A stretch of 64,000 nucleotides of DNA from a virus (Duplodnaviria; Caudoviricetes), in the IMG/VR virus record IMGVR_UViG_3300025924_000017, positions 161,612-225,611 of that record, one strand, 5' to 3'. Below, piece after piece: positions 1 to 64,000 of this stretch. The notes beneath the pieces were generated by a model, which had not been told where the DNA came from, made no database searches, and saw only the letters and a program-made list of their open reading frames with translations. How positions within the stretch are numbered: the stretch's first letter is position 1; every line of letters begins with the position of its first letter. The position numbers were made by a program, and so were the translations under genes.

Positions 1-131
1 CGCAAGAAGCCCGGCATGTTCAAACTTCCCGACCGTTGGATGGCGAAAATCCAGATGATCGTCGGCGAGCCGATGAATCCGCTCACCGCCAACCAGTTGC
101 GCGACCGTGTTGTGGCGCTGACGGAAGAAGC

Positions 132-521
132 ATGACACCCGAAGAATTCTACGACGCCGTCGCCGCTATCTTCGACACGGTTCATCTTTACGTCATCCCG
201 CCGACGCCCGGCGCGAAGCGTCGATGGGGTCCTCGAACGCCCGGCAACGGTCGCTTCCCCGGTCACGGGATCGTGCGCTTCTTCTCACCAACTTCGATCC
301 ACGTCGTACTCCATGACCCGATCCTCTCCGGTGTTTTCAACGATCCGGAAATTGCGCTGAGGGAAATCCGCAAAGCCGAAGCGACTCGCAGAGTTCAGCA
401 CTGGTTCAATCGGACTGTGCCCGGCGAGGCTGACGTGAGACGCGTCTGGATCGATGGGTTCGAAATTTCTGAGACCGACTTAACTGAGGCCTTCTTTTCA
501 ACCGACCGGGAAGGAAACTGA
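132..521 (+). CDS. hypothetical phage protein
   Basis: ORF 36..521; ATG at 132 (MTPEEF...) follows a purine-rich stretch and is the more likely start; first of three closely coupled ORFs. Confidence 0.6.
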   Translation: MTPEEFYDAVAAIFDTVHLYVIPPTPGAKRRWGPRTPGNGRFPGHGIVRFFSPTSIHVVLHDPILSGVFNDPEIALREIRKAEATRRVQHWFNRTVPGEADVRRVWIDGFEISETDLTEAFFSTDREGN

Positions 522-522
522 C

Positions 523-798
523 ATGACGGAACTACCCCTATCCTTTGAAGAGGCTCTTGAAGACGCCTTCGGGTTCGCCGCAGAAGATGCGCGAGAGAGC
601 GGCGAACCAGCCACCGTCGTGTATTGTATGCGGTCGCGCACAGGTACTTGCGAAGAACCGCCAATTTCCCCGGGCTCGGGAGACAGACCGATTTCCAACG
701 GCGCATGTCCGCACGGCGCTGACGGTACGTGCCCGTATCTCCGCAAGATCATCTACCACCCCAACGGCACAATCGAACACGTAGGAGGCTCCGCCTAA
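523..798 (+). CDS. hypothetical protein, Cys-containing
   Basis: 91-aa ORF starting 1 nt after the upstream stop, with GGAAGG SD-like sequence. Confidence 0.6.
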   Translation: MTELPLSFEEALEDAFGFAAEDARESGEPATVVYCMRSRTGTCEEPPISPGSGDRPISNGACPHGADGTCPYLRKIIYHPNGTIEHVGGSA

Positions 799-1082
799 TG
801 GAAAACGAGAAAGTCGAATACATGGAAGACGACGAAGAAGACGTCGAAGAACGTTCAGTATACGACATCGCCAATGACCTTGAGAAATGGGCCAAGGGCG
901 GTGGAACGCTTGCACTTGCCGGTCGGAGACGAGGCGCGATCTCCAACGCTCTCTACACATTGAGCGAAGGTAATAAGTTCGAGGAAGGCAGCGTCAGCGT
1001 CAACAGTGCATTGCTGATCCACAGCGTCATCGAGAAAATCTTGAAGAACGGCGGCGAGTTGCCGGACGAATTCAATCTGTAG
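798..1082 (+). CDS. hypothetical acidic protein
   Basis: ATG at 798 overlaps the upstream TAA (TAATG); SD GGAGG at about 784-788. Confidence 0.6.
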   Translation: MENEKVEYMEDDEEDVEERSVYDIANDLEKWAKGGGTLALAGRRRGAISNALYTLSEGNKFEEGSVSVNSALLIHSVIEKILKNGGELPDEFNL

Positions 1083-1097
1083 ACATGGAAGACGAAC

Positions 1098-1277
1098 ATG
1101 CTGAAAGTCGCTGACAACAGCTTCGAACTCGCCTGCCGCGCCTATGCGGCCGGGGAGATCGATGTAGCCGAGTTGACGAGGCTCGCGCGCGAACGGGCGC
1201 AGCGGCGGATCGCCAATATGCAGGCTCGGCTTGAGGAACGGATGCGGGCGAAAGGGCTATCTGGCGACCGCAGGTAA
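1098..1277 (+). CDS. small hypothetical protein (59 aa, MLKVADNSF...)
   Basis: Open frame read by hand from ATG 1098 to TAA 1277; below the ORF-track cutoff. Confidence 0.45.
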   Translation: MLKVADNSFELACRAYAAGEIDVAELTRLARERAQRRIANMQARLEERMRAKGLSGDRR

Positions 1278-1374
1278 CGACCACCGCCGGGAGGCGGGTG
1301 GGAGTGGTGTCGTCGATCCGGACACAATGTCGTAGTTCTTGACAGACGATCCGGTTTCTGCTTCTATCCTCTCG

Positions 1375-1585
1375 TCCCCGCGCCGTCACGCGCGGATTAT
1401 CACCCCTCGGCGGACTGCCCACAAATTCTGGGGCGCCTGCGATGATCGCCGAGCAATTTGTTTCCTGCTGGACACGTTCGCCTGCGCAGCGACCCCAGCC
1501 GGTTTGTGTTTGATCGCGGCTTCGAATTGCGATCTCAGTCTGGAAGGCCCGAGGCGTTTTAGTTGCCGCCTCGGGCCTTCCTATT
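1375..1585 (+). ncRNA. candidate structured small RNA or leader ending in a perfect 15-bp hairpin
   Basis: TTGACA at 1339; helices CTCGGCG/CGCCGAG, CTGGGG/CCCCAG, GATCGC/GCGATC; perfect stem GGAAGGCCCGAGGCG (1542-1556) / CGCCTCGGGCCTTCC (1567-1581) followed by TATTT. Confidence 0.35.
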
Positions 1586-1608
1586 TATGGAGGCTGCTGC
1601 CTTCACAT

Positions 1609-1683
1609 GGCGACATGCTCAGAGTGGTTATGGACCGGTCTGCAAAATCGGGTATGTGAGTTCGATCCTCACTGTCGCCTCCA
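1609..1683 (+). tRNA. tRNA-Cys(GCA)
   Basis: Acceptor GGCGACA/TGTCGCC, discriminator U, encoded CCA; anticodon arm CCGGT-CTGCAAA-ATCGG; T arm GTGAG-TTCGATC-CTCAC. Confidence 0.93.
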
Positions 1684-1685
1684 AA

Positions 1686-1754
1686 TTCAGATAGGGCACG
1701 TAGCGGCGGGATTACGAACCCCGGAATAGGGTGGGAGCGAGTCTCACATCTGCT
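1686..1754 (+). pseudogene. degenerate tRNA-like element, Arg(ACG)-type anticodon loop
   Basis: CAGAT/ATCTG partial acceptor, CGGG-A-TTACGAA-C-CCCG anticodon arm, GTGGG-AGCGAGT-CTCAC T-like arm; no TTC, no CCA, poor D arm. Confidence 0.4.
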
Positions 1755-1756
1755 GC

Positions 1757-2209
1757 GTGACCCTTCCAGTTGCACAACCCTTGACGGAAATCGATTTCGC
1801 ATACATCGCTGGTATGATCGACGGTGAGGGCACTATTACGCTCACACGTACCCATCCAAACCAGTTCCGGACACCCGTGCTCAGCCTTAGTAGTACGACG
1901 CCAGAATTGCTGCTTCCCGCACAAGAAGCGTTTGGCGGGCGCGTGCAGACCAAGAAAGCGTCTAAGGCACATCATGCGATCCCTTATGAATGGAGATTGC
2001 GTGGTCATGCGGCCTTGCGAGCAATTGAGAGGCTGTTGCCATATCTAAGGCACCCGGAAAAAGCGAGGCGCGCTAAGCTACTCCTCGGCAACTATAACCG
2101 CGTGACGGTGCGCAACGGGAAATATACCGAAAGTCAACGCCACCAACGGCTGCTGTTCGAGAGCGAATTTCTTGGAGCGCCGGTGCAAATATGTGTTGAC
2201 AAAACATAA
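1757..2209 (+). CDS. free-standing single-motif LAGLIDADG homing endonuclease
   Basis: N-terminal helix motif FAYIAGMIDGEGTI; 150 aa; family-typical YEWRL and LLPYLR.K segments. Confidence 0.85.
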   Translation: MTLPVAQPLTEIDFAYIAGMIDGEGTITLTRTHPNQFRTPVLSLSSTTPELLLPAQEAFGGRVQTKKASKAHHAIPYEWRLRGHAALRAIERLLPYLRHPEKARRAKLLLGNYNRVTVRNGKYTESQRHQRLLFESEFLGAPVQICVDKT

Positions 2210-2224
2210 TACTGCCGTTATACA
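2196..2224 (+). promoter_or_regulatory. sigma70-type promoter for tmRNA / RNA operon
   Basis: TTGACA (2196-2201), 17-nt spacer, TATACA (2219-2224); embedded in the last codons of the LAGLIDADG ORF. Confidence 0.8.
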
Positions 2225-2230
2225 CGACAA

Positions 2231-2590
2231 CATCGTTGTAACTCGGACTTCGAGGAGCACGGACCGGACTCGGGGGCAGTACCCGACCGCTCCACCAAAA
2301 CCCCACCGGGGGTCTAACGCACGAACGGATCGGATAGACCCCGGCCCGTCTGACACAGTTCGGCCGCAATGCCGGATTGGGCGTCCCGGTGAGGTTTTGA
2401 TGGGGCGGAAACAGGATCGACGGACGAGCGAGGCGCAGGGACGCAACGTGGATTGATCTCCAGTCCCTAACGGGATGCTCGATCAAAAAGACAGAAATGT
2501 CGCCAATGACAATGAGCCTGAGGCTCTGCGTTTCGCTGCCTAATAGGTAAGCGCGGTTGGGGAGAACCGGGCAACAGAATCTCCCCGCTT
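2231..2590 (+). ncRNA. ssrA: circularly permuted (two-piece) tmRNA, alphaproteobacterial type; tag ANDNEPEALRFAA
   Basis: Acceptor piece ends with T arm CGGG-GGCAGTA-CCCG and CCGCTCC-A-CCA at 2297; about 104-nt intervening segment; coding piece starts GGGGCGG at 2402 (pairs with CCGCTCC, giving G3.U70); tag frame GCC AAT GAC AAT...GCT GCC TAA at 2502-2543; CCGGGCAACAGAA near the 3' end. Confidence 0.93.
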
Positions 2591-2721
2591 AATTCCCGGA
2601 GACGGGATAACGACTATCTCGCCTGCGGGCGAGGGATGGCGGCAAGTTAGATTCGTGGTTGATCCACGAACAGGTGCCTAAGTCAGGCGTCCGGGAGAAC
2701 GCGACAAAGGAATCTCCCGAC

Positions 2722-2737
2722 TGCTCTTTGACAATTT
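2722..2737 (+). promoter_or_regulatory. rrn-type boxA antitermination element
   Basis: TGCTCTTTGACAATTT is one substitution from the E. coli rrn boxA region TGCTCTTTAACAATTT; lies just before the giant RNA. Confidence 0.7.
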
Positions 2738-2745
2738 GGATCGAA

Positions 2746-3960
2746 TGACACTGACGCCTGCCTTTGGCTTTGATCGTTGCAACGTGAAAAGCTGGTGAAT
2801 TGGCGGACAATGGATTTGGTAGGGACTGACGATAGCGGCGAACCGCGCATAGTGGCGTTGTAACAATAGGGACCGATCCTGATCACACTCCGGTTCAAGT
2901 CCGGTACCGGTGAGCCGAAGTCAGGCGCCAGTGTCATGAGAACCTTCATAGGCGCATCACTCCACCGTAAGGCACGCCAAGGCCGGTCGGTGCAGAAGAC
3001 GAGGGCTAGGGGCCTTGGCGGGCTCCGAAACAACGGGCCGGGCTTGTAACCCGGCAGTGGGACTAAGCCCCTCCCGGGCGGCGTGGGCCGTCTAACGTTG
3101 TAGTCGTGGTGTGTCTATGAAGGTTCTGAAACAGATAGGCCGATACAAGGGCTGTAAGACCTCACGAGGCATGCAGGCGTAGCGGCTACCATTGTGCCAC
3201 GGGATAAAACGCACCGTCGTCATGACACGGGAGCGCCGGGGTGAGCCGAGCGGGGAGCAGCTTGGGAACAGAATGCTCCAAGAATTTTGGCGGTTCGACT
3301 AAGGAAGTCGGCTCGATGATAGGTAGCACCCTTCGAGACAATCCGGTGTCAACTCCGGCCCGTCAGCCCAGTCAGTGTCGCCATTGCAGACGGCGTGACA
3401 CATTCCAAAACTAAATTGTCTGCAAGGCGTGTTTCTCGAAGCGCGAGTGCGGGGAGAGATGTAGCGATGAGCACCGGAAGAAGGCCAACTCCAATCCGGC
3501 GCGACTGCGCAAACATGCGGTTGACTCTGAGCCGATAGTTGGTCTGTTGGCTCACAGACGCAGTCGAGAAGTCAACCGGCAGACCGGCCGTTGCGTTAGG
3601 TCACGAATTCCCGAAAGGGATAGCTGCGACGTCGAAAGACGCTAATGAGCAGGAAGGCCGTAACTCCTGTGCAGCGCAAACGGTCGCGAAATTCATAGCA
3701 GGGTCAACCCGACGAAGCTGAACGCGTCAGTGGAGGGTCGAAGCTAGGGCACGAGGACGACTCAAATCGTGTCTCTCTAGGGGTCAGGTAGATAATAGAC
3801 CGTGCGGTGCGGTCTCCGATCCCAGCCGTTTGAATTCTCGGGGCGCATCAGAACGTCGAGCCCCATGCGAGACTTAAAGACGTGACGTTGGGAGAGGCCC
3901 ATCCAGATTTGAGTTTGAGGACTCGGCGCGACCTTCACGGGTGCAAATCCCGATGGGTCC
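2746..3960 (+). ncRNA. giant ornate structured ncRNA candidate (~1.2 kb; GOLLD-like or new class)
   Basis: No credible ORF. Nested long helices with G.U pairs: 2746-2760/2922-2936, a 22-bp helix 2939-2960/3106-3127, 3243-3249/3308-3314, 3518-3526/3570-3578, 3896-3903/3952-3959. GNRA hairpins TCCC-GAAA-GGGA and CGTC-GAAA-GACG; T-loop-like hairpins at 2890-2904, 3343-3358 and 3938-3952. Confidence 0.75.
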
Positions 3961-3966
3961 TCATTA

Positions 3967-4217
3967 GAGAGCTTTGGTTCGACCAATATCGGTGATCGAC
4001 GCAGGCGCAACGCCAATAAGGCGACCTGTACTAATCCGGAATAAGCTCTCGCCAGTTTTGAGTGTCACGACCCGTATCCCTACATTGGTCAAGATCGTGA
4101 CGCGATAGTCTGTGGCAACCTGTGCCCGCGAGGGTGGCGTATCCAATCGCCTTAATGGCTAGACCACTGAGCGGTGTGGGCAAAGCAGCGAGATGGTGCA
4201 AGGCCATCGACAGAATT
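3967..4217 (+). ncRNA. further structured non-coding element(s)
   Basis: GAGAGCTT (3967-3974) / AAGCTCTC (4043-4050) closes a multiloop; GTCACGA/TCGTGAC; TGCCC/GGGCA enclosing CCC-GCGA-GGG; terminal hairpin GATGG-TGCAAGG-CCATC. Confidence 0.45.
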
Positions 4218-4553
4218 TAAGGACGTGTATGGACCTCAAGACTCTTCAGGACGAAGTTAGCAAGCGCTGGGCGCGTCAGGTTGGCAACCCGTGTCACAAT
4301 TCGGCGGGAGCCAATCACGCTCTCGTCCACATGATGAAGGCCCTTGGTAAGGTCGCTTCTGCACTCAACGATGCCGAACATGAAGGCCGTGGTGTGCAAG
4401 CGAACGAAGTCGAAAATTACCTCGCCGATCTGGTGATCTGCGCAGCGCGATTTTCCGATGGTGTCGTCGATCTCGGCGCTGCATGCGCTGCTCGACTTGA
4501 GGAGAAATTTCCGATCTAATCGGACGTGATGGTGCAAGGCCATCGACAGAATT
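4192..4553 (+). repeat. 26-bp exact direct repeat flanking the MazG-like ORF (4192-4217 and 4528-4553)
   Basis: GATGGTGCAAGGCCATCGACAGAATT occurs twice, immediately before and after ORF 4229..4519. Confidence 0.95.
4229..4519 (+). CDS. MazG-like all-alpha NTP pyrophosphohydrolase fold protein (degenerate motif)
   Basis: MDLKTLQ start, EVENYLADLVIC segment resembling the E-x-x-D helix, C-terminal RLEEKF; first acidic helix replaced by KALGKV; SD AAGGA. Confidence 0.6.
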   Translation: MDLKTLQDEVSKRWARQVGNPCHNSAGANHALVHMMKALGKVASALNDAEHEGRGVQANEVENYLADLVICAARFSDGVVDLGAACAARLEEKFPI

Positions 4554-4555
4554 AA

Positions 4556-4635
4556 AGCGGGGTAGAGGAGCCCGGTCGTCCTCGCCAGCCTCATAAGCTG
4601 GAAATCGTGTGGTTCGAATCCCACCTCCGCAACCA
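4556..4635 (+). tRNA. tRNA-Met(CAT), initiator-like
   Basis: AGCGGGG/CTCCGCA with 1:72 mismatch, D stem GAGG/CCTC (A11:U24), anticodon arm CCAGC-CTCATAA-GCTGG, TTCGAAT loop, ACCA end. Confidence 0.9.
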
Positions 4636-4640
4636 GTTAG

Positions 4641-4835
4641 GGAGTGTCCCGGTTCGATTCCGGGGTGGCGCGGAAGTACCGCCCATTAGGCTTAGTGGTA
4701 GAGTCTTCTCCCGCGAAAAAAGCGGAAACGGGCGGTTCGACTCCGCTCCCTGCATTATGTCGGTGAAGCTGACCGGCAGCCGAGGGTCGCTCCCACGGTG
4801 AAACCCGCAGGTCGTCTAAAGGTCAGGACGCCGCT
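4641..4835 (+). pseudogene. cluster of tRNA remnants (isolated T arms and D arms)
   Basis: CCCGG-TTCGATT-CCGGG (4648-4664); GCTT-AGTGGTA-GAGT D arm plus GCGG-TTCGACT-CCGC T arm (about 4690-4746); GTCGTCTAAAGGTCAGGAC D-arm-like stretch; no complete cloverleaf. Confidence 0.55.
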
Positions 4836-4846
4836 GGACTTATTGA

Positions 4847-4923
4847 TGTGCTTTAGCTCAGTCAGACAGAGCGCCGGATTCATATCCCGGAGGTCGCCGG
4901 GGCGGAACCGGCAAGCACTACCA
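4847..4923 (+). tRNA. atypical tRNA with CAT anticodon (Met or Ile2), non-canonical T loop
   Basis: TGTGCTT/AAGCACT-A-CCA, D arm GCTC...GAGC, CCGGA-TTCATAT-CCCGG, T arm GCCGG-GGCGGAA-CCGGC lacking TTC. Confidence 0.65.
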
Positions 4924-5149
4924 ACACCTGTCCCAATGTAGAGTTTCATTGAAAATGCCGCTGGTTTCATAGCGGTGACTTTCGCTTTTGCTACCTCGGC
5001 CAAAGCCGAATCGCTCCATTACGGCTCCTCTGAGCCTTCGATTCGGAAGTCGCCGACACACACGCAGGCTGTTGATGGAAATCGACAACGGTCGCCCGTG
5101 CGATTGCAGTCGGCCCGAGCGCCTTACACCTCCAGCATTGGAGGTAAGC

Positions 5150-5461
5150 ATGTCCGACATTGTCGTCAGGGCTTTGATCAAGCGCCGCGCGAAACTCGCC
5201 CACGAGATCGAGGAAACCCACGAGCGCCTGCGTCAGATGGCGCTCGATTTGGTGAACCTCGACGCGACCCTGCTCCAATTTGATCCAAAATTGGAAATCG
5301 AGACGATCCGGCCCCGCGCCTTCCGTCCGCCGATGGATTGGGCCAAGCGTGGCGGGATGATGCGGTTAATTTACGGCGTCTTGCGCCGGGCCGTCGAACC
5401 GCTCACCAACGCCGGACCGAAGGGCGCGCCAGATCGGAGAGCACGATCAGAGGGTGTGTAG
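5150..5461 (+). pseudogene. truncated or internally deleted copy of a common alphaproteobacterial mobile-region hypothetical gene
   Basis: SD GGAGG and ATG at 5150; ALIKRRAKLAHEI...LDATLLQFDP...RGGMMRLIYGVLRR..EPLT resembles a widespread family, then loses similarity abruptly and stops. Confidence 0.45.
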
Positions 5462-5583
5462 GCACAACCGATAGCCCACTACCGGTGGAAGTCCGGCTCA
5501 TCGCCTACGAGGCGATTGGGGCGCCCTGCGGGGCGCTCCTCAAACACCCTTGACAGACTGCCGCCAAACATGACATTCAGAAC

Positions 5584-5610
5584 GCCCGGTTTAACCAAAC
5601 CGGGCATTTT
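5584..5610 (+). terminator. perfect 9-bp hairpin with T-tract upstream of xis
   Basis: GCCCGGTTT-AACC-AAACCGGGC followed by ATTTT; between TTGACA motifs at about 5549 and 5624. Confidence 0.5.
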
Positions 5611-5633
5611 GCGTTTGGGAGTGTTGACAAAAA

Positions 5634-6005
5634 GTGGTCGGACAGGCTCAATTCTTCACCGAAGATGAGGCGGCAGCGTTTTTGAAGATGACGCCGCGCA
5701 TGCTCGCGGAACGGCGTCGCGCCGGGAAGATCGGGCATCATAAAGAAGGCCGATACGTTTCCTACAATCTCGACGATCTGTTGGCTTACAGCGCGCGCAT
5801 CCGGGAGAATGGAACTTGTCAAGAAGTCGGAAAAGCACCGTCGCTCGGATTGGGCAGCACGGCCCATACTGGCTCAGCAAGCGCACCGGCTCAGCCAATT
5901 GGCACCTCACGTACTACGACGAACAAAGGCGGAAGACCGTCCAAGAGAGCCTTGGCACAACGGACACAGCAGCCGCAGAAGCCCAAGTTGTTGCCCATTA
6001 TCTAG
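5634..6005 (+). CDS. excisionase-like helix-turn-helix protein (MerR/HTH_17 type)
   Basis: FTEDEAAAFLKMTPRMLAERRRAGKI...GRYVSYNLDDL; directly upstream of and overlapping the integrase. Confidence 0.75.
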   Translation: MVGQAQFFTEDEAAAFLKMTPRMLAERRRAGKIGHHKEGRYVSYNLDDLLAYSARIRENGTCQEVGKAPSLGLGSTAHTGSASAPAQPIGTSRTTTNKGGRPSKRALAQRTQQPQKPKLLPII

Positions 6006-6997
6006 CGACACTCCCAAATAACAAACCGCTCAAGGAAGAGGAAGCGACGTTCCACAGCGTCCTTGACCTCTACTATGAGACCTATGGCAAAAAGCTTGCG
6101 AGCGCGGGCGATGTCAAGCTCTCGATCAAATACTGGAAGGAAGCCATCGGTCCCACTGTCACGCTGGATAAGGTGACGATTGGGCTCGTGGAGGCCTTCA
6201 TCGAGCAACTGCGGGGACTGGGCTTCTCGGAAGGCTACATCAGCCGCATTCTTTCCGTAGCACGGGCGGCCGTAAAGCGCGCGCTTCGTACCGGTAAGAT
6301 CAGCGTCGCGCCCTTCATCCCCGACAACGAAAATCGCCGCCAGAAGCTCAACAAGAAGCCTAAAGGGCGTCCGCTGGAATTGCGCGAGATGGCTATCCTC
6401 TTCCTGTGCGCCGATCCTGCACACCTGCGTGTGTTCATGAGCTTGATGATCAACACGCTCTGCCGCCCTGACGCCGCGCTCGATCTCGGACCGGCTCAGA
6501 TTGACCTCGACAAAGGGGTCATCTTCCTCAACCCCGAGGACCGCGCCCAGACCAACAAGTTCCGACCTGCGGTCCCGATCACGACCGGCGTCCGTCCCAT
6601 CGTCGAGGGATGCCCGGCTGAGGCGTTCGTCAATGTGGATGGGCATAAGATCGGCGAGATCAAGAAGGCTTGGCGCACCATGGTGCGGCGGTCTGGCCTA
6701 CCCAATGCCGACCGCATCAAGCCCTATTCGATCCGCCACACCATGGGGCGAGAGCTTCGCGCAGGCGGGGCGTCCGGGGAGGACGTGAGCCTCTTCCTCG
6801 GGCACATTCCGGTCGGCGCAAACGAGGTCACGAGCGTCTACAGCCCCTACGATCCCAACTACCTGAAGAAGGCCGTCACGATCATTGAGGCCTACTGGGA
6901 TCGGCTGCGGTGGGAGGTCGAGAAGCAGGCTGCGGTATTCACGCCACCGCCACTTCAGCCCGGCAAGCGGAACGATCTCCTCCAGAACGCCGCGTGA
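5816..6997 (+). CDS. int: tyrosine recombinase / phage integrase
   Basis: Catalytic-box motifs LCRPDAALDL (R), YSIRHT (H/Y-x-x-R), FLGH and VYSPY (Tyr); N-terminal arm-binding-like GPYWLSKR; att site downstream. Confidence 0.92.
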   Translation: MSRSRKSTVARIGQHGPYWLSKRTGSANWHLTYYDEQRRKTVQESLGTTDTAAAEAQVVAHYLATLPNNKPLKEEEATFHSVLDLYYETYGKKLASAGDVKLSIKYWKEAIGPTVTLDKVTIGLVEAFIEQLRGLGFSEGYISRILSVARAAVKRALRTGKISVAPFIPDNENRRQKLNKKPKGRPLELREMAILFLCADPAHLRVFMSLMINTLCRPDAALDLGPAQIDLDKGVIFLNPEDRAQTNKFRPAVPITTGVRPIVEGCPAEAFVNVDGHKIGEIKKAWRTMVRRSGLPNADRIKPYSIRHTMGRELRAGGASGEDVSLFLGHIPVGANEVTSVYSPYDPNYLKKAVTIIEAYWDRLRWEVEKQAAVFTPPPLQPGKRNDLLQNAA

Positions 6998-7029
6998 ACA
7001 AAACAGCATTCGAAATCGTCCAAGACGTT

Positions 7030-7090
7030 GAAAGTGCGCCGTGTTCTCTGTGGCGAAACTGCGACGAAAGTGCGGTGAAATGCACGTAAA
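7030..7090 (+). repeat. candidate integrase arm-type binding sites
   Basis: GAAAGTGCG at 7030 and 7066, GAAACTGCG at 7055, GAAATGCAC at 7077; 11-bp periodicity between int and att. Confidence 0.45.
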
Positions 7091-7210
7091 GTCGTGTATC
7101 GTGACGTAACCAAATGTAACTGACGCGATCTACGGCAAAATCACCCCGAAATGTCAGACCCTAAAAATTACCGTAAAACCTTGATTTTCCTCGATTTTAT
7201 CTGAATTCAC

Positions 7211-7260
7211 TGGTCGGAGAGAGAGGATTCGAACCTCCGGCCCCCACGTCCCGAACGTGA
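7211..7260 (-). mobile_element. attP core: 3' half of tRNA-Pro(CGG)
   Basis: Minus strand TCACG-TTCGGGA-CGTGG-GGGCC-GGAGG-TTCGAAT-CCTCT-CTCTCCG-A-CCA; no 5' half present; 214 bp from the int stop; phage genes on both sides. Confidence 0.88.
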
Positions 7261-7328
7261 TAATCCCAAGTTTAAGTGATTGATTTCATTCAACTTTTTT
7301 GGAGGTTTGCGGCGCAATGCGGGTGAAA

Positions 7329-9278
7329 TCATTGAACTTTTGTTGGTCTGCGGCTGTCCATCACCGCAACAATATGTTCTTCCTTCTCGTACGCCCGCTG
7401 AGCCATCTTACAATCCAGAGACCCGTTCGCTGTCAAGAAGAAGCCCATCAGCTTGTCCGCCAACTGCCCGATACGGCAGATGCGGTCGAAGTCCTGTTCC
7501 AGCTTCGTGGGTACCCAGTCGCCCTCCAAGAAGGCGCAGTCCTTTGCCCGGGTGAGGGTGTAGCCGACGCCGCCGGAGTCGTGCTGGAGGAAGATGATCC
7601 GGCAGTTCTCGTCGTCTTGGAACTTATCGACGCGACCCTGCCGCTTGTTCGGCGCGACCCCGCCGTAGATCAGCATCGGGTCGTAGGCCGCCATAGCCTC
7701 CTGTGCAGCCTTGAGCACGTCGGTGTGGTAGCCGAAGCAGACCAGCTTTTCGCCGCCGTCTAGGAACGTCTTGAGCCACGGGATCGCAGCGGAGAGCTTT
7801 GCGAGGCCTAGCTCCCGGCGGACCGACGCCATCTCCTCGAACAGGACGGCGATGGCGGGCGGCTCCAGTCCGAGAACCGAGGTCGCATAGTCCATGTTGA
7901 GCGCCCGGCTGTTCGGCTTGTCGCGGTCGTACATGGCGTCCTCGAAGCCCAAGAGGCTCGCCGCCCTGACGATCTGGGAGCCTTCGACGCCCTCGCGCCG
8001 GATGCGGTCCGCCTCGCTCTCGTTCTCCCGGACCATCGCCTCGTAGAGCTTGAGCGCCTGTGCGAGTTCGTCCTCTCGCGCGACGACCTGCCTGATCTCC
8101 GGGCTGTCGAGGATGATGATCTGGCGCGACTTGGGTGGAAGCTCGGGGAGCACCTCCGCCTTGAGACGGCGGATCATGAAGGTCGAGCGAATTTTCTCGC
8201 CTAGCTCCTCCAGATTACTCGCGCCGGAGAAGTTGTAGTCGCCTTTCCGGCGCCCCTTCTCGTCGTAACCGCCGAGGGTCTGATCCCAATAGCCGCCACA
8301 GTAGCGATAGCCGAACTGAACTCGACCGCTGTCGGGGTCACGCGGATCGGGATTTCGTCCGAGACCATCCGGGTCGAACGCCTTGATCATCGGCCACAGT
8401 TCGATGGGCCGGTTCATCATCGGTGTGCCGGTCAGGAAGATGCGCCGGTTCGCTTCGATGGCGCTGTACCAGACGGGCTTCCATCCGGTGGACTTGTCGC
8501 GCTTCTTACCGCCGAGGATGAAGAGTGTGCGTCCGCTGTCGGCCGTCTTCAGCGCGTGCGCTTCATCGCAAATCAAAAGGTCCCACGAAACGGCTTTGAT
8601 CTGATCGTGGAAACGACTCAGGATGTCGTAGTTGATAATGACGACGTCAGTATCGGGCCAGAATTCCTTGATGATCTCTTTGGTGCGAAAGCGCGGCTGG
8701 CCTTTACGCTTGCCCGACTTGAAGACGCCGATCTGCTCTTTGACTTCGAGGTTTGTCTCAGCGATGCCGACCGAGACGTTCTTGGTCTTCCAGAGTTCAA
8801 ACTCGCGGCGCCAGTGTTCCTTAAGCGACGCCGGGGCGACGACTAGGCAGCGGCGCGCTTTCGGGTCGCCATTGAACACGCCGACGCCCATGGGGGACTT
8901 GCCGAGCCCCGGCTGATCGCCGATGAGCGTGTCTTTGCGTTGAAGCGCGTATTCGATGCCCGCACACTGATAAGGGAAGAAGGCGAACGGCAGCCCGGTG
9001 CGCGGATGCATCCCCGGTGGAACCGGCGGCTCGTAGTGTGTGCTGTTGGCGAAGGAGAGGTCGTAGGACGCCGCCAGCGTCTCTTGGCGCGCAATGACGT
9101 GCGCAAGCGCTGCGGGCGTCCATTCGACGCCCTGCACGCGCTCGGCGATTTCCTGACTGTCGGTGATCCATGCCTTGCGGACGGGAGACCATTTGAACCC
9201 GGCGCCTTTCCATAGCGCTCGTTCGTCCCATGTCCCAAGGCCAAAGAAGAACCCGTTCTTGAAGTGAATGCGGGCCAA
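7329..9278 (-). CDS. SNF2-family (HARP/SMARCAL1-like) helicase
   Basis: DQPGLGKS (motif I), DEAH (II), LTGTPMMN (III), SGGVGYTL (V), QDFDRICRIGQ (VI). Confidence 0.92.
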   Translation of the reverse strand: MARIHFKNGFFFGLGTWDERALWKGAGFKWSPVRKAWITDSQEIAERVQGVEWTPAALAHVIARQETLAASYDLSFANSTHYEPPVPPGMHPRTGLPFAFFPYQCAGIEYALQRKDTLIGDQPGLGKSPMGVGVFNGDPKARRCLVVAPASLKEHWRREFELWKTKNVSVGIAETNLEVKEQIGVFKSGKRKGQPRFRTKEIIKEFWPDTDVVIINYDILSRFHDQIKAVSWDLLICDEAHALKTADSGRTLFILGGKKRDKSTGWKPVWYSAIEANRRIFLTGTPMMNRPIELWPMIKAFDPDGLGRNPDPRDPDSGRVQFGYRYCGGYWDQTLGGYDEKGRRKGDYNFSGASNLEELGEKIRSTFMIRRLKAEVLPELPPKSRQIIILDSPEIRQVVAREDELAQALKLYEAMVRENESEADRIRREGVEGSQIVRAASLLGFEDAMYDRDKPNSRALNMDYATSVLGLEPPAIAVLFEEMASVRRELGLAKLSAAIPWLKTFLDGGEKLVCFGYHTDVLKAAQEAMAAYDPMLIYGGVAPNKRQGRVDKFQDDENCRIIFLQHDSGGVGYTLTRAKDCAFLEGDWVPTKLEQDFDRICRIGQLADKLMGFFLTANGSLDCKMAQRAYEKEEHIVAVMDSRRPTKVQ

Positions 9279-9427
9279 AAGTGCCTGAACAAATAGCTTG
9301 TGGGGGGAGGCCGGAGTGTCGTAAAGTACGGCACTAAAGTCAAGAATTACGACTATTGGCCGGTGGCCGGTCGGCTAAGTGTTTGAATTTCTTGACGAGT
9401 GTCACGGATTATGACATTGCTCTGCCC

Positions 9428-10231
9428 ATGCCACTCTCCAACGCGGGTCAACGCGACCCGTCAATGCTGGCTCAAACCAGCTACGAGCGTCATGCGCTCG
9501 ATTTCTACGCCACCCAAGAACGGACGGTCCTGTCACTCCTCGGCGTGATCGAGGACGATGTCGTTGGGTATCACGTCTGGGAACCGTTCTGCGGTACCGG
9601 CTCCTTCTCCATTCCGCTGGCCGGGATGGCTCGAAATGTTCTGTCTACGGACATCCACCGGCATGGCGATTTCCAGCCGGATGCGCTGATCGATTTCTTC
9701 GAGATCAAGACGGTCGAAGAAGCGGAAGCTGCTCGCATTGCGTTCGACGAAGCCTACGAAACGCCTTGGGACAAACGCACAAAACAGCAAAACAAAATTC
9801 TGGAGGCTGGTGGCGAAACCGTCATCACCATGAATACAATCGCGGAACTGAAAGGCTTCATGCCGGACGCGATCATCACCAACCCGCCTTACACCGGCAA
9901 GGTCCCTGACGGTTTCTACACATCCGGAAAGAACGCAGGCAAGCCGAAGTTCAAGACCATCGATCTCGCCGGAAATTGCGCACGACGTGCGCTCAAACTG
10001 ATGGAAGCACAGAAGGGAATGGTCATCTTCCTGTGCCGCCATGAATGGGATTGCGCGAAGAGCCGCCGTGATCTGTTCGACCACCCTGCCTTCGCAATGA
10101 AGATCGTCCTGCGCCACCGCCCGCGCTGGATCGCAGACTCCAGCGGCTCACCACGATTCCCCTATTCCTACTACGTCTGGAACTGGGCGAAACCCAAAGC
10201 AGCACGGCCCGAGATCATCTATGTCGCATAA
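9428..10231 (+). CDS. SAM-dependent DNA N6-adenine (or N4-cytosine) methyltransferase
   Basis: DFYAT, VWEPFCGTGS (motif I), DAIITNPPY (motif IV), YSYYVW; ATG 9428 follows the TTGACG promoter at 9392. Confidence 0.85.
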   Translation: MPLSNAGQRDPSMLAQTSYERHALDFYATQERTVLSLLGVIEDDVVGYHVWEPFCGTGSFSIPLAGMARNVLSTDIHRHGDFQPDALIDFFEIKTVEEAEAARIAFDEAYETPWDKRTKQQNKILEAGGETVITMNTIAELKGFMPDAIITNPPYTGKVPDGFYTSGKNAGKPKFKTIDLAGNCARRALKLMEAQKGMVIFLCRHEWDCAKSRRDLFDHPAFAMKIVLRHRPRWIADSSGSPRFPYSYYVWNWAKPKAARPEIIYVA

Positions 10232-11876
10232 TCAGTTCGATATTCACTCGGTGTCGCCCGCCGAGTTGCTGAAGCTCGTCAAGCAGGCAGGTGGTCAGCG
10301 CGAGTTCGCGCGTAAACACGGCCTCGCACGCACCACGGTCCAAGACCGTCTCTACAAACTGCGCAAGCAACCGTTCGGCCATCGTCCGCCGCCGAAAGCA
10401 CGACGTGTCGGTGAGAAGCGCGGTGTGCGCCGCTTCATTCTCACGTCCGCGCAAGACGGCACGGCGCCACACGAAGAATTCCTGTCAAACCTCGAAGCCT
10501 ATCGCACGTGGCTTCAGCAGTACGGCTCCTGCGAAATCCTGATCGGACCGTTCACGTACGGCAAAGGACTGTTCGAGGATCACGCGACCAAATCCAAGCA
10601 GGTCCACTATCACGAGCGCATCAAGCCGTATCTCGTCTTCGACCGTATCCGGATCGCCGACAAGATCGATTTCTGCGGCGAGATGAACACGCTGCCGACT
10701 GCGTCAACACCGCTCTCAGGCTTTGCGACCTATACCCAGAATCGCTGGGGCGTCTTCCCGCACGCGAAGGTCCAGTTGGCCTCGATCCCGCGCATGCATC
10801 ACGAGCCGCCGAAGCAGATCATGACGACCGGCGCCGTCACCAAGCCGAATTACATTCCGAAGAAGGCGGGCATCAAGGCGGCCTTTCACCACGTGTTCGG
10901 CGCAGTGCTTGTCGAGGTGGATCGTGATGGCGACTTCTTCTGCCGTCATCTGATCGCTGACAGCGACGGCACGTTCTACGATCTCGACCGCAAGGTCGAA
11001 GGAGCCAAGGTCTCCGCCGGGCACCGACTTACGGTCCTCACTCCCGGGGATATTCACATCGCCGGAACCGACCCGGAGGTGATGCGCGCCGTGTTCGGCA
11101 TCTATCCGACCGACACGAGCCGCTTCGGCATCCAGCGAAAATGGAAGACGGACGGCGTGGGGACGTCGCTGCTAACCACGCTCCGCCCGGAGCACGTGTT
11201 CTGCCACGACACGCTCGACTTCCGTGCCCGCAATCACCACGACATCAACAATCCCCACAAGCGGTTCGAGTTGTGGGTGACCGGCAGCGACTCCGTGGGT
11301 GGCGAGGTCGAAGAAGTGGCGATGTTCTGCTCGCACCTTCCGAAGCTCTACCCCGAGACCGAGTTCTACACGGTCGATTCCAACCACGATCAAGCGCTCG
11401 ACACGTGGCTCAAGTTTGGTGATTACAGGTTCGATCCCGTCAACGCGATCTTCTTCCTGCGCAACCAGCTTGCGCGGTATGAGTCAATGCAGCGGCAGGA
11501 CGACGGCTTCTCGATCTTCCAGCATGCCGTCAGCAGCTTCCCGAACTGGGATTGCTCGCGCATCCACTTCCTGCGCGAAGATCGCGATCCCATCGAGATC
11601 GGTGGCGTCCAGCACTCCTATCACGGACATCGTGGACCAAACGGTCGGCGCGGTTCGGTGGCATCGCTGGCTCAGGTGTGCGCGAAGCTCACCATCGGTC
11701 ACGTCCACTCGCCAGCGGTCCTTGACGGTCTCTGCGCGGCAGGCATGTCGTGTCTCAACGACCAAGGCTACAACAAAGGCCCCTCAAGCTGGTCACCGAC
11801 GCTCACAGCGCAATATGCGAGCGGTAAGCGTACGCTGATCACGTTGGTCGGTGAGAAGTGGTGCGTTCCGATCTGA
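10221..11876 (+). CDS. HTH plus calcineurin-like metallophosphoesterase protein
   Basis: N-terminal HTH (QREFARKHGLARTTVQDRL); metal-binding motifs PGDIH, CHD, DSNHD, HGH, GHVHS. Confidence 0.7.
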   Translation: MSHNQFDIHSVSPAELLKLVKQAGGQREFARKHGLARTTVQDRLYKLRKQPFGHRPPPKARRVGEKRGVRRFILTSAQDGTAPHEEFLSNLEAYRTWLQQYGSCEILIGPFTYGKGLFEDHATKSKQVHYHERIKPYLVFDRIRIADKIDFCGEMNTLPTASTPLSGFATYTQNRWGVFPHAKVQLASIPRMHHEPPKQIMTTGAVTKPNYIPKKAGIKAAFHHVFGAVLVEVDRDGDFFCRHLIADSDGTFYDLDRKVEGAKVSAGHRLTVLTPGDIHIAGTDPEVMRAVFGIYPTDTSRFGIQRKWKTDGVGTSLLTTLRPEHVFCHDTLDFRARNHHDINNPHKRFELWVTGSDSVGGEVEEVAMFCSHLPKLYPETEFYTVDSNHDQALDTWLKFGDYRFDPVNAIFFLRNQLARYESMQRQDDGFSIFQHAVSSFPNWDCSRIHFLREDRDPIEIGGVQHSYHGHRGPNGRRGSVASLAQVCAKLTIGHVHSPAVLDGLCAAGMSCLNDQGYNKGPSSWSPTLTAQYASGKRTLITLVGEKWCVPI

Positions 11877-12578
11877 TGGCAGATTGCACCTGCACCGATT
11901 GCGATTTCATGCGCAAAGCCCGAGACGCCATGGCCGATTTTACGGAGAGGCAGAAGAGCTTCACGCAAGAAGAAGCCCGTGCGTGGCTCGTCAAGCTCGG
12001 CACACATAACCCGGATGGAACACTGACACCTGAGTATGGCGGCGAAGCGTGAAGGCAAGCTCCCCCTACGATCTCTCCCGGACGGATCGCAACCCGCGTC
12101 CCGAATATCCGGTGCTCATCGTCGTCTCGTCACAACGAGAAGCCGAAGAGTTGCAGAAGAGGCTTCACCCGTCCGAGTTCTATGTAACGTCGGTCAATGG
12201 CCCTCTGGTAGGCCACCGCTTTCGCATGATTCAGGTCTGTATCTCCGCTTGGGAAAACAAAATGAGAGCTTCCCCGAGTAGGATGGAGATAGAGTCGGTC
12301 AATCGGTTTCTCACCGAGTATCTCCCCACGAAGCTCGCGGCCGGGTGCGAGCAGTATATTTTCCGGCTCTGATGGATCGCAACGACTTCCTCGCCAGCGA
12401 TACCAAAGGCGATCCAGCACACCCCGAACGTTTCCCGCAACGCTTCCAATCGATCCGTTGTGCGCAATGCACCGCGTGCACGTTTGATCGTCTCGCGGGA
12501 CGCTGTCTTTCCGGCGGTCCGTACAATTCCAACCTCGAAGTCTCGTTTTCCGAGTGTCACCATTTACGGAATTCTTGA
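11876..12578 (+). CDS. three small coupled hypothetical ORFs (11876..12052, 12049..12372, 12372..12578)
   Basis: Stop/start overlaps (TGATG, GTGA, TGATG); phage-like small proteins. Confidence 0.5.
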
Positions 12579-12609
12579 CGCAATTCACGACATTCGATAA
12601 CACCCTCGC

Positions 12610-15012
12610 ATGACGTTGCATACCGGCCGCTCCCTCGTATGGGATATTGAAACAGACGGCCTCCTCCGAGAACTCACCAAGGTCCACATTCTCTGCATCA
12701 AGGATGTCGAGAGCGGAGAGCGTTGGGTTTTCCACAACACCACCGGCGGTGAAGGCGTCAACGATCCCGAGGACAACATCCTCGACGGCATCGCGATGCT
12801 CAATGAGGCAGAGTGCATCATCGGGCACAACATCGAAGGCTTCGACTGCGAGGCGATGACGAAGGTCTATGGGGCGGCGTTCAATCCCCAAGGCATCGTG
12901 CGCGACACGCTTGTTATGGTCCGCATGCTGTTCGCCGACGAGAAGGAACGTGACTTCCGGCGCATTGCCCGTGGCGATCTCGAAGGCAAGTACATCGGAA
13001 GCCACGAACTCGGTGCGTGGGGTCAACGCCTAGGCTTTCCGAAGGGCGATTACTCCGATGTGAAGAAGGCTCAACTTCTTGAGCAATTCCCGCATCTTGG
13101 ACGCGGTGACACCAAAGAAGAGCGCGCTGCGAACAAGGCAGAACTCAATCGTCTCGTCTGGGAAAAGTGGTCTCCGGAGATGGAGGCCTACGCCGAGCAG
13201 GACGTGGAAGTCACCTTCCATCTCTGGAAGAAAATCCTGTCCAAACCGTGGCCCGATCTTGCCACCAAACTTGAACACGCCGTCCACTCGGAGATGGAGC
13301 GCGTTCAACGGAACGGCTTCCCCTTCGATCTGGAACTAGCCCGCAAACTCGAAGCCGACCTTCTCGTTCACCACGAGACGCTCTCTCAGAAGGCCATCGA
13401 TCACTTCGGGTCGTGGTGGGTGCCGTCGCGTTGGCTGCACGTCAACAACAAGAAGAGCACGAGCTACGTCTCGCCCGCGACCGGCAAGAAGGAGAAAGAC
13501 CTCGCGCCGTTCCGCCCGCGTCCCGAATTCGGCGAAGACGACACGCGTTCGCACTGGGGTGAAATTCAAATCCCGAAGCGCACGGTTCGCTTCAAGCCGA
13601 TCATCAACGAAGAGACCGGCGAAGTTCGTCACAAAGGCGATACCGAAGAAGGCTGCCCGTTCACCCCGGTCGAACTCAAAGAGTTCAATCCGAACTCCCG
13701 TCCGCAGATTATCGACCGTCTCACCACGATTTACGGTTGGGAGCCGCAGGAATTTACGGAAGAGGGTAATCCCAGCGTCAACGACGATGTTCTGCGCGAT
13801 CTCGCCAAGGACATCCCGATCTGCGACGAGCTTGCCGAAATCTTTTATTACTCCAAGCGCCTCGGCCAGCTTGCTGATGGCCGCAACGCCCTCATCGGTA
13901 AAGCCGAGGAGTGGGGCGACGGCAAAATCCATCCGCGTATCGTATCGGGCGGCACCGTCACCAACCGCGCCTCGCATTCCAATCCGAACATCGCGCAGGT
14001 TCCGCGCGTCGTGTTCAAGAACATCCTCCAGTGGGAGGAAGAAGACGCGACCTATTCCTTCGCCCAGAACAAGATCATCTACGGCCGCATCATCGACGGC
14101 GAGTTCGTCGAAGGTGGGCTCACCCCGCTTCTCGATCCGAACGGAAAGCAATGGAAGGGAAAGCCCAAGCGCGATAAGCAGGGCAACTTCATCCAGAACG
14201 CCGAAGGGCAATACGAGGTCTCCAAGTCCCTGTTGAGGGGACGTGCTGGCGATCACGGCTGGGACTTCCGCCATCTCTTCTACGTGCCGCCGGGCTGGAA
14301 GCTCATGGGTGCCGACCAAAAAGGCATCGAACTTCGCGCTCTCGGTCACTACATGGCCGAGTTCGACGGTGGCGACTATTTGCGCCTCGTCGTCGAAGCC
14401 GACCCGCACGATCTCCACCAGTCCGTTATGGAATTGGACAATCGTGACACCGCGAAGACCTTCATCTACGCGCTGATCTACGGCGCTCAGGACTTCAAGC
14501 TCGGGACCATCATCGATCCTTCGCTGGCGATGAAGCCGAACGCGGCGAAGGCGCTCGGCGCCGAAATGCGCCGTCGTCTTATGACCCGAATTCCCGCGCT
14601 TGGGAAGGTCGTGCAGGCAGTCCAGCGCATGGCTGGTCGCGGATACGTCGATGGTCTCGATGGCCGTCAGCTTTATGTCCGCGCCAAACACTCAGCACTG
14701 AACACCCTGCTTCAGGGTGCGGCGGCGACCGTCGCAAAGATGTGGTGCGTCAACTTCGAGAACTTCTGCGAAGAGGACGGCCTTACACACGGCTGGACCG
14801 GCGTGAACTCCGAAGACGGTCCGGGCGACTTCGCCATCCTCGCATGGATTCACGACGAATTGCAGGTCGCGGTCCGCGAAGAGATCGACATCATGGAAAT
14901 CGCGCGCCGCAACGTGGTCGATGCTGCGGCGAGTGCTGGTCAACGTCTCGGTTTCCGGGCGCCCGTCGATATCGACGTGAAGTGGGGCCAGCGCTGGAAT
15001 GAAACTCACTAA
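12610..15012 (+). CDS. polA: T7-like family A DNA polymerase with 3'-5' exonuclease and thioredoxin-binding-like loop
   Basis: WDIETDG, GHNIEGFD, YAEQDV (exo I-III); DQKGIELRALGHY (motif A), RDTAKTFIYALIYG (B), IHDELQ (C). Confidence 0.96.
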   Translation: MTLHTGRSLVWDIETDGLLRELTKVHILCIKDVESGERWVFHNTTGGEGVNDPEDNILDGIAMLNEAECIIGHNIEGFDCEAMTKVYGAAFNPQGIVRDTLVMVRMLFADEKERDFRRIARGDLEGKYIGSHELGAWGQRLGFPKGDYSDVKKAQLLEQFPHLGRGDTKEERAANKAELNRLVWEKWSPEMEAYAEQDVEVTFHLWKKILSKPWPDLATKLEHAVHSEMERVQRNGFPFDLELARKLEADLLVHHETLSQKAIDHFGSWWVPSRWLHVNNKKSTSYVSPATGKKEKDLAPFRPRPEFGEDDTRSHWGEIQIPKRTVRFKPIINEETGEVRHKGDTEEGCPFTPVELKEFNPNSRPQIIDRLTTIYGWEPQEFTEEGNPSVNDDVLRDLAKDIPICDELAEIFYYSKRLGQLADGRNALIGKAEEWGDGKIHPRIVSGGTVTNRASHSNPNIAQVPRVVFKNILQWEEEDATYSFAQNKIIYGRIIDGEFVEGGLTPLLDPNGKQWKGKPKRDKQGNFIQNAEGQYEVSKSLLRGRAGDHGWDFRHLFYVPPGWKLMGADQKGIELRALGHYMAEFDGGDYLRLVVEADPHDLHQSVMELDNRDTAKTFIYALIYGAQDFKLGTIIDPSLAMKPNAAKALGAEMRRRLMTRIPALGKVVQAVQRMAGRGYVDGLDGRQLYVRAKHSALNTLLQGAAATVAKMWCVNFENFCEEDGLTHGWTGVNSEDGPGDFAILAWIHDELQVAVREEIDIMEIARRNVVDAAASAGQRLGFRAPVDIDVKWGQRWNETH

Positions 15013-15222
15013 ATGAAAATCTTCTCAGCCCGACGCGCAAAGAACGAATACGGGAGCACCTTCGCATTTACCGGCGTGGTCAAACCCGACTCTACCGGTC
15101 GCTGCGATCACGTTTCCATCCAAGGGGGCGCCTGCGGTGCACGGCGCGTTGACCTGACGCTCTCAATCACAGAAGCCGCTAAACTCCGCGATTTTCTGAC
15201 CGAAATACTGGAGACGCCGTGA
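15013..15222 (+). CDS. small hypothetical protein
   Basis: 69-aa ORF immediately after the polA stop. Confidence 0.5.
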   Translation: MKIFSARRAKNEYGSTFAFTGVVKPDSTGRCDHVSIQGGACGARRVDLTLSITEAAKLRDFLTEILETP

Positions 15223-15373
15223 TGCTGCGTCTTCCCGTCATCCGCCACATCCGCTGGCTCATCCATTCCTATCTCGTCGAACGTCACTACCGCCGCTGGG
15301 CGCAAGTCGGAGCGTTGCCGGTCAACCGCGACCGCGATGAGGCCGTCTTGGATATGATCTGGCGCGGCGAGTA

Positions 15374-15781
15374 TTGATGCTCAATCCGCGTACTGCGATC
15401 CGGCGCATCAAACGCGTCCTCACACCCGATTTGCTGAAGCCCGCATATCGCTTCATGGCGTCGGCTACCAACCCGACCGCCGGTCATTGCTACCACGCGA
15501 CCGAAGCACTCTTTCACATACTCGGCGGCTACGAGAGTGACTGGGTCCCGATGCGTGTGCGTGAAGAAGACGGCATGACCCATTGGTGGCTGCGCAATCG
15601 CAAGACCGGCAAGCGCGCCGATCCCACTGAAGATCAATATCGCCTCGTCGGCGAAGAGCCACCGTACGAGCACGGCAAAGGCGGAGGCTTTCTCACGCGC
15701 CAGCCTTCCAAGCGTGCCGCCGAGATCATTCGGCGTGTCATGAAAACTGACTATGGTGACGTAATTCTTGACACACTCTGA
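15374..15781 (+). CDS. conserved phage hypothetical protein with GHCY...HWW signature
   Basis: AGHCYHATEALFHILGG and THWWL pattern that I recognise from other phage proteins; function unknown. Confidence 0.6.
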   Translation: MMLNPRTAIRRIKRVLTPDLLKPAYRFMASATNPTAGHCYHATEALFHILGGYESDWVPMRVREEDGMTHWWLRNRKTGKRADPTEDQYRLVGEEPPYEHGKGGGFLTRQPSKRAAEIIRRVMKTDYGDVILDTL

Positions 15782-15838
15782 AACCCACGCTATCACCTTG
15801 CCACACTTAGTTTTTCTTCGTTCGAGTAGTTCTCCCCT

Positions 15839-16450
15839 TTGATCCTCTTCTACGACACCGAAACGTCAGGCTTCCTCAACAAGTCTTGGCCGCTTCACGA
15901 TCCCCGACAGAATCGCATCGTCCAGCTTGGCGCGATCCTCGATTATCCGGACGGCCGCGAAGCGATGCGCCTCGACGTGATTGTCGCGCACAAGGATATC
16001 CCGCAGCACGTGGCGGACTCGTGGCCCGGCGCCGAGAAATTCCATCTCATCTCCCGCGAGACATCCGAGAAGATCGGCATCAACGAGACGACCGTCATGG
16101 AGATGTTCCTCGACATGATCGAGGTCGCCGACACCATCGTCGGACAGAACATCAAGGGTTTCGACAACGACATGGTCACAGCCGTCGCTCGGCGCGTGAT
16201 CGCGAACGAAGCGTTCACGCCGTTCGCCGGTAAGAACATCTTCGACACCATGTTCGCCGGGCAGCCGCTCTGCCGCATTCCGAACCCCAGAGGCGGTGGT
16301 CTCAAGAAGCCCAACCTCACCGAGCTTCACAAACACCTGTTCAACGGCGAAGGTTTCGACAAGGCGCACTCCGCGATCAATGACGTGCTCGCAACGCGTC
16401 GCTGCTTCTACAAGATGCAGGAACTTCTCAACGCACAGGCGCCTCAATGA
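15839..16450 (+). CDS. DEDDh 3'-5' exonuclease (Pol III epsilon-like)
   Basis: YDTETSG (ExoI), GQNIKGFD (ExoII), HSAINDV (ExoIII); promoter TTGACA-N17-TATCAC at 15768-15796. Confidence 0.9.
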   Translation: MILFYDTETSGFLNKSWPLHDPRQNRIVQLGAILDYPDGREAMRLDVIVAHKDIPQHVADSWPGAEKFHLISRETSEKIGINETTVMEMFLDMIEVADTIVGQNIKGFDNDMVTAVARRVIANEAFTPFAGKNIFDTMFAGQPLCRIPNPRGGGLKKPNLTELHKHLFNGEGFDKAHSAINDVLATRRCFYKMQELLNAQAPQ

Positions 16451-17568
16451 GCAAGCCTGAGGCGAAGCCCAATCCAAACATCCTCGATTTCGAGAAAGGC
16501 CTGAACGCCTACGTCGCGGCGCACCAGAAGGTCTGGAAGCACGACCGTAGCCAGTCGGTCGGCGCCTCGGAAGCATTCGGCTGCATTCGCAAAGCTTTCT
16601 TCAGCAAGAGCGGAGCCGAGAAGGACAAGGATCACAAGGACTCGTGGGGCGCGCTTCAACGCGGCGACCTGATCGAGAACCATTTTGTCGAACCCGCCGT
16701 CAGTTGGTTTGTTGAAAACCTTCACGGCGAAGCGAGGTTGGTCTGGGGTGGCGCGAAGCAACGCACACTCATCGAAGGTAGGCTCTCAGCCACCCCAGAC
16801 GGACTTCTCATCGGTCTCGCTGACGACGCACTCGCCAATTACGGCATTCCGTCGCTTGGCGGTACCGGCTGCGCCAACTTCGAGGTCAAGTCTATTGACC
16901 CTCGCGTCAACCTGAAGGAAGAAAAAGCCATCCACCGTGGGCAGACCATCGTGCAGATGGGCCTCACCCGGTTAAAGACGCGCTACAAGCCGAACTACGC
17001 CATCATCCTCTACGTCGATGCGAGCTTCTTCGACGACATCGATGTGTTCATCGTCCCGTACGATCAGAAGGCATTCGAGGTTGCGCAGGCTCGGGCCAAT
17101 GAGGTCTTTACGACCACGAACGCCGCATCACTGCTTGCGGAAGGCAAGATCGACGGCACCTGCCAATACTGCCCCTTCACGGTCGCGTGTGCACGGGCAA
17201 ACGAAATCCACACCCCGCAAGACGGGATGGCGAATAGCGAGAATACCGACTTCGAACTTCTTGAAGAATTCGAGGAACTGGTTCGTGCGGAGCGGGTCGC
17301 TTCTGCGAACAAAAAGGCCCTCGTAGCGGCCCACAGTGAAGCCTCGGAGAGGTTGAAGCAGTGGTTCCGCGACACCGGAGTGAAGCGGGCAGTTGCTCAC
17401 GACGCATCGGTGAAAGCGTCCATCTCTTGGGTCAAAGGTCGCAAGACTTACGACATCGAGGCCATGCGCGCTGACGGTATCGATGTCGAGAAATATACCA
17501 AAGACGGTGAAGGACACGACAGGCTGACCATCTCTGAGAAGGGAGCCCAACGTGCTGACGCAGATTAG
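16447..17568 (+). CDS. Cas4/RecB-like PD-(D/E)XK exonuclease with four-Cys Fe-S signature
   Basis: GASEAFGC, ATPDG, FEVKS, QTIVQMG, CQYCPF...C. Confidence 0.85.
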   Translation: MSKPEAKPNPNILDFEKGLNAYVAAHQKVWKHDRSQSVGASEAFGCIRKAFFSKSGAEKDKDHKDSWGALQRGDLIENHFVEPAVSWFVENLHGEARLVWGGAKQRTLIEGRLSATPDGLLIGLADDALANYGIPSLGGTGCANFEVKSIDPRVNLKEEKAIHRGQTIVQMGLTRLKTRYKPNYAIILYVDASFFDDIDVFIVPYDQKAFEVAQARANEVFTTTNAASLLAEGKIDGTCQYCPFTVACARANEIHTPQDGMANSENTDFELLEEFEELVRAERVASANKKALVAAHSEASERLKQWFRDTGVKRAVAHDASVKASISWVKGRKTYDIEAMRADGIDVEKYTKDGEGHDRLTISEKGAQRADAD

Positions 17569-17659
17569 CGCTTAGGATTAGCAATTAGGAATCGAACGAC
17601 AACAAGAAGCAGCTTCGCAACCGCTTAGTTAGCTTTAGACCAGACGAAGGTCTTAGCAC

Positions 17660-17686
17660 GCCCACCGGGCGCAAGTCCGGTGGGTT
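17660..17686 (+). terminator. GC-rich hairpin between nuclease and SSB-like gene
   Basis: CCCACCGG-GCGCAAGT-CCGGTGGG followed by TTCT. Confidence 0.45.
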
Positions 17687-17723
17687 CTCCTCAAACCCAA
17701 AACGAAAGTAGCATAGCCTAGAC

Positions 17724-18596
17724 ATGAGTAACGATTTGGTTCCCGCACAGAGCGGCGGTTTTCTCGCTCAGAGTGACGACGACTTCCTCGCACGTCTTTC
17801 CAACGTCGTCGATAACATGAAAGGGAGCGGTGGCTCCCATGCGTTCCTGAAGTTCGACGGCAAGCGAGGCGTCTACAGCTACGGCGCCGACGATGTCGAG
17901 CTTCAGCCCGGCACGCAACTGGTTCTCGATTACCGCAGCCTGCGTCAGGGCTGGATCATCTGGCTGAACGGCAACGTCGCCGACGAGATCATGGTCGATC
18001 CGATGACCACGGCCATCCCGACGATCCGCGAACTGCCGGATCATGGCCCGTATGGCAAGGACGACGGCCCGCGCGAACAGCAGACCGTCATGCTCAAGAT
18101 GATCGAAGACCCGTTCGTCGAACTCAAGTTCCAAGCCAACAACAAGTCGAAGATGTACGCGCTCGGCGGCGTCATGAAGGACTTCATCAAGTCCTACAAG
18201 ATGCACCCCGGATGCTATCCGATCATCGACATCGACTCGAACTCGTTCGAGGGTAAGGACAAGGAGACCGGCCGCAAGTACAAGCAGTTTGCGCCGAAGT
18301 TCAAGATCGTCTCGTGGATGTCCGCCGACGAACTGAACGCAATGTCCGAAGGCAACCCCGAGGACTACGATCAGGCTGAGGAAAATCAGGTCGAGGAAGA
18401 AGTGCAAGCTCTTCCGGAGCCGGAGCCCACGCCTGCCCCGCAGCAGCAGCAGACGCGTCCTGCGCCTGCCCGTACCGCCGCCCCGCGTACAACTGCCCCG
18501 CGCCCGACGCCTGCGACAGCGCCCCAGAACGCTCCGCAGTCTTCGGCCGCGCCCAGCACCGCCGCTGCGCCACCCGCCCGCCGGAGTCGCTTCTAA
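17724..18596 (+). CDS. putative ssDNA-binding / annealing protein
   Basis: Sits in the Cas4-like/PolA/helicase module; FLKFDG...GWIIW core; acidic then Pro/Ala-rich tail ending in RF; function inferred from context. Confidence 0.6.
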   Translation: MSNDLVPAQSGGFLAQSDDDFLARLSNVVDNMKGSGGSHAFLKFDGKRGVYSYGADDVELQPGTQLVLDYRSLRQGWIIWLNGNVADEIMVDPMTTAIPTIRELPDHGPYGKDDGPREQQTVMLKMIEDPFVELKFQANNKSKMYALGGVMKDFIKSYKMHPGCYPIIDIDSNSFEGKDKETGRKYKQFAPKFKIVSWMSADELNAMSEGNPEDYDQAEENQVEEEVQALPEPEPTPAPQQQQTRPAPARTAAPRTTAPRPTPATAPQNAPQSSAAPSTAAAPPARRSRF

Positions 18597-18622
18597 GCAC
18601 CACCGACTCTGAACGACGCGAA

Positions 18623-18650
18623 ATCGCCCACGCAGAAATGCGTGGGCGAT
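18623..18650 (+). terminator. perfect 12-bp hairpin with GAAA loop
   Basis: ATCGCCCACGCA-GAAA-TGCGTGGGCGAT; no U-tract, so possibly a stabiliser or processing stem. Confidence 0.5.
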
Positions 18651-18669
18651 AACGGCGGAGGCTTCTCAA

Positions 18670-19155
18670 ATGCCCCTCATCCCTGACGGTCTGCGCAACC
18701 CAATCCGGTTGCGAGACGCCGAACCCATCATCAACGGCGCGGTGTCGGCGAACGAACAGCATCACCCGGGCTGGACAAATAAAGCACGCCACGTCGTGCT
18801 CCATTTCGCACGCTCGTGCGGCAAACCCTTCAGTATCAACGACATCAATGAGACGTCCGAAAAGCGTGCTCTTGATGGCATCACCAAAACCAAGTCCGGT
18901 ATCGGTGGTGTGTTGAAGGCGCTCGCCAAAGAAGGCGAGATCATCAAACTCGAACAACTCACTCACGACGATAGCGGCGCGGTTTTGCGCCGCGATGTCG
19001 GGCTTTGGGCGACGCCTCAGATCGCCGCCACTTACAACCCTGTGCTCGTGGTGCGTCCGCATCGCGTGAACAAGGTCATCGATCTCCTCAAGCAGTGCAG
19101 CGCGGAAGAGCGCAGCATGGTCTTCGAGGAACTGGCGTCCATGGAGGTTGCGTAA
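18670..19155 (+). CDS. hypothetical protein
   Basis: 161-aa ORF with SD GGAGG; codon style matches neighbours. Confidence 0.65.
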   Translation: MPLIPDGLRNPIRLRDAEPIINGAVSANEQHHPGWTNKARHVVLHFARSCGKPFSINDINETSEKRALDGITKTKSGIGGVLKALAKEGEIIKLEQLTHDDSGAVLRRDVGLWATPQIAATYNPVLVVRPHRVNKVIDLLKQCSAEERSMVFEELASMEVA

Positions 19156-19161
19156 GCCTCT

Positions 19162-20577
19162 ATGGAGCTTTCTGACCAGCAGGGCTCGTGCGTTAAGCAC
19201 ATCACCACTGCTCTGAAAAACGGTACGTCGAACTTCGACGCACAAGCGATTTTCGGCCCAAACTGCCCGCCGACGCAACTGGTGCGTATCGATGGCTTTG
19301 CCGGTACAGGCAAATCCACCATCCTGCCCTTCATTCTCGACGACATCGGGTTCGATCCCAAGACCATTGCATTCTGCGCGCCGACCGGCAAAGCGGCGAA
19401 GGTCATGCGCACGAAGCTGCGCGACCAGAATTTCCCGAACGCCGAAGCACGCACGATCCACAGCGCGATCTATCGCGCCAAACCCGCGCCAATCTCCAAG
19501 CTGGAGGCCGATCTCGCGAACCATAAGGAACAGCTTGCAAAAATCACGAGTGAAATTCGAGACTATCACGCTGAGAAATATGGCAACGACGAGACAGCCC
19601 CCAAGGTCTCGCTCGATCAGCATCCGAAGGTCCAGCAGCAACGCAACCTGATCGCACGTCTCGAACGCGAACTCGACAACGCGTACGACGCGGACGAACT
19701 CGCGTTCCAGATCAATCCCGACAGTTCGATTGCCGACGCCCAACTGATCGTCGTGGACGAGTTCTCGATGGTGGGACGGCGCATGGCGGAGGACCTGATG
19801 TCCTTCGGCGTGCCGATCCTTGCCATGGGCGACCCGGGCCAGCTTCCGCCGGTCAAGGACGAGGACTTCCTCGCGCTCGGCGATCCGGACTTCTTCCTCT
19901 CGGAAATTCACCGTCAGGCCGCCGACAATCCGATCATCTATCTGTCGAGGCTCGCTCGTGAGGGTGAGGACTTGCCGTACGGCGATTACGGCAACGGCGT
20001 CATCGTCATGGACCGTCAGCGGTTCGATTACACCGGCAGCTTCGAGGACCGTCCGCAGTTCATCTGCGGAAAGAACGATACGCGCTGGAGAGTCACGCAG
20101 ATGCTCCGGCAGGACTTCGGCTTCACCGATGATCCGCGCAACGTCATCGGCCCACGTCGTGGTGAGCCTCTCGTCGTCAAGAAGAACACGAAGGAATATC
20201 CGAACCTCGTCAACGGGACCGACTGCATCGCGCTGACGGACTTCGATCTGATCCCCGGCAATTGCGTGTACCCCATGTCGTTCCAAGACGACGAAGGCAC
20301 ACGATACGAAGAGAAGAAGGTCTTTCAGGGTCGCTTCGAGGAGCACTACTCGCGCAAGGCCGGGAAGTTCACCGGTCCGAAATTCCAGACCTATCGCGCC
20401 CAGAAGAACTCCATCGTCATGGACTGGAACTACGTCGCGACGGCGCACAGCGCGCAGGGCTCGCAGTGGGACAATTGCGTCATCATCGACGAGTCCTCGG
20501 TTTTCCGCGCCGATGCTAACCGGTGGCTCTACACCGCCGTCACTCGTGCAGCGAAGACGCTCGTGGTGCTGCGCTGA
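19162..20577 (+). CDS. RecD/Dda-like SF1B helicase
   Basis: GFAGTGKST, APTGKAA, TIHS, VDEFSMV, GDPGQLPPV, HRQA, TAHSAQGSQW, LYTAVTRA; coiled-coil insert. Confidence 0.93.
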   Translation: MELSDQQGSCVKHITTALKNGTSNFDAQAIFGPNCPPTQLVRIDGFAGTGKSTILPFILDDIGFDPKTIAFCAPTGKAAKVMRTKLRDQNFPNAEARTIHSAIYRAKPAPISKLEADLANHKEQLAKITSEIRDYHAEKYGNDETAPKVSLDQHPKVQQQRNLIARLERELDNAYDADELAFQINPDSSIADAQLIVVDEFSMVGRRMAEDLMSFGVPILAMGDPGQLPPVKDEDFLALGDPDFFLSEIHRQAADNPIIYLSRLAREGEDLPYGDYGNGVIVMDRQRFDYTGSFEDRPQFICGKNDTRWRVTQMLRQDFGFTDDPRNVIGPRRGEPLVVKKNTKEYPNLVNGTDCIALTDFDLIPGNCVYPMSFQDDEGTRYEEKKVFQGRFEEHYSRKAGKFTGPKFQTYRAQKNSIVMDWNYVATAHSAQGSQWDNCVIIDESSVFRADANRWLYTAVTRAAKTLVVLR

Positions 20578-21080
20578 TGTGGCAACACCGCAAATATAAA
20601 TCCGGGACCGACTGGTGCCTCTGGCGCTGGACGCGCGTTCCATCCGAATTCATCACACGCCTACACGTCGTGATGATCGCCGGTTACGCGTTGATGGTGC
20701 ACTGGATCGACAGGCCCGATCCGGAGCCATTCCGTCACGATCATCCCGTCACGTTCCTCTCGTTGATTGCGAAAGGCTGGTACGTCGAAGATCGCCTGAC
20801 AAACGGCAAGCTGCGCGAACGCAAGAAGCGTAGCTGGTTCAACTTCATCAAGGCCAGCCCCAGCGACCGTCATCGCATCATCGAAGTCGCGGTGGGTGGG
20901 GCAGTCACCATCGTCTTCGCTGCGCCCGCATCCCGCAATTGGGGCTACCACACCGTCTATCCTGAGTGGACTTACTGGCGCGACTACCAAGCCGCCGAGC
21001 GTAAAGCCGCCGAGCAAGGCGGCTCATGGCGCGACCACCTCGTCCCCACCATCACCGACAAGCACAACCATCACAAGTAA
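20577..21080 (+). CDS. cupin-like hypothetical protein
   Basis: HDHPVTFLSLIAKGWYVE...HRI...WGY pattern; ATG overlaps the helicase TGA. Confidence 0.6.
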   Translation: MWQHRKYKSGTDWCLWRWTRVPSEFITRLHVVMIAGYALMVHWIDRPDPEPFRHDHPVTFLSLIAKGWYVEDRLTNGKLRERKKRSWFNFIKASPSDRHRIIEVAVGGAVTIVFAAPASRNWGYHTVYPEWTYWRDYQAAERKAAEQGGSWRDHLVPTITDKHNHHK

Positions 21081-21090
21081 GAGGATCAGT

Positions 21091-21876
21091 TTGACTCAAT
21101 TTGTTGCATTCACCGGTAAGCGCGGTTGCGGAAAAGACACTGCCGCGAAAGCCCTTGCCGATCTTGGCTTCGTCTCCATGAGCTTCGCCGATCCTCTCCG
21201 CGAAATCCTGACCATCGTGTACGGCCTAACCGACGAGGAGATGAACGACCGCGTACTCAAGGAAAAAACGCTGGAGCGTTTTCCGTGGATCAGCCCGCGC
21301 AAGCTGATGACCACCATCGGCACGCAGGGCTTCCGCGATCTCATTCATCAGGAAACGTGGGTGAAGGCACTTGAGCGTCGTGCACTGGCGCACGAGAAGG
21401 TCGTCGTTCCGGACCTGCGCTTCCTGACCGAAGAAGCCATGCTCAAGGAAAACAACGCGATCATTATCCGCGTCGTTAGCCCATCACGTGAAATGACTGA
21501 CGCGCACGCGCAGCATCGCTCCGAAACGGAGATGGATCAGATCGTGCCGACGTTCACCGTCGTGAATGAGGGGACCATCGAGTCCCTACACGCGAACGTG
21601 CGTTCGATCCTCAAGTGGGCACCCCATCTCGAAGATGCTTGCCGCCTACGAGATGCGCGCATGAAGGAAAACGACGGAGAAGACGTCCACTTCATAAGCT
21701 TCAGTGAGGCGGCGCTGAAACACATGATCCCGAACAACAGTGGGGGCCATTTCGACGTCCTTATCAAAGAGGGGTTGGAATTGCTCGCCAATCCTAGGGC
21801 TTACAAACTCGACGAGTCCAAATTCCCAACATTCAAACTCAGCGCGCAACGCGGCGCAGAGTGGGTCGAAGAATAA
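21091..21876 (+). CDS. deoxynucleoside monophosphate kinase with C-terminal extension
   Basis: FTGKRGCGKDT P-loop, SFADPLR, PRKLMTTIGT, VPDLRF, HRSE; TTG start after SD GAGGA. Confidence 0.88.
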   Translation: MTQFVAFTGKRGCGKDTAAKALADLGFVSMSFADPLREILTIVYGLTDEEMNDRVLKEKTLERFPWISPRKLMTTIGTQGFRDLIHQETWVKALERRALAHEKVVVPDLRFLTEEAMLKENNAIIIRVVSPSREMTDAHAQHRSETEMDQIVPTFTVVNEGTIESLHANVRSILKWAPHLEDACRLRDARMKENDGEDVHFISFSEAALKHMIPNNSGGHFDVLIKEGLELLANPRAYKLDESKFPTFKLSAQRGAEWVEE

Positions 21877-22808
21877 TGTCGCTTCTTCCTCTCTTCCGCA
21901 ACGACATCACCGCCAAATACATCCTCGGCTCGGTGACCGAGGATGGTCATAAGCTCTATACGCTCCAACTCCGCTATCCGCGCATCGTCCACGCCGACTT
22001 CATGACGCACCGCGTATTCTCGCGGAATGCATCGTCAAGCCGCGCGATTCCGGTGCAATCAATTCTCGTGCGCGACGCGGATATGTTCATTCCGAATTTC
22101 CGCAAAAACCAGCCGGGCATGATCCCGGGAGATTATCTCACGCCGGAAGAGCAGGAAGAAGCGACACTCATCTGGCAGGACTGCGCCAAATACTGCATCG
22201 AGGGTGCGAAGAAGCTTTCCGACAAGCACGGCCTGAACGTCCACAAGCAGTGGGCCAACCGGATGCTCGAATGGTTCGGTTACATCGACGTGCTCGTATC
22301 CGCCACCGAGTGGGCCAACTTCGATGCTCTTCGCGATCACGGAGCGGCGCAGGATGAAATCCGTCTTCTGGCTCGTGTGATCAAGGTCGCACGACGCTTC
22401 CACTGCAACATACTCAATGAACACGATTGGCATCTTCCGTACATCACGGATGCAGATCGCTTTCTTGCGCGTACGGCCGCGTTGGACCTGCACAAGGAAA
22501 TCAACGAAGTCCTCGAACTCCACGAAGACCTGCAAGAAGTCTCCATCACGGATGCGCTCTTGTTGATCGCGAGCGCCGCGCGCTGTTGCCGTCTCTCGTA
22601 TTCCAAGCTCGACGGCGAGCCGACAACGTTTGAAGACGATCTGCGGCGGTTCAAGCAACTCGTTCCGACAGACGATCCCGTCCACGCCTCACCGCTGGAG
22701 CATCAGGCAACGCCGTTCTTCCCGGGCATGGACCCGGCCCGGCAGGCGAACTTCCGTGGTTTCGGTCAGTTCCGGCAGTTCGTCAAAGGCCATTCGGTTC
22801 CGGGTTGA
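21876..22808 (+). CDS. thyX: FAD-dependent thymidylate synthase
   Basis: ThyX signature THRVFSRNASSSRAIP, HKQWANRMLE, HASPLEH. Confidence 0.9.
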   Translation: MSLLPLFRNDITAKYILGSVTEDGHKLYTLQLRYPRIVHADFMTHRVFSRNASSSRAIPVQSILVRDADMFIPNFRKNQPGMIPGDYLTPEEQEEATLIWQDCAKYCIEGAKKLSDKHGLNVHKQWANRMLEWFGYIDVLVSATEWANFDALRDHGAAQDEIRLLARVIKVARRFHCNILNEHDWHLPYITDADRFLARTAALDLHKEINEVLELHEDLQEVSITDALLLIASAARCCRLSYSKLDGEPTTFEDDLRRFKQLVPTDDPVHASPLEHQATPFFPGMDPARQANFRGFGQFRQFVKGHSVPG

Positions 22809-22922
22809 TAAATAATCCTGAAAAATCAACCTGTTAGATCGTTAAAAAGCTTGACACGAATGTCGTGAATTGCGACATTGCGGCCACACCAGAGCACATA
22901 ACCCACGGAAACACCAGAGCAA

Positions 22923-24008
22923 ATGTCATCCCAGTCCGGCGAGGACGCCATCATCCCGTCCTTCGCCCTGTCCGTCTACGAAAGTGAAGACGGCCTTACA
23001 CTTCGCACACACACGACCGAGCAGCCCAGCGTTCGGAAGTTCGCCAGCCTCGGACTTTTCTTCGGCCTCGCGATCATGACCCTCGAACGTGAGGGCGTGA
23101 TCGAGGCCAAGGTCAATGAGTTGATGAGCGGCGACCCGGTCAACGAGGTCGATGTCGTCAATCGGATCACGCTTCTCCTGAAGGAGGATTCGAATGTCCT
23201 CCCGGCTTAACGCCCGTTGCCCTGATTGTGGCATCTTCAAGTCAGAGGTCGCGAAGCATCCGGAAGGCCTTCATCACTCGGAATGCCAGAGCGAATGCGA
23301 AGTCAACGTCCGCTGGGGCTTGGCACACTACGACCGCGACGAATACCGCTTCGGCAAGCGACCGAAGAAGGAGCGCAAGACCGGCAAGCGCTTCGGCAAC
23401 ACCGAAGGGCTCACCAAGGAGACGAACCCGCGCCTCGCAAATCGTCTACCGCGAGAGAAGGGTGGTCTTGTCGTCGGCGCCGGTGACGGCTTCACACCGT
23501 TCGAGCGCGCTCTCATCATCCTTGGCCCGCGTGTCCGGGAGACGAAGGACGCTTATCTGCTCGACGGCAAGCCGTGCAATGCGACACGGATCATGGAAGT
23601 CGCGGGGATCGTCGTCTGATGCCCGGCGGTTACGGTAGCTGGAACATCATCGGATGGATCATTCTCATGATCCCGGTGACCGTGCTGCTTTTAACCGTCA
23701 GGATTTGGCTCACGAATCTATTTTACGCGGTGCGCTACTGCATCGACAACTGGTTCTGCTCTCGTGGGTGGCACTGGGCGAATTCACAGCCGCTTAAAGA
23801 GGTCAGTTGCCTCTACTCCCCTGCCAATATGGATTACGTGTTGGAAGCGCACAAATACTTTCGCTGTAGGAATTGCCTGACACGAATTAAAGGCTCCGGA
23901 GAGCGGCTGGAAGAAGTTCGGGTGTCGAAGTTCGATATTCAGAAAGACCGAAACGCGCTCTCGGACAAAATTCTCGGACTGAAACGAAAACACGGGTTAT
24001 GGAGATGA
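22923..24008 (+). CDS. three hypothetical ORFs (22923..23210, 23194..23619, 23619..24008)
   Basis: Coupled ORFs downstream of the TTGACA promoter at 22851. Confidence 0.55.
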
Positions 24009-24385
24009 GCGGCCCGGAATACATCGAAATCCCCAAGGGCCATCTCTTCTCACCGGAAGAAGCCGAGCGCCGAAAGCTCTGGGCCGAGTACTGGTTCAGC
24101 AACTTCAAAGGTGTCGCGAGAGCGAACGGCTATGGCGCCTTCATCGGCGGCAGTATGGTCCGCGACATCGATGTGGTCATTGTCCCGTGGGTTGATCCGA
24201 TGGATCAAACGCCGGACGAATTCGTCTTGAGCCTCGTCCACACGATGAACATGACGTTCGGGAATCATGGATACACGCTCAACGGCCACCGGTGGTTCGC
24301 CCTCTGGGACAAGGATCATCCGGATCAGCAAATCGATCTGAAGATCATCCGTAAGGCAGAATCGCTCAGTCAAGAAAACAATTAG
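24005..24385 (+). CDS. minimal nucleotidyltransferase-fold protein
   Basis: IGGSMVRDIDVVIVPW fits the G-S...D-x-D Pol-beta signature; later DLK. Confidence 0.5.
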   Translation: MSGPEYIEIPKGHLFSPEEAERRKLWAEYWFSNFKGVARANGYGAFIGGSMVRDIDVVIVPWVDPMDQTPDEFVLSLVHTMNMTFGNHGYTLNGHRWFALWDKDHPDQQIDLKIIRKAESLSQENN

Positions 24386-24470
24386 CGTCGCGAACCGCGA
24401 CTTCACTGTCCCAAATCTTGACTTTCCGAGCCTCCAGAAGTACCCTCCACATCCTTCCAAAATCACCCCG

Positions 24471-24495
24471 AGGGCGCGAGAGCGCCCTTTTTCTT
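24471..24495 (+). terminator. intrinsic terminator-like hairpin just upstream of nrdA
   Basis: AGGGCGC-GAGA-GCGCCCT followed by TTTTCTT. Confidence 0.65.
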
Positions 24496-24505
24496 CGAGT
24501 TCACG

Positions 24506-27226
24506 ATGGCTGTTGACGCGTCACAAATTACAATCGATCTCACACGCGACAGCCTCCTCGACAATTTCACACAGCAGACCCTAAAAGAGCGCTATATGTT
24601 GCCGGGCGAGACTTCGCCGCAGCATGCATTCGCGCGCGCCGCCGCCGCATTCGCCGACGACGAGGCCCACGCCCAGCGCCTCTATGACTACGTCTCCAAG
24701 CTCTGGTTCATGTTCGCAACGCCGCTCCTGTCCAACGGTGGATCGACGCGTGGGCTGCCGATCTCCTGCTTCCTGAACGTCGCCGAGGACAGTCGCGAAG
24801 GTATCTTCGATCACTGGGCGGAGACCGGCTGGCTTTCATCCGTGGGCGGCGGCGTTGGTGGCTATTGGGGTCTCCTGCGCTCGACCGACGAGACGACCTC
24901 CAAGGGCTCGCGCTCGACCGGCACGATCCCCTTCATCGCCGCTGTGGACAGAATCATTCTGGCCGTCAGTCAAGGTGGCACGCGGCGCGGCTCATATGCC
25001 GCCTACCTCGATATCCATCATCCGGAGATCGAAGAATTTCTCACCATGCGGAAGCCCACCGGCGGCGACCAGAACCGCAAGGCGACCAACCTCCACAACG
25101 CCGTCAACATCACCGACGAATTCATGCAGGCGGTCGAGAATGACGGCCCGTTCCATCTGCGGTCGCCCAAAGACAACTCGATCCGCAAGACCATCCGCGC
25201 CCGCGATCTCTGGCGTCTCCTGATCGAGACCCGGATGCAGACTGGCGAACCTTACATGGTGTTCATCGACACCATGAACCGCGCTCTTCCCGAGCCCCAG
25301 AAGGCGCTCGGGCTCAAGGTCCGGCAGTCTAATCTCTGCGTCGCGCCATACACCGAAATTCTGACGGACAAGGGCTACAAGCCCATCGCAGGGCTCGTGG
25401 ATCAGACGGTCGATGTCTGGAATGGGTCCGAATTGACGCCCGTCACGGTGCGTAAAACAGCCGATAGCGCAGAGCTTGTCCGCGTGTGGTTCTCGGACGG
25501 CGATTACATCGACTGCACCCCAGAGCACAACTTCTATCTGACGGACGGCTCCAAAGTTCCCGCCGCCGCTCTGCGCCTCGGAATGGCCCTTGAGGGTCAT
25601 GCGGGCGGTGGCGCGCCCGCCATCGATCATGCGCCACTCGACGCCGACCCCGAGAAGTCCGCCTGCCTCGCCTATGCCGCCGGGTGGGCAACTTTTGCCG
25701 GGTACGAAGAGAACGGCCGCCTGACAGTCCACGTCCCACACCAGCGGATCATGGAAGACGACAGCGATCCGCGCATGAAAGCCATGTTGCGGTTTTCGGT
25801 CGATTCCAGCGAAGACGAGACCGGCATGACGATCCGCTACGAGCCCGGCTCGATCCCATCCGGCTTCGTTCCCATGGCGTGGTCGATTGACGACCGGCGC
25901 CAGTGGCTCCGCGCCGTGATCGATGCCATCGGCGATCAGGATGAGAAGACGCTCGACGTGCGCATCGGCTCGACCGATGTGGACATGATCCGCGAAATGC
26001 GTCTCATGGGGCTGGAGATCGGTCTCACGCCGCAAGTGCGTCTGACAGAGACGACGAACGTCCTCATCCTCGACGAACAAAACCTCGCCTCGCTGTGGAC
26101 GCGGATGCAGGCCGATACGCCTACGATCACCGTCGCCGACATTCACCCGCTGCCATTCAAATCAGCAACCTATTGCGCCACGGAACCCAAGCGCGGTCGC
26201 CTGACGTTCAACGGCTATGTGACCGGCAACTGCACCGAGATCACGCTGCCCACCGGCCGCGACATCTTCGACAAGATGCGTACAGCCGTGTGCTGCCTGT
26301 CGTCGATCAATGGTGAGAAGTTCGACGAGTGGCAGCCTGTGATCGAGACGTTCGTCGGCGACCTCGCCCGGATGCTGGACAACGCCCTCAACATTTTCAT
26401 CTCGAACGCGCCGCCACAGCTTCACAATGCCGTCTACTCTGCGATGCGCGAGCGCTCCATTGGTCTCGGCTTGCTCGGCTTCCAAGCCTATCTGCAATCC
26501 AAGGGCATCGCGATGGAGAGCGCAGAAGCACGTGCGATCAATATCGAGATGTTCAGCATGATCCGGGCGGCGGCGGATAAGGCGTCGCTTGCACTCGGCG
26601 CCGAGCGCGGCGAGGCTCCAGACATGGCGGGGACCGGTGAGCGCTTCGCCCACAAGCTTGCCATCGCTCCAAACGCGTCATCCTCGATCATCTGCGGCGG
26701 CACGTCACCGTCCATCGAGCCTCACCGGGCGAACGCCTATCTCCACAAGACGTTGTCCGGTTCGTTCCCTGTCCGAAACCACTGGCTGGTCGATGCGCTT
26801 CAGGACCTCGGGATCGACAACGACGAGACATGGCAATCGATCATCGCGCACGAAGGTTCGGTTCAGCAACTCGATATCCCGCAGCATACCAAGGATGTGT
26901 TCAAGACGGCGCCCGAGATCGACCAGATGGCGCTCGTGCGCCTCGCCGCCGACCGTGCTCCTTATATCTGTCAGGCGCAGTCGCTAAATCTGTTCTTCGA
27001 GCACGATACCGATGCGGCCAAGCTGACCGAGGCGCATTTCATGGCATGGAAGCTAGGCGTGAAATCGCTCTATTACCTGCGCTCGACGACGCCGAAGCGG
27101 GCGGAGAATACGAATACGAAAGTTGAGCGGGTCGTCATGGCTACCGCAGGCCCCGAAGGGGCGAGCGAGGCGCAGCCCGTGAGTGCTCCTGCCGTCGATG
27201 AAGGATGTTTGGCCTGCGAAGGCTGA
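24506..27226 (+). CDS. nrdA: class Ia ribonucleotide reductase alpha subunit, intein-containing, no ATP cone
   Basis: FMFATPLLSNG, PISCFL, GGGVG, SNL[intein]CTEI, AIAPNASSSII, LYYLRS, C-terminal CLACEG. Confidence 0.95.
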   Translation: MAVDASQITIDLTRDSLLDNFTQQTLKERYMLPGETSPQHAFARAAAAFADDEAHAQRLYDYVSKLWFMFATPLLSNGGSTRGLPISCFLNVAEDSREGIFDHWAETGWLSSVGGGVGGYWGLLRSTDETTSKGSRSTGTIPFIAAVDRIILAVSQGGTRRGSYAAYLDIHHPEIEEFLTMRKPTGGDQNRKATNLHNAVNITDEFMQAVENDGPFHLRSPKDNSIRKTIRARDLWRLLIETRMQTGEPYMVFIDTMNRALPEPQKALGLKVRQSNLCVAPYTEILTDKGYKPIAGLVDQTVDVWNGSELTPVTVRKTADSAELVRVWFSDGDYIDCTPEHNFYLTDGSKVPAAALRLGMALEGHAGGGAPAIDHAPLDADPEKSACLAYAAGWATFAGYEENGRLTVHVPHQRIMEDDSDPRMKAMLRFSVDSSEDETGMTIRYEPGSIPSGFVPMAWSIDDRRQWLRAVIDAIGDQDEKTLDVRIGSTDVDMIREMRLMGLEIGLTPQVRLTETTNVLILDEQNLASLWTRMQADTPTITVADIHPLPFKSATYCATEPKRGRLTFNGYVTGNCTEITLPTGRDIFDKMRTAVCCLSSINGEKFDEWQPVIETFVGDLARMLDNALNIFISNAPPQLHNAVYSAMRERSIGLGLLGFQAYLQSKGIAMESAEARAINIEMFSMIRAAADKASLALGAERGEAPDMAGTGERFAHKLAIAPNASSSIICGGTSPSIEPHRANAYLHKTLSGSFPVRNHWLVDALQDLGIDNDETWQSIIAHEGSVQQLDIPQHTKDVFKTAPEIDQMALVRLAADRAPYICQAQSLNLFFEHDTDAAKLTEAHFMAWKLGVKSLYYLRSTTPKRAENTNTKVERVVMATAGPEGASEAQPVSAPAVDEGCLACEG
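25337..26230 (+). mobile_element. 298-aa intein with degenerate LAGLIDADG domain, at the NrdA catalytic Cys
   Basis: Starts CVAPYT after QSNL; block B CTPEH; ends NGYVTGN before Cys+1 (CTEI); eroded LAGLIDADG blocks LAYAAGWATFAG and WLRAVIDAIG. Confidence 0.93.
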
Positions 27227-27278
27227 TAACAAATTCCTTATCAAAACCTCCTGAAATAATAACAAAAAGGTTATCGTT

Positions 27279-28508
27279 ATGTCGCTGCTGAAAGCGCGCG
27301 ATCACTATAAGCCGTTCGAATATCCTTGGGCTTATGAGGCCTACCGCACAATGCAAGCCATGCACTGGCTGCCGCATGAGGCGCCCATGGCCGAAGACAT
27401 CAAGGACTGGAACCTGAGGCTCTCCGACAACGAGCGCTCACTGCTCACGCAGTTGTTCCGCTTCTTCACGCAGGCTGACGTGGACATCGCCAAGGGCTAC
27501 TATGAGAAGTACGCCCCACGCTTCCCGCATCCGGAAATCCGCATGATGATCGGCGCGTTCATCGCGGCCGAGGCAAATCACATCGATGCGTACTCGACGC
27601 TGATCGACACGCTCGGCCTTCCTGAGGGCGAGTACAAGGCGTTCCAGCAGTATGCCGCCATGCGCAAGAAGCACGATTATATGTTCGAGCGGGACGGCGG
27701 TAAAAGTATCGCCGATCTCGCCGTGGACATCGCTGTGTTCTCGGCGTTCGGTGAGGGGATGCAATTGTTCTCCTCCTTCGCGATCCTCCTGAGCTTCCAG
27801 AAGCGTGGATTGATGAAGGGTATGACGTCCATCGTCGAGTGGAGCTTGCGCGACGAAAGTCATCACGTGGAGTCCATGATCAAGCTGTTCCACGAGCTTG
27901 TGAAGGAAAACCCACGCATCTGGAACGATGAGACAAAGAAACGCATCTACGAGACGTGCCGTGACATGGTGAAACTCGAAGACGCCTTCATCGATCAAGC
28001 CTTCTCTCTGGGAGAGGTTTCGGGGATTTCTCCGGAGGAAACCAAGCGATATATCCGATACATCGCCGACCGGCGTCTCTTGCAACTTGGTTTGAAACCG
28101 AACTATAGGGTGAAGGACAATCCGCTCCCGTGGCTGGATTGGATCATGAATGCACCTACCCACACCAATTTCTTCGAACAGAGATCGACTGAATACGGAA
28201 AAGGCGCTATCGAAGGCTGGGAAGGTGCGTTCGCTTTCCTGAAACCGAATTCACAGGGGGCTAAGAAATACCGGGTGTATACAATGCCGGGCTGCCCTCA
28301 CTGCTCTCGGGCCGTGACGGCTTTGGTCGATGGTGGCTTTGACCACGAGGTGATCTTGATCGAGGACGCAACCGAGCGGACTCGAATGAAGGCAGTCGAG
28401 AATGGCTGGAAGACATTTCCTATGGTCTATGCCTTCGAGGGTGACACTGTCGCTCGCTTTGTTGGAGGTGCTGACGCTCTTGTCCAAGAGCTTGCCAGTC
28501 CTTCATAG
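27279..28508 (+). CDS. nrdB: class Ia RNR beta subunit fused to a C-terminal glutaredoxin
   Basis: FFTQADVDI, EANHIDAYS, EGMQLFSSF, RDESHHV, NFFEQRSTEY; then YTMPGCPHCSRAV...TFP Grx domain in the same frame. Confidence 0.93.
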   Translation: MSLLKARDHYKPFEYPWAYEAYRTMQAMHWLPHEAPMAEDIKDWNLRLSDNERSLLTQLFRFFTQADVDIAKGYYEKYAPRFPHPEIRMMIGAFIAAEANHIDAYSTLIDTLGLPEGEYKAFQQYAAMRKKHDYMFERDGGKSIADLAVDIAVFSAFGEGMQLFSSFAILLSFQKRGLMKGMTSIVEWSLRDESHHVESMIKLFHELVKENPRIWNDETKKRIYETCRDMVKLEDAFIDQAFSLGEVSGISPEETKRYIRYIADRRLLQLGLKPNYRVKDNPLPWLDWIMNAPTHTNFFEQRSTEYGKGAIEGWEGAFAFLKPNSQGAKKYRVYTMPGCPHCSRAVTALVDGGFDHEVILIEDATERTRMKAVENGWKTFPMVYAFEGDTVARFVGGADALVQELASPS

Positions 28509-28891
28509 GCGTGCCTAACTTCGTGATCGATTCGCAGGGTGAAGCCTTCAAGGACTGGGAAAATTCCATCTTTTAGCCAAACTTGGTTAAGAGAACTTTT
28601 ATGGTAATAAACCCTAACAACGTCGGGAACCGTGGCATAAACCCCACTAAGTGTCTGGCGTTGTTGTCTTTATGGCACGCCACATCCCCAAAAACGGGAC
28701 ACATCCGCGACTTTGTGTCAAATCTTAACACCAAATCCGCGCTATTGCCTAGTTTGAGAACTTCTGTATGATGCAAATCGTGACGGAAAGGGAAGACAAT
28801 TTCCTGATTCGTGACAAAAATGTGTGACGGAGTCCGGAACGGTGAGAGATAACGTTCGTTATGTCGTTGAACCTCTCACAGGATATGGACA

Positions 28892-29722
28892 ATGTCGAAA
28901 AGTGAACTGTCGCCAGAGGGGCGCCAGACATACGAAGGAAGCGAAACAATGGCCGCGACATCAGTCGTGAGAAAAGCCTCCGGCAGGAAAACTGCGAAGG
29001 TGAAGAGCGGACGCGGCACCAAGCCAGCGCCCGAAGAGCGTCGTAAGCTCAATCGAGTCGGCACGCAGGTGCATGAAAATCTGTCCGAGCCTAGCTCGGT
29101 CGGCGCGCGTATGTCCAAGCGCCGTCTCGAACTCGGACTGACGCAGGCACAGGTCGCCGACAAAGTGACGTTCACCCCGCAATCTGGACGGCGCCTCGGG
29201 CAAGACGTTCCGCTCAGCAGAAGCGGCTACTGCATGTATGAAACAAGCGGCTTGGTGCCGGACATCGACAAGATCATCGGCATCGCGCGCGCGCTCAAGA
29301 CGACACCGCAATACATCGCGTTCGGCGTGGTCGAGGACGAAGACGTCCAAGAATATCTGTTCGACTCCAAGCGCGGGTTCTATGCGGATGGAAAATGGCG
29401 TCTTCCGGCGGCGTGGCTGCGGCAGCAGTACGATCTCAACGCGGAAGCGCTCGGCGCCTTCATGATCTCGGACTACTCCGAGAGCTTCGTTGCCGGTGAC
29501 GTTGCGCTCTTCCATAAGAGCGTCGAGCCGACTGGCTCCGGCGGCTCTTTCATCTTCGCGTTGAAGGGTGAGGTCAAGATCGCTCACATTTCACGGCCGC
29601 CACGCAGCGATGTCTACCGTATCTTCCACGCGGACCTTAAGGGTCACGACGAGTATCCGATCAAGCAGGTCACGATCCTCGGCCGCGTCGTCGGAAAGAT
29701 CGGAAGTCTGGAACGTAGCTGA
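28892..29722 (+). CDS. CI-like XRE repressor with S24-like C-terminal domain
   Basis: RMSKRRLELGLTQAQVADKV...SRSGYCMYE...IARALKTTPQYIAFG HTH; C-terminal SESFVAGDVALF...GEVKI...ILGRVV; true start may be ATG 28949. Confidence 0.8.
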   Translation: MSKSELSPEGRQTYEGSETMAATSVVRKASGRKTAKVKSGRGTKPAPEERRKLNRVGTQVHENLSEPSSVGARMSKRRLELGLTQAQVADKVTFTPQSGRRLGQDVPLSRSGYCMYETSGLVPDIDKIIGIARALKTTPQYIAFGVVEDEDVQEYLFDSKRGFYADGKWRLPAAWLRQQYDLNAEALGAFMISDYSESFVAGDVALFHKSVEPTGSGGSFIFALKGEVKIAHISRPPRSDVYRIFHADLKGHDEYPIKQVTILGRVVGKIGSLERS

Positions 29723-29724
29723 AC

Positions 29725-29747
29725 GACGCCCGGCCCCGCCGGGCGTC
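29725..29747. terminator. hairpin between convergent gene blocks
   Basis: GACGCCCGGC-CCC-GCCGGGCGTC at the junction of rightward and leftward transcription. Confidence 0.6.
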
Positions 29748-29751
29748 CCGT

Positions 29752-29967
29752 TCACTCCTGTACCGCGTCCGCCCAGTGTAAGAAGAGGGTGTGATGCGCG
29801 ATCATCTCTGACACCATCCCATTATGAGCATACCACGAGACGGTCATCAGACCGGCCTCATCGAAATCCACCACCTTCATCTTGAAACTACCGGTTTTCA
29901 GGCAGACGTCGTCCCCGATCTTGAAAGGGAAGCGATGGAAACCGGGTTTGCCGCGTGTGTCGAACAT
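29752..29967 (-). CDS. DUF2158/YodC-like small protein
   Basis: FKIGDDVCLKTGSFKMKV...VSW. Confidence 0.6.
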   Translation of the reverse strand: MFDTRGKPGFHRFPFKIGDDVCLKTGSFKMKVVDFDEAGLMTVSWYAHNGMVSEMIAHHTLFLHWADAVQE

Positions 29968-29976
29968 CGGGCCTAG

Positions 29977-31259
29977 TCAGCGACCGTTCGACAGTGCGGA
30001 GGTGATGCGTTCCGGACAACCATCAGTCGGGCACTTGATCCACACGTAGTCGCCGTCGCGGGGATCGCGTACGACCTCACCTTCGCCACGTTCGAAACGA
30101 ACTTCACAGTGGCAATTCGTGCACTTACCCGTGTGCATGTAGTTCTCGGGCAATTTACCGGGGCGCGTAATCTTCACGCCGTTCTTCCTTCTTTATTGAT
30201 ATCAGCAGGCAATGGCGATCTCCGAACCGGCGAACATGACTTCGCTGCCTGTTAGGGCGGTGCGCTTCCAGACGAAATCCTCGACCGTGGACTTATTGAA
30301 GGGATTCATCCAACCGCGAGTGATCTTGACCTCGATCTCCAGCGTAGTCTTCGGACCAAGAAGCCCGTTGAGCAGCCAGCGCGGTTTGATCTTCCAGCGT
30401 GTCTTGCCGGTGAACTCTCGCGACATGACGTACATGCGATCCGGCACCATCAGTTCATTCCTTCTTTGTTGAGATACGGGAAATCATCCCAGAAGCCCCA
30501 ACCCCATGAATGCTGATGGCGCCAGTAGAGGCGGCCGATGATCCACCCAGCGTCGAGAGTCCGGACTGGTCGCCATGCAAACCAACGAACCCAGCGCCTA
30601 CTATCGTGGGGCGTTTCGATCCACGGCTCGGCGAATAGATCGGTGATCCTACCCATCAGTTTTGGCCTCCTTCAGGACCCTTATCAGTTGATCGTCCTCC
30701 ACATAGAACGGGTCTTGCCCGACGCGCGCCGTGAGCCAGATAACCTGCGCAAGCCGGAGATCGGGTTTACGCTCCCAAAACTCTCTGACGGCCTCTAACA
30801 CGGTCGGAATTCGCTGGGGGTCGCGGGTCATGCGCAGTACCATCCTCGACACTTCGTGCAGCGAATGCCGCTCCAGCATTTGGGATCGAGCACGTGCTTG
30901 CAGTCTGGATCGGCGCCAAACAGGAGTTCATTTAGCCGCGCATCGCTGCGGCCGTTCTTCTCCTGTCGTACTTCGTCCGCTGACATTGCGCTCTCTCGCG
31001 GATCGCTGGGAACACCATCCGGATCATTCAGGTACATCTCCGCAAACGTCGGTTGGCGTAGCGGCCCGTATTTATCCAGTGTCGCTTTGTCGAAGTGTGG
31101 CGACATTTCCACCGGACATTTTCCGGCACACTGGAGCCAAGCATCGCCCGAGAGGTGCTTGCACTTCGGGCAGATCATGAACTGACGCAGCAGATCGCGA
31201 TCTCGCCATATTGCCAGATTTCCACGCTTCGATGCTTCGGTATCAGGCTGCTTCTGCAT
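29977..31259 (-). CDS. run of small hypothetical ORFs including Zn-ribbon proteins and a DUF1040-like protein (MTRDPQRIPTVLEAVREFWERKPDLRLAQV)
   Basis: ORFs 29977..30177, 30202..30450, 30450..30656, 30649..~30840 and 30828..31259, tightly coupled; true starts uncertain. Confidence 0.55.
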
Positions 31260-31800
31260 AGCGCCTCCACAGCATCAGATCGAAGTCCGCAGGGCTTTTG
31301 CGCGCGCGCTTCGCCATCTTGAGGAACTCGCCTTCGAGCCTGCGATAGGTCGGCCCGGACGGTGGCGTGCTCTTCGGCGCATCGATACCCTTGGCGCGCA
31401 TGTGCTTGAGGATGTGCGTGTCGAGCGCAGCGAACTGTTGATCCGGCCGCGAGTGCATCAGGAACATGCGTGCGGTCTTAGGGCCGACGCCGAAGATCGC
31501 CTCAAACTTCTCGACAGGGTCGTTGGCGAGGTCGAGCGACAGGCTCTCCCGATAGCAACGCTCCAGCCGGTTGTACTGACCAAGGCCGCTGTCCTTGAGA
31601 AATTGGAGTAGCGTGCCCGTCGTCACTGCGTTGTGGATTTTGGCGAAGGGCGTGCGTCCCGGCATCTTCTCCAGCATGGCGTCGAGGAGACGCGCTTGCG
31701 TCTTGGCGGTCTTCCCCGCGACGGCGCACGAGAAGAGCCACATCTCTTCAAGCTCGAAGTAGGTGCGATTGAAATTGGTGAAGTTGGTGGGGTCGATCAC
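31243..31800 (-). CDS. HhH-GPD / 8-oxoguanine glycosylase-lyase-like protein
   Basis: HhH IFGVGPKTARMFL with catalytic-position Lys, and ALDTHILK with Asp. Confidence 0.75.
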   Translation of the reverse strand: MIDPTNFTNFNRTYFELEEMWLFSCAVAGKTAKTQARLLDAMLEKMPGRTPFAKIHNAVTTGTLLQFLKDSGLGQYNRLERCYRESLSLDLANDPVEKFEAIFGVGPKTARMFLMHSRPDQQFAALDTHILKHMRAKGIDAPKSTPPSGPTYRRLEGEFLKMAKRARKSPADFDLMLWRRYAEAA

Positions 31801-32238
31801 GGATAGATGGCTTCTGGCGTCATGCGCCGCCAGCCTTTCTCTTTGGCGAATGCGCGGGCGTCTGCGCGCGTGCGGAAGCGTTTGGCGTTCCGATGGCTGT
31901 AGGAACCCATGTAGAGCCGGTAGGGTTCGGACCAGCGCATGTATTCGTTGATGCGGTTGCGGAGCACCCAGTAGTGATCGAGGATCATTTGAGACGGACG
32001 TGCTCCACGGAAAGACTGCGAGCGTTCATGGGAAAGCACTTCATCGGATTGACTTCGTTGGCGTAGTCCCACGCTTCGTCGGCGGTCGAGAACAGAAACG
32101 GGATCGAGCACGCGGGGAAAATTGTCCCGTCATGTGGTCCCGAGAGTCCGATCTGAATACGGTACCGATTACGTGCGCGCCGCTTGATGGCGTTCTCCAG
32201 CGAAATGCGCTTGCGGCGTTCGTATGGTGTCTCGACGA

Positions 32239-32706
32239 TCATCTGCTCAGCCATGCACGGGCAACATGCAAGTTCTGGGCGAAAACCAGCATGGCTCCCA
32301 GATCATCGAAAACCGGAAGCCCTGATTTAAGCGCCCGATAGTGGAGATATTTCATCTTGTCGGCGCCACTCGGGTAGCCGAAGACGATCTTTCCGGAGTG
32401 AAGAAACTCGCCGAACTCAACGTTCGTGGTGAAGCCGGGGAGGTTCTCGATGTGCCGAGGAATCCAGAATGCAATGATCCTCGCTTTGTTCAGATATTCA
32501 ACTTCCCAATCGATCTGGGCATCGTAGTTGTCGAGCCACACTCCGTTCCGAGGCAGTGGCACGTAGACCTCACCGCAAAAGCCGCCTTGCGAAAGGATAT
32601 CGAGTGCTAGGGGCCTCCAGTCGAGATCGTCGGACTTCCGGGGGCTGGGTCCGGCAAGAAAGATGCCGTCGCCTTCACCGGTTTCGTGAGCGTAGATGGG
32701 TTTCAC
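32239..32706 (-). CDS. nucleoside 2-deoxyribosyltransferase-like protein
   Basis: IFLAGP...DWR, QIDWE..YL..A..IAFW, TTNVEFG. Confidence 0.8.
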   Translation of the reverse strand: MKPIYAHETGEGDGIFLAGPSPRKSDDLDWRPLALDILSQGGFCGEVYVPLPRNGVWLDNYDAQIDWEVEYLNKARIIAFWIPRHIENLPGFTTNVEFGEFLHSGKIVFGYPSGADKMKYLHYRALKSGLPVFDDLGAMLVFAQNLHVARAWLSR

Positions 32707-32717
32707 GGAAGTGCTCC

Positions 32718-33516
32718 CTATTCCTTGATACCCAAAGCCGCACGCTCTTCAGGCGTGAGCTTTTCAAGCGCCTGCTTGCGCAACTTGTCTCTCTCAGCTT
32801 GGGCCTTCTCCTCCACCATGCGTTTCGCGTCTGCGGCCTCGTGCACCTCCCACCAATCGGCGAGCTTGCGGCTGAACTTGTCCCGAGCGTTGTAGACGAG
32901 GGCGTCAAAGCCTTCGGGATTGTTTTTCTGCAATTTGCGCAGCGTGGCGCAGAGTTGGGGCACCAGTTTAATGGTGGGGCTGATCGGATTTGGTGAGATG
33001 ATCCCGAGCCGCTTGTTCACTTCGAGCAAGAGCGTCGCGGTCGTCTCCAACATCCGCTCGCGCTCGGTGGGCTCGGGTTCGTCGTAACGGCAGGCCATCA
33101 GTTGACATCCTTGATCGGCGTGAAGCTCCGGTGCCAGTCGTCGGCCCGGCGCGTGAAGACGTTTTTGTTGATGACGTTCTGGTAGACGACCGTCGTTGGA
33201 TACTTGTCCTGCTGCTTGCTGGTAACGTTGGCGATCATCAGGACCTCATAGTTGATGCCGTTCCAGTGCTGCCAGATCGTCTTGGGCTCAGGGAGCGTCA
33301 ATTGAAATTCCCGTGCGTCTTGTAGAAGTCTTGCGCACGTTGTAGCAGATCATCCGCCGCCGCTTTCTTGGCGCGTGCTCTCTCGAAAGCGTCATCCTGT
33401 TCACGGCTCGATGCAAAGCACGCGCCACCGACGCCGCTTAATGTTGCCTCGGCGCCTTTGGCGACTTCTTCCGCCGCCTTCAAAAGGGCCATGGCACGTT
33501 CGACACCTCGCATCAC
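32718..33516 (-). CDS. three small ORFs (32718..33098, 33098..33301 DUF1653-like, 33298..33516)
   Basis: Coupled ORFs; WQHWNGINYEVL...VVYQN...R pattern of DUF1653. Confidence 0.55.
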
Positions 33517-34640
33517 AGGTCGCGCTCCCCTTTGTAGAGCTTCGTCGCGACCGGGAAGCGCGGGATGCCGTCAGGCGTGTAGGCAAAGAACTGCACCGAC
33601 ACGACGCCGGGCACGTACTGTTCGGTTTCCTTCAGCACGGTACGGCAGAAGTCCTGCGATCCCTTCAGCGTGGCCTTGGGCCGCTCGCCGTTCGCCAGAC
33701 GCTTGTCGCCCGGCAAAATGTATTCGACCACCTTGGCGTACCCAGCCCAGTTACCGTCGCCTTCGATGATCCGCGAGATCGGGAAGTCTTCGTCCTGAAA
33801 TTCCTTGCGCTTGCGCAGCGTCTTTGAGCGCTTCTGTTCATAGGGTGCATCGGCACGCCACATAGAGCCTTCGTATCCGGCTATGAGCCAGTACCCGTGA
33901 AACTCGTCGTATTCTTCGGCGCTGGTGACGATGCGTGTCTCGACCAACTGAATCGGCGTGTCGTCCCCGAACTGGAAGTCGAAGCTGTGCTTCAGCATCT
34001 TGTGGCGGTCGCCGAAGTTCGCGTCGTAGGACGGAATATCGTAAACATGGTATTGGACGAGCTTCGCCGACAGCGCCAATTGCTCGGCGTCCGGCTTCTG
34101 CTTCTTCACGGCAGAGACGATGGAGTTGAAATCGTCCTTGAGCGCGTGGTTGTAAAGCTCGCCATCAAGTATCAGATCGGGTTGCTCGGCGAAGACCGGC
34201 GCGAGCAGTTCCATGATATGTGGGGCGCCCATGATCGGCTTTCCTTGCCGCGACCACAGACCATCGGCCTTCGCGATGCAGCGGATGCCGTCGAGTTTCG
34301 GCTGCGCGAAGCCGGGAGCGAAATCCTTGTACTTGTCGGCCAGCATCGGCTCGAAGAAGTGTGCGCCGCCCTGTGCGCCTTCGATGGTCCGATGATAGTC
34401 GCGGTCGAGGTTCTTGGTGTACTCAGCCTCGATCTCGAACGTTGCCTGCGCGACCGGATCGCGTTCGTTCGAACGGCCGACGTTTGTAGCCTCGGCCTGC
34501 GTCCAGCCGGTGACGGCTTTCTTGCCATCCGCCAGTCCGGAGTGTGTACGATAGCGGGAGCCGTCCTGCTCCATCCACCATTCGCGGAGCTTCTTTTTGC
34601 TGTCGAGCTTGTAGAGGGTGTCGTAAACCTTCTGCATCAC
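33513..34640 (-). CDS. lig: ATP-dependent DNA ligase with N-terminal WGR-like extension
   Basis: AQPKLDGIRC (motif I, adenylated Lys), LDGELY, YHVYD, EGSMWR, KRSKTLRKRK, GIPRFP. Confidence 0.93.
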   Translation of the reverse strand: MMQKVYDTLYKLDSKKKLREWWMEQDGSRYRTHSGLADGKKAVTGWTQAEATNVGRSNERDPVAQATFEIEAEYTKNLDRDYHRTIEGAQGGAHFFEPMLADKYKDFAPGFAQPKLDGIRCIAKADGLWSRQGKPIMGAPHIMELLAPVFAEQPDLILDGELYNHALKDDFNSIVSAVKKQKPDAEQLALSAKLVQYHVYDIPSYDANFGDRHKMLKHSFDFQFGDDTPIQLVETRIVTSAEEYDEFHGYWLIAGYEGSMWRADAPYEQKRSKTLRKRKEFQDEDFPISRIIEGDGNWAGYAKVVEYILPGDKRLANGERPKATLKGSQDFCRTVLKETEQYVPGVVSVQFFAYTPDGIPRFPVATKLYKGERDL

Positions 34641-34967
34641 GCATGCTCGCAGCGGTTTGCGTAGAAACCATCGAAGCCCCGCGTCCCGGAGCGTGTGATC
34701 AGCACGAGGCCGTCGCTGCCCTCGCGCAGTCCTTCGACCTCAAACTCGATCCCGATGTCAGCCGCGCCATCGCCGTATTTGTTGTCGGCGATTACACGGG
34801 CTTTGTCGCCCACTTTCCATTCAGGTGTGACATTCTCTTTGTTCATTGGTTTCACGCTTACAGAGACTCCAGAGTTAGGATGAAGACGGCTGATTGGATG
34901 CAGAAGATCGCGTATTCCGGCAGCGCATTCAGTCGAATGCAGTCTTCAAGAAAGCGCGGTGAGATGG

Positions 34968-35627
34968 TCATTCGCGATCTGTGGGTGGGGTCGGGTACGC
35001 TTGACGTTCGGCTGGCTTGGTGAACTCAGCGTAATTGCTGAATTGGAAGTGCGGATCGTAGGACCATGCGTCTTGCGAGGTGAGCGCCTCGATTTCCGGC
35101 GGGATGGGCTGGTCCTCGGCCGTCCGGCGATATTCCTTCCCTTCGAACGTGATCGGATAGCCGAGGAGCCACATGCGCACCGCGCGTTCGCGCCGGTGAA
35201 TTGCGCAGCTAACATTGATTTCGAAGGTGCGCGGTCCGTTGAAATACCACGGGATCGAGGTGATGGTGCAGTCCCCGAGCGTTTTCTTGTTCAGCGTGTC
35301 GCTGGGCTTAAACTCGATTTTCAACCCACGTGAGGCGCATGTCACAATGGCGTTGTTCAGTCGCCAAAGAATGGGCGACAAGAATGCGTGATAATCCCGA
35401 CAACCCTTCAAGTAGGCGGCATCATAAAAAGAGCCCAGATTCAGGTCCATTGATGCGTCGAGCGCGACACTGAGTCGTGTACCGAGTCGCAGATCGAACT
35501 TTGCGTTCTGCGTGACGCGAAGCTCGCCGCGCCACGCGGTCGGAGGCGAAGCACGCAGGATGTCGTTGAGCAGATCGACATCGTCGTAAATTTGCTGCAC
35601 CTGCCGCTCGATATTCTTGTCCAACAT
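34968..35627 (-). CDS. hypothetical protein
   Basis: 219-aa ORF coupled to the upstream gene; no motif recognised. Confidence 0.55.
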   Translation of the reverse strand: MLDKNIERQVQQIYDDVDLLNDILRASPPTAWRGELRVTQNAKFDLRLGTRLSVALDASMDLNLGSFYDAAYLKGCRDYHAFLSPILWRLNNAIVTCASRGLKIEFKPSDTLNKKTLGDCTITSIPWYFNGPRTFEINVSCAIHRRERAVRMWLLGYPITFEGKEYRRTAEDQPIPPEIEALTSQDAWSYDPHFQFSNYAEFTKPAERQAYPTPPTDRE

Positions 35628-36059
35628 TCAATACGATCCTTGTGCGATGAGCGTTGCTTTTTCCTTTGGCGAACGTCCCAACTGGAAGATGCGGAAGATG
35701 CCGTCTTCCAATTCCACGTCGTAGACCGTCACACGCGCTTGCCGTGCAATGTCGAACATATGACGTGTCCCGGGGCCGCCGGGGAAAGCCACGACGGCAT
35801 TCGGCTGCTCATCGAGCATGCGATGGTTGCGCATCTTGGGCGCGCGATCCGAATGGCCGTCGAGCTTGCTGTCTACGGGAAACGCCTCAACCTCGTAGCC
35901 GCGATCCTTGGCCCACCAATCGACGAAGGAGTCCGTCCCCTTAGCTTTGCCATGAATGTACTTCGTGGATTTCCCGAAGACGGCGGCGAGGCGGTCCATC
36001 ACTGCGTTCACAGCAGCTTGCGCGACGCGCACGCGACCGCCGGAGATGGCAACCAGCAT
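35628..36059 (-). CDS. DUF2493 / YspA-like SLOG-superfamily protein
   Basis: VAISGGR, IHGKAKGTD..WA, RNHRML, VVAFPGGPGTRHM. Confidence 0.82.
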   Translation of the reverse strand: MLVAISGGRVRVAQAAVNAVMDRLAAVFGKSTKYIHGKAKGTDSFVDWWAKDRGYEVEAFPVDSKLDGHSDRAPKMRNHRMLDEQPNAVVAFPGGPGTRHMFDIARQARVTVYDVELEDGIFRIFQLGRSPKEKATLIAQGSY

Positions 36060-36655
36060 CAGAATTCCTCCGTGTGGGCGTCCCACTCGGCGCTCTCCGG
36101 ATCGACCAATGGCGGCTCGTCATTGCTCATGTGATCCATCACGGCCGTCAGTGGTCCTCTGACCGCGTCTACCGGTTCGCGCTCGTAGAGCTTCTCAGCG
36201 ACGGCAGCAGCCATCAGAACTGGCAAGCCGTAACTTTGCACGAGTGCTGTTTGCGCCGCCTTGATCCAATCGACTTTTTTCACTCACTTATCTCCAACGA
36301 ACACGCTTGATCATTTTTCGGAATTCGCCTTCGAAATCGATTTCCATCTTCCCGGTGAGCCACTGGACCAGCGTGACTCGATGAGGCTTATCCGTTGGAT
36401 GTCCGAACAAAGCGCATTGCTCCGGAGGCAAAGTGCAAAACGGAAGTTCTGATGACGCTGTTGAGTCACGTACTGGTTCGTCCTTGAACCCCGGTAGAAA
36501 TTGAACGCCGACCGTATCTACGACCGCCGGGCGCCAAGTAAATCCGCAGGACTGGCACGAATGCGTGTGGTGCGGTTTCGTCGCGAACTCGCCTTTGTCG
36601 ATATGGCGCGCGCAGCACGCCTGTCTCGGGCACGTGAGGATCATGGGGATCGGCG

Positions 36656-37750
36656 TCACGTCCCGCTCCCATAGATCATGCTGTTACGGAAGATCGGCGC
36701 GGTTCCATAATGCGCCCACCCCAAAGCCGTATCCGGCGACCAACTCGAACGGGTCGTCCATTCCGACCCGGAGTCTCCAATCCCCACACAAGCCTGTCTC
36801 TGACATGCCTCCACAGCGCTGCGGCGTTGTCCGACAATCCTTATGGCCTCTGTGATGGCGGAGATCGTTGTATCGTGGGTCGTGGCGCCGTCCACGACGT
36901 TCGTCAGCAGTTCGTAGAACGGCTTTACTTTCGAGGAACGGACGTATTCGGGAATACCGACGTACTCACGGAAATGGGTCTCGTCGAGGAGGAAACACTC
37001 ACCGGCGGTACCCCACGCCCGTTCGTTCTCGTCCCATTCCCAAGCGCAGCCGTTGATGTCGGCGAGCACGCCGAGTGCGCTGAAACGATCTTCGCCGTCC
37101 CGCAGGCTGCCATAACCGAACTTGTGCTCACCCGCTTTGAGCGCCGCGATCCATTCGTCTATGGCAGTTTCGCTGAACCGAACGGTCTGTAGGAGGGCCG
37201 CAAGCTCCAAGGCTGTCGCGTCGTTTGTGGTTGACCACGCAGCACTGAAGTCTCTGTAATTGGCGATCTTTGCCAGCACATCGACTTCAAAACCACCCCG
37301 CCCATTCGCATAGTTACTAAGGGAAGAATAATTTATGGACGGGCGCCACGCATCGAATGGGGTCGGTTTAGGACCCTCTCCAACGACGTACATTTCCAAA
37401 TTCAACCTGCGCCCCTTTTCTCCCGCGAGAGGCATTCTGCGCGCATTGTAGAGAGACTCGGGCGTTGCGATCCCCGTCCATTCGAAACGCGGTCCCCAGA
37501 TGAAGGCATTCACAACCTTGGGCTCAAACGCGAGTTCGAGCGCGGTCGGTAGCGAATTCGGGTCGATCCGATCTGCGTAGTCCCTGTAGAGGCGCTGGGC
37601 ATGCAGCCGTGTGTTGGGCTCCGAAGTAAGTACCCGCTTGGTATCGCACAGACGAACCATGGCTTCGAGGTCCTCAAGTTTGAGGGTTCGAGCCTGACTG
37701 GTGAGGTTCATTTTGGTCGTGAGCAAATTGTTCTTGATCGTCATCAGCAA
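36656..37750 (-). CDS. hypothetical 364-aa protein coupled to the aGPT-Pplase gene
   Basis: Long ORF overlapping the upstream stop; contains WIAALKAGEHKFGYGSL...FSALGVL, a motif seen in phage proteins. Confidence 0.55.
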   Translation of the reverse strand: MLMTIKNNLLTTKMNLTSQARTLKLEDLEAMVRLCDTKRVLTSEPNTRLHAQRLYRDYADRIDPNSLPTALELAFEPKVVNAFIWGPRFEWTGIATPESLYNARRMPLAGEKGRRLNLEMYVVGEGPKPTPFDAWRPSINYSSLSNYANGRGGFEVDVLAKIANYRDFSAAWSTTNDATALELAALLQTVRFSETAIDEWIAALKAGEHKFGYGSLRDGEDRFSALGVLADINGCAWEWDENERAWGTAGECFLLDETHFREYVGIPEYVRSSKVKPFYELLTNVVDGATTHDTTISAITEAIRIVGQRRSAVEACQRQACVGIGDSGSEWTTRSSWSPDTALGWAHYGTAPIFRNSMIYGSGT

Positions 37751-38613
37751 CCACGCCCGGGCACATACAACGCGCGTGGTTTTCCTTCACCATTCAGCAC
37801 GCGCAGGAATTTGTCGGTCTCGCAGTAGATATTTGGCACGTCGCTGAAATCGACGTGGATGTCCAGTTCGCGCTTGATCGCTTCGTACGTCGCGCGGAGT
37901 TCGATGAGAGCTTGATCCTGCTTCAGCGCGTAATCGACCGGACGCCCATGAATACGGTTCAGACCGCGAATGGTGCCGGGACCGGCGGCGGCCCACGTCT
38001 CGATGTCGGACGCTTTGTTGAGGAGATCGGTGAAGCGCATGTCCACAATGGCCTGATACGCCATAAATGGACCCCAGCCATTGAACTTGGTGATGCGTTG
38101 ATGGGTACCCTGCAACGTCGCAGTGCCGGACTCCAGATAATCAGTGATCTCGTCGCGGATATTCCAGAGGGCGCCGCAGACTTCGCCAATGATGTACCAC
38201 TGCTTGTCCGCACCTTTCTGCTGCGGGGCGGAGATCATGTAGGCGCCGGTGTAAACCTTGTCGCCCCGAGCCTTGCGAGCATTCAACTGCGCCGCCATGC
38301 GTTGAAGCGTGAAGGCCGAACAGCGGGGCCACGTTTCCGGATACTGGATCAGTTCGGCTAGTGTGTCGGGCCAGTTGATCTGGCGCGCCACGCAGAGCAT
38401 CCACCACAGGTACGGCTCATCGGCGAACGGTTCGCGGATATTCTCCCTGATCCAGATCGTGCCGCGATCATCTTCACGCCGCACGTTGCAGAAGCGGAAC
38501 TTGCCGATGATGTCATCGTCGGTCCACGGATAAGGCGCGCCGGATTCCTTCGCGATCCGGACTTTCTCGCGTTCCTGCATCCAGTAGAAAAGGGGGTTGT
38601 AGTCGGGTGTCAT
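37744..38613 (-). CDS. aGPT-Pplase1 / amino acid:DNA transferase family protein (DNA hypermodification)
   Basis: WMQEREKVRI, WTDDDIIGKFRFCNVRREDDR, GWGPFMAYQAIVD, GPGTIRGL, DVPNIYCETDKFLR. Confidence 0.85.
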   Translation of the reverse strand: MTPDYNPLFYWMQEREKVRIAKESGAPYPWTDDDIIGKFRFCNVRREDDRGTIWIRENIREPFADEPYLWWMLCVARQINWPDTLAELIQYPETWPRCSAFTLQRMAAQLNARKARGDKVYTGAYMISAPQQKGADKQWYIIGEVCGALWNIRDEITDYLESGTATLQGTHQRITKFNGWGPFMAYQAIVDMRFTDLLNKASDIETWAAAGPGTIRGLNRIHGRPVDYALKQDQALIELRATYEAIKRELDIHVDFSDVPNIYCETDKFLRVLNGEGKPRALYVPGRGC

Positions 38614-39475
38614 ATCGCTTGCGTATGTCGTGATTTATGACATACGGCCGTATTTCACGACTGTCAACGAAAAAGAGGCGATCCCTCGCGAGATCGCCTC
38701 TTCCTTGGTTCTTGCCCACGCTTCGCCGGAGGACCGGTCAGCGTGCTGACCTCTTATCCGGAACGCCCGCACGCGAGTGCGGTTGGGCCTTGTTGCGCCA
38801 GCGCAAATGGGTCGGACATTGTCGCGACCTTATTTGGATTCTCGCGTCCCCGTGAACCAAGAACGGCTGGAGGGGAGTTTTCGAGAGCTACACGACCGGT
38901 CCTGAACGAACTCTACCGGGCTTCCTGTCCGATTTCAATTTCGGATCGGCTAACAGGTTAAGACGCATCTGCTCCAGATCGGCGAGGCGCTTTTGCTCGG
39001 TGAGCCTGCGCGCTTCTTCCAATATCTCCCCAATCACCTGCGCATTCGCGCTCGGGACCTTCCGCTTCGCTTTTATGACCGCGCTGAAACCGTACTCATG
39101 ACCGAGGGCGCGCAGTTCGGGGTCCAGATCGTCGAAAATCTTGAAGACCGCCGCGTCTTCTGCCGGATCGCGGCCGAGCTTGCGCGGCGGCTCCTTCGCC
39201 CTGATCTCCCGCTCTTGCTCACGCAGGCGGGCGCGACGTCGGCGCTCGCGAAGAGGAAGGCTCAAAGTTTGATTACCTGTTCTGAGCCAGTTGCATCGGA
39301 AGGATGATGGGCCAACCGAGCGAGAAGATCAGCGCTGCGAAGAAGCCGGGAAAGCGGAAGACGACACGCCCATCTTGGATGTATCGCGCCGACGCCGTGA
39401 AGTTTCCCCTGCACAGATGGATAAGCATCAGCACCGAGAAGCCGGTCCAGTAGACCCATTCGAGGACGGTCCACA

Positions 39476-40900
39476 TCAGAGTTGCGCGTCCACGCGCGGG
39501 CGGATGTCCGTCGTCAGGTGATGGGCGTTGATAACCGAGCCGTTCAGATAACGCGGCACCAGCAGATCGTTCGAGAACTCCTGTCCGGCGACACGAGTGT
39601 GCGTCACGATATTGCCGAATTCCTGTGTCACGGCGAAGCGACCCTTCTTTGACGCCTTACCCGGGTCGGTGATCGGGTCCTTGAAGACTTCGATGTGCGA
39701 ACCGTCCTCCATTTCGTAATCGCTGGCTTTCATCGCCCATCTATCGCTATCGCGATTCATATCTTTCGCGGCGATTCCGCCGCCGGAACCGGTGAACACG
39801 CTGTCCGCAGAGATGCCCATGTCATACGCGATCTGGAATGGCTCGGTGACGGTGATTTCGTCCATGCCGTCCGCCCACAGGGCTTTGAGGTTCAGGTTGA
39901 TGACCTCGAAGCCTTTGCTGTTCCGGGTCGTGCCGACTGCCTGACACATCGTGCGCAGGATTTCCGGAAGAACCATGAAACGGTCGCCGCTATCGGGCCG
40001 GATGACGACGTTGAGCTTCTTGTTACGGATGATGTCGAGCCGGTCGGGCCGCATCAGTTTCTTGACGAACTCGAAGATGTTCCACGTATCGCCAACGAGC
40101 GAAAGGATCGAGCCCGGCTCCGCCATTGCGAGTTCGTGGTCGATGTAGCTGTCGTCATCGCGGACCCAGCCGGATGCGATGCTGTGCTCGGTCGCGGCGA
40201 CCGAGAACGCCGCCATTGGGTCCTGATAGTAGTAATTGGTGAAGCGTACGCCCGGCAGGTTGTCGGAGCCCTTGAACATGAAGTTGAAGGCTGCACCGGC
40301 GAGACGCGAATGATCGTAGCCGAACACGCCGCGCGAACAGAAGTCGAGGATGGCGAACGGGTTGATGCCGTTGTCGCTAGTCTTGTCGAAGTACGGCTTG
40401 ATGCGCTGTTTCATGCGGAAGACGCGGGTCGCGATGGATGCAGCAGGCCAGAAGTCACGCAACATGCGCGTCTCCTGATATGTCGTGAGCGGTGCAGTAA
40501 TCGCAGAACCGGTATTCTCGACTGTGATCATCGGCGTGCGCTTGGGAACGATCAGCCCTTCCGGCAGCGCGCGGACTTCGAGCGGCAACATGCGGTCGTG
40601 CTTGTTAACGATCTCGTCCCACATCTTCTTGTTGAAGTAGGACGTGTAGCCAAAGTGCCTGCCGAAGGTGTCACCTGCTTCCTCGATCATCCAGTCTTCG
40701 ACCGGCTGGGCCAACTTCTCGTAGAGGAACGGCTGGAAAGGACCCATCATGATGTCGGCGTGCTCGCCGCCGCGTGACTCGATAAAGCTGTGAACGCGCT
40801 TGATACCGGGGCGGTACAGCAGGTGCATCGGCACCTTGTAGCTGTCCACGTCGATAATCGGGTTGTACGGCTGCGGTCGCAGGTATGTCGGGAGATTCAT
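39476..40900 (-). CDS. nadV: nicotinamide phosphoribosyltransferase (NAMPT)
   Basis: DVDSYKVPMH, DFCSRG, ATEHS, VGDTWN, VIRPDSGD, KDPITDPGKASKKGR. Confidence 0.93.
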   Translation of the reverse strand: MNLPTYLRPQPYNPIIDVDSYKVPMHLLYRPGIKRVHSFIESRGGEHADIMMGPFQPFLYEKLAQPVEDWMIEEAGDTFGRHFGYTSYFNKKMWDEIVNKHDRMLPLEVRALPEGLIVPKRTPMITVENTGSAITAPLTTYQETRMLRDFWPAASIATRVFRMKQRIKPYFDKTSDNGINPFAILDFCSRGVFGYDHSRLAGAAFNFMFKGSDNLPGVRFTNYYYQDPMAAFSVAATEHSIASGWVRDDDSYIDHELAMAEPGSILSLVGDTWNIFEFVKKLMRPDRLDIIRNKKLNVVIRPDSGDRFMVLPEILRTMCQAVGTTRNSKGFEVINLNLKALWADGMDEITVTEPFQIAYDMGISADSVFTGSGGGIAAKDMNRDSDRWAMKASDYEMEDGSHIEVFKDPITDPGKASKKGRFAVTQEFGNIVTHTRVAGQEFSNDLLVPRYLNGSVINAHHLTTDIRPRVDAQL

Positions 40901-41823
40901 GATCGTTCCTTGACTAGGCGGTGGCGGCCTTCCAAGGGCCGAGTTCGCGGTGAAGGCTGAAACGGAAGGGACCCAGTGCCCACACAGACTTGTTGCGAAT
41001 GTCTTGGCGGCCTTTCGCCCAAGAGAAAGGCATCAGCGAAAGGCTGAAGCCGATATTGCGGAGGGTCATCTGGATTCCTGTGTGGTAGGGCAGTGTTGAC
41101 GCAGTGTGTGCGGATCGGCGCAGACGCTTGCCTGTTCGACAATCACGCCGAGACCGAAGCCGAGAAAGGTGAGTAAAATTGCGATGATGATCGGCATGTC
41201 AGTCCTTCAACATCTCAGGCGATGACGAAACCGGGCCGCGTGTCGGCGAGGATTACTCTGCGAAGTTCGGCGGGGATGGGCGCATAGCGTTTGATGTAAT
41301 CCTCGCCTTCCGCCTTCGTGAGCGCGAGCGAATCTTCTCCTGACGGGGAGGAGGCGTTGTAACTGCCATCATCCCTACGGGCGAGCATAACGTAAGCACC
41401 ATTTTTAACGCGGTCGGCGATGTTCCAACTCATGTTCAGTCCTTGAACTGCGCGGAGACGACATCCACGGCGGTGAACTTGGCGAAGTAATCGGTTCCCT
41501 CGAAGATCAGGTTGTTCGTCCCTTCGCCTTCGAGGCAGTCGAGGAGGTTGGCGAGGCTGTCCGGCTCGTAGTCTTCGAGCGTGGAAAGTTCTTCGACCTC
41601 CATCGTGGCGTCGCGCGCAAATTGCTCGCGCTCTTTGTCGTCGAGGTCTTCGACGGTGATGTCGAGCGTTACCCTCAAAATTTTCTTCGCCATTATTTGC
41701 CCTCCGGCAGGTAGTGACAAACTTCGTACCAGTTGTCGTGATGGAGCATGATCGCCGCGCGTTCAGTCCAGATGCCGAGCGTCCAGCCAAGCACGATCAG
41801 TCCGAGTATCCCCGCGATGCGCA

Positions 41824-42852
41824 TCACAGATACCGCCGCATCCGATCCACGATGAACCCGTGATCGTCAAACATGGCTTTCGGCGTTGCCTTCGATAGCG
41901 GAAGCCAGAACGCGCGCTTGGCGTCGTCGTGGCGCCCCGGCGGCAAGATCGGGAGTGGCCCGTCAGGCAGCTTGAACAGGAAGGCTTCAGTGATCACCCG
42001 GGCGCGAGGGCTCCGGAACGGATCGTCAAAGCGTTCGCGGCCTCGGAAGTGAGGCCACAGAAGGCGTGAGGAAGCCTCGTATTGATCCTTCCACAGGGTA
42101 TCGAAGAGACAGGTCTCCTCGAAGCACTCTCGGACGGCACACCAATCCAGCGTCTCCCAGAGTTCGAGATGACCGCCGGGAAGAGCGATCTCGCCTTCGC
42201 CGATCTCACCGCCGCGCTCGACCGCGAGCACGTGACCTGACTGAATGACGACGGCGTCGGCGCACTGGAACGGCCCTTCGCCCCACTGCTTACGATACGC
42301 GCACTCGGCGAGATACTGCTTGGAGAGCCATGCGAACTCCGGCTTATTACTGAAGTCGCGCAGGAATTCGATGGTCGCGTCGGGGAGCTTCTCGGTTTCG
42401 CAGATGCCCTCGAAATAGGCTCTTCGAATAGCCGTGGCGTTGACACCGAGATCGCTGGCTTGGGGCGCATAAAGACCCCACTGTGGAAATTTGTTCAGGT
42501 AGAATGTCGAGGCGTCACGGTTGTGGCCCGTGATGGAGACTTTTCCGTGAGGCTCGGCTTTTCCGACGACAGCCTGCGTGTTCTCGATCCAGCGCTGCTG
42601 ATCATAGGGATGATCGTCGAGATCGATAACATCGATACGACTAAGCATTCCTTCATCTTCCATCGCCCAGCTAATCGTCCGGGCGCGTTCTTCGGCGGTG
42701 AAAGGGTTGCGGGTGTCGCGGTGCCGGTTTGCCGATCCGACCAGAAAGATCAGCCGGTCAAACTTCTCTAGCGTGCGGAGCGCGACTTCGAGATGGTATT
42801 TGTGGAAGGGCTGAAAGCGACCGATGAAGACGGCCGTGGAGGAATGATTCAA
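41824..42852 (-). CDS. nadM: bifunctional NMN adenylyltransferase / Nudix ADP-ribose pyrophosphatase
   Basis: FIGRFQPFHKYH (HxGH-like), NPFTAEER, NATAIR; Nudix box LPGGHLELWETLDWCAVRECFEET; FDDH; TTG start overlaps the upstream stop. Confidence 0.92.
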   Translation of the reverse strand: MNHSSTAVFIGRFQPFHKYHLEVALRTLEKFDRLIFLVGSANRHRDTRNPFTAEERARTISWAMEDEGMLSRIDVIDLDDHPYDQQRWIENTQAVVGKAEPHGKVSITGHNRDASTFYLNKFPQWGLYAPQASDLGVNATAIRRAYFEGICETEKLPDATIEFLRDFSNKPEFAWLSKQYLAECAYRKQWGEGPFQCADAVVIQSGHVLAVERGGEIGEGEIALPGGHLELWETLDWCAVRECFEETCLFDTLWKDQYEASSRLLWPHFRGRERFDDPFRSPRARVITEAFLFKLPDGPLPILPPGRHDDAKRAFWLPLSKATPKAMFDDHGFIVDRMRRYL

Positions 42853-43186
42853 CAACCGAAGGGCTCCAAGCAAGGAGATTGTGTTCGCTTCTGACCGCGT
42901 GACTTCGCGCCCCACAGGTACAGATCGGATTTGTGAACATCGTACCGGGTGCCGAGAAAAGGCGCCTCGACCTCGACGACACCCATCCAAGCCTTGCGAT
43001 GCCTAATGCGCTCCCGTGCTGCGTGGACGGCGTCATCGAGACTGGGGCAATCCTCGATCACCTCGCAACTATCCAGTGGGAGGCCTTTCAGGACCTTCGC
43101 TGGATCGAGATACGCGATGGTCGTCGCGCGGGAGTTGACGGAAGTCTGCAATGTCATGGTTCACGGCAGATAGATGGATATTCTTC

Positions 43187-43414
43187 TTTTGTCAACCCTC
43201 GAAATTGCCGATTGACTACACCTTCCTGTTGGCAACAATGAAGTCGCGAGCGCACAAGATCGCCTCTTTCTCGTCTTCGAGATGGTCGGCCGAATGGCCT
43301 TTATGGCGCTTCTTGGCAATCTCCAAGTCGAGAAAATTCGCGACACCGTCAAGTACGGAGATCACAACACTGTTTGGTATGGAAGCCCGGTTCATTGTAA
43401 TTTTGTCAACCCTC
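43187..43414 (-). repeat. 14-bp promoter repeat GAGGGTTGACAAAA (43187-43200, 43401-43414; third copy on + at 62416-62429) bracketing a 59-aa ORF
   Basis: Exact repeats read directly; the 43187 copy is TTGACA-N17-TATCTG. Confidence 0.8.
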
Positions 43415-44516
43415 TAAATCGTCGATTGGCCGCATCTCGGCCGCCATGCGATATGCCCGTGCCATCGAAGACCCCGGTGGGTGATATGCGCCATACTGAT
43501 CGACGGCGCCGCCCTGTTCGTCCACGGCGTCCCGCAACGTGAGATCGTATTGCTCGTCCTCGGACCAGCCGCAGCCGGGGCAGCCCCACGGGCCGTAGAT
43601 CACGCCAACGCCGACATCGACCTCATGGCGGTCGCACTCGGCGCCGCATTTCTCGCAGGCGTGCGTTTCGCTCACTTGTGATACTTGCTGCGCGGCCAAA
43701 AGAACCGATGGATACGCCTCAGGACCAGATGCTTGCGCTCCGGCGGGCAGCCCGGCGCCACAGCGTCGGACGCGGAGCAGTAGCATCCGTGCTGGACCAT
43801 GCCGATGCAGTCCTCACAGTCGAACGTAGGCCACGCAGCGGCCTCTAGCTGGCGGCGCGTTTGGGTAATACGATAGGCCAACCACGTCCGGAACGGATGC
43901 TTGTGATAGTTCTCGACTATACTGTCGAGTCGGTCGATGACGGTCCGGTTGTGGTAGCAACTACCGCACAAGGGTGGCGAGCCCGGCTTGGCTGCGCACG
44001 TGGCACATTCGACGAATTGCATCATGGTGCTGCTTCGGTTTTTATTTTCCCGGTGCCGGTGCCGCGCAGTTCTTGGTCGCCACACTCCCAGCATTGACGG
44101 AATGGATTGTAGTGGTTGACACCGGTGCCGCCACATTTCGCACAATCGTCCGGCTCTCCGATATGTATGCGGTCGCCGAACCAATTGGGAAACATAAAAT
44201 CCTTCTCGCCCTGATAGCAGGGTGGGAAAGGTTCGCCATTGTACTGGATGACGTAGCGTCCCTCTTCGAAGACGGCTTTGTGTCCGTACTTCCGCAGCCA
44301 CGGGTGATTTCGGAGAAGATCGGCGTACATCGCCGCGTTCGCGTCGGCGGCTTCGTGCGTATGCTTGTACCAGCCAGCATGCGTGTGCTGGTGGACAACG
44401 AATGAAGGCATCAGAAGAAGTCCAGCAAACCGGTATGCCAGAGAAGAATGCCGACCACGGCTCCGATCAAGCCTACCGAAAGGCCGAGATCGAAGCCGTG
44501 CACCGTGAGGAACTGC

Positions 44517-45011
44517 TTAGCTGCCGCCACCTTGATCCGCCGTTGCGCTGTTGATCACGGGCTCGGCGGCCGTTGTGGGCGCGACCACGGTCGCGGGCGT
44601 GTCCGTGGCTGTCGTGACAGGCGCCACCACATCGGCGGCGCTCGGCGGCGCCGGGACTGGGGCAGGGCCGACCGGCTCCAGCGTGCCAGCGGCTTCCGCC
44701 AGCGGCGAGCCGACCTGCGCGGTCACGGTCACGACGTCGTCCGGGACGGGCATGTATTTCTCGTTGAACTTGTCGTTGCTGTAGACGTGGAGAACCATGC
44801 CGTCGAACACGAACCAGCTACCGCTTGTTGCAGTTGCAAAGCCACCGGTGCCGGGGACCTTCACATTGCCGACGAGATCGCGGTACGGGCTGATCGAGCC
44901 GCTGCCGGACGAATAGGCCTTGTAATTCTGGACGAAGGACGGAAGCTCTTTGATCTGTTGCCCGGTATACTGGACGGCTTCGACCGGCTGGCGAAGTTGA
45001 AACTTTGACAC
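44517..45011 (-). CDS. phage hypothetical protein with Pro/Ala/Thr-rich tail
   Basis: PVEAVQYTG...GSWFV...KFNEKY core, then low-complexity C-terminus. Confidence 0.6.
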   Translation of the reverse strand: MSKFQLRQPVEAVQYTGQQIKELPSFVQNYKAYSSGSGSISPYRDLVGNVKVPGTGGFATATSGSWFVFDGMVLHVYSNDKFNEKYMPVPDDVVTVTAQVGSPLAEAAGTLEPVGPAPVPAPPSAADVVAPVTTATDTPATVVAPTTAAEPVINSATADQGGGS

Positions 45012-45248
45012 GCTACTTGGTGCTCCTTGGTTTGATGAGGTAAACGACGATGAGAAGTGCGGCGATCACAAAGATCGCGGTTGGTTTCAGCCCGAAGATC
45101 AGGCCTTTGACGAGAAGAAGGACGGCGATGACCAAAGCCGTCGCCAAAATGGTGTACTTGATCCTGTCCTTCACTCCGGTCCCTTCGCTGTCCACGCCGG
45201 GGTTCTAGCGAAAGAGGGCCGTTTTGTCAACGCTTTATTGACGCCGTT

Positions 45249-45785
45249 TCAGGCGCGGGCGAGTTCCTCCATACGGGCATACTGACGCTGAAGCTCGTCC
45301 CACATCGATTCCGGGATATGGCCCTTAACCATGGCCTCAAACTTCTCCCGCTCGTTCAGGTACATTAGCAAATGCTTGATCGAAGGTTCGCCGTTCTTAC
45401 CGGGGTCGCAGATCGAGGTCTCGTGGTTGACGAGGCGGTCGGCGGTTTTGAGGATGCAAGCCGGAGGAAACAGCGCGCACTTGTCCGCGATGTTCTGGTT
45501 GCGCGTCTTGCGATTGTGTCCGATGCCGGTCACGCACCACACGAGAGCGCCAACGAAGTGACCGCAGCGCTCGACGAGTTCTTGCAGCGTGGTCTCGGTG
45601 TCCTCGATCAGGTCGTGTGTCCAGCCGCCTGCCTGATAATTGTAGTCGGTGAAACCGTGCATCGAGAGCTTCTGCGTCACACGTACGAGATGAAAATCGT
45701 AGTGGAGGTGTCCCGGAACGTATTCTTGGGTACCGTGGCGTTGTTTTGCGAACGCCGCCACGTCTTGGATCGGTGCAAATGTCAT
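45249..45785 (-). CDS. HD-domain hydrolase, SpoT/Mesh1-like
   Basis: AFAKQRHGTQ, YDFHLVRV, HDLIEDT, LKTADRLVN. Confidence 0.85.
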   Translation of the reverse strand: MTFAPIQDVAAFAKQRHGTQEYVPGHLHYDFHLVRVTQKLSMHGFTDYNYQAGGWTHDLIEDTETTLQELVERCGHFVGALVWCVTGIGHNRKTRNQNIADKCALFPPACILKTADRLVNHETSICDPGKNGEPSIKHLLMYLNEREKFEAMVKGHIPESMWDELQRQYARMEELARA

Positions 45786-46926
45786 GTCATGAATAGACGC
45801 AGATCACGACTATCGTGTCAAGAATTGCGGCTCTCGTAATTGCCGTGAGTAGGATTCCAAAAGCTTGGCATGCGTACGGCCGAGGTCCGTTAGCGCCGCG
45901 ATCAATTCATCGCGCGACAGGTCGGTGACTGGACGCCCTTCCCAGTAGGAGATCATCGGAGGATCAGGCGTGACCTGCTTGCGGGTACAGAACGGGCATT
46001 CCAGCGCTCCGACACCTTCGTAAGTTCGGGAACAGAAAACGCAGTAGATCGGTATTTGGAACCCCGCCATTTAGGCGCTCTTAACTGTGCACGTCGGACA
46101 CTGACACTGCCCGGCGCCGCACCACGGACAGGCGTCGCCTTCGCGTCCCCAGCCTCTATACCCACACCGTGTGCAGGCGCGTTGGACCATCGTCTCGGCC
46201 GCGTAACGTAGTGCGATCCGCAAAGACTCCACGTACAGATCACGCATTCGGAAACCAACTATCGGCGCGGTACTTGGTGGGCACTCTCTCTAACGAGAGC
46301 TTCCAAAACGTTTTTCCGCCATCTGGTGTGTGGATGCTCCCCGGCAGGCGCATGAGCCGCTTGCTTTCGCCGTTCACGTACCAGCCGACGTGAGCGTGCG
46401 GGAGACCGCTGTCGAACCAGAGTTCCGCTTCTTCCTCACCACGATCAGCCTCGGCACCGGCTTGCTTGCCGCGTAGAAACGCGAGTTCGATGGCGCCGAG
46501 TACAGAGCGATCAAAGCGGCCGGAGTTGTTCCACGGCTGGCAGAGGTCGGCGATTTCCGGAGTGCTTTTGTGAACCATCAGGACGCCTTCAGTCTGTATT
46601 TGTCTCGGTACGCCTGACGCCTCGCATCCGCACCACAGTTGCAGATCGTGTTCCAGTAGCCTTCCAAGGAACATCCGCTGACATGCATTGTGTCGCATTT
46701 ATCCTTGAGGCGCTGCATCCAATAGCGGAGGAATGCCTTGATTTCCGGAAGGCTTTTGTGAACCATCAGTGCCAATAGATCATCCGATAGATCGTCAATG
46801 GGCCGATCACGTAAGAGCGCGAACCGCCATCGAGAAAAACATCGCGTCGGAAGAACGACACACGCCAAAAGCGTTTGAACCAGCCCCAATCCCACTCCGG
46901 GTAGGTTTCGAAATGATGGTCGCGGT

Positions 46927-48057
46927 TCATGGCTCAGATTCCAGACCCAGCGCACGCTTGAAATTCGGTTCCTGCCAGCCCGGCGGCTTCAGAACCTTCC
47001 CGTCCGCACGCTTCAACACCTTGCCGGTCGCCGGGTCCTTCTTCGCCATGTTGGAGTCCTGAACTTCATCCCAGCAGTCGTCGCCCGGAATGCCCCAGTG
47101 CAGCATCGCGCCGACTGTGACGTACAGAATATCGGTGAGCGCGTCGGCGATCTTGCAGATGTCGCCAGCCTCCACCCAAAGCTTCAACTCGTCGAATTCT
47201 TCCGCGATCAAATCGATACGAAGATCGGACTCCGCTTTGTCGATCAGTTGTGGCGTGTAGCGCACCGGTTGATCCATCGCGATATGAAATGAGCCGACAT
47301 CGTGAAGCAGTAGAGCGAGGCCGTTTGCGGCGGCGCGTTTATAGCGCCGGTGCAGGTCCCGCTTGGCGCGTTCCACGGCAAGAGTCTGCTTGAAGCCGGG
47401 ATGCATGGCTTCAAGGTGTTCGATCAATTCGTCGATGCCGCAGGACTGTGCGTCTTCCGGGACATATGCTCCGCCGAGACGGCTGACTTGACCGTGTGCG
47501 CGATCTGGCGATTCGGCGACCGCAGGTGCGACGAGAGCCGGAGGCTGCTCGGAGGCTTCCTTCACGATTGGCGTGAAGGCTTCCTTGCCGTCCACGATGG
47601 TCATCGTATGCGTCGGCGGGTGTGCAGGGTTGTGTCGTGTATAGTACGGGCCGCCGTCGAGCCACGCTCCGTTCGGTGCGCCGACGTTGTTATGCACAGA
47701 TCGCGAGCACAGGAACTTCCCCGGCGATTGCTCGATGGCAGGAAATTTCGCATCTCGAATCTTCTTTGCGTTGAAGATGCGGAGATCGTCGGTATTGATC
47801 GGATTGCGATAGAGTCCGAAATACTGATCGTAACCCAGCTTCTTCTCGCGTTCATTCAACTTCGGACGCCAGAACACGAGGTACGGGCCGTCGCCGATCC
47901 CGGGGATCGAGTAGTAGCCGACGTATTGCGCCTTGTAGTGCTTCTCGGCTTTTTTGACGTCGATGCCGCCGACGACAAAGGCTTCAGAGGTTTTCTTCGC
48001 CGTCTCGGGCTTCTTCGGAGAACTTTTTGTACGCGACTTGGATTTCGGTGCAGGCAT
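46927..48057 (-). CDS. two-domain protein: phage N-terminal domain fused to a DR2231/PRA-PH-like NTP pyrophosphohydrolase
   Basis: C-terminal LIAEEFDEL, DALTDILYV, EVQDSNMAK, DGKVLKP; N-terminal domain with LDGGPYY; ATG 48057 chosen as start. Confidence 0.82.
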   Translation of the reverse strand: MPAPKSKSRTKSSPKKPETAKKTSEAFVVGGIDVKKAEKHYKAQYVGYYSIPGIGDGPYLVFWRPKLNEREKKLGYDQYFGLYRNPINTDDLRIFNAKKIRDAKFPAIEQSPGKFLCSRSVHNNVGAPNGAWLDGGPYYTRHNPAHPPTHTMTIVDGKEAFTPIVKEASEQPPALVAPAVAESPDRAHGQVSRLGGAYVPEDAQSCGIDELIEHLEAMHPGFKQTLAVERAKRDLHRRYKRAAANGLALLLHDVGSFHIAMDQPVRYTPQLIDKAESDLRIDLIAEEFDELKLWVEAGDICKIADALTDILYVTVGAMLHWGIPGDDCWDEVQDSNMAKKDPATGKVLKRADGKVLKPPGWQEPNFKRALGLESEP

Positions 48058-49453
48058 GAAACTAGATGTTCTTTTCTTCAGCTTTTGATGGATTTGGGGC
48101 GTCGATGTCGTAGGGTACGAGGTGCCCTTCGGCATCTCGTGTCTCCATGATGTTGGTGCCACTGACCCTGAACGGAGCGATATTGTGCCCAGCGACATGG
48201 AGCCAGACGACGCCCGTTCTGGCGATCTCCACCCGTTCATCCTCGGTCAAGGTCCAGCAAGTGATGACGCCTTGATCGTAGATGTGAGCGGGGAGTTCGG
48301 GGACGATCTTCTCTAAGCCGCTCGGCGGTTTGAGAAGCGAATTCCTACCGTGAAAGTCCCGTGGTGTCGCCATTGTTCGGTGTGTTGATCTGCCGTGCGA
48401 GGTCGAGAAGACGCTGGGCAACTTCGGGGACGTACTTCTCGGAGCACGTTGCGGAGATCGTCAGGCCGGGGCGCAGAAGAGGCGCCCCGATGGCGACGAC
48501 ATGCGGGGTGTTGAGCGGTTTCATGACGCGCCTGCGAGGAAACGACGACGCATTTTGACCACATCGGTAGCGACGTTGTTGGCTGGCACATTGAACAGGT
48601 CTGCGACCATGCGGACTGTGAGGTAGCCGGTCAACGTTTCCACCGAATCAGTGGAATATGGAAGGACCTTCTGCGCAATCCATCGGACTGCTTTGCGGTA
48701 ACGGGTCATGGGTGCGTTACTGCGTGACGAGACCGAGCCACAGCGCCCAGCCGTGGATAATCCCGACCGGCGGGATGACGCTGACCGCGAGCACGATCCA
48801 TTCGTTCGGCTTGTCGTTGAGATGCTGGAACGAGAAGATCAGGCTGTGGACCCACGCGCAGAAATTGACGATGATCAGCGTGATCCAAGCAAGGGCGCCG
48901 AAGCAGCCGAAACGGACGAGAAGGCGAGACATATGGAGTTTGAGGTCCTCTGGTTGGTGATGTTGATCTAACGGGGTGATTTGCGAAACGCGAGGAGGCC
49001 AACGAGCTTCCCGAGTGCGGTCACCAGAATGACCAACAGGATTGCGGGCCAGACAATGACCTGAGTTCCGGCTTCAACGTCAGAGTCGGGATGTGTGATC
49101 TTGGTGGCGATACCAAGCCACACAACAACGCAGCCGATACCGAGCCAAAGGAGGATACCTGCAATCACAGCTAATCGAACCTTACTGTCGTAGCCTTGAA
49201 CAGGAGCCCCGAACAAACCACGCCGGTAACCGTATCGCCTCTCATGTTCTTGGCTGTGAATTTGGTCGCGTACCAATCGTCCCCACACTTGAACCACGAT
49301 GTGTCGCCGACTGTGATGGGCGTCAGGTTATCAGCGCGGAGTGCCCTTGTTGCTTCGGGAACGTTGGTCCAGCCGAAGATCAGCGATGCGAGCAGCCAGC
49401 CGCAGAAAACAACACCCAGACCGATCAAAGAGGTCGCGTAATCGTCGTCCATT

Positions 49454-50704
49454 CTAACCTTTCACACAGAGAACTTGGCGCAACGTGTGTCGAACCTTCA
49501 CAAGATCAGCCTGTGCAGCCATGACCGCGTCGATGTCCTTGTAGGCGCCGGGCGTTTCGTCGATCACATCGGCGTCCTTGCGGCACTCGATGCCTTCGGT
49601 CGCCTTGATGTGATCTTCGAGCGTGAACCGGCGCTTGGCTTCCGTGCGCGACATGCGACGACCGGCGCCGTGCGAGCACGAACAGAACGAATCCCGGTTG
49701 CCCAGACCCTCGACGATGAACGACTTCGCTCCCATTGAGCCGGGGATGATGCCGAGTACGCCTTCGCGCGCGCAGACGGCGCCCTTGCGCGTAACCCAGA
49801 CGTTCTTGCCGAAGTGCTGTTCGCGGGTCGCATAGTTGTGATGACAGTTGATCGACTCCTCGTCGCACGAAAAGGGAATCGAGATCGTGTTGCGCAGTGC
49901 GGTGAGAGCCGCCTGCATCATCACGGCGCGGCTTGTCAGCGCGAAGTCCTGCGCCCACGTCATCGCCTCGATATAGTCGTCGAAGTGCTTCGTGCCTTCC
50001 GGCAGGTACGCGAGGTCCTTGTCCGGCAGGTTGATGAACCACGTCTTCATGTCCTGCTGGGCAAGCTCGATGAAGTGCTGACCGATCTGGTTGCCGATCC
50101 CGCGAGAGCCGGAGTGCAGCATGACCCAGACGCGGTCGTCCTGATCGAGGCAGACCTCGACGAAGTGGTTGCCGGTGCCGAGCGTGCCCATGTGACGGAC
50201 GCAGCGATCCGCATTGGAGCGGAGGCGCTTGGAATCTTGTTTGTCCACGATCTGACGCAACCGCCCTTGTAGGGACGGAGAGAAAGCGTGTCCGTTGTCT
50301 CCGCACTCGAAGGCCGCTGCTGCGACTTTCGGAATCTCACCCCACGCGCCTCGATCATTGTCGCCGCCGTTGTCGGTGCGGCCGTGGGGGATCGCGCGCT
50401 CGATTGCCGCGCGAATGTGTCCGAGAGAATCCGGGAGATCGTTCGCCGTCAGCGACGTGCGGACCGCGTTCATGCCGCAGCCGATGTCCACGCCGACCGC
50501 AGCCGGGATGATTGCGCCGAGCGTCGGGATTACGGTGCCAACCGTCGAACCCATGCCCTTATGGGCGTCGGGCATCACAGCGATATTCTTGAAGACGAAC
50601 GGCATCGTCGAGAGATTGAGAAGCTGCTTCTGCGCTTCCGCCTCAAGCTCTACGCCATCGATCCATGCCTTGATCGGCACGTTCTTGCCTTCGAAAACCT
50701 GCAT
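49454..50704 (-). CDS. rtcB: RtcB 3'-phosphate RNA ligase
   Basis: MPDAH, AVGVDIGCGM, GTLGTGNHFVE, LHSGSRG, HHNY, HGAGR, DETPGAYK. Confidence 0.96.
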   Translation of the reverse strand: MQVFEGKNVPIKAWIDGVELEAEAQKQLLNLSTMPFVFKNIAVMPDAHKGMGSTVGTVIPTLGAIIPAAVGVDIGCGMNAVRTSLTANDLPDSLGHIRAAIERAIPHGRTDNGGDNDRGAWGEIPKVAAAAFECGDNGHAFSPSLQGRLRQIVDKQDSKRLRSNADRCVRHMGTLGTGNHFVEVCLDQDDRVWVMLHSGSRGIGNQIGQHFIELAQQDMKTWFINLPDKDLAYLPEGTKHFDDYIEAMTWAQDFALTSRAVMMQAALTALRNTISIPFSCDEESINCHHNYATREQHFGKNVWVTRKGAVCAREGVLGIIPGSMGAKSFIVEGLGNRDSFCSCSHGAGRRMSRTEAKRRFTLEDHIKATEGIECRKDADVIDETPGAYKDIDAVMAAQADLVKVRHTLRQVLCVKG

Positions 50705-51326
50705 TGCCTCTAACCGAATGTCACGAACGGCGACACGTAGACCACGCTATGTCGTGGATGTCAACAATTCACGGATCGCCGCCGCCTGTATTTTTGCGGC
50801 GTCCGAACTGTTGCGGTCGCCGTAGCTGAGGCGGTCGAAGAGATCGGCTGTATCGTGTAGGAGAGCTTTCAAGGAATTGGCTGTACGTCTGTGCTTCGGA
50901 ATTCGCTCTGCGTCGGAGGGTGCGCACGCAGGCCGGTGTCCCAATGACACCACGTTCGAAGACGTCACGCCGCTTTGTTGAGAGCTTTGGCGCTCATGTC
51001 GAGTTGTTGCGTGATCTGGGTGGTGGCATCGTTGCACGCCGCTTCGAGTTCGCGGAGCGCTTTGACGACTCCGTGAGGTAGGAGGGAGTGATCGAGGGCG
51101 AGGGTGCCATTGGCTTGGGCCGCCAGTCCGTGCGCCTGATCTGCGATGCGCGACGCCAAAAGACGCGCTTTGACCTGCGCCTCTCGCATGATGTCCGCAA
51201 TTGCGCGGATTTCCAACTGCGCATTGGTGGGTGAAATAACGGGGTCGGGGGTCATCGGCTGCCTCTATGTGTCGTCAATCGCGACACTATGGCGGAGACT
51301 GTCGTAAGTCAAGACAGTCTCCCCAG

Positions 51327-52058
51327 TCAGCTTTCCTTCGCCCTCGGGAGTGCCTTTTCGGTCACGGCGTCCGCCAGATTGCGGCCGAAAGTTTTCGGAT
51401 CGAAGCCTGCCTCCAATGCGGCGGTGAGCCGGTCGCCCAGAGCACGTTCGCCAAGCCGCGCCATCGCGTAATCGATGTGCGCATCGACTTCAGCCTTGGC
51501 GCTCTCCACGGCGATCTCGATGGCCTCTTCGGCTTTCTGAGCAACGAAGCTCGTGTTCTCGGCGATGTCCATGTTGGCGTGGTAGAGTAAGTCCTTGAGC
51601 TTCGACAGGTCGCCTTTCTTGACCGGGCCACCGGCGAGCAGTCGCTCGCATTCCGCCAGCGCCGTCTTGACCTTCGCCGCAGCTTCCTTGGCCTTGACGT
51701 CGATTTCGCCAGAGAATGTCTTGTGATCGGCGATGTGCTTCTCTGGAACCTTCGGATTCTGTTCGACGCCGGTGAGAGGATCGCGATAGTAGTCCAACGT
51801 GCAGGGGACGCCTTCGGTGTTTGGGGTCGAGATCAGCCGCGCGAACTGCACCTCGGACAGATGTATGGTAACGATTTCCCTGTCGGCGAATACCCAGTCG
51901 TTCGAAAGCTCGCGCCGGAGACCCGCCGTCGAGATTTTAAGCTCGATGAAGTGCTGCTGGGGGTAATCGACCATGAAAAGGTTGGACCGACCGCTGACAT
52001 GAGCGATCCGGATTTTGCCGAACGCGGGATGCTTTGTGTTCTCTACGTCGTCTGTCAC
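51327..52058 (-). CDS. conserved phage hypothetical protein
   Basis: HPAFGKI...VSG...LF...HFIEL.I..A...R.LSNDW pattern; 243-aa ORF. Confidence 0.65.
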   Translation of the reverse strand: MTDDVENTKHPAFGKIRIAHVSGRSNLFMVDYPQQHFIELKISTAGLRRELSNDWVFADREIVTIHLSEVQFARLISTPNTEGVPCTLDYYRDPLTGVEQNPKVPEKHIADHKTFSGEIDVKAKEAAAKVKTALAECERLLAGGPVKKGDLSKLKDLLYHANMDIAENTSFVAQKAEEAIEIAVESAKAEVDAHIDYAMARLGERALGDRLTAALEAGFDPKTFGRNLADAVTEKALPRAKES

Positions 52059-52849
52059 TCTTCTGTGTCCTTCCTTAGTGCTTGGACCAGCGCTTCCGCA
52101 AAGTCCTTGCAGTAAGCATCATAGGCCGCCCTCACAGACGGCAATGATGCATGTTGCCTGATTTTGTCGAACGTACTCCAGAGCGAACGCTCTATCTTAT
52201 GAAAACTCTCGAAGACCGGAGCGGAAAGAATCTCTCGGGCGGCGTTCTCGCAGAAGCCGGTCGCCGAGACAAACTGATGCCATCCTTCTGCGTTCAATGC
52301 GCGCTTATCGCCTCCCAGTTTCTTGAATAGGCCTGTTGCTTCGCTATCCCAGCCCAGACGTTTCAGGTTTACGCTTGTGACGTGTCGGGACATTACGCTG
52401 CTGGTCCTGCACTCATTGCACCAAAAACTTCACGGAGCCCTCGGCGACATATCGCGCCACGTCTTCCTCGGTCAGGCGCTCGGCCGTCGCAGCAATATCA
52501 CCATCGAAGCGTGACGCGACATCCAGAATTGCCCGGACCTTCCAGCGCTCCGCCGTCTTGACCGGCAAAAGATGCGCGACCGCCCAAGCATTCTCGGCTG
52601 TCTCCGAGCGCGCCAGTCCGCGACCGCCACCCGGCAGGTATACCAGATAGGGCACGCCGTGGAGGAGGTGGATCGGGCCTGCGAGTTGTCTCATCGTGGC
52701 GCCGTATAGCACCGGCAAATCGATTTGTCAACACTTGAGGTACAGAAACCACGACAACGAAGATTTCATCATTTATGATCTTGACGGAAATGTGTCAGGA
52801 TGTCAGATATCCGGACAAGGGTGGGCAACGATGAGAGGACGCTGTCAGC

Positions 52850-53257
52850 ATGGATCGTGATTGGTCCCAAGTGGAACTGGATACTCTGCGGTTGCATTGG
52901 AAAACGTCAGCGTCTAGCGCCGAAATAGGCGTCATGTGTGGAGGCCGAACTGCCTCTGCGGTCATTGCAAGAGCCGCCCGGCTCAAACTCGGCCCGAAAA
53001 CAAAGGCGAAACGGGCGCCAAGTTTCATCCCAGCCATCACGCTTAGACCGGTGGTTCATATCCTGTCGCCCGAGATCGTGGAACTTCCCGTCAACCAGAT
53101 CGGCGTCTCGCTGGAAGACCTCGAAGACAATATGTGCAACTGGCCCGTATCCCCGGAATATGCACGTGACGTCTCTTTCTGCGGCGAGAAGTGCGAAGGC
53201 CGTTACTGTGCGGAACACACCAAACTCGCCCATCAGCCGAAACGGCGCGCCGCCTAA
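52850..53257 (+). CDS. gcrA: GcrA cell-cycle regulator homolog
   Basis: N-terminal DWSQVELDTLRLHW..SASSAEIG...RTASAVIARAARLKL; C-terminal LEDLEDNMCNWP...FCG...YCAEH..LAHQP. Confidence 0.88.
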   Translation: MDRDWSQVELDTLRLHWKTSASSAEIGVMCGGRTASAVIARAARLKLGPKTKAKRAPSFIPAITLRPVVHILSPEIVELPVNQIGVSLEDLEDNMCNWPVSPEYARDVSFCGEKCEGRYCAEHTKLAHQPKRRAA

Positions 53258-53321
53258 CGAAGTGTTGACATTCACGACATTCGATGATTGATTGTCGTAG
53301 AACACGACAATCACTCCTTGG

Positions 53322-53777
53322 ATGGATATGACGCCCGACGAACTCAAAGGCCGCATCGCGCAGGTCCGTGCAGCACATCGAGAAGGCCTTCTGGCCTTGC
53401 GGCTTCCGGTAGAGGACCTGTGTTTCTTCGCAGACCTCGCCGACAAGAACTTCCCGGCCGCGCACGCCTTCACTGACAACGACAAGGCAATCTACGATCA
53501 CACGAAATTGCCTGCGTTCGTTCGGTCCTTCCTCGCGATCAATAGCCTGAGCGCCGTCTGCACGGTGGCGATTCGCGAGGCCGGACATATGCCGAAGCTC
53601 TTTGCGCGGTATCACGGCACGCCTGTGCAAGTGACCTTGGTTTCCCGGCTGGGAGATGTCGGCATTACCACCGACCTGAGCCGAGAGCGCGGATATGACG
53701 AGCGCGTCTCGATCTTCGACCTCGACTGTTTCTCGCAGACGCCGCTCCAGCCGCACACCGAGGAGGACGGCGCATGA
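53322..53777 (+). CDS. hypothetical protein with conserved phage C-terminal domain
   Basis: LFARYHG..V.VT.VSRLGDVGITTDL...GY..RV pattern; downstream of the promoter at 53265. Confidence 0.6.
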   Translation: MDMTPDELKGRIAQVRAAHREGLLALRLPVEDLCFFADLADKNFPAAHAFTDNDKAIYDHTKLPAFVRSFLAINSLSAVCTVAIREAGHMPKLFARYHGTPVQVTLVSRLGDVGITTDLSRERGYDERVSIFDLDCFSQTPLQPHTEEDGA

Positions 53778-54255
53778 GCCCGTACATCACCAAATCGATG
53801 ATATGGGCCGCAAGTGGCGGTGTGTTCGCACTGATCTTCCACATGTGCGGTTCTGATCCTCTCGCCTACACGGCAATCGCTTTCGGAGGTATTGGCGGGT
53901 TCGTCCAACTGATGCGCGAGATTTGGTAATGACCAACCCGATGAAATGGTTCTTCGGCGGCGTCTTGATCGTTTTCCTCGACGCCGCCTTCACCAAACGC
54001 GGAATCATCGACGATCCGCAATGTCAGTTCGGCGGTCTCGTTTTCATTCTCTGCTGCATCGTGGCGGTTTGCTCATTCATGGCCGACAACGCCCGACGCG
54101 ATGAGGACGCACGCAGAGCCCGAAAGGACAAGAAGTGATGCCCACGACCGACGAAATCCTGCTCGAAGAAATCATCAGCACGCTTATCGCGATGGGATAC
54201 TCGCGCGACGAGGCTGAAGAATACGCCCCCGACATGCTGGAGCCCGCTGGCACCC

Positions 54256-55035
54256 ATGGATAACGTCGTGCGCATGCCGCAAGGCCCCAACGACTTCGCG
54301 TTCTACGTTGACGCGGACGGTGTGCTCGTCGATTACGATGCCGCGATCCGCGCGCTCGGTTTCGATATCGATCCGGCGTACAAGCTCAAGCTGAATCGCT
54401 CGGAGACCGACGATCCGTTCAAACGTACCATGTACGAGGCGATCAAGGGCACCGAGTTCTTCTTCGAGGCGCCGATCCTGAAAGGCGCAATCCGCCTCTG
54501 GAAACACATCGAATGGTCCAGACCCATCGTCCTCACGGCGGCGCCGAAGTTCGGCGCGTCGGAAGACGACTACCATCTCGATCCGCACTGGCTTGGTGCT
54601 GCCTACCACAAACGCCGTTTCTTCGAGGAGAAGTTCCTCCCGGAGGTGCGTGGACCGGTGCAGGTGCGTCTACCCACAGGGACGCACAACGCGATCCTCG
54701 CCCGCGTTCCGCTTGAAGACGACCGCTTCATCTGTGCGACCAGCGCATCGAAATGGCGCTTCATGCAACGCAAGCGCGCGCTGCACCAAATCCTGATCGA
54801 CGACCGCCCAGCCAACTGCATCGCGTGGGCAAAAGCGGGCGGCTTTGCCATCGTTCATCGTGGTAACGCACAGGACGTTATGGATCGCATCGACTGGTAT
54901 CGCCAGTCACACCACGATATCAAGGACATGATGCCCGATCCTGCGGTTGGAGGCGGTGCAGTCGCCGGGTTGCCGGAACACGATCTGATGATCTACCCAA
55001 CAGCCGGATCGGTCGATCAGTGGAGCGCAGAATGA
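54256..55035 (+). CDS. HAD-superfamily 5'(3')-deoxyribonucleotidase-like protein
   Basis: YVDADGVLVDY (DxD motif I), LTAAP (II), ILIDDRPANC (IV), W...GG.AI.H. Confidence 0.8.
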   Translation: MDNVVRMPQGPNDFAFYVDADGVLVDYDAAIRALGFDIDPAYKLKLNRSETDDPFKRTMYEAIKGTEFFFEAPILKGAIRLWKHIEWSRPIVLTAAPKFGASEDDYHLDPHWLGAAYHKRRFFEEKFLPEVRGPVQVRLPTGTHNAILARVPLEDDRFICATSASKWRFMQRKRALHQILIDDRPANCIAWAKAGGFAIVHRGNAQDVMDRIDWYRQSHHDIKDMMPDPAVGGGAVAGLPEHDLMIYPTAGSVDQWSAE

Positions 55036-55969
55036 AGAGGCTTGAGGCAAATCCCGTTCAATTGGTTTTCTCATCCACGGCTGCGGGTCTCAGTTTCGCT
55101 GCCTACCGCGTCGCGGACGTGCTGGATGGGGTGCCATCCGACATCCAATTCCACCTGACGTACGACAACACCATCTACGCACTGGTGCCCGAACGGATCG
55201 CCGACAAGTTCTGCGATTTCTTAGACGAGGTTCTAGGGAACAATGACTTTGTCGAGAGTGTCACGCGTGTCTCGGCCGATTACAGTTTTCTCAGATACAC
55301 GTTACCGAATGGGCAGATCGAATACCAAATTCGAGCGGGCGACATCGTGCTCGCCGTTATGCTGAGCGGCATGGCGCGCTTGTTCTACACCATGGTGCGA
55401 AAAGTGATCCCGAAGCCTATTCAAGCAGTTCCGCATCTCAAAGACTTCCCTCCACCCGCCGCCGCCGAACCGTCAGCGAAGAAGCGTCGCATCAAATGCC
55501 CGGCGCCGCAGAAGAAGACGAAATCGAAGAAACTAAAGCGGAAGAAGAAGTGATCGAAGCCGCCATCGTCACAAACTCCGCCACGCCGGTCGTCAAGCTC
55601 GCTCTTGGCGACGAGCGCTTCGTCGAGTTCAAAGACATCGACGAATTCGCCGACTGGCTCAACGCCTTGAATGTGCTCATGCAGGGTCACAAGGCTGACC
55701 TAGCCTTTGCCGCATTCGAGGGTTTGAAGCGTCACATCGCCGACAGGATGGTCGAATACCTGCGCGACGAACTCCGGGCCAAGGCCGGTGACCGCGCCGC
55801 TGATGCATTCCCCGACGACGCGATCTTTCGCGGGCAATGGCTCATTGACTTCCGCATGTCGCAAGACGATCCGAGCAAGCTCCAGTTCCTCCTCGAATCG
55901 CACGTCAAAGCGCTGATCGTGACGCTCTCCGGGTGCATTGCCGAAGGTCATGACGAGACAACATACTGA
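55032..55969 (+). CDS. two coupled hypothetical ORFs (55032..55553, 55550..55969)
   Basis: ATGA and GTGA overlaps. Confidence 0.55.
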
Positions 55970-56256
55970 TCGTCCCGGAAATCCTCAACCGTGCGGACTT
56001 CCCCGGGAAGCGTCTGCCTCCGAACACGATTCTGGTGGATCGCACCACGATCTTCGGCAATCCATTCTTCCGGGGAACGCGCAATCAGAATTGCGATGAC
56101 TTCGAGGCGTGGGTCCTTGCGCAGGCCGATCCGGAGGCCCGTCTCATCATGGAAAATATCCATTTACTCACCGGGCGCCATCTCATGTGTCATTGCGCTC
56201 CCCTGCGGTGCCATGCTTTAACCCTAAGACGACTCGCAAACCCCGACGTGATCTAA
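55966..56256 (+). CDS. DUF4326 family protein, probable CTG start
   Basis: EILNRAD...VDRTTIFGNPF...LTGRHLMCHCAPLRCHA; frame open back to CTG 55966, which overlaps the upstream TGA. Confidence 0.75.
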   Translation: MIVPEILNRADFPGKRLPPNTILVDRTTIFGNPFFRGTRNQNCDDFEAWVLAQADPEARLIMENIHLLTGRHLMCHCAPLRCHALTLRRLANPDVI

Positions 56257-56329
56257 AGTGTTGACAAAACGAGTTCCCTGAGATATGCGTCAGCACCAGT
56301 GACATGAGGGGAAAGCTCGGAAACGGCGC

Positions 56330-56995
56330 ATGACAATCAAACGCGGGTCCATAACGGTATCAGGAAAGAAGGTCGAGGGATTCCAAATAGCCTGTTGCGA
56401 ATGCCCGATGACCAGCTTCTTCATATCGGTCAAACATCTCCCGCCGGAAGTCGTCACACGAAAGTTCCAAGATCGCAGATGGGAAGTCGATAAGCACGGT
56501 AAAGACCTCTGCCCGAAATGCATCGACAGGCATCGCACAAAAGCCGCCCGCAAGATCGAACGTCGAAAAGCCAGAGCACTCGGCGACAAAGTCACCCCAG
56601 AGTTCGAGCAATACTCGATCAACGCAGCCACCGTCAGAAGGGTTGTCGCCGAAGCCGGGTTTGCCGGAATAGAGGTCGAGGAATTCGAAGGTCGAACGGA
56701 CAAGTTCCTCGTCAAACTCGGTAGGGCCAGCGAAGTAAAGATCGGCCGGATCAATCACGCCGAACGTTTGATGGTCACACATTTCGACGCAGAACTGGAT
56801 TCCTCCTACCTCAAACCTCATACGGATCACGTCAACGGCGGTACGACCGTCACCGTCACGGTCTCGATGCATTGGATCGTCGCGTTCAGTCCGCGTATCC
56901 ACGAGCCCATCGCCACCGAACAGGAAATCCTTGCGACCATGCGTGCAACGCGAGAGCGCTCCGAGGTACTCGCTGCCCGGAAAGCGGCCCAATAA
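56330..56995 (+). CDS. hypothetical protein with CxxC pairs
   Basis: 221-aa ORF after promoter TTGACA-N17-TATGCG (56261). Confidence 0.6.
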   Translation: MTIKRGSITVSGKKVEGFQIACCECPMTSFFISVKHLPPEVVTRKFQDRRWEVDKHGKDLCPKCIDRHRTKAARKIERRKARALGDKVTPEFEQYSINAATVRRVVAEAGFAGIEVEEFEGRTDKFLVKLGRASEVKIGRINHAERLMVTHFDAELDSSYLKPHTDHVNGGTTVTVTVSMHWIVAFSPRIHEPIATEQEILATMRATRERSEVLAARKAAQ

Positions 56996-57066
56996 TATCG
57001 TCCTACTACAGTTGACAAATCAATCGCGATCAGCTAGGGTGCAGCCGAAAATCGAGGAAGCATCCT

Positions 57067-57837
57067 TTGGGACGTAGATCGCGCAACACTCATTTCGATA
57101 GCGGTAAACGGGTTGAGAACCGGGGATTCGGGACTCCCGGCAAAGACGACCGTATCGCCTTGTGCGGTGAAGACTATTTCATGGCGAACTATTCGCCCAA
57201 CTTCCATCAGGTGAATTGCGGGAAGTGCGCCTCGATCCTCACCCAACGCTGGATCGACGCGTGGAACGCCAATCCGGAAAACAAGAAGCTCGAACTGGAG
57301 CGCGTCGTCGATCCGAAAGCGCACAGCAAGGGCTCATACGCTGGTTACCGCTACGCCTACAAGGCGCTCTATGGCGGCGAGCATGTCGGCTACGTCGTTA
57401 TGGACGGCGGTTACGGAAGCACCCATTGGCTCCTGCGCGCCATCGGGCTCACTGAAGAGACCGACGCCGAGAAGCCCGGTTCGATGATCTCCAATGCGGA
57501 TATCAAAAAGCTGGCAGGCCAAAAACCCAGCAGTTACGAATACAATGCGCACGAATTCGACTGTAAGGAACGTGCGCTGCTGCGTGTTCCGGAACTCGTG
57601 AAGGTCAAGACGCTGCGCACCCACGCACAGACGATCCAAGACCGTGACGAGATGCACGAGCGCTACGACCGGCGTCAGGCTGAACAGGCTGCCGAGGATG
57701 CGGCCGAGGAAGCCGAGAGGCTGGCGGCTCTGGAGGGCCTGAAGGAAATCAGGGGTGTCAACTCGCTGTCCGACGAGGCTCGTAGCGGACTCGAATATGC
57801 GATCAAGTTGGTCGAGAAAAAGTCGGAGGACAGATGA
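57067..57837 (+). CDS. hypothetical protein
   Basis: 256-aa ORF after promoter TTGACA-N17-TAGGGT (57012). Confidence 0.65.
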   Translation: MGRRSRNTHFDSGKRVENRGFGTPGKDDRIALCGEDYFMANYSPNFHQVNCGKCASILTQRWIDAWNANPENKKLELERVVDPKAHSKGSYAGYRYAYKALYGGEHVGYVVMDGGYGSTHWLLRAIGLTEETDAEKPGSMISNADIKKLAGQKPSSYEYNAHEFDCKERALLRVPELVKVKTLRTHAQTIQDRDEMHERYDRRQAEQAAEDAAEEAERLAALEGLKEIRGVNSLSDEARSGLEYAIKLVEKKSEDR

Positions 57838-58348
57838 TAGCCCTTGGCGCGTTGGCGGCACTTCTCTGGGTTCTCGGAGGCATCCAAGCCTACGGAGCCA
57901 TCAACGATCTGGGCATTGGACCATTTCCGGACCACGAGTTCGGCGCCGACGCGGTCGAGGCGGAGGCCCGTTTGAAGGCTGAGCTATCTCCAGCCGCCTT
58001 GGGGCACATCCGCTTTCTGATGAAATGGTTCCAGATCGTCTTCTGGCCCTTGGCTACCCTGATGGGTTTCTCGGCGCACGTTTTCAATCAGAACCGGATC
58101 GCAAAGGACAAGAAGCCGCAGTGAGCAGTTTCGACGGCCCGGACCGTGCCCATAACCCACGAAGCCTGTCACAAGCGCTCGGCGCCCGCGCGGCGGTCCG
58201 TCCCGGCGACCCGGCCGTGACCGCGTTCCTCGCCAAGGCTACTTTTGCCGAGCGCTTCGTTTTCATCGACGAATTCACGAAGTCGCAGATCACGACGTCA
58301 ATGACGTAATTCTTGACACTCGCCCCGGTGCCATTATGGTGCCGGACC

Positions 58349-58855
58349 ATGATTGCCAAAACTTCTCAGGCCGAGTGGGATGAATTCTGGCTCGGGCTCG
58401 CCGAGTACGTCTCCCGAAAATCCAAAGACCCATCCACCAAGGCAGGCGCCGTCATCGTGCGGCCCGATAACACGCTTGCTTCCACAGGGTGGAACGGCTT
58501 TCCGCGCAAGATGGTGGACCATCCACATCTGTACGCCGACCGGGCCGAGAAATACCCGCGCACGATCCATTGCGAAATGAACGCGCGTGACGTTCTCCAC
58601 GAGCGTCCGGTGGGATTCACTCTCTACACGTGGCCCTTCCTGACGTGCGACCGCTGCGCCGTCCACATGGTGCAAGCCGGAATCACCCGCGTCGTCGCTC
58701 CAATCTGCCCGCCGGACCAAGCTTCACGCTGGGGAGAAACGTTCGTTCGCGCACGCCAGTACTACGATGACTGCGGTGTGAAGCACGAGGAGATCGAATT
58801 CCACGGCCTGATGGCGGCTTTGACCAAGGACCTCATGGCATGTCTGCCGAAGTAG
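58349..58855 (+). CDS. dCMP deaminase
   Basis: WDEFWLGLA, SKDPSTKAGAVI, GWNGFP, TIHCEMNA (HxE), TCDRC, QAGI. Confidence 0.92.
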   Translation: MIAKTSQAEWDEFWLGLAEYVSRKSKDPSTKAGAVIVRPDNTLASTGWNGFPRKMVDHPHLYADRAEKYPRTIHCEMNARDVLHERPVGFTLYTWPFLTCDRCAVHMVQAGITRVVAPICPPDQASRWGETFVRARQYYDDCGVKHEEIEFHGLMAALTKDLMACLPK

Positions 58856-59244
58856 CTCCGGCAAAGGGTTGCTTCGACGGTGAGTGTAATCGGACGGCCT
58901 GCAACGCGTCGGGCGCCCGATACTTCAATCGTTTCACCCACGGCTACTACTGCGGAGGGTGCGCTCGCAAAATCGACATCGACGATGTTACCGACCCGAC
59001 GACGCCGAACGCATTCGACTATCCGCAAAGACCGGACACCGCCGACCGGCATCTCAACCGAAGCCAGCAGCGCTTCAAGAACGACCATCCCGACAGACAG
59101 TCATGAATTACGATCCCGATCTCTTGGGCCATACAACCGGCTATAGCCCCGTCGAACATCGTTTCAGCTTTCGGCGCATGCGCCGCAGGCCGGGACGCTA
59201 TCGCTACTACCTCGGCATGAACGTAACGCACTTGCGCCATTTCG

Positions 59245-59844
59245 GTGTCAAACGCCTGCAACGCAAGCGGGTCTGGGAGTGGGTCTGATTTGATCATCAT
59301 TCCGGGCATCGTAGGCTTCGGCCGCGTCGGTCATTACGAGCGTAAAGGCCTGTACGCCCCGGACGAAGTCTTTCCACACATCAGTGAAAGCTCCAGCGCG
59401 TTCGTAGATTTCGACGGCGATCCCATGCGCATGTCTTCGCCGCGCTACGTGCTCTTCAACAAAAGCATGATCTGCGTACGCTGCGAGATGGAAGGTATCT
59501 ACTTCGCCAAAGAGCGGGCGATCTATCTCGACCGAAGCAGCGGCAAATACTGGCCGACAAGCCTGCACTACCACTTCAATCTCTATGGCAGAAACAAGCA
59601 CGGTCACGAGACCATGTTGACGAAAGATCACATCCTGCCTCGCGCGCATGGCGGCAAGGACGATCAGTCGAATTACCAGACGATGTGTGCGCCCTGTAAC
59701 GGACGCAAGCGTGACCGGCTGCCGGGAGAAACCGACGAGCAGTACCGTGACCGGCGCGCGGTTGTGAAAGACGTCGAGCGCAGACGCAATCTCCTCCACA
59801 CGCGGGGGCACTACATTCCGATGGAGCGCAAGGTCGCAGAATGA
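59245..59844 (+). CDS. HNH endonuclease
   Basis: LTKDHILPRAHGGKDDQSNYQTMCAPCNGRK; start position uncertain. Confidence 0.85.
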   Translation: MSNACNASGSGSGSDLIIIPGIVGFGRVGHYERKGLYAPDEVFPHISESSSAFVDFDGDPMRMSSPRYVLFNKSMICVRCEMEGIYFAKERAIYLDRSSGKYWPTSLHYHFNLYGRNKHGHETMLTKDHILPRAHGGKDDQSNYQTMCAPCNGRKRDRLPGETDEQYRDRRAVVKDVERRRNLLHTRGHYIPMERKVAE

Positions 59845-60014
59845 ACCCGATTGACCTAGATGATCTCAAGAGACGTCTCAGGAGCGCGCAGATCGCATCC
59901 TGTTCGTGTGGAACGAAGACGCCGGACATCGCATATCACGCCGCGACTTGTCGCTATCGGCTGTTCCGTGAGGCCGAACTTGTTGTCGCCAGATTGATCG
60001 CGCTTAAGGAATAA

Positions 60015-60290
60015 GTGGTCAGGCCGCGTTTCAGGGCCAGTGGACTCGTTTGCCGCCCGTCAGGATGCCATGGGTGAGTGTTGTTCCCAACAAAGGGGAC
60101 CGTCACCCACAGACTGACACCTCGATAAAATTCCCGATCCCGATTCCCTTTTCGCTATCCTTCACGGGGAAGGGACCCTACTTGCGGCGCTGAGGCCTTC
60201 GGGTGCATCTCGCTACTTCGTTCATCCGCCGGGCTTCGCGTCGGCTTTCCCTCCGTTTCGCCTCTCGGGTCATACGACCTGACCGCCTCC
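60015..60290 (-). ncRNA. candidate ~275-nt structured ncRNA with its own promoter
   Basis: Minus-strand TTGACT (60319-60314), 17-nt spacer, TAGGAA (60296-60291). Ends pair over 11 bp (GGTCAGGTCGT / GCGGCCTGACC); inner helices TGGGTGA/TCACCCA, GTCAG/CTGAC, TCCCTT/AAGGGA, GAGGC/GCCTC; purine-rich loops; no ORF. Confidence 0.6.
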
Positions 60291-60390
60291 TTCCTAACGC
60301 GGCGCTGGGCTAAAGTCAAGTTCCTGTCAGTAGTTTGTTGACAAAATAGTTCGCAGACTGCGACAGTGAAGCGTTGACAAAACGACCCGG

Positions 60391-60792
60391 GTGCGCTACG
60401 AGCGCGCCATGATCGACCGTATCCGCAGCATCAATCCGGACTTGGGTTTTCCAACCCCGGAACATTCTCTCGATGAGATCGTCCGACGCCATTACGCTGC
60501 ACATTTTGCCGACGACGAGGCGCGACGGTTGACCGACGATTACTTCAACGCCCTCGAAAGGCGTCTCACCGGCGGCGATAAACCAAAGCTCAGCATGCGC
60601 CAGCAGCAGGTCTTCGATGTGCTGACAAACGCGTTCCAACGGCCGTGGGCGATTGCGCAGGCCGCCGGGATCACCACAACGTCGCCCGGCGAGACTGCCG
60701 CAAAGTTCTGCATTCAACTCGTAAAGCTCGGGCTCGCCGAGAAGGGCGGATCACCCATGTTCCCAGAGTGGCGCCGGGTGTCGGGCGCGTGA
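60391..60792 (+). CDS. hypothetical protein, possible winged-HTH C-terminus
   Basis: ORF after tandem TTGACA promoters at 60338 and 60374; start may be ATG 60409. Confidence 0.55.
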   Translation: MRYERAMIDRIRSINPDLGFPTPEHSLDEIVRRHYAAHFADDEARRLTDDYFNALERRLTGGDKPKLSMRQQQVFDVLTNAFQRPWAIAQAAGITTTSPGETAAKFCIQLVKLGLAEKGGSPMFPEWRRVSGA

Positions 60793-60997
60793 TGGATCGC
60801 GAACGCGTGCTGGTAGCCGTACGTGCAGGTCAACACGCCTTTATGGGCGCTTGTGACGACGCTTACGCCCGCTTTGCACTCGCACGAGGTGAAGGCGCTC
60901 CGTACCTCAAAGCCTTGAAAATATATGAATCCGCGCTATCCAAAGCCCGCAAGAAATGGCGAGACGCGATAGTCGCTGCCGCGCAGGAACAAGCAGT

Positions 60998-61177
60998 ATG
61001 AGCGAATTCGACGACGAATCGGAAGAGTGCGAGGCCTGTGATGGCTCTGGCGACTGCGGGGTCTGTGACGGGACGGGTCTGGAGAACGGCGAGATCGGCT
61101 CGCATATCAAATGTGAAGAGTGCGGTGGAAGCGGCGTCTGTGCGGAATGCAACGGAAGCGGCGAAATCGAGCTTTAA
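60998..61177 (+). CDS. small DnaJ-type Zn-finger protein
   Basis: Four CxxCxGxG repeats (CEACDGSG, CGVCDGTG, CEECGGSG, CAECNGSG). Confidence 0.75.
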   Translation: MSEFDDESEECEACDGSGDCGVCDGTGLENGEIGSHIKCEECGGSGVCAECNGSGEIEL

Positions 61178-61280
61178 CGGTTCATTACTGTAATCAAGGA
61201 GTCACGGTTCCTTGCACAAATCGTCAGTCAAGAGTTGACAACTTGACGGCGGCGTGTTAGACGGTCATCATCTTTGACGA

Positions 61281-63161
61281 TTGAGGGGTCTGACGTACAT
61301 GGAACAATGGACGGTTGAGACGTGGCTGATTTCGGGTCAGTACACCGGAGCCCGAGTCGTTCGATCCGTGGGTGGGGAAATCGAGGTCGCCTTTGCCGAG
61401 GTCGCCAAGGATGGCGCGCACTCCAGCGCGCTTGAGAGACAACGGGTCGAAGTCGCCGCAACTGCCGTCGCCAAGTTCCTCAACGAGGCGTCGTCCAACT
61501 TGGGCGCGGACTTCTTTGCCGAGCACAAAGTCGTCAAGGTCCTTTCGCAAACGTTCCGCCACTTCCAAGATGGAGAGCCGGTCACCGTGGAAGCTGTCCG
61601 GCAAATCGGCCGCGAATACAACGAGATGGAAATCGATCCCGGTCCACAAGAGATCGAGTTCAACGATCAGAACGGCGACCTTCGCAAGATCGTCTACGAC
61701 AAAGGTGATCGCAGCGTTGGCATCAACGGCGGTTGGATCATCGCGGAAGACGCCGACTGGATCGTGGTCCCGGAAGCCGCATGAGCGCCCGTCGTATCAA
61801 CATCATGTCGGAGAAGGAATGGCGTCAGCATGACGCCTATCCCGGCCCGGTACCGGAGCCGTCCGAGCGCCCGGCGCATCCTCACCGCTGGACGTGGTTC
61901 GGCGGATCGATGGAAAAGCCGCCCGCATGGATATGGATTGATCAAGATCAGGCGCGTGTTAGCATCGGACTCGAAACGCGTATAGCGGAGCTTTTGCTGG
62001 AATGGATGCCGACGAATTTAATCCCCGCGTAGGCGATCTCGTCGTCTATACCTGCCATTCCGCGATCAGCGGAATGTTGGTGAACAAGCGGCTGGAGCAG
62101 GTCACAAAGGTGACCGGGGCTGGCTTTTTGTACCTGAAGTCGAGCAGCCTCGACAAATACAAGCGGTGTGCGCCATATGCCTTTACCGATTATCGGCCTC
62201 GCCATCTGGGGCTCCGGAACTATAACATAACCGTGACAAAAGCGACCGATGCGGACCGCGTCACGCTCCCCTGTACCAGATTGGCAGGGAGCGATTATGC
62301 CCGGAAGCTCGCCAGACAAGAACAAAGAAATCTGGACGAGAAGGGCATCACTGACCGCGCCGTCCGGCGTCGCTGGCTGCTCAAGGTCGGCATCCCGTCA
62401 TGTATGGCGTCATCTGAGGGTTGACAAAACCGGCTTCGGCTGCTAAAGGTGCCACAAGATGACCAAGGCGCCAAAATCCACACTACTGGGTATCAACAAA
62501 CGGCTCGCCCCAATGGGCGTCGAGCTTGTGAAGGGCGAGGGCTATTTCTACTTCGTTGGCGCGCCCGTTGAGAAGCTCCCTTCGACCTCGATCATGGTCT
62601 TCCGGCTAAACCAGTTGACGTCCGATCAATGGGTCGAGACGGCCGAGAAGATGATCGCCAAACAAAAGGAACAAAGCTCGTGAGCACGACCGCCCGCTTT
62701 AAGTTCCGCGTCACCGGTTCGTGCGAATTTCCCATCAGCATGCTTCACTACGACCACTGCACCCCGGCGGACGCACGTGCTTCCCATCTGATCACGCAGT
62801 CGATCCGGCAGAACGTCGGTTTCGCCGTGGACCTCATCTCCGAGCGCGGTACGGAGCCGACCGCCGCGCTTTGGAGATCGGCAGGCTGGGAAGTGCATCC
62901 GTCGTTTCGGGAGCCCGCATGAAGACTGGTGACTTCTTCGTCGTCGCAGTCCGCAAAAACCCTGCGGTGGGTGATACTTCACGCTTCCACCTGCGCCTCA
63001 ATAGCGAGGGCTCTCCGAAATGGGAATTCGGAAGCGCCGACGCAACACGCATGCCCTATCTGATGGCATGCGCGTTCAAGCAGATCATGATCATCGGCGA
63101 TCAGGATGGATTTACCGGTCTTTACTGGATCAACGTGGTGCCAGTCGATGACGCAGGCTGA
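61281..63161 (+). CDS. run of small hypothetical ORFs (61281..61784, 62002..62424, 62459..62683, ~62680..62922, ~62919..63161)
   Basis: Co-oriented, coupled ORFs separated by TTGACA promoters; no family recognised. Confidence 0.5.
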
Positions 63162-63399
63162 ACTCGAAGCTCAAGCCGCCCGATACGACGTTCCGGTCCC
63201 CAAGCCATGTCCGTTCTGTGACGGCGTGCCGACGTTCCTTGAAGGTCACAACCACATCATCGACGTAATGATCCGCTGTACTGGGTGCGGCGCCGAAGGT
63301 CCGCTATGCGACGACGAGGAGGTCAGTAACGCAGCGTTCAACGCGGGCGCAGCCGTTGCGCACTGGAACATGAGGGCCGCGACATGCTCAAATGGTTGA
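63148..63399 (+). CDS. Lar-family restriction alleviation protein
   Basis: PKPCPFCDG...CTGCGAEGP...AVAHWNMR. Confidence 0.72.
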   Translation: MTQAELEAQAARYDVPVPKPCPFCDGVPTFLEGHNHIIDVMIRCTGCGAEGPLCDDEEVSNAAFNAGAAVAHWNMRAATCSNG

Positions 63400-63554
63400 A
63401 CCGCTGTCTCACCAGCTATCGCTATCGTGTTAGCCGCAAAGGCTTGCCCGATTTCGAGATCACGATCTACGCCAGCGACGACCGTGGGGCCGAAATTCAA
63501 GCGGCTGACATCGGACTCAAACTCGGCCTTCTCCTCCTAGGACCTGTCTGACAG

Positions 63555-63908
63555 ATGCGAGTCTTCCAGCGCAGCGCTTTCGAATGGGCACTCGACATCT
63601 TCGGCCCCGTCGTGCGCGGCGCCCGCTATCAGGCCTTCCGCCTGCTTGAGGAAGCTCTGGAACTGGGGCAGGCGTTAGGTCTCACCCGGGAAGACGCGCT
63701 CCGCACTGTCGATTGGGTCTTCGGACGGCCGCCGGGCTCCGTCTTGGTCGAGATCGGCGATGTGCGCCTCTCGCTCGATATCCTAGCCGAAACGCAAGGG
63801 ATCGACTGTGCGCACGCCTATGGTGCCTGCTGTCTCCGGGTGTCCGAACTTGATCCCGTGAAGATGCGTGCGAAGGACCAAGAGAAGATCGCCGCTGGTT
63901 TGATCTGA
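63555..63908 (+). CDS. MazG-like all-alpha NTP pyrophosphohydrolase fold protein
   Basis: RLLEEALELGQA...WVFGRPPG...EIGDV. Confidence 0.65.
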   Translation: MRVFQRSAFEWALDIFGPVVRGARYQAFRLLEEALELGQALGLTREDALRTVDWVFGRPPGSVLVEIGDVRLSLDILAETQGIDCAHAYGACCLRVSELDPVKMRAKDQEKIAAGLI

Positions 63909-64000
63909 ACCGAAGGAACCTGATGATCAAAGACACTATCCAAATCGTTGCCGCCGTCTATCTCCTCTTCTGGGGGTTAAAGATGGAGACCGCGAATCTG

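Follow-up and report, generated by a model that had tools for sequence, protein, structure and literature searches.

The tRNA cluster of phage T4 reportedly holds stable small RNAs that are not tRNAs, i.e. species 1 and 2 (rnaC/rnaD). Species 1 and 2 are structured RNAs that are cut from a polycistronic precursor by the tRNA-processing enzymes of the host, and their function is unknown. In rRNA operons, the leader and spacer carry a boxA antitermination word together with long RNase III processing stems. Large RNAs are found in the tRNA islands of phages as well: GOLLD RNA is a large, ornate, phage-associated RNA that was seen as a nanocage by cryo-EM (bioRxiv 10.1101/2024.12.08.627333), and both GOLLD and ROOL typically occur in phage tRNA/tmRNA islands, on the strand of the tRNAs (bioRxiv 10.1101/2024.12.08.627333; PMC5737381). 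The general kind of region, structured non-coding RNAs in phage tRNA islands, is already known. Long gene-free stretches recur in such islands and are easily taken for giant RNAs; the case presented here shows how selected sequence can be told apart from filler.

The window analysed in this work, i.e. the whole stretch of 64,000 nucleotides, covers the final 64 kb of a virus record of 225,611 bp, which is complete according to CheckV. It contains a long gene-free spacer between a tmRNA and a tRNA-Met gene, and a preliminary description had taken positions 2746-3960 for one giant ornate RNA, possibly an enlarged relative of GOLLD. Only about 300 bases of the spacer are conserved folded RNA and the rest is lineage-specific filler, which argues against a giant RNA of the GOLLD/ROOL type. 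The conserved bases fall into two modules, D1 and B, neither of which matches a described family.

The RNA island and its non-coding spacer

The SNF2 helicase of the phage is about 50-53% identical to those of the Caulobacter phages Magneto, CcrPW and CcrSC and of the Brevundimonas phage Bajun, so the phage is a member of the wider phiCbK-like group. It is a temperate, giant, phiCbK-related phage of 225.6 kb that bears an integrase, and its whole genome contains 30 tRNA genes and one tmRNA. The features in and around the spacer are the following.

1609-1683, tRNA-Cys, in a small second RNA island
1757-2209, ORF of 150 aa between tRNA-Cys and tmRNA
2192-2634, plus strand, permuted (two-piece) alpha-type tmRNA (Rfam alpha_tmRNA 102.8 bits, tmRNA_permuted 84.6 bits)
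2635-2745, plus strand, spacer leader with a T-loop-like hairpin, a copy of the tmRNA 3' hairpin and a boxA-like word (fold z-score -1.4)
2746-2936, plus strand, module D1, a domain of about 190 nt with a 24-bp closing stem (nhmmer homologs, covariation)
2939-3127, plus strand, module D2, a domain of about 190 nt with a 22-bp closing stem that includes 3 G.U pairs
3128-3603, plus strand, unconserved middle segment (z -0.9)
3604-3694, plus strand, module B, about 90 nt, two tetraloop hairpins and an H-type pseudoknot
3695-4192, plus strand, unconserved 3' segment (z -0.4; no significant alignment to relatives)
4189-4557, plus strand, MazG-like ORF cassette between the spacer and tRNA-Met
4556-4635, plus strand, tRNA-Met (CAU), downstream border of the spacer (ARAGORN; Rfam tRNA 45.4 bits)
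4847-4920, second tRNA (ARAGORN; Rfam tRNA 43.7 bits)
5816-6997, tyrosine integrase, downstream of the RNA island
7329-9278, minus strand, SNF2 helicase, after the integrase

The tmRNA, which ARAGORN places at 2203-2634 with the tag VANDNEPEALRFAA, is the upstream border of the spacer, and its fold z-score of -3.4 was used as a control (fold z-scores are relative to dinucleotide-shuffled sequence throughout). The observation that the region has no credible ORF is borne out, and the ORF-free stretch is wider than first given: it runs from the end of the tmRNA to position 4192 (2635-4192). The longest frame within it has 116 aa and lies on the minus strand, and no frame of at least 57 aa has a Pfam match. 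There is no coding periodicity, since the codon-phase GC spread is 0.03-0.16 in the stretch as opposed to 0.25-0.5 in the neighbouring genes. Gene callers put antisense ORFs of 169-171 aa on the spacer of two related phages (L045 and L052, see below). These ORFs cover different parts of the spacer and have in common only a patch of 44 residues, at non-colinear positions, over the nucleotide-conserved module B; they have no Pfam match, and there is no such ORF in the window. A conserved reading frame had been named beforehand as the finding that would speak against an RNA, and the comparison came out clear of one; a protein-coding gene or pseudogene was rejected on the missing periodicity, the missing Pfam match and the lack of colinearity of the antisense ORFs. 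The spacer between tmRNA and tRNA-Met (about 1.5 kb) is genuine non-coding DNA.

The MazG-like cassette that separates the spacer from tRNA-Met is flanked by 33-nt direct repeats (4189-4221 and 4525-4557, 94% identical), the second of which touches the 5' end of tRNA-Met. Its ORF shows coding periodicity (codon-phase GC spread 0.27-0.33), and the alignment with its homologs begins at residue 11. The cassette came with a duplicated 33-nt tRNA-Met leader, and the island visibly takes up insertions. An ORF of the size of a homing endonuclease is a further sign of insertions in the island. The MazG-like gene was also tried as an anchor for finding relatives and rejected; its homologs in other phages sit outside RNA islands.

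Several elements of the spacer make sense on the plus strand only, i.e. on the strand of the tmRNA and the tRNAs: the T-loop of D1, the GNRA/UUCG loops of B and the three G.U pairs of the D2 stem. The G.U pairs of this 22-bp helix favour the plus strand (MFE -99.7 vs -83.0). Neither a sigma-70-like promoter nor an intrinsic terminator is predicted on the plus strand from 2200 to about 4956, so co-transcription of the spacer with the tmRNA and the tRNAs is plausible. In the leader, positions 2693-2718 are a copy of the tmRNA 3' hairpin (direct repeat D4, 81% identical), followed at 2722-2734 by a boxA-like 13-mer, TGCTCTTTGACAA, that occurs once in the window. This word fits the boxA consensus at 12 of 13 positions. 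A related pattern, GCTCTTTRACAA, is absent from the RNA islands of all the relatives fetched.

Known families were searched with Rfam cmscan, using all 4227 families; the full 64 kb was scanned at gathering thresholds, and shorter pieces of 6 kb and 1.65 kb at E<=10. There is no match inside 2635-4190 at E<=10, lax filters on the 1.65 kb included, i.e. none to GOLLD, ROOL, tRNA, group I/II introns, RNase P or Y RNA, and blastn against 50,697 GenBank phages left the stretch without a match. The proposal of an enlarged GOLLD-like RNA finds no backing in this comparison with the GOLLD and ROOL models of Rfam.

Syntenic relatives and the conserved modules D1 and B

Syntenic loci were fetched from IMG/VR, ENA, JGI and Logan via the SNF2 helicase, which is a stable neighbour of the RNA island across relatives, via DNA polymerase A and via cluster members. 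The order tRNA-Cys, tmRNA, spacer, tRNA-Met, tRNA-Met is kept in all relatives fetched. The distance from tmRNA to tRNA-Met varies widely: it is about 180-200 nt in G004 and G006 (220-kb phages that are probably phiCbK proper), 526 nt in G005, 743 nt in G007, 820 nt in L045, 837 nt in L054, 1018 nt in L052 and 1920 nt in the window phage, where about 370 nt belong to the MazG cassette. L045 is among the closest relatives (SNF2 protein 78% identical), and L054 shares a 90%-identity SNF2 cluster with L045 and L052. The contigs L046, L047, L053 and L064 stop short of the island or are without it, and a metagenome scan with the SNF2 helicase gave no useful locus. Integrase homologs were rejected as a route to relatives; they led to unrelated integrative elements.

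Only D1 and B of the window's spacer recur in the relatives, with D1 followed by B in the same order in three phages, and the two modules are known from five phage contigs only. IMG/VR pattern scans for the B motif, AATTCCCGARAGGGATAGC and the D1 blocks found G007 alone or nothing. D2, the middle 476 nt and the 3' 498 nt have no counterpart in the relatives, local alignments being no better than shuffled controls, and none elsewhere in the phage's own genome; nor was a D2 homolog found among the GenBank phages. D2 and about 1 kb of further sequence thus appear, from these comparisons, to be lineage-specific insertions. Between D1 and B, the L045 group carries sequence of its own, which includes a hairpin whose ACGATARC loop is conserved and whose stem comes in three versions. 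Close to the 3' end, L045, L052 and L054 share an invariant mini tRNA-like element of 50 nt that terminates in CCA. At the corresponding place the window has a compact tRNA-like element (3896-3960) with an acceptor-like stem of 7-8 bp and a T-arm GGG-TGCAAAT-CCC. This element was rejected as a tRNA: it has no Rfam tRNA match at E<=10, and ARAGORN calls it only at 80% thresholds. Note that ARAGORN at 85%/80% thresholds makes 111/336 calls genome-wide as opposed to 30 real tRNAs, with about 1.4 false positives per kb at 80%, and that relaxed tRNA searches, with and without introns, gave calls at the false-positive rate.

The homologs of D1 are found in L045 (13812-14011, minus strand) and L052 (13606-13812, minus strand), with nhmmer E values of 1e-37 to 1e-54. 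The interior of D1 contains the conserved blocks GTTGCAA, ACGATAGC and ACAATAGGGACCGA, which are identical among the three phages (window, L045, L052), and a canonical T-arm, CCGG-TTCAAGT-CCGG. In the closing stem, six pairs differ on both sides between the window and L045/L052 and the pairing is kept. A pair of the T-arm is A-U in L045 and C-G in the window and L052, and the alignment shows an internal hairpin whose three stem sequences are unrelated. L054 lacks exactly the stem-bounded D1 domain, and G007 likewise is without D1. The D1 interior (2825-2912) was rejected as a tRNA (no Rfam match at E<=10, ARAGORN calls only at lowered thresholds). In addition, positions 2820-2833 show a 9-14 nt antisense match to the phage tmRNA (2456-2469), which we treat as chance because it is not kept in L045. 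Judged by its alignment, D1 is a conserved, selected RNA of an undescribed family, with a tRNA-like interior that contains a real T-arm.

Module B is present in six copies, i.e. one each in the window, L045, L052 and L054 and two in G007. Hairpin H1 (3609-3612/3617-3620, UCCC-GAAA-GGGA) has a GAAA loop, as does hairpin H2 (3630-3633/3638-3641) in the window. Across the copies, the loop of H2 is GAAA, GCAA or UUCG and its stem is different in every phage. The pseudoknot consists of S1 (3649-3654/3665-3670) and S2 (3656-3660/3681-3685) with an A-rich linker between them. In the alignment 90% of the cells pair, and a shift of the partners by 1-3 columns lowers this to 31-45%. Both sides have changed in six pairs, one change being a switch from C-G to U-A in S2, and values as high as those observed came up in 0-4 of 500 shuffles; the covariation sits in H2 and S2. 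The six copies reach 44-98 bits with R1, a covariance model of B, which picked up no further copy among 17 loci, the phage's own genome and four GTDB sequences that match the pseudoknot pattern. These four matches, which score 9-13 bits with R1, were rejected as chance. The six related sequences are supportive of, and not conclusive for, B being a conserved, selected RNA of an undescribed family. A search for covariation among homologs, suggested in the preliminary description, thus did reveal conserved covarying RNA structure, located in D1 and B; the statistics are weak because only three D1 and six B sequences, all from closely related phages, are involved.

Helices and folding signal

Every helix listed in the preliminary description occurs in the sequence when checked against the letters, and so do two GAAA tetraloops (3613 and 3634), T-loop-like hairpins (2889 and 3937) and the anticodon-like hairpin GCCGGG-CTTGTAA-CCCGGC (3037-3055). 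The helix 2939-2960/3106-3127, which closes D2, has 22 bp, 19 of them Watson-Crick and 3 G.U. The helix 2746-2760/2922-2936 forms 14 of its 15 pairs and is extended by 2762-2770/2912-2920; taken as 2746-2769/2913-2936 it is a stem of 24 bp with two mismatches, which closes D1. The long-range pairing 2822-2831/3361-3369 requires a bulged A, and the helix 3500-3506/3682-3688 is in competition with stem S2 of the conserved pseudoknot (3656-3660/3681-3685). By our estimate, a sequence of 1.2 kb with 58% GC will contain many helices of 7-9 bp by chance alone. All of the listed helices are present, but only the closing stems of D1 and D2, with 24 and 22 bp, exceed chance.

The folding energies show the same picture. 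The impression that the region is packed with nested complementarity holds for the first 390 nt only, and the remainder cannot be told apart from dinucleotide shuffles. The segment 2736-3130 has a z-score of -4.4 on one strand and -3.9 on the other. D1 has z -2.4 and its interior +1.0, D2 has z -5.0 (-3.8 on the minus strand) and its interior -0.4; given these values for the interiors, the stability of both domains is owed to the closing stems alone. The interior of D2 contains a 10-bp hairpin in addition to the anticodon-like hairpin. The segments 3128-3603 (z -0.9), 3695-4192 (z -0.4) and 3128-3960 (z -1.2) cannot be told apart from such shuffles. Sliding 150-nt z-scores are flat across the region, a measure that is insensitive, as tRNA-Met itself reaches only -0.1 to -1.2. 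GNRA/UNCG tetraloop hairpins are not enriched (4 observed vs 1.9 expected, the observed count being reached by 72 of 500 shuffles). In the middle segment, positions 3468-3530 (approximately) resemble a possible degenerate second copy of the pseudoknot; model R1 has no match there at E<=1. For about 80% of the length of the stretch there is neither a thermodynamic signal nor a homolog.

Possible readings of the spacer and comparison with known systems

We give about an even chance to the reading that the spacer is a patchwork of independently folding, co-transcribed RNA modules and not one co-folded giant RNA. That the modules have closing stems of their own, and are present, absent or duplicated independently of one another, argues for separate units. 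Module turnover alone is no proof of separate RNAs, since rRNA and RNase P grow peripheral domains by stem-closed insertions and deletions. Helices of 22-24 bp are of the size cleaved by RNase III, and tRNA-like elements are substrates of RNase P and RNase Z; because the stems found here are of this size and tRNA-like elements are present, we infer a processed polycistronic precursor. The island would be read as one precursor from the promoter of the tmRNA, and the RNases of the host would release the modules, RNase III at helices of at least 22 bp and RNase P and RNase Z at the tmRNA, the tRNAs and the tRNA-like elements. The products would be stable RNAs of about 90-190 nt, and we speculate that they might act in the area of their neighbours, by tRNA/tmRNA mimicry or as decoys for the translation machinery.

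A single giant RNA is the reading from which the analysis started. In the form of an ornate RNA of 1.2-1.5 kb, a new GOLLD/ROOL-like class with D1 and B as the core, with D2, the middle and the 3' segment as expansion domains, and perhaps multimeric, we consider it unlikely. Like GOLLD and ROOL, the stretch is located in a tRNA/tmRNA island of a phage and on the strand of the tRNAs, D1 and B keep a constant order in three phages, stem-closed insertions resemble the expansion segments of large RNAs, and no internal promoter or terminator is predicted. However, there is no Rfam match, about 1 kb has z-scores of -0.4 to -1.2 and no homolog, and a conserved long-range helix was not found. L054 and G007 do without D1, G007 has B twice, and in the phiCbK-type phages G004 and G006 the same position holds no more than about 200 nt. 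The claim of one RNA of about 1.2 kb is not supported: most of its length is without signal or homolog, and the modules have been gained, lost and duplicated independently. Quite improbable, in our view, is the variant in which the whole spacer, about 1.5 kb long, forms a single ornate RNA with D1 and the B pseudoknot as its conserved core and stem-closed expansion domains around it. Such an RNA would belong to a new class restricted to temperate phiCbK-related giant phages and would work with the phage tmRNA or in higher-order particles like those of GOLLD and ROOL. A mostly non-functional spacer is a possibility that we hold to be doubtful but worth serious consideration. Its conserved pieces would serve in cis, as signals for processing or stability in the maturation of tmRNA and tRNA-Met, like the flanking stems of rRNA operons, and the rest would be neutral filler left by decayed tRNA genes and scars of insertions. 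The spacer changes extremely fast among the relatives in both length and sequence, most of the region is without thermodynamic signal, the MazG cassette and the homing-endonuclease-sized ORF show that the island accepts insertions, and the T-arm of D1, the anticodon-like hairpin of D2 and the 3896-3960 element could be remnants of tRNAs. On the other hand, relaxed tRNA calls are not above the false-positive rate, D1, with about 190 nt and several invariant blocks of 8-14 nt, exceeds what a cleavage stem needs and lies at least 110 nt away from the end of the tmRNA, and a pseudoknot kept by compensatory changes and duplicated in G007, as in B, is unusual for a simple processing site. DNA-level elements, i.e. 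long inverted repeats that are MITE-like insertions, recombination sites or an origin, seem highly improbable to us. Two adjacent inverted repeats of 22-32 nt, the similar z-scores of the two strands over 2736-3130 (-4.4/-3.9) and the clean presence or absence of D1 between relatives would fit such elements; yet the modules are single-copy in the 225-kb genome, their stems covary between phages and are not conserved as sequence, the G.U pairs, the T-loop and the GNRA loops are strand-specific, and there are no target-site duplications around D1/D2 and no AT-rich unwinding region.

Two undescribed RNA motifs lie directly behind the phage tmRNA, a stem-closed tRNA-like domain of about 190 nt and a unit of about 90 nt with hairpins and a pseudoknot. 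If they are released as stable RNAs, as the patchwork of separate modules would have it, they are new candidates for phage control of translation, of ribosome rescue or of tRNA-targeting defences in Caulobacter-type hosts. If they are processing signals only, the tmRNA/tRNA operon of the phage would be built like an rRNA operon.

As for GOLLD, the similarity lies in the context and in the kind of elements. The stretch is non-coding and phage-borne (virus record of 225.6 kb), lies between a tmRNA and a tRNA-Met, shares the strand of the adjoining tRNA genes, has pseudoknots and tetraloop hairpins, and is variable in part of its length. It differs from GOLLD in that the Rfam model of the conserved 3' half does not match it at E<=10 and in that the host class is another one. 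Of its approximately 1560 nt only about 300 are conserved, a conserved overall architecture was not found, and its modules are dispensable one by one. The same tendency holds for ROOL (Weinberg et al. 2017, PMC5737381), which is likewise a large, ORF-free, structured region near tRNAs in a phage or prophage context; the stretch has no match to the ROOL model and no conserved multi-helix core across the region. A bacterial Y RNA (a tRNA mimic of the YrlA type) was rejected, with no Rfam match and no TROVE domain in the phage genome; note that the module order is permuted in YrlA Y RNA, while the order in D1 is not.

The similarity to the rRNA operons is one of arrangement, in as much as a boxA-like 13-mer stands 12 nt ahead of a 24-bp stem with a structured RNA inside it. 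However, this word has no counterpart in the RNA islands of the relatives, the enclosed RNAs have about 145 nt and are not rRNA, and a role of Nus factors or RNase III would be by analogy. With T4 species 1 and 2 no sequence relationship is expected, and the modules described here are larger, are closed by stems of 22-24 bp and lie beside a tmRNA; what they have in common with the T4 RNAs is that they are predicted structured non-tRNA RNAs set inside a phage tRNA operon.

Rearrangements around the tRNA genes of the island

The 5' end of tRNA-Met in the window is directly adjoined by the second copy of a 33-nt repeat, which belongs to the following cassette:

Window 4189-4557: MazG-like ORF with direct repeats of 33 nt (94% identical), one on each side

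Since the ORF lies between the two repeats and the second of these abuts the tRNA, the cassette looks like an insertion into the tRNA-Met leader, in the course of which the leader was duplicated. In other phages the homologs of the MazG-like ORF sit outside the RNA islands.

A duplication near tRNA-Met is also present in the relative G007 (locus L039), the spacer of which has a fold z of -6.0 over its full length:

L039 6312-6520, minus strand: duplicated 5' third of tRNA-Met
L039 ~6510-6590, minus strand: complete-looking tRNA-Met-like cloverleaf

In the first of these regions two copies of a three-way-junction module (~75 nt each), closed by stems of 9-10 bp (TTTGTAACAC...GTGTTACAAA and TGTAAGGCC...GGCCTTACA), precede an intact tRNA-Met gene. 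The cloverleaf, which ARAGORN did not call at default settings, combines a CAU anticodon loop with the acceptor stem GCGAGG/CCUCGC and the T-arm GGUCGG-UGCAAGU-CCGAUC.

In three relatives a tRNA whose anticodon is CUA lies between tRNA-Cys and tmRNA; ARAGORN assigns it to tRNA-Pyl:

L045 15156-15228, minus strand
L052 14938-15013, minus strand
L039 8523-8596, minus strand

Given this anticodon and the ARAGORN call, the tRNA is potentially an amber suppressor. At the same site the window has, instead, a 150-aa ORF for which no Pfam match was found.

Other stem-closed or ORF-poor stretches

The tmRNA-to-tRNA-Met spacer of the relative G005 (locus L042; fold z of the whole spacer -3.75) contains one further domain:

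L042 5240-5385: ~140-nt domain closed by a ~23-bp stem

It shares its architecture with D1 and D2, the two stem-closed domains of the window's spacer, and has no sequence similarity to either. The phage's own genome contains, outside the window, another 1.2-kb stretch without an ORF of at least 100 aa (G000:C1:39344-40552), distant from both tRNA clusters.

The SNF2 neighbourhood

A 389,787-nt ENA contig carries an SNF2 protein identical to that of the window (7329-9278). The genes that come next on this contig, in place of the integrase and the RNA island, are NERD, MZB and UvrD-like helicase genes. The phage is probably integrated on that contig, and attP would lie between SNF2 and integrase, in the place where the GC content of the window falls to 47% (about 7000-7400).

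Short words in the spacer

GATAG is found about six times in the 1.56 kb spacer, as opposed to roughly 1.5 expected in a rough comparison, frequently within CGATAGC or GGGATAGC:

Window 2836, 3132, 3316, 3535, 3619 and 4106: GATAG

It is present again, as ACGATARC, in hairpin loops of the spacers of the syntenic relatives' loci L045, L052 and L054, and may serve as a motif for protein binding or for a tertiary contact.

Another word, TGCTCTTTGACAA (2722-2734), occurs once in the window, 12 nt before the closing stem of D1 begins, and was not found in the RNA islands of any fetched relative. It agrees at 12 of 13 positions with the rrn boxA consensus.

Follow-up and report, generated by a model that had tools for sequence, protein, structure and literature searches.

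The window analysed here, a stretch of 64,000 nucleotides, is the final 64 kb of an IMG/VR phage record of 225,611 bp, and its minus strand almost certainly carries a genuine gene for a structured RNA that belongs to a new family (Table 1). The newness is at the level of the RNA family, which is absent from Rfam. What might such an RNA do? Our preferred reading, to which we assign a probability of roughly 0.45, is that the gene specifies a self-contained, stable, folded RNA that would bind a host factor or ligand through an invariant junction core. In the clade of this phage the RNA appears to be a stand-alone unit, and in distant phages it seems to form the head of an mRNA for a small ORF. 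The earlier note on this DNA had proposed that the minus strand encodes an undescribed structured ncRNA of the phage, transcribed from a promoter of its own; conservation of the promoter, covariation, the lack of a conserved ORF and the lack of an Rfam counterpart all support that proposal.

Table 1. Features of the RNA locus; positions are those of the window.
Feature	Position	Strand	Basis or remark
Structured RNA, outer P1 pair G60284-C60017	60017-60284	-	Alignments A3 and A5, pair counts, no conserved ORF
Conserved core, P2-P7	60036-60260	-	Match of covariance model R1
P1a 5' strand GUCAG (60283-60279) and P1b 5' strand GUCG (60278-60275)	60275-60283	-	Closing helix
35-nt block CGAAACGGAGGGAAAGCCGACGCGAAGCCCGGCGG	60226-60260	-	P2, internal loop, P3, P3b and start of P4
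AGUAGCGAG, P4b 5' strand	60209-60217	-	Invariant in 11/11 sequences; also part of the search pattern
GAUAGCGAA (GGUAGCGAA in other members), P4b 3' strand	60151-60159	-	Conservation partly ascertainment
Window-specific 46-nt expansion of P7	60074-60119	-	Contains TGGGTGA/TCACCCA; absent from L101, L102, L104 and L105
-35 hexamer TTGACT	60314-60319	-	Conserved as TTGAC[T/A] at the same place in L101, L104 and L105
-10 hexamer TAGGAA	60291-60296	-	17 nt past the -35 hexamer
HNH endonuclease gene	59290-59844	+	184 aa; Pfam HNH_5 and HNH as only domain
57-aa Cys-rich ORF between HNH gene and RNA	59841-60014	+	Convergent with the RNA
Divergent promoter of the 127-aa gene	60374-60411	+	Neighbour, not part of the RNA; TTGACA 60374-79, N17, TACGAG 60397-402, 6 nt, ATG 60409

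The RNA lies in a gene-free gap of 394 nt (60015-60408), the largest in the window's right arm, which extends from the stop codon of a 57-aa ORF (60014) to the ATG of a 127-aa ORF (60409). Unlike the flanking genes, the gap has equal GC content in all three codon phases, and the gene caller of the ENA contig that contains the same DNA (389,787 bp) makes no call between 59845 and 60408; the ORF-free gap to which the earlier note pointed is thus real. The purine-richness that it described is found on the minus strand over 60100-60324. It also correctly placed the RNA downstream of and convergent with an HNH gene, though the 57-aa ORF intervenes. This ORF overlaps the HNH stop codon (ATGA), was not called by the ENA gene caller, and is 50% identical to residues 172-227, the middle part, of a 311-aa protein of Brevundimonas phage Bajun. 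Its homologues in relatives are ORFs of 68-70 aa placed elsewhere, not at the RNA. A pseudogene remnant was considered for the gap and rejected, as the translated gap showed no similarity to the Bajun protein past residue 227 or to the relatives' genes. The ENA contig continues past the window end into record position 137, and about 125 nt at the record end (window 63876-64000) recur near the record start (genome ~12-136). The contig reads straight across the record junction, so the assembly behind the 'linear' record is circularly closed or concatemeric; the record end is an assembly cut, and the RNA locus does not lie near a true terminus.

A minus-strand promoter pointing into the gap, TTGACT-N17-TAGGAA, had been claimed from the sequence; it is present and is kept in relatives. 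All four aligned sequences have TTGAC[T/A]-N17-TAnnnn, the relatives' -10 hexamers being TACACA, TATATG or TAGGTG at identical spacing, while the sequence of the spacer is unconserved. In these four the predicted start point falls 5-7 nt after the -10 hexamer, on the first base of a helix; the predicted start site of the window copy, 7 nt past the -10 hexamer, is the first base of helix P1. A generic promoter scan did not flag the TTGACT-N17-TAGGAA site. The phage's own promoter class was derived starting from a start-codon motif present in 24 copies in the genome. Its core, TTGACA-N17-TA, occurs at 44 genome sites where 2.9 are expected, with -10 elements of the form TAnnnn, such as TATAAC, TAGGGG, TAGGAG and TACGAG. 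TTGACT-N17-TA is found at five genome sites, at least one of them a clear cassette promoter. The predicted minus-strand promoter of the RNA fits this class. At the other end of the putative transcript, a GC-rich hairpin followed by a U-run, an intrinsic terminator, lies after P1 on the minus strand in L101, L104 and L105; the terminator scan recognised none at the window copy, and the 3' end of the putative RNA is placed here at the outer pair of the closing helix.

The TTGACA-N17-TACGAG site in the same gap drives the 127-aa gene on the other strand, so the gap contains two promoters facing away from each other, one of which points into non-coding DNA. The transcript of the 127-aa gene is apparently leaderless. 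A promoter class of the form TTGACAAA-N13-GCTAnnn, with an ATG after 6-9 nt, recurs at some 20 further genome sites (window 52731 on the minus strand and 62421 on the plus strand among them), and because promoters of this class sit directly before the ATG, many genes of the phage look leaderless. Window positions 60337-60382 contain two exact GTTGACAAAA boxes at a distance of 36 nt, and these flank a perfect palindrome, TCGCAGACTGCGA (60351-60363), whose pattern, TCGCAG-N-CTGCGA, has just one further occurrence in the genome, at position 82581. The array of boxes and palindrome may be an operator for the divergent promoters.

Ten homologues of the RNA were found in phage metagenomes, nine of them distinct, and they divide into four close and six distant relatives. 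All of the structure rests on 10 distinct sequences, the window included, from about eight lineages. The close homologues (L101, L102, L104 and L105) were reached through homologues of the HNH protein, followed by alignment of the gap. They share the gene order dCMP deaminase, two small ORFs, HNH, a 61-aa ORF, a gap of ~400 nt and a 118-aa gene. At positions 2907-3560 of L105 the dCMP deaminase and the next small ORF are called as one product of 217 aa, which matches the window in three pieces and is presumably a fusion, a frameshift or an assembly error. Scanning metagenomes for exact sequence blocks gave one match, identical to L104. In IMG/VR, exact-block scans returned nothing for two block patterns and chance matches only for a third, and bacterial and archaeal genomes likewise gave chance matches only.

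A covariance model, R1, was built from the core without P1 (173 positions, 37 pairs). Run on the 225-kb genome, it matches the core of the window copy end to end (167.3 bits, E 3e-41) and finds no other. The distant members were obtained by scanning IMG/VR for the two P4b strands separated by a variable gap, with R1 as the filter; six were confirmed, at 45-95 bits and E values of 1e-9 to 1e-22. R1 found no match in phage Bajun, in two bacterial genomes or in a sample of 151 further genomes from the class of one of them. Locus searches of IMG/VR with the 127-aa and HNH proteins returned no related loci, none of 80 loci obtained via the dCMP deaminase contains the RNA, and the homologues of the 127-aa protein (P0002-P0008) stand in contexts without it. 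Among cultured phages, nucleotide and protein searches with the gap and its neighbours recovered only the dCMP deaminase and one segment of the Bajun protein; searches with the distant RNAs recovered nothing. In the literature we found no comparable ncRNA for the phiCbK family and no match to the conserved strings, and an earlier listing is possible in the supplements of a 2023 survey of viral structured RNAs (PMC10690425).

The helices were derived from five sequences, the window and its close relatives. Of the 41 pairs in this alignment, 12 have both partners substituted and none has a single partner substituted; 99% of cells pair. The six distant sequences played no part in deriving the fold. 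When they are added, in an 11-sequence alignment that was itself fitted to the model, 27 of the 37 core pairs have compensatory changes, one pair varies on one side only, and 96.2% of cells pair. Pairing at this level was reached by 0 of 500 shuffles, and slid controls gave 3-7. Each of P2, P3, P4, P5, P6 and P7 is formed by several unrelated sequences across members. P1 is present in every lineage as 5-20 bp of unrelated sequence, with energies of -2.6 to -33 kcal/mol. The G-U pairs at invariant positions are compatible with the minus strand only. The comparison with homologues that the earlier note had called for thus yielded ten relatives whose helices bear compensatory changes.

The fold begins with P1a and P1b, continues through P2, an internal loop (5' GGGAAA / 3' AAACGAA) and P3/P3b, and opens into a three-way junction bearing P7 and P4; from P4 it passes through a loop-E-like P4b to the hairpins P5/P5a and P6. 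P1a is closed by CUGAC (60018-60022) and P1b by UGGC (60036-60039). The corresponding strands in relatives are GUUGG/CCAAC and AUCG/UGGU, both sides having changed together. The terminal loops drift and the length of P7 varies freely among distant members; the blocks at the junction and internal loop are near-invariant. Close relatives have the 35-nt block of the window unchanged, apart from L104, where AG is swapped to GA, and its GGGAAAG, CGCG and GGCGG are retained in most of the distant members. At P4b, AGUAGC stands opposite GCGAA, in columns that never vary and that served as the search pattern. The 5' strand here fits what we take to be the consensus of the loop-E or bulged-G (sarcin-ricin) motif, AGUA/GAA, flanked by G-C and C-G pairs.

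How does this compare with the structure first drawn from the single sequence? The 11-bp stem proposed to join the ends, GGUCAGGUCGU/GCGGCCUGACC, is present with two G-U pairs and is conserved only in modified form, as the two-part P1a/P1b. One of the proposed inner helices, TGGGTGA/TCACCCA, survives as the window-specific extension of P7. No homologue has an equivalent of the other six (GTCAG/CTGAC, TCCCTT/AAGGGA, GAGGC/GCCTC, CCCGA/TCGGG, GGATG/CATCC and AGGGTC/GGCCCT), which compete with helices that do covary. The pseudoknots had been deduced from helices that homologues do not conserve, and find no support. By a rough estimate, helices of 5-7 bp together with one 11-bp stem that tolerates G-U pairs are expected by chance in 276 GC-rich bases, and the minimum-free-energy fold of the 276 nt is not better than those of shuffled sequences (z +0.35 for the minus strand, -1.15 for the plus strand).

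The RNA core of the window is 67-77% identical to those of its relatives; for the neighbouring HNH gene, identity at third codon positions is 46-48%. The ORFs on either side of the RNA differ: those of the window (57 and 127 aa) have no homology to those of the relatives (61 and 118 aa). It is the predicted RNA with its promoter that is the conserved module; its surroundings are not. No ORF in the RNA region is conserved across homologues. The window does contain a 31-codon Arg-rich ORF on the minus strand (60178-60273, MTREAKRRESRREARR...), with GGAGG upstream, that resembles an arginine-rich RNA-binding peptide. A small protein was rejected as a candidate, since this ORF has no start codon in relatives and the TTG-initiated ORF of the relatives is broken in the window. 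HNH homologues 66-74% identical to the window's protein flank the RNA in the close relatives, and other relatives that encode HNH have neither the gap nor the RNA. The association with HNH, which the earlier note had suggested checking, therefore stands as synteny within one clade; it does not extend to these relatives or to most of the distant members, in which no HNH gene lies nearby.

Five of the six distant members reside in complete, terminally repeated genomes of 36, 38, 47, 119 and 165 kb, and each of these, like the genome of this phage, contains exactly one copy of the RNA. Protein sharing was compared for four carrier genomes of 36-225 kb, namely the three small ones and this phage. 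Pairs of these have 0-3 weak BLASTP matches, and no ORF is common to three of them. The RNA is by far the most conserved common feature of the four compared genomes, and no phage-encoded protein travels along with it. The lack of a shared phage protein among these carriers suggests that the partner is most likely a host component or a small ligand, or that the RNA acts alone, for example by catalysis; the RNA is on that account a candidate for a new RNA-based route by which phages sense or manipulate their hosts.

The earlier note described the RNA as antisense to its surroundings. This is correct for the window; in five of the eight lineages (L175, L158, L164/L178, L168 and L189), all distant, the RNA instead heads a co-directional small ORF, P1 ending 12-33 nt before a Shine-Dalgarno sequence (SD) and ATG, and no terminator was found between the RNA and the downstream ORF. 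The ORFs behind the distant RNAs encode 57-115 aa, are unrelated by reading, and belong to no clear Pfam family, with one sub-threshold match to TPR_2. Upstream neighbours differ as well: a large terminase subunit, a family A DNA polymerase and a weakly HNH-like ORF. The SD is left single-stranded in three of four minimum-energy folds with P1 formed. In the window, L101/L102, L104 and L105, the RNA is not in the 5' UTR of a co-directional gene.

Is the RNA a member of a known family? Among the 4227 covariance models of Rfam 15, none matches at gathering score, and none matches 59800-60500 even at E≤10; the statement that no RNA family could be recognised was accurate. L104 and L105 gave only sub-threshold chance matches to Rfam, the best two of them on the terminator hairpin. 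Resemblances by eye to hammerhead, RNase P, 5S, c-di-GMP-I, cobalamin and glmS RNAs were dropped, as no model matched. Few large RNAs combine numerous covarying helices with a near-invariant junction core, and the solved examples are ribozymes, riboswitches or the cores of ribonucleoproteins. Orphan ncRNAs of complex fold, such as the raiA motif, HEARO, GOLLD and ROOL, are often phage-borne, and their function is not known. They likewise span a few hundred nt with covarying helices and conserved unpaired nucleotides. The RNA described here differs in matching none of their Rfam models and in being single-copy and promoter-proximal with no adjoining tRNA genes, and it is smaller than GOLLD and ROOL.

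Two families invite comparison through the HNH gene. HEARO, the omega RNA of IscB, is a similar structured RNA of 200-300 nt found near an HNH gene; it lies upstream of, and is co-oriented with, an IscB gene encoding RuvC and HNH domains. In contrast, the window RNA does not match RF02033, lies downstream of and convergent with its neighbour, whose 184-aa product has HNH only, and is missing from relatives that keep HNH. A group I intron with an HNH homing endonuclease was rejected: there is no Intron_gpI match, the RNA is on the strand opposite to HNH, it has its own promoter and, in relatives, a terminator, and the flanking genes are intact and non-homologous. A retron msr-msd or DRT-type ncRNA was likewise rejected, with no RVT_1 match anywhere in the 225-kb genome.

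Other phage RNAs resemble this one in general character. T4 RNA C and RNA D lie in a tRNA cluster, and pRNA belongs to the packaging motors of phi29-like phages. They too are structured, stable RNAs of phages, their 5' and 3' ends pair, and they count neither as tRNA nor as mRNA; no sequence relation to them is to be expected. The antiterminators put of HK022 and EAR of Bacillus share with the five leader-type lineages a position at the head of an operon. Unlike them, the RNA is much larger, occurs once per genome and has no Rfam match, and in close relatives it is followed by a terminator with nothing beyond to be read. As for stand-alone sRNAs, a promoter and the lack of an ORF agree with that class, a terminator is found in L101, L104 and L105 and not in the window, and the leader-type lineages do not fit.

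The position of the RNA in five of eight lineages, a classic cis-regulatory leader position with no terminator, speaks against our preferred reading, as does the lack of a recognisable terminator at the window copy. Could the RNA be a cis-acting 5' leader, either a riboswitch-like sensor or a portable mRNA stabiliser or translation enhancer for the ORF that follows? Besides this position, just upstream of an SD and ATG, the anatomy is that of riboswitch aptamers: a closing P1, a multi-way junction with an invariant core, and variable peripheral helices and hairpins, the whole being promoter-proximal. The terminator directly after P1 in relatives recalls transcriptional riboswitches. The stand-alone copies would then be a derived state and might gate antisense read-through into the convergent operon. 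We regard a leader as the main rival to our preferred reading, although clearly the less probable of the two. The downstream genes are mutually unrelated ORFans without the coherence expected behind a riboswitch. P1, at 8-20 bp, is very stable, as a switchable P1 would not be. The search for an expression platform revealed neither an anti-terminator nor an alternative pairing that sequesters the SD, and partial complementarity in L101 and L105 that might have formed an antiterminator was rejected, being not kept in L104. The window copy has no terminator, and in this clade no co-directional gene follows the RNA, yet the fold is kept by compensatory changes. Since the stand-alone copies have retained the fold in this way, its function would need no downstream cistron. 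The long, stable P1, the free SDs and the unrelated ORFs together argue against a classical switch and are compatible with a processing stem.

If the invariant junction nucleotides were instead a catalytic core, the RNA could be a ribozyme, for instance one whose self-cleavage frees the RNA or the downstream mRNA. The large and complex fold, the near-invariant unpaired nucleotides and the spread among unrelated phages without a shared protein would suit this, as would the stem that flanks the RNA where it is co-transcribed with an ORF. No ribozyme model of Rfam matches even at E≤10, however, nothing indicates a cleavage site, and the CUGACGA and GAAAC strings, by our reading, probably do not fit the hammerhead core; we hold a ribozyme to be improbable. 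An antisense regulator, in which transcription or the RNA itself is directed against the convergent 57-aa ORF and HNH operon, would fit the convergence and the lack of an intervening terminator in the window. A terminator is present in close relatives, the distant RNAs point the same way as their neighbouring genes and mostly have no HNH gene nearby, and such a role does not need a conserved complex fold, which makes this reading quite improbable. A DNA-level element (a MITE-like transposon, a replication origin or a protein-binding site) or a small protein gene is so improbable as to be nearly negligible. P1 does resemble terminal inverted repeats around a unit of 200-270 bp moved between genomes. 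These 'inverted repeats' are, however, wholly different between lineages, where transposase sites would be expected to stay the same; each of six genomes has a single copy, and a MITE was rejected on these grounds. The internal helices covary and contain strand-specific G-U pairs, GC skew is featureless at the locus and uninformative in the search for an origin, and the Arg-rich window ORF with its SD-like sequence, which would favour a protein, is offset by the lack of any conserved ORF or codon periodicity.

How would a self-contained RNA of the preferred kind, with a host factor or ligand as its partner, work? Transcription would start at the TTGACT-N17-TAGGAA promoter, which is of host type, from the first base of the closing helix P1. 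In this clade the ends of the RNA would be the transcription start and, in relatives, the intrinsic terminator. In other phages the long P1 (8-20 bp) might be a processing stem at which the RNA is freed from the mRNA that it heads. The invariant junction core would then bind something that the phage does not encode, whether a host protein, a host machine or a small molecule, and the mode of action would be neither base-pairing nor a gene-specific switch.

More tentatively, and with less probability, the RNA may represent a new class of horizontally mobile, self-sufficient phage RNA that acts on a conserved host target without a phage protein. It could possibly be a decoy or aptamer 'sponge' against a host defence or signalling molecule, or a new class of ribozyme. 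Such a mobile class, if real, would explain why the RNA is nearly the sole common feature of otherwise unrelated phages of 36-225 kb.

Several smaller observations were made near copies of the RNA and elsewhere in the window. In L168, at ~3330-3350, a near-palindrome, GTGGACATAGGTCCAC, occupies the spacer of the predicted promoter of the RNA copy and is possibly a repressor site. In the 165-kb phage (L175), six copies of GTTAA(C/A/G/T) are clustered within ~80 nt, about 130 nt upstream of the RNA, and may be a repeated operator or iteron. At the opposite end of the window, positions 2192-2589 contain a gene for an alpha-type (two-piece) tmRNA and three tRNA genes, the sole Rfam matches at gathering score in the window.
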